This document shows, piece by piece, positions 1 through 64,000 of a stretch of 64,000 nucleotides of DNA. The notes below the pieces were generated by a model. That model did not search any database. It was not told where the DNA came from and saw only the letters and a program-made list of their open reading frames with translations. How positions within the stretch are numbered: position 1 is the stretch's first letter; every line of letters starts with the position of its first letter. The stretch lies in assembly GCF_009914755.1 (NCBI RefSeq), contig NC_060925.1; one strand, given 5' to 3'. The translations under genes and the position numbers were made by a program. This DNA is from the human T2T-CHM13v2.0 reference genome, Homo sapiens.

Positions 1-1145
<1,145 letters not shown>

Positions 1146-1489
1146 TGATATGGTTTGGCTGTGTCCCCACCCAGATCTCATCTTGAATTCCCATGTGTTG
1201 TGGGAGGGACCCAGTGGGAGGTAATTGAATCATGGGAGCAGGTCTTTCCCATGCTGTTCTCATGGTAGGGAATAAGTCTCATGAGATCTGATGGTTTTAT
1301 AATGGGGTGTTTCCCTACACAAGCTTTCTTCTCTTGTCTACCTCCATGTGAGACATGCCTTTCACCTTCTGCTATGGTTGTGAGGCCTCCGCAGCCACGT
1401 GGAACTGTAAGTCCATTAAACCTCTTTCTTCTGTGAACTGCCCAGTCTCGGGTATGTCTTTATTAGCAGCATGAAAATGGACTAATACA
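1146..1489 (+). mobile_element. THE1B-like 3' LTR
   Basis: Begins TGATATGGTTTGGCTGTGTCCCC and ends GGACTAATACA (TG...CA), about 345 bp; ATTAAA at 1415-1420. Confidence 0.9.
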
Positions 1490-1499
1490 GGAATCTACT

Positions 1500-2738
<1,239 letters not shown>

Positions 2739-2891
2739 CTAAGAATGGATCCCCAACATTTTAAAGGGTAACGAGAGATAGTAGGACAATAGAAGTAGGA
2801 GGAAACCCAATAGAATTGAGTCATAAGAAGCCAGCTTTGGCTGCATCCCATGTTTTGCATAATTTTTATTATTTAGTTTAAGACATAGTTT

Positions 2892-4464
<1,573 letters not shown>

Positions 4465-5029
4465 TTAGAAGATGTAGTATTTACTTTCCAAACATTTCAA
4501 AATTTATTTTGTTCTTAGTTTAGCTTCCCCCATACTTTGTGTTATTTTTGTTTGTGTTTCAGTTCTTTTTACATACTTAAATCTCACAAGACATTATTAT
4601 TCGTATTTCATATAGCCAGTATTCATTTAGATTTATCCACATATTCATATTTTCAGTTCGTCTAAGAAAGATACAAGTATTCAAATACAATAACCATAAA
4701 AAAGCTGAATTTTTGCTTGTTAAGGAGGGGAGCCCTGTAATACAATGTACAACCTCTCTGAACAAAGCAAGAGATATTCACACAGAAGCATGGAATTCCA
4801 AGACTGAAAAACTTTAAGAAAAAAGAGTATTTAGAGATCGTTTTACTTTCAGCCATGGATACCTTGTATTTGGAGTGAGGCTGTTGTTACTTGATTGACT
4901 TTCAGGCATGTGGTAACTAGAATAGGATTGTTGCTAACTGGCTGACATTCTGAAGTGAGGAAATATCATGGGCTGATTTTCTCTTTTTTCTTTTCTTTTC
5001 TTTCCTTCTCTTTTTTTTTTTTCTTTTTT

Positions 5030-5303
<274 letters not shown>

Positions 5304-5309
5304 GATTTT

Positions 5310-6200
5310 CTTTTTTATTCCTAGCTTCATAGCTAAGTTTTATTTAAACTTTAAAGAACATATAATTTTAAGATTCTTAAATAATTCGAAGCCTTAGAAC
5401 AATATGGAAAATCCTCCAAATTGTTTATGAACCCAGAAAACCATAATGTCAAAACACAATAAATATAGTACAAATAAACCCATCAATTTTCTGTTATTTA
5501 TGACAGTAGGTGCAAACGTTCTAAATAAAATAATAATTATTATTATAGCTTAGCAAAGATTAAAAGCAAAACATTTTAACCAAGTAGAATATATTCCAGG
5601 AATGCATGAGCGATTCAACATTAGGAAATTGATCAGCATAATACATTTCATAAAAATATTAAGAGAAAAAACTGTGTGATCATATAAGAGATGCTGCAAT
5701 TGTTTTGTTAAAATACAGCATATTCTCAAGAAAAAGTCTAAATTAAATATCCCTAGAAAAAAACTACATAAATATAATACTAAAACAAATAAAAAACCAA
5801 TAGTAATACCATGAATGGAAAAACACTTAAACTTTATAATTAACCTAACAAAATAGATGAGGATGTTTGATATCAACATTTTTATTTTTTTTTTGGTGGT
5901 TCTAGAAAATAAAATAATAGAATAAAGTAAAATAACAGATATGAATATTGAAAAAGAGAAGATAAAATATTTCTTTGTGCTGATATTATAGTTATATACT
6001 TAGAAAATCTGGAACTATAGGAAAAAAAGATTAAAATCAGTAAGACAGTTTGGTGAGGAGACTGAATCAGAATTAAATAAATAAAAGTAAATTGTTTTTC
6101 TCTACTTAAGCAATAAAGGACCTAAAAATGAGAATGGGAAAAATACTTCCAAGCCATTAGTTTTTATCACCTCAAGAATACATTCTTTAAAGGAAGTACT
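5310..6200 (+). mobile_element. Old L1M(E) ORF2 fragment
   Basis: A-rich, degenerate ORF2-like sequence (ccaggaatgcatgagcgattcaacattaggaaa; ttgtgctgatattatagttatatacttagaaaatc). Confidence 0.6.
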
Positions 6201-6689
6201 TACCTATAATGTCCAGGCCGAATAATGGCCTTGAACTCCTGGGTTCAAACAATCCTCCTGCCTCAGCCTCCTGAGTAGCTGGGACTACAGGTGCATGCCA
6301 CTATGCCTGGCTAGAATACATTTAGTTGTTTAAAAGACATAGGTTCTATAGGAAGAAAATTATATATGTAATATAATACATTTTCATAATATAATTCTTC
6401 TAAAATTAATACATAGGATAAGATAATGTTTATATAATCAAAATAAATGCTCATGAAAAAGTTTAAAATTGATTTTGTGATTACTTGTTTAAGGCTTGAG
6501 TCTATGGCCAAAGAATAACTGATCTTTCCCTTTTGTGAATTTGTAGAGTAAGATCTTTTTATTCTCATATTGCTCCCTTCCTACGTTTGCATTTGCTTTC
6601 TGGAATAATTTTCTTTTTCCTTGAAGAAATGTCTTTGGTATTTTCTATAGTGGTGGGTCTGCTGATTACTTTTTGTTTAAAGGCTTGCT

Positions 6690-7060
6690 TTCTTTTCTCT
6701 TCTTTTCTTTTCTTTCTTTCTTTCCTTTCTTTCTTTTTCTTTCTTTCCTTCCTTCCTTTTTTCCTTCCTTCCTTTCTTTTCTTTTCTCTTTTCTTTTTCT
6801 TTATTTTCTTTCTCTCTCTCTTTCTTTCCTTCCTTCCTTCTCTTTTTCTTTTCTTTTCTTTCCCTTCCTTCCTTCCTTTCTTTCCTTCCTTTCTTTTCTT
6901 TTCTCTTTTCTTTTCTTTCTTTCATTCCTTTTCTTTCTCTCTTTCCTTCCTTCCTTCTCTCTCTCTTTTCTTTTCTTCCTTCTTTCTTTCTTTCTTTTTC
7001 TTTCTTTCTTTCCTTCCTTCCTTCCTTCCTCTCCTTCCTTCCTTCTTTCATTTCTTTTAT
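6690..7060. repeat. Compound (CTTT/CCTT/CT)n polypyrimidine tract
   Basis: About 370 bp that is almost exclusively C/T on the + strand. Confidence 0.95.
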
Positions 7061-13274
<6,214 letters not shown>

Positions 13275-13321
13275 TCTTTTCTTTTCTTTCTTTCTTCTTC
13301 TTCTTTTTTTTTTTTTTTTTT

Positions 13322-13442
13322 GAGATGGGGTCTAATTATGTTGCCTAGGCTGCTCTTGGTCTTGAACTCCTAAGCTCAAGCAGTCCTCCCCCTTGACCTC
13401 TCAAAGTGCTGGGATTATAGGCATGAGCCACTGCGCTGGGCC
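13322..13442 (-). mobile_element. FLAM / Alu left monomer
   Basis: Single antisense monomer whose tail abuts the L1 5' end. Confidence 0.8.
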
Positions 13443-14359
13443 TTAATGGTTATTTTCTAAGAATTATAATTTGACGGTGTTTTTCTTTAGTGTGTTAGTT
13501 TAACTTTCTGGTAAACATCCACTGATTTTAAAATTTTAATTATTATATTTTTCAGTCCTAGAATTTATTAACTTTTAGAGTTTCTAGTTCTCTGCTGAAA
13601 TTTTCCATCTTGTCATTTTATAACTTGAAAGTTGTAGTCACAGTTAATTTTAAAATCCATGTCTGGTGATTGGATAATATTTGGTTCTCCTATAGTTCTA
13701 TTTTATTTTCTGTATTTTTGTCTTGGTTTTGAGTCCATTCTTTTCATATTTCTGTTTCTGATTGAATGTTGGACATTGTGTATGAAGAGTTTTAGAGATA
13801 ATTTGAGACTCTGGATGATACTATATTACATAAGAAGGATTTTACTTTTTATTCTGGCAGGTCATTTAGTGCAGGCACGGATCACCTTAATCCAAGCAGG
13901 GACTGAGCTGAAATGAAGTCTGGCCTTGGGCTTTCTGAGGGCTGTTCTATTTCTGTTCCACTGTTATTCTTAAGATGTAATGCTTCAGAGAATTAGGGGT
14001 CCCAATAGTATCCTGGTGTTACCAGGACCTCTACTCCTTAGCAAATTCTGTACTTCAATTTTGTCCACCACCCGACCCCTGAGTAGAGTGACTTAATATC
14101 CCAAATTTCCATGAAAGATATTGAAGTTCCATCCTCCAAAATCCATGAAAGATATTAAAAATTCATTAAAACATTTTTGCTCAGTGCATCATGTGTTTCT
14201 TAAGAATCCTTCTCAGCAAGTGTCTGAGGCAACCCTGAACCATTGACTGGCACAATTGTTCAATTTAAAACTGCACTATGAAAGCTACATGGGAAAACAC
14301 AATTTAATTTTCTATGGCAGCAATAATATAGTTATTGATAAAATGGCAATACTTATCCA

Positions 14360-14661
14360 TGTCAGCCCTCTGGATCTGCGGGTTCTGCATCATCAGATTC
14401 AAGCAACCGTGGATCAAAAATACTTAAAAAAAATTAAAAAGTACAAATAAAAACACAATATAGTATAATAAATATCACATAACATCTGCATTGTATTAGG
14501 TTATATAAGTAATCTAGAGATGATTTAATGTATACAAGAGGATGTGCATAGGTTATATGCAAATACCACATCATTTTCTGTAAGGGACTTGAGAATCCAT
14601 GGATTTTGGTATCCATGGGGGTCCTGAAACCAATCCTCTGTAGATACTGAGGGATGACTGT
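14360..14661 (-). mobile_element. MER2 (TcMar-Tigger non-autonomous element)
   Basis: Reverse complement reads cagtcatccctcagtatctacagaggattggtttcaggaccccc...gatacc...caagtccctta, as in the MER2 consensus. Confidence 0.8.
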
Positions 14662-15460
14662 GTACAGTGGGCAGAGAAAAATGAGGTAGCAAATGGTTTA
14701 AAATAAAAGAAGAAGTCAAAATTATGAATGGTGGTGAAATTAGCAGATCATTTTGAATATTCCTAAAAGATCAAAATTTACTGATGAAGGAAGGCAGTGA
14801 AAATATTTTCATCCAAGACAAGAAAAAGTTTCCTTTTAAATTACTTGTCTTTATATAACTTTGAGATGGGAATGTTTTCATTTTGTATTTTGCAAATAAA
14901 TAAGAAAAAGAGGGTATTTTGCCATAATCTCATAGTGAATCAGTCCACTGGACCCACATTAGGATCCACACTCAAGTTTTGTTCAGACTAAAAGCTATAA
15001 ACTTTATGAAACCCTGATCAATAACCTAAAAAATGACTCAAGAACTATGATAATCTATTTTAATTTGTTATTCACTATCCCATAATCATGAAGAAGCTGA
15101 TTATTATCATTGTCCTCTTAAAAGAATGATGTAGTGAATTAAGGTCTTTTACAGAAAACTATAGTTGATAGTTTCTGGGTTTAATGCATTTGATTCTCAG
15201 CTGAAAAGACAAGAAATGTAGGATATAAACTGTCATTGAAAAAATAATTTGTTAGTCATTAAAGCACCAATTACACAGTGCTTATTCATTAAACATTTAT
15301 TTAGGAACTGCTTTTTGTAAGGTTCTCTGCTAGTCAAGCTGTAGGATAATAAAAGATTTTTAAAAGATAATGCCCTTGCTCAGTAGGATTTTATAATTTG
15401 GTATTAAAATAGTAGTCTTACAAATATTTCTAAAAGTTAATGCTTTTCTTACTTTTCTAG

Positions 15461-15659
15461 GTTACTCCAAAATTCTTCCAAGTTTGATTAGTTCTCTTGA
15501 CTTCTGTTCTTTCAAGTTGGAAAACCTGGAGTTTCCTGATACGCCTCTTGAAGAATGGCAGGAAATAGATGAAAAAATTAATGAAATGAAATCACACTTG
15601 GATATATTGTTAAACCTTACTGGTATTGTTCCACAGCACATAGATGTGGATTCTGTTTC
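15461..15659 (+). CDS. AXDND1: AXDND1 internal coding exon (199 nt, phase 1 to 2)
   Basis: Acceptor cttttctag, donor GTAAGT. Reads (G)YSKILPSLISSLDFCSFKLENLEFPDTPLEEWQEIDEKINEMKSHLDILLNLTGIVPQHIDVDSV(S). Phase fits the next exon; gene name from recalled protein sequence. Confidence 0.88.
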
Positions 15660-15949
15660 GTAAGTTCCCATAGGTTTCTTTTGTTCTGAGATAATTTTCC
15701 TAAAGGTTTATTGCAATACACTTCATATATAATTCACTTTTTCAAAGTGTACAATTCTGTGGTGTTCAGTATATTTATAGATATAAGTAACCATTACCGG
15801 TCAATTTTAGAATATTTCATCACCTCAAAAAGAAGCCTTATGCACTTTAGCTATCATTCTGCAATCCTTCATCCTCTCCTACCGTCCTACCCCCAGCCCT
15901 AAGCAACCACAAATCTACTTTGTCTTTGTTGATTGTATTGTTATGAACA

Positions 15950-16248
15950 ATTTTTTTTTTTTTTGAGGCGAAGTCTTGCTCTTATTTCCCAGGCTGGAGT
16001 GCAATGGCGAGATCTTGGCTCACTGCAACCTCTACCTCCCGGGTTCAAGTGATTCTCTTACCTTAGCCTCCTGAGTAGCTGGGACTACAGGCGCCTGCCA
16101 CCATGCCCAGCTAATTTTTGTATTTTTAGTAGAGACGGGGTTTCACCATGTTGGCTAGGCTGGTCTCGAACTCCTGACCTCAGGTGATACGCCCACCTTG
16201 GCCTTCCAAAGTGCTTAGATTACAGGTGTGAGCCACCACACCTGGCCT
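15950..16248 (-). mobile_element. AluS
   Basis: Antisense dimeric Alu. Confidence 0.95.
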
Positions 16249-18847
16249 GTTGTGGACATTTTATTTGAAAGGAATCATTGTACTGTGTGGTCTTTGTGTC
16301 TAACTTCTTTGACTTAGCATAATTTTTTCAAGGTTCATCCATGTTGTGGCATATTTCAGTAGTTCATTTTTATGACTGAATCATATTCTACTTATGGATA
16401 TACCACATTTTATTTATTCATTTGTCCATTGATAGACACTTGGATTGTTTCCATCTTTTGGCCTTAATGAGTAATGTTTCAATAAACATTCATGTGCATG
16501 CTTTTTGTGGACAAACATTTGTTTTCATTTCTCTTTGGGTATATATCACCTAAGGAGTGGAATTGCTGGATCATATGGCAATTCTATTTTTAATAATTTG
16601 AGGAACTGCCAGACTGTTTTCCAAGGTGTTTTTGGAAAACCTACACAATTTTACATTCACATCAGCAGTGCATGTGGGTTCTGATTTCTCCACATACTTG
16701 CCAATACTTATTATCTGACTTTTGATTCTAGCTATAATAGAGGGACTGAAGTGTTATTTTATTGTAGTTTTGATTCACATTTCCCTAATGACAAATGATG
16801 TGAAGAATTGTTTCACATGCTTATTGGCTATTTGTGTATTTTCTTTGAGGGAAATTTTTTCTGTGCTGTTGTTGTTGTTGCTTGTGCTGGTGTCATAGCT
16901 AAGAATTCTTTGCCAAATCCAAGGTCATGAAAATTTACCCCTATGTTTTTTTGTAAGAGTTTTGTAGCATTTGCTCTCTTACATTAAGGTCTCTGATCCA
17001 TTTTAGTTAATTTTTGTATATGGTATGTGGTAAGGGTCCAATTTCATTCTTTTGCATGTGGATGTTTAGTTGTACCAGCACCATTTGTTGAAGACTATTC
17101 TTTCTCCACTTAATGGTATTGACAATTTTGATGAAAATCAGTCATGGATTTATTTCTGAATGATTAATTCTATCACATTGATCTATATGTCCACCCTTGT
17201 GTCAGTAACACACTGTCTTGCTTATTCTTGCTTTGTAGAATGTTTTGAAAAGGAATGGGAAATGTGAGTCTTTCTACTTGACTCTTCTTTTACAGGATTA
17301 TTTTGGCTTTTCTGGGTACCTTGCAATTCCGTATAAATTTTAGAATAAGCTTGTCAATTTTTACAAAGACATTAACTAGGATTCTGAAAAAGAATTTGTT
17401 GGATCTGTACATCAGAATGGGAATATTGCTATCTTAAACATGTTAAGTCTTCTACATGAACATGGGATGTTTTTCCAATTATTTGGATCTTCTTTAATTT
17501 CTTCTGAGTATAAGCTGTACACTTCTTTTGTTATATTTACTCCTAAGTACTTTTTAAATGTTATTGCAAATAAGATTTTTAAAACTTTATTTCAGATTGT
17601 TTATTGCATATGTATAGGAACACAACTGATTTTTAAAATATTGATCTTACATCCCAAAACCTTACTGAATTCATTTATTAGTTGCAATAATTTTTTAAAG
17701 GATTTCTTAGTATTTTCTATACAAAAGATCATACCTATAAATAGAAGTAGTTTCTTTTTAATCTAGATGCCTTTGATTTCCTTCTCTTGCCTAATTGCTT
17801 TGGCTAGAACCTCAGTACAATGTTGAATGGAAGATGTTGTTCCTATTCTTATGGGAAATGCATCCAGTCTTTCACTATTAAGTATAATGTTATTTGTGGG
17901 TGTTTCCTAGATGCCTTTTATTGGATTTAGGAAGTTTTCTTCCATTCCTAATTTGTTGCATGCTTTTACATAAAAAAGTTGTTGGATTTTGACAAATGCT
18001 TTTTCTGTATCTAGTGAGATGATCATGTGATTATTTTTTTCATGTTCATATGATGTATTACATTCATTGTCTTTTTGGATATTAAATTAACTTTGCTTGC
18101 ATAGGATAAATCCCACATGGTAATTGTGTAAAATACTTTTGATCAGTTCAGGATTCTGTTTGCTAGTCTTTGCATTGGTATTCATAAGAGACATTGGTCT
18201 ATTTTATTTTCCTGTGATGTCTTCGCCTGGTGTTATATCAATGTAATACTGGCTTCATGAAATGAGTTAGAAGTATCCCTCCATCTTTATCTTTTGGAAG
18301 ATATTGTGAAGAATTGGTGTTGATTCATCTTTGGCTCTTTGGGAGGATTCAGTGGTGCAGCCATCTGTGGGTAGGTTTTTGAGAATTGATTCAATCTCTT
18401 CACTTGTTAAAAGTCTATTTATATTGTCTATTTCTTATTGAATCAGTTTTTTGTGTGTGTCTTTCTAGAAATTTGACAATTTCATCCAAGTTATCTGATT
18501 TGTTGGCAAAATTGTTCATTGTATTCCCTTATAATCCTTTTTATTTCTGAAAGAAGATCAGTGCTAGCATCCCTTCTCTCGTTTCCAATTCTAATAATTT
18601 GAGCCTTCTCTATTTCTCCTGGTCAACTTAGCTAAATGTTTGTTAATATTGTTGATCTTTTCAAATAACCATCTTTTGATTTCATTGATTTCCTTTAGTG
18701 TTTTTCTATTCTCTATTGTATTAATTTCTGCTGTAGTCATTATTATTTCCTTCCTTTCACTTTCTTTACATTTAATTTACTCTACCTTTTCCATAGTCTT
18801 AAGTTGAGCTGTTAGTTTATTGATTTGAGATTTTTCTTCTTTCTTAA

Positions 18848-19211
<364 letters not shown>

Positions 19212-20245
19212 CTATGTCTTCATTTTCATTAATCTCAAAGTATTTTTATGATTTCTCTTGTGATTTATTCATTGACCCATTGTTATTTAGGAGTATGTTA
19301 TTTAATGTCCACATATTTGTGAGTTTCCCATTTTTTTCCAGTTTCAGATTTGTAATTTCATTCCATTGTAGTGTGAGTATATATTTTATATTATTCTAGC
19401 ATTAAAATTATAGAGGTTTGTTTTACAGCCTAGCATCTTGTCTATCCTGGAGAATTTTCCATGTACACTTGAGAAGAATGTATATTTCATTTTTATTGGA
19501 GAAAGTGTTCTAGAGATGTCTGGTCTAGTTGGTTTGTAGTATTGTTAAAATCTTCTGTTTCCTTATTTATCATCTGTGTAGTGGTTCTAACCATTATTGA
19601 TAGTGGGATGTTGAAGTCTCCAACTGTTATTCTTAAATTGTCTGTTTTTCCCTTCCTTTCTCTTGATGTTTGCTTCATGTATTTTTGGTACTTTGTTATT
19701 AGGTGCACACGTTTATAATTGTTATATCTTCCTGATGGAGTGATCCTTTTATAATTATAAAATATCCTTCCTTATTTTTAGTAACTTTTTAAATTTTAAA
19801 ATCTATTTTATCTGCTATCAGTACAGCCACACCAGCTTTATTGTGGTTACTGTTACATATCTTTTCCTTTTATACTGTTATATACCTTTTGCTTTTAATG
19901 TATTTGTATCTTTGAATCTCAAGTGTGTCTTCTATAGAGACCATATAGTTGATTCATGTTTTTAATCCAGTCTGACAATCTCTGCCTTTTAATTGGATTG
20001 TTAAATCCATTTACCTTTAAAGATATTATTGACATGGTTGGATTTACCTCTGCCATCTTACTGCTTGTTTTGTTTCATGACTTTTTTGTTTCTCTGTTTT
20101 TCTTTTATTGTTTTTTTTGTATTGAATGAATACTTTCTAATGTAGAATTCATTTCTGTACTGACTTTTCTCTACATTTAAAAAGTTTTTTAAATGGCTTC
20201 TCTAGATTTTACCATAACCTCCTTAATTTAACAGAATTAGCTTCA

Positions 20246-20578
<333 letters not shown>

Positions 20579-20646
20579 CTATCTAGTTTGATTCCTTTTC
20601 CCACCTTTTGTGGTATAATTTTATGCACATTACATCTCTTAATATT

Positions 20647-23207
20647 TGATATGGTTTGGCTCTGTGTCCCCACCCAAATCTCATCTTGAATTGCAATCCC
20701 CACATGTCAATGGAGGAAGGTGATTAGATCATGAGAGCAGTTACCCCCACGCTGTTCTCATGAGATCTGATGGTTTTATAAGCATCTGGCATTTCCCCTG
20801 CCTGCACCTCTATCTTTCCTGCCACCTTGTGAAGAAGGAACTTGCTTCTTTCTCCCCTTCTGCCATGATTGTAAGTTTTGTAAGTTTCCTGAGGCCTCCT
20901 CAGCCATGTGGAGCTGTGAATCAAATTAAACCTCATTTGTTTATAAGTTACCTAGTCTTGGCTGGGTGTGGTGGCTCACACCTGTAATCCTAACATTTTG
21001 GGAGGCCAACGTGGGCGGATCACCTGAGGTCAGGCGTTTGACACCACCCTGGCCAACATGGTGAAACCCCCGTCTCTACTAAAAATACAAAAATTAGTCG
21101 GGCGTGGTGGTGGGTGCCTGTAATCCCAGCTACTTGGGAGGCTGAGGCAGGAGAATTGCTTGAACCTGGAAGGTAGTGGTTGCAATGAGCCGAGTTCACA
21201 CTCCAGCCTGGGTGACAGAGCAAGACTCCACCTCAAAAAAAAAAAAAAAACTTACCTAGTCTTGGGTAGTTTTTTTATAGCAGTGTGAGAATGGAGTAAT
21301 ATAGGAAATTGGTACTGGAATTGGGGTACTGCTATAAAGTTAGCCTGAAAATATGTAAGCCACATTGGAACTGGATAATGGGCAGAGGTTGGAATAGTTT
21401 GGAGGGCTCAGAGGAAGACAGAAAGATGTGGGAAAGTTTGGAACTTCCTAGAGACTTGTTGAATGGTTTTGACCAAAATGCTGATAGTGATGTGGACAAT
21501 GAAGTCCAGGCTGAGGTAGTCTCTGATGGAGATGAGGAACTTACTGGGAACTGGAATAAAAGTCACCCTTGCTATGCTTTAGTAAAGAGACTGGTGGCAT
21601 TTTGACTCTGCCCTAGAAATCTGAGGAACTTTGAACTAGAGAGAGATGATTTAGGGTATCTGGTGGAAGAAATTTCTAAGTGGCAAAGCATTCAAGAGGA
21701 AGCAGAGCATAAAAGTTTGGAAAATTTGCAGCCTGACCATGAGGTAGAAAAGAAAAACCCGTTTTCTGGGGAGGAAATAAAGACAGCTGCAGAAATTTGT
21801 GTAAGTAATGAGAAACTGAGTGTTCATAGCCAAGTCAATGGGGAAAATATCTCCAGAGCAAGTCAGCGATCCTCAGACCAACCCCTCTTATCACAGGCCT
21901 GGAGGCCTAGGAGGTAAAAATGGTTTCTTGGGTCAGGCCCAGGGCCCCCACTGCTCTGTGAAGCCTTGGGACATGGCGTCCTGTGTCCCAGCCACTTCAG
22001 CTCCAGCTGTGGCTAAAAAGGGCCAAGGTACAGCTTGGGCCATTGCTTCAAAAGGTGGTCTTGGGCCTGTGGGTGCACAGAAGTCAAGAATTGAGGTTTG
22101 GGAACCTTCACCTAGATTTCAGAGGATGTATGGAAGTGCTTGGATGTCCAGGCAGAGGTCTGCTGCAGAGGTATAGCCCTCATGGAGAACCTCTGCTAGG
22201 GCAGTACGAAAGGGAAATGTATTTGGAGCCCCCACACAGAGTCCCTACTGGAGCACTGCCTAGTGGAGCTGTGAGAAGAGGGCCACTGTCCTCCAGACCT
22301 CAGAATAGTAGATGCATCAACACCTTGCACTGTGCACTTGGAAAAGCCACAGACATTCAACACCAGACCATGAAAGCAGCCAGGTGGGAGCTGCACCCTG
22401 CAAAGCCACAGGATTGGAGCTGCCCAGGCCTATGGGAATGCACCTCTTGCATTAGCACGACCTGGATGTGAGATGTGGAATCAAAAGAGATTATTTAGAA
22501 GCTTTAAGATTTAATGACTGGCCTACTGGATTTCAGACTTGCATGGGGCCTGTAGCCCCTTGGTTTTGGTCAATTTCTCCCATTTGAAATGAGAGCATTT
22601 ATCCAATGCCTCTACCTGCATTGTATCTTGGAAGGAATTAACTGTTTTTTTTATTTTACAGGCTCATAGACAGAAGGGACTTGCCTTGCTCAGATGAGAT
22701 GTTGCACTGTGGACTTTTGAATAAATGCTGAAATGAGTTTAGACTTTGGGGGACTGTTGGGAAGGCATAATTGGTTTTGACATGTGAAATTATATGAGAT
22801 TTGGAAAGGGCCAGGGGCAGAATAATATGCTTTGGCTCTGTTTCCCTACCCAAATCTCATCTTGAATTGTAATCCTCATGTGTTAAGGGAGGGACCTGTA
22901 ATTCTCACATGTCAAGGGAAGGAGGTGATTGGATCATGGGGGCTGTTTCACCCTGCTGTTCTCATGATAGTGAGTTCTTATGCAATATGATGGTTTTATA
23001 AGCATTTGGCATTTCCCCTGCTTGCACTTCTCTTTTTCCTGCTGCCTTGTGAAGAGGTACTTGCTTTTCCTTCCCCTTACGCCATGATTATAAGCTGCTT
23101 GAGGCTTCCCCAGCCATGTGGAACTGTGAGTTGATTAAACCTCTTTTGTTTAAAAATTACCCAGTCTTGGGTATTTCTTTATAGCATTGTAGAATTGGTG
23201 TAATACA
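20647..23207 (+). mobile_element. Complete THE1D-like MaLR (LTR-int-LTR)
   Basis: 5' LTR 20647-21303 (with an Alu at 20960-21250), internal region 21304-22822, 3' LTR 22823-23207. 5-bp TSD ATATT at 20642-20646 and 23208-23212. Confidence 0.9.
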
Positions 23208-24324
23208 ATATTACAAACACAAAAATACATTGTTATAATTATAAATTTACCATCTGTCATCATTTCTATCACCCATTAGAGTTTGCTCCCATCCACCTCT
23301 TGTGTGCTGTTTTGGCATATATATTACACATATATTACATTTTTATGTTGTAGGTCCAACAATATGTCCTATGTTATTTTATACAATTTCTTCTTTAGTC
23401 AGTTAAGAAATAGAAAATATGCATTCATTCTGTCTTTTAAAATTGCATAATTTTGTTTATAATGCCTTGTTTTTTGTGTAGATTCTAATTACCATCTGTG
23501 GTCATTGCTTTCAGCCTGAAAAATTTCCTCTAGGATTTATTGTAAGGAAAGTCTACTAGCAACAAATTCTTCGGTTTTTTTTTTAAATCTGGGGCAGTCT
23601 TTATTCCACCTTCATTTTTGGAACACATGTTTGTTGGATATAGGATTCTTGGTTGACATTTTTTTCTTCTTTAGGCACTATGAATATGTTATCCCACTGC
23701 TTTTTGGCACCTATTGTTTATTTTGAGAAGTCAGCTGTTAATCTTATTGGGACTCCCTTGTAAGTGATGTGTTGTTTTTCTCTTGCCACTTTCAAGATTT
23801 TCTCGTTATTTTGACTTCTAGCATTTTGACTCTCATATATAAGTTTGTAGACCTCTTTGTATTTATCTTACATGGAGATTGTTAAGCTTCTTGAATGTGT
23901 TATTGTTTTTCAATAAATTTGGAAAGTTTCAGATCCTGTTTCTTTGAATATCTTTATGTACCTTTTTCTTTTCTCTACTTCCAATACTCCCTTTATATGT
24001 AAGGGTGTCCCATATTTCTTCAAGGCTGTTTTCATGTCGCTTCATTCTTTTTCCTCTTTATTTTTTGGCTTGAATTACTTCCATATATTTATCTTCAAGT
24101 TCAATTCTTCTCTCTTCTGCCAGTTCAAATTTACTGTTGAGCCCTAGTAGTGATTTTAAATTTTTTTCAGTTATTGTTCTTTTTCACTCTAAAATTTTCA
24201 TTTATTTCTTTTTTCCAATTTATATTTTTAATTTCTATTCTCTTATTTGCTGCAACATTGTTATAATACCTTCCTTTGTTTATCTAGTCATGGATTTCTT
24301 TAGTTCTGTGAACATGAACTAACA

Positions 24325-27554
<3,230 letters not shown>

Positions 27555-27920
27555 GCTACTTTGAAGTTTTTGAAAAACCAGAGTTCTGGTCACTCTCACA
27601 GGCAGTTTCTGTTGCCTACCTGGTGTATATGTCACACTTTCTTGTTTCTTATCATGCCTTGTAAGGTTTCTTTTTGTTGTTGTTGTTTTTGGTTTTTGGA
27701 TACTGGACATATTAGATAATATACTGTAGCAACTTTGGTTGCTACCCCCCTCTTCCTTGTATTAAGACTCTGATCTTGCTCTCAAGAAGGTGCAGTTTTT
27801 GGGTATGCCCACTGTCACCCTGCAGTGACAGTGGTGTTTTGTCAAGGCTTGCTTCTTTTTCTTTGACCACACCAAGCTGTTAAACTTCACTAATTTCTAG
27901 TTGATTGGTCTATTGTTTTC

Positions 27921-28799
27921 TTTTTTGTTTGTTTGTTTTTGCTTTTATTTATTTATTTATTTTTATTTAAAATAAAATGTATTCATTTTTATTTTTTTAT
28001 TTTATATATTTTTTTAATTATACTTTAAGTTCTAGGGTACATGTGCACAACGTGCAGGTTTGTTACATATGTATACATGTGCCATGTTGGTGTGCTGCAC
28101 CCATTAACTCATCATTTACATTAGGTATATCTCCTAATGCTGTCCCTCCCCACTTTCCCCACCCCACAACAGGCCCTGGTGTGTGATGTTCCCCTTCCTG
28201 TGTCCAAGTGTTCTCATTGTTCAATTCCCACCTATGAGTGAGAACATGCGATGTTTGGTTTTTTGTCCTTGCGATAGTTTGCTGAGAATGATGGTTTCCA
28301 GCTTCATCCATGTCCCTACAAAGGACGTGAACTCATCATTTTTTACGGCTGCATAGTATTCCATGGTGTATATGTGCCACATTTTCTTAATCCAGTCTAT
28401 CATTGTTGGACATTTGGGTTGGTTCCAAGTCTTTGCTATTGTGAATAGTGCCGCAGTGAACATACGTGTGCATGTGTCTTTATAGCAGCATGATTTAATA
28501 ATCCTTTGGGTATATACCCAGTAATGGGATGGCTGGGTCAAATGGTATTTCTAGTTCTGGATCCCTGAGGAATCACCACACTCTTTTCCACAATGGTTGA
28601 ACCAGTTTACAGTCCCACCAACAGTGTAAAAGTGTTCCTATTTCCCCACATCCTCTCCAGCACCTGTTGTTTGCTGACTTTTTAATGATCGCCATTCTAA
28701 CTGGTGTGAGGTGGTATCTCATTGTGGTTTTAATTTGCATTTCTCTGATGGCCAGTGATGATGAGCATTTTTTCATGTGTCTGTTGGCTGCATAAATTA
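27921..28799 (-). mobile_element. 5'-truncated L1PA4-like 3' end
   Basis: ORF2 C-terminus ([11 protein letters not shown]), 3'UTR and A-tail; TSD TCTATTGTTTTC at 27909-27920 and 28800-28811. Confidence 0.9.
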
Positions 28800-30149
28800 T
28801 CTATTGTTTTCAATAATTCTCTGGGGCATATATTGTGCTAAAACTACTTTCATGTAATTTTGGCTCCTTGGAAAGAATAATTCCTGAGATCAGTGTTTGA
28901 TCTTGTTCTGAACTCAAGTGGCCTTCTTCTAGTTGTCTTAGTGCCTGGTTGTTTCCTGCAAACTAGTTAGCCTACAGTTTAACCTATATCTTGAATCTCC
29001 ACTGAATTGCATTTCACCAAACCTCCACTGTTCTTTAAAGCACCCTTAGGTTTGAACATCTTCAGGCTACGTTGCAAATGAAGTTAGTTTATTTGGGACA
29101 AGATTAGGAGCTTTTTAATTTTTTTTTTTTTTTTTTTTTTTTTTTTGCCTTCTTCTATCTCCAGGCAAAATCTCTGAGCTAGGGCTCTAGAGCTGGGGGT
29201 AGAGACAATGGAAAGCTTCTCTCTGAGTGACACTCACACTGTCAGACCTGAGAACTCCTTAGAGGGGAAAGTAGCAGCCTGAGGTCTTCTTGGATTGCCT
29301 CTCATGGAGTAGAACCACTGCCTTACAAGCCCAGACAATCAGGGACCCATGATTCTCAGCATGCTATGCATAGGGTAGAGTATTTATTATATATATAGGG
29401 GCTGGGTGGAAAAAGACAACCCCTACTTGTTACCTGCATTTACCCAGTACCTAGACTCAACACCAGATAGCTGGAGGCAGTATAAAAATCCATGGAAGAA
29501 AGCCATCTGATTGGGAGCTAGAGGGTTAGGGAGCTCTGTGTTCTTGGCTACAGCATTCTGAAATGGAGTTGCTGCCTCACTGAGCTAAGGAGAGGAAGGA
29601 GCAGTCATGGTTCAAATACCATAGATTATTGCCTTTCTTACTGAATCTTCATAGATTTTCTCGAATAGATGTTTTTGGAACTTCTCCATAGCACCATTTT
29701 TAGAGGCTTTAAGTGGTGTATTTAAAAAAATAATTGTTACCAGTTTCGGGGGTGGTGGGTGGTGGAAAGGGCAGCCTTGCTCCTCACACTATCATGCTGG
29801 AAGTCATTCATTGAGAGGATTTTAAAATTCATTCTTCTCACATAGTACTGGCCTGGAAGTAAATGTAAAGGGTGTAAGTTTTTACAGTAGAGAGCTAATA
29901 TTGAACGTAAGATCTGCTTTGTCCAAAGTGCATCTTGCTACCTACTTGGGGGTTAGGAAAGCTTTGTCAGTGAGTAAACTATCATACTAGATAATTCAGG
30001 GCTTTGATTCCCCTTTCCTCAGTTCTCAAGCAGTTGTCAACATCTAAGTTTACAATACCCAGCCAAATAAAACTCTTTCTCATAGCTGATAGTTACATTT
30101 ATCCTTTAAATCAGCCAGTCACTTTTATTTTACTTGATTTTTCCTTCAG

Positions 30150-30243
30150 GGTACTCCAAGCGTATATATTTAACATGATTCAACAATGGCTTTTGAAGAT
30201 AGGCAATGAAATTAACAACGGTAACATTGAACTTCAGCACCAC
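30150..30243 (+). CDS. AXDND1: AXDND1 internal coding exon (94 nt, phase 2 to 0)
   Basis: Acceptor ttttccttcag, donor GTATGT. Reads (S)VLQAYIFNMIQQWLLKIGNEINNGNIELQHH. Confidence 0.88.
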
Positions 30244-30914
30244 GTATGTACTTGTAAGGGTTTTTGACGTTATATTTTGCCTCGGCTGGCAAATTTCTTC
30301 AAGGAAAAATAATGCTCTCCCTATTTAAATGAAGCAGGAGGTTGAGAGGGCAAAATAGAAGCTTGTATAATAATTTCTCAAATAATTTTCAATGGATTTT
30401 TTAAAGCAGAATGTTTCTGCCTCTGGAATGAAGTTTTGCAATTGAAGAGTCAATGAGCAAATATGTTAAAGCTGGTAGTACGGATTCAGGCAATCCCTAG
30501 GCTTGGGAGAAATTCCTCTGACAACCAAAATGAATAAGAAAAAGGGTAACAGAGTGCTTGTCACATGGTGGGACTCAGTAAATGTTTGTTGAATGAATTT
30601 AGGAAGAATATTCCAGCACTGTTGGTATCTAATGGTGCTGCTACATTAATCCCTTCTTTGGCAAAAATGCTTGATTTACCATTAGGGATTTATCTCCATG
30701 AAATCATATGCTCAATTTGTTATTTTCTAGAATTTAATTTTTATAGTGTGGGATTACTTAGAAAGTGCCTTTATATACCTCAATTTTAACACTGCATTAT
30801 TAAAATTAATCTGTGTAGAAAATTTGCAAGATTGTAAACTCCATGAGGAATTATGTGTATCCTGTGTATCCATATTAACTCTTATTAATATTTAGAAACA
30901 GAAAAGTTGGATAT

Positions 30915-34210
<3,296 letters not shown>

Positions 34211-34735
34211 ATTTATTTTCCCTCCTGATCCATGTTCTTATCTCCAGTTTTTTTGTCATTGTTTTTCCTTTGCCTCCTTACTTCATTTTACCTGTGCTGC
34301 TTGGCTGTCTAAAACACTGGCCACTAAACGTTTTTTATTATGTACCTCCATTAGCAAAAAGTCTTTGAGCAAGCCTTTCTAACTTACTATTTCTGATTTG
34401 CATGCAAAAATTACTCAGTTGACATGTTTGGTACATTATAAAACATATACAGAAAGCCAAATGTATGAAATTAACAATATTTAAAAATGATTTTTGGTAA
34501 TGGTTCAAAAAACTGATTGAAAAGCTTCATGATTTTTTATAATTGCAGGTTTAAATTGCAGATTAAACTTGTGATTATAAAGCTATTTGAAGGTCTGCTT
34601 CTAAATTCAGTTTCCTTCAATACTAATTTTTAATGGCAGTCACTGCTGAAATGATAGCTCAGAAAGAAACATGAATCCAAATTGAAGAAATACATCATTG
34701 GAATGATAATATTCACTTTTCATTTCCATCAATCA

Positions 34736-35040
34736 GGCCAGGCGTGATGGCTCATGCCTGTAACTCGACACTTTGTAAGGCCAAGGTGGGAGGATTGCTT
34801 TAAGCCCAGGAATTTAAGACCAACCTGGTCAACACAGTGAGAACTCATCTCTACAAAAAATAAAACAATTAGCCGGGCATGGTGGCACACACCTATAGTC
34901 CCAACTACTTGGGAGGCTGAGGTGAGAGGATCTCTTGTGCCTGGGAGGTCAAGGATGCACTAAACTATGATTGTGCCACTGCACTCCAGCCTGTGAAACA
35001 GAGTGAGACCATGTCTCAAAAAAAAAAAAAAAAAAAAAAG
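34736..35040 (+). mobile_element. AluJ-like element
   Basis: Dimeric Alu with J-type features. Confidence 0.9.
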
Positions 35041-35416
35041 AGAGAAATTTCAATTCCGTCAATCAGTTATGCAAAGGTTTTTTTTTAAATTAACTAGTAA
35101 TTTTTTCCATCTATCATAATGTCAATCAGTTGTTCTTACAGTTGTCTAAAACATTAGACAGTGTAGCATTCCTATATTTTAACAAAGTGTTCCCAGCCAA
35201 TTGAAATGCTTTATTTCTAAGATTTTTAAAAAGATTAGAAACATACTTCCAGATTTTATATATATGTAGATTTTAGACTTTTAAAAGGTGAGCTGTGTTT
35301 CATTTTTAGCAACAAACTCACACCAAGATGGAAATATTTCCTCCTATTCATTTTCAAAACAACCTCTCCATAGTATAAGTTTCTTTTGCTCATTGTTAAA
35401 TTTCACATATATTTGA

Positions 35417-36035
<619 letters not shown>

Positions 36036-36733
36036 CACATTTATTTCTTAATATCAGCTAAGAAGTGGCTAATTACTCACTTGTTATCCCTGAAAAGATT
36101 AGTAAATTTGGAAGAAGTCTTTTCACAAAAGAAAAGCAGTCAATTCATCTTAAAATGTCTTTTAAGAATTTTATATAAGAATCACAGTAAATCTATATTT
36201 TAGCACAAAAATTATATTCACTTTCCATCTCATTAAAAAGAATTACATATCTTTAGGAAAGTAAAAGATATTCTTTGTTTTTAATTTATTTTAATTTTAA
36301 ATTCACCTATGATTTATTATTTGACCTTGATTCTACCATTTGATCTCTCTAATATAACTTTTAAATTAAGATAATAACATCTATTTGTGCTTATTTCCTA
36401 AGGATAGTCCAAGGATTGATTAATATTTTATGTAAGCAAAAATGAGTTGTTTCAATGATAGTATAATCTAGGCCATTGGTATATGAAAGAATAGTTAGGA
36501 ATTTATGTATTTTCACAAAGAAGCAGCAGGGACATAACTAGTAGAATATGTAAGGAAGTAGTATCTTTTTCTTGTGAAAAAGACTTGCCTTTTTAACTCT
36601 TTCTCAGGAAAGGTTGCCCCTTTTCCTGATACATAAATTCAGGTGTCAAATACATTAATCAACGTTGCTTTAGGTCATTAACAACCTTCCTGTCTGAATC
36701 AAGAAGCAGGAAGTTTGGGTTTTTATTGGATAG

Positions 36734-37045
<312 letters not shown>

Positions 37046-37428
37046 TAGGCTACTACATTTTATTTTTATTCATTCATTCAAGAAACATTTACTAAGAACT
37101 TACTCCCTGATAAGTACTGTGTGGTATGCAGGGATAAGTTGATGGCTCATGTCTTACAGACAGGTTAATTGAGGAGATAGATGTGCAAATGACTATAACA
37201 GAGATATATACAAAGTACTGTAAAAACATGGGAAAGGGAGCAAATTAGAGCCAGTGGAAACTGGTAAGTCTTCTCAGAGTAGATCATGTTTAAGCCTAGA
37301 GAAATACTCCAGAACTAACCAAACAGCGAAAGGGAGTAGGGTATTTGAAAAGTATGGTGTGTCTGAATTTTGCATACAGGTTTTCTGCATTTTATTTCTG
37401 GGACCTAGCCTCAGCAAATACTGTCATG

Positions 37429-37999
37429 CAGAGGTTCTCAAACTTTCTCTATTCACAGTGCCCTTTGGGTTTCAATATTTTCACACTCCTAAGCCAAAAG
37501 AAATACCTCACAGTTAAGTTTATTAAGTAGGTAGGTTCAAACCGCTTACTAAATATTTAATGTCCTAACAATTTATTAACCATTTGGAAAAGTACTACAC
37601 ATACATTGAAAGAAAAAACCTTTTATTTTATTCTCATTTAATCAATACCACTTACCAATGTAAGGCATGTACTTTTGGCATGGTACAGCTTCTCTGACCT
37701 TGGAATCAGATTGGACGTTACCACCTTCATTTCCTGTTCCATGTTAATTTTCACACAGTACTTGTTTTTTTTTTTTTTTATCACACAACCACCAATCAAA
37801 CCAGTTTCAAAAAGATATGATGTCATCAAAATTAATATAGGGCATCTAAAGTTGAAAACTGTGAATTGTGTTAAGTTCATGCTGTGTCTGGTAGATGTTA
37901 CATATTACTGTTATTTCCCTCAATTTAAAATCCTATGGCATCCTTGTGAGTTTGCTGTGGAGCCCTGGAATGCCTTGATGTGCAATTTGAGAATTGTAG
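37429..37999. mobile_element. hAT-Charlie-type non-autonomous DNA transposon
   Basis: Degenerate terminal inverted repeats cagaggttctcaaact ... aatttgagaattgtag. Confidence 0.55.
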
Positions 38000-38045
38000 G
38001 TTCTCACAGGTTATTATCTATGGCCAGGCTAAAGAAGAGATCAGT

Positions 38046-38345
38046 GGCTGGGCGTGTGGTTCACGCCTGTAATCCTAGCACTTTGGGAGGCTGAGGTGGG
38101 CAGATTGCTTCATCCCAGCAGTTCAAGTTCGGCCTGGGCAACATGGTGAAAGCCCATTTCTACAAAAAACACAAAACTTAGCCAGGCATGGTGGTCCCAG
38201 CTACTCAGGAGGTTAAGATGGATGGATCACCTGAGCCTGGGGAGGTCAAGGTTGCAGTGAGCTATGATTATGCCTCTGCACTCCAGCCTGGGCAACAGAG
38301 TGACACCCCGTTTCAAAAAAATTAAATAAATAGATATCAATAAAA
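38046..38345 (+). mobile_element. AluJ-like element
   Basis: Sense dimeric Alu. Confidence 0.9.
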
Positions 38346-38540
38346 AGAAGAGAGTAGCTTAGTGTCATGTAGTGAGCAAAAGAAAATAGGGTCATGCTAG
38401 CTGATGACTTGATTTCATTAAGAATTATAATGTTGAAAGTTGGACACAGGCACGATCATTTCTATTTTAAAATTTGGTGTGATTTTTACTGTTTGATTTA
38501 TTTAAAGTGGGTCATTTGTATTATACTCATTTTTTAACAG

Positions 38541-38740
38541 ATGGATGAGTTACATATATCTATGATCCAGTGGATGGTAAACTTGCTGATTTTAATGATA
38601 CCCAACTTTACTGACCAAGACTGTCTCCTAAAGTTGGAGGAGGAAAGTGCTGAGAAACATGATATAGGAGTTGCGCGATTGGAGCTAGATGCGATTGAAC
38701 TGACAAGGAAGTTGTACCAATACTCCAGCTATTTGAGCAG
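38541..38740 (+). CDS. AXDND1: AXDND1 internal coding exon (200 nt, phase 0 to 2)
   Basis: Acceptor tttttaacag, donor GTGAAG. Reads [66 protein letters not shown](S). Confidence 0.9.
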
Positions 38741-39053
38741 GTGAAGCGGTTATTTTATTGTTGCCCTTTTGAAGAATTGAATGTCGCATATAACAGAGAA
38801 GAGACAGTGAAGTAGTAGCAATAGGAGTTATTTTAAAACCTTGAAAGAAATACTAGTTCAGTTTTTCAACTAGCTTTAACACTGTGAGCAGTTATAATAT
38901 GAGATTTTGGTTTTTCTTTTGAAAACTGTTGGCACGGGCAGGATGAGAAGTGTGTGTATGTGGGAGTAAGAATTAGGAAAAAAGGACTCACTTTCTTGCA
39001 TAAATAAGACACATCTTACACTTTTACACATACTGGTGAGGGAGTGGATTTAA

Positions 39054-39378
<325 letters not shown>

Positions 39379-39857
39379 TGAATGTATACTTTTATGTGCT
39401 TCACTAAATGCCAACCAAAACTTCTTTTTACAAAATGGAAGAAAAAAAAAAACAACAACCCACAAACCCTTATATCTGAAAAGCTAGAAGATTTCCACTG
39501 AATAAAGATGAAGTCTGGAAAATTGTAATCTATTAACTAAGATGCAAGCTTGATGCTATCATTACTTTAAATTCAGGAAGTAGCTTTTGCATTCTAAGCA
39601 AATTTTCCCTTCATTTCAATTCAGTATTACTAAGGGTCAAGAATAAGAGGGATGGAAGGGAGAAGGAGGACAAGGGTAAGAAATTGAGGAGACAAATTAT
39701 TCTCCTTGGTGAGTCAGTAGCTGAATTATTATGGTGAACTTCCACTTTGTCTGGATTTTTAAAATTTTAAACACTTAGAAGAAGAACCAGCAATAAATAG
39801 GTTATGCTGAGTGTGTATTTGCTCTTTTTCTTTTTCTTTTTTTCCCCCTTTTTGCAG

Positions 39858-39954
39858 TTGTTGCAAAGGGATGGTAACAGCAATGGCTCTGAGTAAATCC
39901 ACTAACTCACACAAAAATGCTACTGAAGACCTTTATGAGGTGGATAAGTTGAAG
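39858..39954 (+). CDS. AXDND1: AXDND1 internal coding exon (97 nt, phase 2 to 0)
   Basis: Long polypyrimidine tract with tgcag acceptor, donor GTAATA. Reads (S)CCKGMVTAMALSKSTNSHKNATEDLYEVDKLK. Confidence 0.88.
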
Positions 39955-39999
39955 GTAATAACTCTGTCTTCCCCTTAGTTTTGTTTTTGTTTTGTTTGT

Positions 40000-44415
<4,416 letters not shown>

Positions 44416-44419
44416 ACTG

Positions 44420-46640
44420 CATCTCAATAGACCCAGAAAAAGCTTTCAATAAAATCCAATATCCTTTCATGATAAAAACCCTCAACAGACTAGACATTGA
44501 AGGAATATACCTCAAAATAATAAGAGCCATCTATGACAAACCGATAGCCAACATCGTACTGAATTCAGGGCAAAAGCTTGAACCATTCCCCTTGAGAACT
44601 GGAACAAGACAAGGATGCCCAGTCTTACTATTCCTATTCAACATAGCTCTGGAAGTGCTAGCCAGAGCAGTTAGGCAAGAGAAAGAAATAAAAGGCCTCC
44701 AAACAGGAAAAGAAGAAGTCAAGCTATCTGTCTTTGCTGATGATAGGATTCTATACCTAGAAAATCTTAAAGACTCTGCCAAAAGGCTCCTAGAATTGAT
44801 AAACAACTTTAGTAAAGTTTAGGATACTAAGTCAATATACAAAAAGCAATAGCATTTCTATACACCAATAATGTCCAGGCTGAGAGTGAAGTCGAGAATA
44901 CAATTCCACTTACAATAGCCACAAGAAAATCAAATACCTAGGAATACATCTAGCCAAGGAGGTGAAAGGCGTCTACAAGGAGAACTACAAAACACTGCTG
45001 AAAGAAATCAGAGATGACACAAATTAATGGAAAAACATTTCATGCTCATGGATAAGAAGAATCAATATCATAAAAATGGCCATACTGCCCAAAGCAGTTT
45101 ATAAATTCGGTTCTATTCCTATCAAACTATCAATGTCATTCTTCACAGAATTTGAAAAAAATATTAAAAGTTCATATGGAACTGAAAGAGAGCCCAAATA
45201 GCCAAAGCAGTCCTGAGCAAAAGGAACAAAGCTGGAGGCATCACACTACCTTACTTCAAACTATATAATAAAGTAAACAAAACAGCATGGTACTGGTACA
45301 AAAACAGACATGTAGACTAATGGAACATAATAGAAAACTTAGAAATATGGCTTCACACCTACCAACCATCTGATCTTCAACAATGCTGACAAAAACTAGC
45401 AAGGGGGAAAAGACTCCCTATTCATTAAATGGTGCTGGGATAAATGGATTAAAGATTTAAATGTAAGACATCAAACTATAAAAATCTGGGAAAACAAGAC
45501 TGGAAAATATTCTTCTTGACATTGACCTTGGCAAATAATTTTTGGCTAAATCTCCAAAAGCAGTAGCAACAAAAACAAAAATAGACAAGTGGGTCCTAAT
45601 TAAAGAACATCTGCACAGAAAGGAAACTGTCATTGGAAAAACAGAAAACCTCCAGAATAGGGGAAGATATTTGCAAACTATGTGTCTGACAAAGGCCTAA
45701 TATCTAGAATCTATAGGGAACTCAAACAAATCAACAAGCAAAAACCAAATAACCCACTTAAAAATGGGCAAAGGATATGAACAGATATTTCGCAAAAGAA
45801 GATACACAGTGGCCAACAAACATATGAAAAAATTCTCAGCATCACTAATCATCAAGTAAATACAAATCAAAACCACAATGAGATACCATCTTACACCAGT
45901 CAGAATAGCTTATAAAAAGTCAAAAAAAAACAACAGATGCTAGTGAGGCTGCAGAGAAAAAGGAAAACTGTTATTCACTGTTGTTGGGAATGTAAATTAG
46001 TCTAGCCATCGTGGAAAGCAGTCTGGAGATTTCTCAAAGAACTTAAAACAGAGCTACAGTTCAACACAGCAATCCCATTACTGTGTACATACCAAAAGAA
46101 AATAAATCATTCTACCAAAAAGACATATGCATTCACATGTTCACTGCTGTGCTATTCACAAGAGCAAACAATAATAGACCAAAACTGGAAACAACCTAAA
46201 TGTCCATCAATTGCGACTAGATAAACAAAATGCAGTATATTTATATAATAGAACATTATTTGGCAGTAAAGAAGTACTGATACATGCAACAACATGGAAG
46301 AACCTTGAAAACATGCTGAGTGAAAGAAGTCAGTAATATATTGTGATGTTTCAAAAGACCACATATTATTTTATTCACATAAAATATTTCAAAAGACCTC
46401 ATATTGTATTATTTTATTCACGTAAAATGCCCAGAATAGGCAAATCTATAGAGACAGAAAGATTAGTGGCTGCCTGGAGCTTGTAAAGGAGGGTGAGGAA
46501 TGGGAAATGAACAACTGCTAACAGGTACAGGCTTTCTTGGGGCCTGATGAAAATATTCTAGGAATAGATTGCAGCGATGGTTGCACAACTTTGTGAATAA
46601 CTAAAAACCATTGAATTATACACTTTAAATGGGTGTATCA
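44420..46640 (+). mobile_element. L1 ORF2 segment (L1PA15/L1PB-like) joined to an L1MB-like 3' end
   Basis: RT region [12 protein letters not shown]...GTRQGCP...[11 protein letters not shown]; sequence character switches to an older 3'UTR near 46170. Confidence 0.75.
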
Positions 46641-47345
46641 TATGTTTTTGAATACCTGACTAAAAGGAGATGATCAAGAGAGCCCAAAATTGGTCTGCTA
46701 AAAGACTAAAATTGGGAAGCTTTTGGCAAGATTAATTAAGACAAAAAGATGCAAAAAATTATTTCAGGAATGAGTAACTCAGATGATTCAGACATTAGAA
46801 AGATAGTAGGAAGAGATTATGAAGGACATTATCACAAACATTTGAAAATTTAGATGAAATGGACAAATAAATATAACCCAGAAGACTTGCGAATAAATTA
46901 AAAACCCAAGTAGTCCTATAACCATTAAAGGAATTCGTCAAAAATCTTCCCCCAAAAGATGCTCTAAGTATAGACAGCTTCAACAGAAAGCCCTATCAAA
47001 CATTTAATAAATAAATAATTCTGTTCTTATACAGACTCTTTCAGGGTCTAAAGAAGAGGGAATACTTTTTATACAAAAACGCAAAAGGGATTGTTCAAGA
47101 AAGGGAAATTATAGACCAGTCTCACATGGAATACAAAAGTCCTGAACAAAATACAGGCAAATCAAATCCAGCAGTAAATGAGAGGGGTAACACACATTAT
47201 GAACATGTTAATTTTGTTCTAGGAATGCAAGTTCGTAATATAACATCTGTAATGTATCTATAGGTACACTGGATACAACCCAATTGATAAAAAATTAATG
47301 GCTATATATGTATATATATATATAGCCATTAATTGCAGGGTACAT

Positions 47346-47347
<2 letters not shown>

Positions 47348-47388
<41 letters not shown>
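47348..47388. repeat. (TG)n microsatellite
   Basis: About 20 TG units. Confidence 0.95.
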
Positions 47389-47390
<2 letters not shown>

Positions 47391-47621
47391 TGCCTGCCAG
47401 CATTAAGTAGTTATGAAACATGAAAAAGGTAATATTTATAATAATTTCAAAATTATAAAGTACTTAGGAATAAATCTAATAAAAGTTGATCAGTTTCTTT
47501 CTGGAGTATATTTCAAACTTTATTTGAGAAACATTAAAAGACCTAAGTGGAAGATACACCATGTTCATGAACTGAAAGATTCTATATTGTAAAGATGTCA
47601 ATTCTCCTCAGAATGCTATGT

Positions 47622-48125
<504 letters not shown>

Positions 48126-48554
48126 AATCTAGGTGTCACAATCAAGTTTCCAACAGTTTTTTTTTCAACTTGACAAACTGTCTCTAAAAGCTGTTTTGGA
48201 TATTCAAAGAACCAAGAATAGCTAACACACTTTTGAAAATAAGGTGAGAGGACTCATCCTCCCATATTTTAAACTTCTTGTAAAGCTAAACTGAAACAGC
48301 ATGGTGTTAGTTCAAAGATGGACAACTATGTCAATGGAATCAAAAAACAGAACCAAAAATTTATGGCCTTTTATATAAGCATGGCATACAGAATTAATGA
48401 GGAAATGATGAACTTTCCAATTAAAAATACTAGGGGGCTGGGTGCAGTGGCTCACGCCTGTAATCCCAGCACTTTGGGAGGCTGAGGCGGGTGGATCATG
48501 AGGTCAGGAGATCGAGACCATCCTGACTAATACAGTGAAACCCCATCTCTACTA

Positions 48555-48668
<114 letters not shown>

Positions 48669-49409
48669 TCACGCCACTGCATTCCAGCCTGGGCGACAGA
48701 GTGAGACTGTGTCTTAAAACAAAACAAAACAAAACAACAACAAAAAAACTCAAAAACTAGGAATATTGGCTATCTATATAGGAGAGATGAAATGAGACTT
48801 TTACTTCACACAAAAATCAATTCCAAATGGACTAGAAACCTACATGTGAAAGTCAAAATTATAAAGCTTTTAGAAGACAATATCTAAGATCTTGGGGGTA
48901 GGAAAATTTTTTTTAAGTAAGAGATAAGAAGCACTAACTCAAAGGGAAAAGGTTCATAATTTTGATTACCTTAAATTTAAGAATTATTTTTGTCAAGAAA
49001 ATACCATTAAAACAAAAACAATCCACAAAATGGGAGACTGTATTTGCAACACTTATAACTGACAAAGGACCAGTATCCAGAATAGAAAATGACCTTCTAG
49101 GAATCAATATTATAAAAATACACAACCCAATAGAAAAATGGGCAAAAAGCCTGAATGTATACCTCACCAAAGAGAAAATCCCAATGGTTGACATACTTAT
49201 GAAAAGCTGCTCAATTTCATAAGTGATCAGGGAAATACAAACTAATATCACTACTTACATAACAAGCTGGCAAAAATTACAAAGTCTAGGCCGAGTGTGG
49301 TGGCTTACGCCTGTAATCTCAGCACTTTGGGAGGCCGAGGTGGGCGGATCACCTGAGGTCAGGAGTTCAAGATCAGCCTGGCCAGCGTGGTGAACCTCTG
49401 TCTCTGCTA

Positions 49410-49703
<294 letters not shown>

Positions 49704-49993
49704 TTATCTGTTAAAGTTGCAACACACTTTGCAACAAACAATTCTATTCATCTGTCAGTATACTAGATAAGCTCTTACACAAGTGCTCTAGACTAAGAGA
49801 CATACATAAGAACATTCTGGCCAGGCATGGTGGCTCACACCTGTAATCCCAGCACTTTGGGAGGCTGAGACGGGTGGATCACCTGAGGTTGGGAGATCAA
49901 GACCAGCCTGACCAACATGGAGAGACCCCGTCTCTACTGAAAATACAAAATTAGCCAGGCGTGGTGGCGCATGCCTGTAATCCCAGCTACTCA

Positions 49994-50128
<135 letters not shown>

Positions 50129-50537
50129 TTATTTCTAGAAGTATCCTCAAACTGGAAACAACTCAAATGTCCATAAATAGTAGAATAAATATTATGAATA
50201 TTATGGTATATGAGGACTGGCATGTAGGGAGCAATTCTCTCTTTAAACTGCATATGTGTATTTTATGTCTCTCTGTATGTATGACAGATCTCACAGTTTT
50301 TGAACAGTTTTATAACTATTATAAAACTGTTTAAAAACTTTTATGTTATAAAATTTATGTACAACATCTTGCTAATACATTTTAAATCTCTAGGAGATGG
50401 AGGCTTTTCTAGGAAAATAGTATCATTAATCCTTGAAGGAGAAAATTGGCCAATTTTCAGTGAAAAATTGGATGCACTAATTTTTAGAAATGCTAAAAAT
50501 TTTGCCTGGATTCCTCAGACAGGTTTTTTCAGACTTT

Positions 50538-50850
50538 TTTTTAATTTTTATTTTTATTTTAATTTTATTATTATTATACTTTAAGTTTTAGGGTACATGG
50601 GCACAATGTGCAGGTTTGTTACATATGTACACATGTGCCATGTTGGTGTGCTGCACCCATTAACTTGTCATTTAGCATTAGGTATATTTCCTAATGCCAT
50701 CCCTCCCCCCTGCCCTCACCCCACAACAGTCCCCGGAGTGTGTGATGTTCCCCTTCCTGTGTCCATGTGTTCTCATTGTTCAGTTCCCACCTATGATTGA
50801 GAACACGCGGTGTTTGCTTTTTTGTCCTTGTGATAGTTTGCTGAGAATTA
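50538..50850 (-). mobile_element. Short L1PA3-like 3' end
   Basis: 3'UTR with tttagcattagg and acagtcccc variants; TSD CAGACTTT at 50530-50537 and 50853-50860. Confidence 0.85.
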
Positions 50851-52379
50851 TGCAGACTTTCAAGGAGTAGGGTAATCCCCATGCTATATAAACAGTGTAA
50901 GAGCATAGATAACGACTGAAAGTATTCCCATTTTATTTCACATAGCTACTAATGTCCTTTAAAAAGTCCAGATGAGTATAGAGAAAATAAATCTTATGTA
51001 TTAATATATAGGTGCTAAATCCAAATTTAAAATAGCAAATTTAATGTGGTAGAAAATTACAAGACTAAAACACCATGAACATTTAGGGTGTATGTCAGGG
51101 AAGCAATAATATTTTACTATTTGAAAATATGCTACTATAGGTATATATCACTTCTCATCTAAGAGTTGAATGAAATGTCTGAGTTCTCATTTTGGTTCTG
51201 GGAAGGCTTCAGAAGGATTCTTCACAACAGGCTGTTATACTTCTGAACCAAGCAGTCTCTTGGAACCCACACTATACATCTAGAAATGTGTTCAAGCCTT
51301 CTCAGGCCTGCTGCGAATAGCCGCTTCTTCTGTCCACCCCAGGATGTGGTGGGGATCCTGATTTTGGCAGGCTGGACCTGCCAAAGATGGTGGTGGAGAC
51401 CCACTGGCCAACTCTATGACACACTTAGTCCTCATTTACCTAAAAGTGGGTAGAGCTCTGTGTGGCGAGACCAGGTTTTCAGATAAAGGTAATCTGGAAT
51501 GAGGATTTCAAGATGTTTTGAGGTGTATCTCCCTATAAAAGTTAAGGCTATAGCCATATGGAGGACACTATCATGAGGAGCCCTTCCTGAGGGAACTTCA
51601 GGGTTCAGGAACTTATAAAATTATCCAGATGAGGAGATTTTGTGGAAGCCTTGTGCTATGGCCATTCATTGCCCTGCGCCACCCCATCCCCTGACTGGAT
51701 GCCCATAACCTGACCATCTCTTTGAGGACCTACACTTTCCACTAGTGCTACTTTGGTCCTCTGTTAAGCTCTTTCTCACTCACTAACCGTTCTCTAGTGA
51801 TTTCAGATAAATAAACTGGGGGAGTCTTATCAGAGGAGGCTGAGAATCTGCTCTCACACCAGAGGTAAGGCTGTAACTGAGCCTATGCAAAGGCCTTCTT
51901 CTGCTAAGAAAATGCATATGCCTCTTCCCTAAGCCTGAGGCCTCTCAAGGGTATATCAAGCGAGTTTATGGTAAGGGGCTTAGCAGACCATACTGAGGTA
52001 CTCTTTAAAAAAATGGTTAGTTCCATCTTCATGAAGGTTATTTTTATTTCAAATTCATCACCATCCTGGACTGCTACCATCTTCTCCTGATCTAGACAAA
52101 CCTCTATGGTACATGAATCTTTATGACATCAGACTTTGGGATTTCTATGGCCTCATCCACATCCCACAAGGTGAAAAGAAGATGGTTTTCCAGAGAAGCC
52201 TTGTCTAATGCAGCTCTATGGTAATGCTGTGTGGCTTGTGCCACATTCTAGCATTTGACCTACTAGACTGATATTTGGATGACATTAGTGAGAGTTTCCC
52301 ACAAGCTAATGTTTCTTGGGCTTCTTTCCAGCCAAGGAGATTTGCATGATGCTGGACAGGGTTCAGAACTGAGGATCTT

Positions 52380-52690
52380 GGCCAGGTGCAGTGGTTCATG
52401 CCTGTAATCCCAGCATTTTGGGAGGCTGAGGCAAGCAGATCACCTGAGGTCGGGAGTTTGAGACCAGCCTGGCCAACATGGTGAAACTGTGTCTGTACTA
52501 AAAATACAAAAATTAGCCAGGTGTGGTAGTGGGTGCCTCCAAGCTACTCAGGAGGTTGAGGCAGGAGAATCCCTTGAACCCGGGAGGTAGAGGTTGTGCC
52601 TAGCCGAGATTGCTCCACTGCATTCCAGCCTGGGCAACAGAGCGAAACTCCATCTCAAAAAAAAAAAAAGAAAAAAGAAAAACAGAAAAA
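52380..52690 (+). mobile_element. AluS inserted in the Gypsy RT region
   Basis: Imperfect TSD aactgaggatct / aattgaagatct. Confidence 0.93.
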
Positions 52691-53459
52691 AATTGAAGAT
52701 CTCCTAGGTAACCATCTTTTGGAGTTTGATCACCCCTACTGATATAAATTCTTACTCCACTTTCCATAACAGTCTAGGTAAATTGCTTCTTCAGAAACAG
52801 ATAGGGATTATCTAGTTCCCCAAGAGTACTAAGGCAGTCCAGGGGCTAATTATTTACCATCCACCTGATCCTGGCACAGCTTGATCCAGTCTGACCTCAT
52901 ACAGCGGGAGGCCATTTTTTAGGAGGACTCAGTTCTGAGAATCCTTGCTCCTGTGCCTATTTCAGACAGAAACTGATGTCATTGTATAGCAACCACTCCA
53001 CTTGGAGATGAGAATTCCTTGTTATAAGGCTTCATGTGAGACTTGGAGGCACTATATCAGAGTCCTGGCATCCAGTAAGAGTATACAAGAACTACTGCAG
53101 CCTAGAACAGCTACTGAAAGCCTGGAAACTTAGCCAGGCCAGATAAGCTAGATGGATTTTTTTTTTCAAGTGCTTTAGGTTGACTATCTCTACTGTTCCA
53201 AGGACCTAGAATTAGAGTCACTGATACACTGAAGAATAGTCATAATCTGAGCAAATGGCAGATTACTGGGAAGGGCCTCTGAGATATCCTTCAGCAGGCC
53301 AAGACTGACAAAAAAGACACACATTGACCAGCACCTGACAGTGCTGAGAATATATGGGAGGGAAATATACCAAATAAATACCTACCATAATGGAAATGAG
53401 GACCTCTAGCTGGCGCTCTTCAAACTTGACTTCCAGCTACAATTAACTTCCTCTATGCC

Positions 53460-53753
53460 GGCTGTGCACAGTAGCTCACACCTGTAATCCCAGACTTTGC
53501 GAGGCTGAGGCAAGTGGATCACTTGAGGTCAGCAGTTCGAGACCAGCCTGGCCAACATAGTGAAGCCCCGTTTCTACTGAAAATTCAAAAATTAGCCGGG
53601 CATGGTGGCATGCCTGTAGTCTCAGCTACTCAGGAGGCTAAGGTAGGAGGATCATTTGAGCCTAGGAGGCGGAGGTTGCAGTGAGCCGAGATTGCACCAC
53701 TGCACTCTAGCCTGGGCGACAGAGTAAGACTCTGTGTCAAAAAAACAAAACAA
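53460..53753 (+). mobile_element. AluS inserted in the Gypsy fossil
   Basis: TSD AACTTCCTCTATGCC. Confidence 0.93.
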
Positions 53754-54537
53754 AACTTCCTCTATGCCATTTGGTCTCATCTCTGCCCTGTGTAGTCTGC
53801 CATCCACCTTGGACCACAATAGGCTTTCTTTATGTCACCAGAGATAGCACTGCCGGTTCCAGGATTTGGTCCTCCAAAAGGACTATGACTGAAGATGGTG
53901 GTAGTAGGAATCTTACTCTCAAGATGTTTTAGCAGGTAAATTCAAGCCCCAGCTTTCCTTCCTTATGGGGGGATCTGTGGATCATGGATTCTTAATAGCT
54001 CCATTTATAGCCAGTGTCTTACTGCTGGTACCCTATAAAAGACTCTCCTGTGGCCTTCTGTTTCTCCTGCTACAATAGGCTTAACATTTAGGACTATCAC
54101 TTGCTTCTTAAATACTCCTTCACTCCAAACATGAATTTTAGTCCTTTTACTTCACACCAGAAGTCTTTATTAGAATCAATTAAGAATATTCATGGAAAGA
54201 GATTCATGGGTATTAATTAGCAACCAAGCTATCCTGGTCTATAGCTGATAAAAAGGTATTATTGAAGGTTTTGAAGGAAAACTTGCTGAACTCTATAGAT
54301 TATTGTAAAACGTTTACAGTAAAACTGTAAAAGACTCCTAATAATTTTTTTCCTCATCAGAAGTCTTATGACAGTATCTCTAATGTCTCAGACATTTATA
54401 AGAAAATGACCAGGATCTGTTTCATAGCGTGCAAATTCAACTACAGACTAGTTTTGAAATTTTTTTGTTCTAGGTACAATAAAAAAAGGTTAAAAAATGT
54501 ATTAGTCAAGCTTTATATCTGGAAGGATACTTAGGGG

Positions 54538-54751
54538 CAGTGGTGTGATAGAAACTCACACTGGCTCACAAGAACCAATTATATACAAGCCTTCTCAAGT
54601 CCACATTCTGTGATAACATACTGAATTGATGAATATCACTGAAATTGCCTGGTGAGAGTGTTTTTACCATGGAAATCAGAAATTGCTACAAATCAGGGCT
54701 TCCCCCAACTCCCTCAGAAATGGTTGTTAAACATTTACCAGGTCACCACTG
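54538..54751. mobile_element. MER63-like hAT-Blackjack element
   Basis: TIRs CAGTGGTG ... CACCACTG; internal gctacaaatcagggc and gttgttaaacatttacca. Confidence 0.7.
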
Positions 54752-55039
54752 CATATGGATCACTTAGAGTAAACAAACAGCTTCATTAAAAAAAAAAGAT
54801 AAGGACTATTAGGCATTTACTCAAGAACTCTCAACTAATTAGGTGAAGTTAGGACTAAAACCCAACACCTTCATCTGCCTTGTCCACTCTTCTTCCTGAT
54901 ATGCAATAAGATACCATTCTAACCCTCTGAATCCAGAATTTAACCATCAGTGACATTAACAAAGCTGTAGTAAACTTACTTTACCACTATAGGCTTCAGT
55001 TTCTTTATCTACAACATATGGATTTAGATTTGATTTCTA

Positions 55040-55357
<318 letters not shown>

Positions 55358-55730
55358 CTAATAATGAAAGAAATATAAGGTATATTACTGCTCATTGTGG
55401 TTGATTTCAGGAGCCTACAGTGGGTCATTTCACCACATGCTGCCGTTTTTTGGCTAGAGTGACCAGATCTCTGTTCCCAGAGAGGACAACGTTTCCTAGT
55501 TCTCAGGGCTTTTATTAACTAATAAGGAATAATGTACCTTTTAAACGTTGAAACCAGCTCTTAACTGTTAGGAGATCTTGGTAAATACAGTTTAACTATT
55601 TACCTTAGGGGATTAAAACCTGCTATAGACCTTTCCCATATCTCAATAGATAAAAGGTGAGCACCTTTTCCAAAAGTGTCTCAAATCTTGATCCATTCAC
55701 TTTATTAGCAGTAGAGGGATTTTTTTTTTT

Positions 55731-55960
55731 AGTGGTTAAGCACAGACCACATAGATTAGAATCCAAGCATCATACTTAACTATTTTTGTGAACTTGAGCA
55801 AGACATTTAACTACTCAATTTCTCAGTTTCCTCATCTTAAAAAATGAGGATAATAATAGTTAATGTCTCATACTGAGGATCAAATGAGTTAATATATGCA
55901 TAATGCTTAGAACAGAGTCTGGCATATAATTAAGTACAAGGTAGGTGTTTGCTACTTCTG
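55731..55960 (+). mobile_element. MIR
   Basis: Core tcagtttcctcatcttaaaaaatgaggataataata ... aatgcttagaacagagtctggcata. Confidence 0.85.
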
Positions 55961-56301
55961 TTGTTATTATGCAATCACAGTTGACCTGGTCAGTTGCATA
56001 AAATTTATTAGGAGGCCATTTAGACATTAGTAAATAAAACAATCTTTTTGTATCTGTTTTTACGGCACTTCACTACTCCCTGTCCCATTACAACCCAGAT
56101 CCCACACCGTGTCAATAAGAGATAATATGATTTAGGTGTATGTTAATAGCCAGTCACCACTGCACAACTCTTTGAACTGAACTGATATAAAGTTAATTGA
56201 ATATAGTTATGTTTAGAGGAATTGTATTTATCAGTTCCTCAATAGCGGTGAGTGAATAAATGAGCTGGTTTTTCTGCTTGTAATCTTTTATCTCTTCTCA
56301 G

Positions 56302-56409
56302 AAAGAATGTTATGAATGGATCAACACATGCTCTTGCCTCCTTTCTAATATCAAAGGCAGAAAAATTACATTATTGACATATGAAGAAATAGAGCGGCTA
56401 CTTGAAGAG
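56302..56409 (+). CDS. AXDND1: AXDND1 internal coding exon (108 nt, phase 0 to 0)
   Basis: Acceptor tctcttctcag, donor GTATTT. Reads [36 protein letters not shown]. Confidence 0.88.
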
Positions 56410-56799
56410 GTATTTGCCACATGTTAGCGTTGGTCATTATTCAGATTATTCCTGTATTTCAGTACAGAAGGTTCACAGCTTTTTCCAATCAATGTTCTGA
56501 ATCCTTGTTCATTTACCCTAACATATGAGAATTTTGGTTCTGATCAAGATCTTTCACAGCTCTTCTTCCCTCTAAGGAATAGAATCATCCACTCAGCATT
56601 TTGCGTCATGTTTTTAGCAGGTGATTTTATAAAGGAAAGAATGGGTTTCAGGTAGAAGCTCCCTGCCACTTCCTGAGGCATATCCTCAGGTTCATCTGCT
56701 TCTGTGCTCACCCTTTTCCCTCCCCTCCAGTCTCAGTCTTTCCATTTAAGGTTATTTCTTCCTTGGAGCACTTAATCCCATGTCCAATGTCTTCTCTGT

Positions 56800-57260
56800 T
56801 TTGCCTCTTTAATATCTTCTCTAATTGTTCCATTTTATCAATCTAAAAGCAATCTAAAACATGGTCATTTCTCCCATCCTAAAAAGGATGTCCCTTGACC
56901 TTGTCTGTCTGCTACTTCTTTCTCTCTTTCCATTCCATCATAATCAATTTGTTTAAAACTCTAGAACTACTATAAGGTCACCAGTGATTCCTTATTGCCA
57001 AATCCAAGTATCTTCAATTTTGTATTTAACCTGGCTTCTGTGTAGCATTTGGCTCTCTTAACCATTCACTCCTTTTACAATGTCCTGGTTTTTCTCCTAC
57101 TTCTTTATTTCACCCTTGTTTTAGAGTTTCACCCTTTTCTGCCTCTTAAATGTTGATATTCTGTCCTTGGCTTGCTTTCACTTCTCATTTGTACACACTA
57201 CCTATTACTGTGTTTCCTGTGGTTTTCATTGCCACCTGCTTACCGAGAATCTCAAATCAG
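56800..57260 (+). mobile_element. L2 fragment
   Basis: aaggtcaccagtgattccttattgccaaatccaag ... tgtagcatttgg. Confidence 0.6.
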
Positions 57261-57749
57261 TGACTATCATGTGCCATCACAAACTCAACTCTTGTTTGTA
57301 TTTCAGCCTCTTTGAAGGTGTTCTCCTCCAGTAAATTCTGAAGAAGCTCCCATTGTTATCAGAGTCATACTATACAGGTATGATCTGATGGCCTATATGT
57401 CAGTGTCTTGGGTCTGAGAAAGAAGGGGAAGGTTCTATCTACACATTTATGAAACTTTTTTTTTTACATTTAAACACTGAAGAAATATCATCTTTCTAAA
57501 TTATTCACCTTTAACAAATGTGCTGTCTAGATCTTGGCAAGAATTATTGTGAAATAACCACTGAATGATTTTATCAACATTATAAATTGTAAATTATAGT
57601 ATACTTTGAGAAACTTAATGAAATAGCACAGACATGATCTTGGTGTATCAGATCTAGGAAAAAATCAAGGAACTATACAGAATCAGAGACGTGAGAGCAG
57701 AAGGGAATTTAAAGGCAATTGAATTTAACCTTGCATGAATCTGACAAGT

Positions 57750-64000
<6,251 letters not shown>

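What the first reader, a model, noticed from the sequence alone, without database searches (positions are those of the whole stretch)
51250..54050. Hidden Ty3/Gypsy (Sushi/PEG10/RTL1-like) gag-pol fossil inside an AXDND1 intron
Seen: this stretch looks unique and has no useful ORF, yet translation across stops and frameshifts gives many Gypsy pol motifs in the correct order. Protease end IP*LDAHNLTISL (cf. IPWL..HNP.IDW); VLSEEAENLLSHQR*GC (cf. VFS..EA..LPPHR.YDC); GYIKRVYGKGLSRP (cf. EYI.E.L.KGFIRP); ITILDCYHLLLI (cf. IT..D.YPLPLI); FYGLIHIPQGEKKMVF (cf. AY.LIRI.EGDEWKTAF); VMLCGLCHILAF (cf. VMPFGLCNAPATF); YLDDI; FLGF..ICM.LDRVQ. RNase H follows: CAYFRQKL, EFLVI/KASCETWRHYI, HPVRVY..SLEQL..LSQAR*ARWIFFF (cf. 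HPV.VYTDH.NLEYL..L..RQARW.LFF). Known: Gypsy elements are no longer active in mammals and survive as domesticated genes (Sushi-ichi-derived PEG10/RTL1/RTL family) or faint relics. Inference: this is either an ancient Gypsy insertion with an unusually complete pol, or a lost autosomal RTL-type domesticated gene.
Basis: partly seen in the sequence, partly recalled or inferred. Interest (0 to 1): 0.8.

Follow-up and report, generated by a model that had tools for sequence, protein, structure and literature searches.

The report
Decayed Gypsy retrotransposon pol fragment
An intron of the human AXDND1 gene holds a long-dead, heavily broken piece of a Gypsy-type retrotransposon (reverse transcriptase plus RNase H), which is an ordinary genomic fossil rather than a hidden gene.

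Summary
The core claim holds. Window 51830-53231 (+ strand; T2T chr1:178,859,830-178,861,231) is a decayed Ty3/Gypsy pol fragment: part of the reverse transcriptase, then RNase H, with one Alu inside it and a second just downstream.

RNase H is well supported. A frameshift-aware profile alignment scored 127 against 61.3±7.6 for 40 shuffles, and hhalign gave E 4.3e-5. The RT core is supported by hhalign (E 4.7e-5) and by colinear extension from the RNase H anchor (0 of 100 shuffles and 5 of 226 genomic controls reached it). That extension depends on the gap settings.

The protease tail, gag, integrase and LTRs are not supported. Nothing in 53232-54050 is above noise.

The closest relatives are fish Sushi-like pols (about 31% identity) and RTL1. 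One alignment setting needs 17 frameshifts and 5 stops, so this is no present-day gene.

Gypsy relics in the human genome are known repeat families (PMC5753468). I could not check Dfam, and I found no human paralogue. Verdict: real but ordinary, and less complete than claimed. Interest is low.

The parts
51830..52370 (+). Reverse-transcriptase remnant: N-terminal part through YLDDI and FLGF, profile positions 310-551. Spread over three frames with large internal deletions.
   Evidence: Colinear frameshift-aware alignment. hhalign of frame-2 piece 52134-52313 gave E 4.7e-5 at alignment columns 310-349. hhalign of frame-0 piece 51925-52134 gave E 0.012 at columns 230-295; this is colinear but not significant alone, because a decoy reached 0.0092. 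Anchored extension: 0 of 100 shuffles and 5 of 226 genomic controls reached the real score at one setting, no extension at the strictest setting, and 2 of 100 at the loosest.
52380..52702 (+). Alu insertion 1, including the poly-A tail and the second copy of a roughly 10-nt target-site duplication. It splits the RT remnant.
   Evidence: Read directly (ctgaggatct before, ttgaagatct after). Alu-type repeat family shared with 53460-53768 and about 55090-55360.
52716..52943 (+). RT C-terminal and connection region remnant (profile positions 552-653). Weak.
   Evidence: Only seen as part of the colinear alignment, with low block scores. Not tested alone.
52944..53231 (+). RNase H remnant (profile positions 654-749). 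At the stricter setting it has 4 frameshifts and 2 stops. One stop sits where Sushi-like pols have the Q of RQARW.
   Evidence: About 31% identity to fish Sushi-like pols (32/103, 32/99, 34/108) and 22/88 to human RTL1. Pfam RT_RNaseH E 0.016 at the same place.
53460..53768 (+). Alu insertion 2 with its second target-site duplication copy (aacttcctctatgcc). It lies 3' of the detectable relic.
   Evidence: Read directly; repeat families.
51695..51736 (+). Possible protease C-terminal tail (LDAHNLTISL...). It sits at the colinear place but is not above chance.
   Evidence: Best ungapped profile position is in the protease end. However, 52, 90 and 112 of 200 shuffles reached it, and hhalign gave E 0.21.
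51798..51864 (+). Alternative AXDND1 exon (from the hub's gene table). Its 3' half lies on the first block of the RT alignment.
   Evidence: AG at 51796-51797 and GTAAG from 51865, read. Exon coordinates come from the annotation supplied with the finding.

Best explanation
This is the neutrally decaying remnant of one ancient insertion of a Ty3/Gypsy (Metaviridae) LTR retrotransposon of the Sushi-like lineage, in sense orientation within an AXDND1 intron. Only about 1.08 kb of its pol survives recognisably: part of the reverse transcriptase followed by the RNase H domain. It is broken by many frameshifts, stops and deletions and is interrupted by a later Alu. It encodes nothing today. Its only visible present-day effect is that a minor AXDND1 transcript splices in a 67-nt exon that overlaps it.

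Shown: homology of the RNase H and the RT core to Gypsy pols, their order, and the decay. Inferred: a single ancient insertion, neutral decay, and loss of gag, protease, integrase and LTRs by truncation or erosion.
For: - RNase H: 127 against 61.3±7.6 (max 79, n=40), reverse complement 59. Best of 82 tiles of the whole window on both strands. hhalign E 4.3e-5; the reverse strand of the same stretch gave 0.53.
- RT core: hhalign E 4.7e-5. The wrong frame gave 0.54 and the reverse strand 0.77.
- One colinear alignment spans profile positions 310-749 and window 51830-53231 with score 196, against 79.7±9.1 (max 106, n=30).
- Upstream extension from the RNase H anchor scored 53 against 5.0±6.9. 0 of 100 shuffles and 5 of 226 real genomic controls reached it.
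- 6 of the 8 reader blocks scored have their single best ungapped position, among about 1290, at colinear profile places.
- Lineage: RNase H scores against 250 proteins average 65 (max 111) for 33 Sushi-like pols, 75 for 88 RTL1 proteins (87 orthologue clusters plus human RTL1), and 48 for 129 pols of the ant-like set. They average 31 (max 44) for 27 other human PF17917 loci.
- Decay: 17 frameshifts and 5 stops in 332 aligned residues, with an Alu inside.
- Gypsy traces are an established, small repeat class in the human genome (PMC5753468; passages read).
Against: - The RT evidence depends on settings. There is no extension at the strictest gap setting. A free local search of the RT stretch alone was reached by 38, 3, 6 and 16 of 100 shuffles. 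Pairwise RT alignments to five fish pols were reached by 0, 7, 6, 0 and 7 of 40 shuffles.
- Standard single-frame searches are negative or marginal.
- Pfam E-values near 0.01 also arose for two plainly spurious families in the flanks, so the Pfam hit alone proves nothing.
- No gag, protease, integrase or LTR was detected, so the element type rests on RT and RNase H only.
- No other copy was found in the human genome by DNA or protein search. This is unexpected for a repeat family, although those searches are too coarse for copies this decayed.
- The Sushi-like placement rests on score ranking, not on a tree.
Confidence: 0.88

Rival explanations
1. It is a pseudogenised, once-domesticated RTL/SIRH-type gene, that is, a lost autosomal paralogue of PEG10 or RTL1, rather than a plain dead transposon copy.
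For: The RNase H is nearer to RTL1 and Sushi-like pols than to other Gypsy pols. No human paralogue was found, so it looks single-copy.
Against: No gag or CA signal upstream, and gag is the part that all domesticated RTL genes keep. The frame has 17 shifts and 5 stops. The relic keeps YLDDI and the R(Q)ARW and xDxL boxes of active elements, which fits a transposon copy. No protein in the 5.8-billion-protein set resembles it (weak evidence). A survey of metaviral capsid genes in T2T reports 24 intact genes and 2 pseudogenes, and none is said to be here (PMC11011659; passages read, supplements not seen).
Confidence: 0.05
2. It is a chance resemblance: a unique intronic sequence that happens to hold pol-like motifs.
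For: Motif-level look-alikes do arise here. MPFGLISA at 53764-53787 scored hhalign E 0.0092 in a non-colinear place. Most standard searches are negative.
Against: Two independent single-frame pieces each reach E of about 4.5e-5 at colinear places, while three negative controls give 0.53-0.77. The RNase H alignment lies 8.6 sd above shuffles, and pairwise to P0251 it scored 111 against 38.0±5.0.
Confidence: 0.03
3. It is a relic of an endogenous retrovirus pol, not of a Gypsy element.
For: Pfam RT_RNaseH also matches many human loci, probably ERVs, at 31.7-46 bits.
Against: The RNase H stretch scores only 27-44 (mean 31) against 27 such human loci. It scores 74-111 against RTL1 and Sushi-like pols. 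I did not verify that those 27 loci are ERVs.
Confidence: 0.03

Closest known systems
MamGyp-int, MamGypsy2 and other LTR/Gypsy repeat families of Repbase/Dfam
   Same: They are ancient, dead Gypsy remnants scattered in mammalian genomes, listed as the Gypsy traces of the human genome (PMC5753468). They are used as ordinary RepeatMasker labels in 23 papers.
   Different: Membership could not be tested, because no Dfam or Repbase consensus is available here. The PNMA2 preprint ties MamGyp-int to the PNMA gag lineage (bioRxiv 10.1101/2023.02.09.527862), whereas this relic scores best against Sushi-like pols and RTL1. No human paralogue was detected.
RTL1 (PEG11), human chr14, the domesticated Sushi-like gag-pol gene
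   Same: RT-RNase H region of the same lineage. 22 of 88 residues are identical over RNase H, including the W-[IV]-FFF stretch. RTL1 orthologues as a group score high (mean 75).
   Different: RTL1 is an intact 1358-aa ORF with gag and has lost YLDD. The relic is shattered, has no gag, and still shows YLDDI.
Sushi-like (chromodomain-bearing) Gypsy pols of teleost fish, such as P0251 (Nerophis), P0244 (Corythoichthys) and P0240
   Same: They are the best pairwise matches: 32/103, 32/99 and 34/108 identical over RNase H. They share a common alignment path through the RT motifs.
   Different: The fish proteins are full polyproteins with protease, integrase and chromodomain (Pfam lists). None of those parts is detectable here.
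Gypsy RNase H relics on human chr15 (G000:C15:69118551-69118841 and 69176254-69176451)
   Same: They are also isolated, stop-ridden Gypsy RNase H fragments in the human genome.
   Different: They belong to another lineage. Their nearest protein found was an ant Gypsy pol at 38% identity. They do not align with the AXDND1 relic above noise at protein or DNA level.

Membership tests
Ty3/Gypsy (Metaviridae) pol | Reverse transcriptase with the motif series in order, including the YxDD box | tested here: met
   hhalign E 4.7e-5 for 52134-52313. YLDDI at 52272-52286 falls at its best profile position. Colinear alignment. The support depends on settings.
Ty3/Gypsy (Metaviridae) pol | RNase H of the RT_RNaseH type directly downstream of RT | tested here: met
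Ty3/Gypsy (Metaviridae) pol | Integrase downstream of RNase H (the order PR-RT-RH-INT separates Gypsy from Copia) | tested here: not met
   No integrase signal up to 56000. The anchored downstream extension was 0 at two settings and was reached by 23 of 60 shuffles at the third. In the free search, 41 and 34 of 60 shuffles reached it. No Pfam hit. It is either absent or eroded.
Ty3/Gypsy (Metaviridae) pol | Aspartic protease upstream of RT | tested here: inconclusive
   A look-alike sits at the colinear place but is not above chance. No DSG/DTG active-site block was sought by eye.
Ty3/Gypsy (Metaviridae) element | gag (capsid) upstream, and flanking LTRs | tested here: not met
   No gag family in three frames of 48700-51701. 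The only direct repeats in 50300-55500 are Alus.
Sushi-ichi-like lineage (source of PEG10 and RTL genes) | Closer to Sushi-like pols and RTL1 than to other Gypsy or retroviral pols | tested here: met
   Score ranking only. No tree was built, because that would need a read-through sequence too short and broken to be reliable.
MamGyp-int / MamGypsy2-I (Dfam, Repbase) | Aligns to the family consensus | not testable with these tools
   No Dfam or Repbase library is at hand. The window file carries no soft-masking.
MamGyp-int / MamGypsy2-I (Dfam, Repbase) | Other copies in the same genome | tested here: inconclusive
   DNA searches with 51250-52378 and 52700-53455 and protein searches with two frame pieces found only the locus itself. 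The best other hits had E 0.21 and 1.87, and those loci show no Gypsy signal. The searches use a coarse first look and would miss copies this diverged.
Domesticated RTL/SIRH gene | Intact ORF that keeps the gag-derived capsid | tested here: not met
   17 frameshifts and 5 stops, an Alu inside, no gag.
Domesticated RTL/SIRH gene | Purifying selection across mammals | not testable with these tools
   No other mammalian genomes are available here.

The most novel reading that the evidence does not exclude
The relic is not a copy of any catalogued mammalian Gypsy repeat family. Instead it is a single surviving pol fragment of the very Sushi-like element population from which PEG10 and RTL1 were domesticated. 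That would make it a rare non-domesticated 'sister' that still shows ancestral RT and RNase H motifs RTL1 has lost. It could then serve to date and root the RTL domestication events.
Probability: 0.12. Interest if true: 0.4.

Novelty: new member of a known kind. Interest (0 to 1): 0.17.

Why it matters
It matters little in itself. It is one more dead Gypsy fragment in a genome already known to hold such traces. Three things are modestly useful.

- The relic is invisible to ordinary single-frame tools (Pfam, BLAST, phmmer) but clear to frameshift-aware and profile-profile methods. It is therefore a good calibration case for this kind of scan.
- It scores nearest to the Sushi/RTL1 lineage and keeps motifs RTL1 has lost. 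If it is not covered by Dfam, it would be a small extra data point on the elements that gave rise to the RTL genes.
- Part of it is spliced into minor AXDND1 transcripts as an alternative exon.

Tried and rejected
- Pfam on nine single-frame read-throughs gave only RT_RNaseH, below its cut-off.
- PDB phmmer on four frames gave nothing relevant.
- tblastn of human RTL1 and of an ant Gypsy pol against the window gave nothing significant in the locus.
- hmmsearch of my first profile on six-frame read-throughs, whole and in 120-aa chunks: the RNase H hit was third in the window at E 1.2.
- BLASTP of the frame-1 RNase H piece against P0251 gave E of 5.9 or worse.
- Genome-wide PF17917 search: the locus is not among the 150 scored of 1513 candidates.
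- Genome-wide search with fish pol P0244 returned RTL1, PEG10 and what are probably ERVs, but not this locus. The tool said weak matches were dropped.
- A second RT copy around MPFGLISA and 'FMGIN...RYY*RF' (53764-54332) looked tempting for its spacing but is within noise.
- Integrase downstream and protease or gag upstream are not supported.
- No LTR pair and no Rfam family.
- Kinship with the chr15 relics is rejected.
- The window-wide runner-up score of 101 is a K/E/R-rich low-complexity artefact.
- Earlier findings were not open.
- An alignment query was not accepted for this genome.
Full report
**What was checked first.** The window is human T2T-CHM13 chr1:178,808,001-178,872,000, and the finding lies in an AXDND1 intron. 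Two Alus sit in the stretch. The first is at 52380-52702, with an imperfect roughly 10-nt target-site duplication. The second is at 53460-53768, with a perfect 15-nt duplication. Both were read and recur as Alu-type repeats.

**Standard tools are nearly blind here.**
- Pfam on nine single-frame read-throughs (stops as X) gave one hit: RT_RNaseH, E 0.016, 15.8 bits.
- That E-value means little alone. Two plainly spurious families reached E 0.039 and 0.0071 in the flanks.
- PDB phmmer gave nothing relevant in 4 of 4 frames.
- tblastn with human RTL1 (taken from the assembly) and with an ant Gypsy pol (P0002) found nothing significant in the locus.
- BLASTP of the RNase H frame against the best fish pol gave E of 5.9 or worse.
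- hmmsearch of a home-made profile on single frames put the RNase H piece third in the window at E 1.2.

**Comparators.** The human assembly could be searched. PF17917 genome-wide gave RTL1, two Gypsy RNase H relics on chr15, and many hits of about 32-46 bits that are probably ERVs. The chr15 relic led to an ant Gypsy pol and, through it, to 150 representatives. The RT-RNase H region of RTL1 led to 33 Sushi-like or chromodomain-bearing pols, P0240-P0272, several from teleost fish.

**Frameshift-aware test.** I wrote a protein-profile-to-DNA aligner that allows frame changes, and I scored it against controls.
- With the ant-like profile, the best alignment is RNase H at 52955-53231. It scored 102, against 51.6±4.2 (max 60) for 40 dinucleotide shuffles and 45 for the reverse complement.
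- With the Sushi-like profile it rises to 127 over 52944-53231, against 61.3±7.6 (max 79, n=40) and 59 for the reverse complement.
- Across the whole 64-kb window on both strands in 82 tiles, the two tiles holding this stretch are the top. The other 80 average 65.6, sd 10.4, max 101. The 101 is a K/E/R-rich low-complexity artefact.
- Pairwise, the stretch is 32/103, 32/99 and 34/108 identical to three fish Sushi-like pols. The best scored 111 against 38.0±5.0. It is 22/88 identical to human RTL1, which scored 74 against 39.3±4.8.
- One stop sits where these pols have the Q of RQARW.

**The RT.**
- After masking RNase H, no free local alignment in the stretch exceeds shuffle noise.
- A free search restricted to the RT part was reached by 38, 3, 6 and 16 of 100 shuffles at four settings.
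- I then asked the sharper question of whether the alignment extends upstream from the RNase H anchor. The answer was nothing at the strictest setting; 53 against 5.0±6.9 (0 of 100 shuffles) at the middle one; and 128 against 81.2±21.6 (2 of 100) at the loosest.
- Against 226 real genomic stretches of the window put in the same place, 5 reached 53. Some of these lie in L1-masked stretches.
- At the middle setting a single colinear alignment runs from profile position 310 to 749 and window 51830 to 53231. It scored 196, with 17 frameshifts, 5 stops and 332 aligned residues, against 79.7±9.1 (max 106, n=30).
6 of the 8 blocks have their single best ungapped position, among about 1290, at the colinear place. 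One is second-best there. One (FYGLIH...) is not in its top three.

**Independent profile-profile check.** I ran hhalign of single unaltered frames against 13 Sushi-like pols.

| Piece | Window | E-value | Alignment columns |
|---|---|---|---|
| RNase H, frame 1 | 52952-53209 | 4.3e-5 | 542-625 |
| RT core, frame 2 | 52134-52313 | 4.7e-5 | 310-349 |
| RT N-terminal, frame 0 | 51925-52134 | 0.012 | 230-295 |
| RT core, wrong frame (control) | 52135-52314 | 0.54 | - |
| RT core, reverse strand (control) | 52134-52313 | 0.77 | - |
| RNase H, reverse strand (control) | 52952-53209 | 0.53 | - |
| MPFGLISA decoy | 53764-53943 | 0.0092 | 340-347 |

The decoy result shows that values near 0.01 are noise. 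So the RNase H and the RT core are real, and the remaining RT blocks are credible mainly because they are colinear.

**What is not there.**
- The protease-end block sits at the colinear place but is not above chance: 52, 90 and 112 of 200 shuffles reached it, and hhalign gave E 0.21.
- No gag family appears in three frames of 48700-51701, and no integrase family in three frames of 53769-56301.
- There is no downstream extension and no second RT or integrase.
- No LTR pair and no Rfam family.
- The part of the finding from 53232 to 54050 holds nothing detectable.
About 1.08 kb of relic DNA covers 440 profile positions, roughly 18% shorter than expected, with large gaps after the MPFGL-equivalent and YLDDI boxes.

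**Lineage.**
- RNase H scores against 250 proteins average 65 (max 111) for the 33 Sushi-like pols, 75 (max 98) for 88 RTL1 proteins, and 48 for 129 pols of the ant-like set.
- They average 31 (max 44) for 27 other human PF17917 loci.
- Scores against the chr15 relics are at noise.
- The relic keeps YLDDI, which human RTL1 lacks at that place (my reading), so it is not a copy of the RTL1 gene.
- This is score ranking, not phylogeny.

**Copies and literature.**
- DNA searches with two parts of the relic and protein searches with two frame pieces found only the locus itself in the human assembly. The weak extra hits show no Gypsy signal.
- No protein in the 5.8-billion-protein set resembles the RNase H frame.
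- These searches are too coarse to exclude an old multi-copy family.
- The Repbase review lists the human Gypsy traces: MamGyp-int, the MamGypLTR families, LTR85, LTR88, LTR104 and X1-X4_LR. It notes that mammals hold only a small fraction of such elements (PMC5753468; passages read).
- MamGyp and MamGypsy2 labels occur in 23 papers of the library (search listing).
- One preprint derives the PNMA2 gag from a MamGyp-int element (passages read).
- A survey of metaviral capsid genes in T2T covers capsid only (PMC11011659; passages read; supplements not seen).
- No paper in the library holds both 'AXDND1' and 'Gypsy'.
- I could not consult Dfam or RepeatMasker, and the window file carries no soft-masking. 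Whether this copy is already annotated stays open. From recall, RepeatMasker usually labels such fragments.

**Verdict.** This is a real, ancient, dead Ty3/Gypsy pol fragment (partial RT plus RNase H) of Sushi-like affinity. Interest is low. It serves as a useful example of a relic that only frameshift-aware and profile-profile methods recover, and of how easily single motifs mislead.

Noticed in passing
window 51798-51864: An alternative AXDND1 exon from the supplied gene table (67 nt, AG before and GTAAG after) lies on relic DNA. Its 3' half is the first block of the RT alignment (SEEAENL...). This looks like a small case of transposon exonisation. At 67 nt it would shift the reading frame.
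   Followed up: partly
window 53764-53814: MPFGLISALCSLPSTLD begins in the second target-site copy of Alu2. It is a better match to the RT 'MPFGL.NAP' box than the colinear block, yet it lies downstream of RNase H with no supporting neighbours. It is a chance decoy.
   Followed up: yes
G000:C15:69118551-69118841 (L002/L033) and G000:C15:69176254-69176451 (L028): Two isolated Gypsy RNase H relics about 58 kb apart on chr15. The first is the best PF17917 match found in the human genome (94.4 bits despite 5 stops). Its nearest protein found was an ant Gypsy pol at 38% identity. No other pol domain turned up on its strand in the 10 kb around it. It belongs to a different lineage from the AXDND1 relic.
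   Followed up: partly
window 6641-6973, minus strand: A K/E/R-rich low-complexity read-through with no frameshift over 111 codons. It gave the second-highest profile score in the window by matching the profile's low-complexity tail.
   Followed up: no
window about 55090-55360: A third Alu-like repeat downstream of the finding.
   Followed up: no
window 48701-51700 and 53771-56299 (read-through frames): Pfam gave Astro_1A at E 0.039 and SMMA_C at E 0.0071 on stop-ridden intron read-throughs. These are evidently spurious. They are a reminder that hmmscan E-values near 0.01 on such queries are noise.
   Followed up: no
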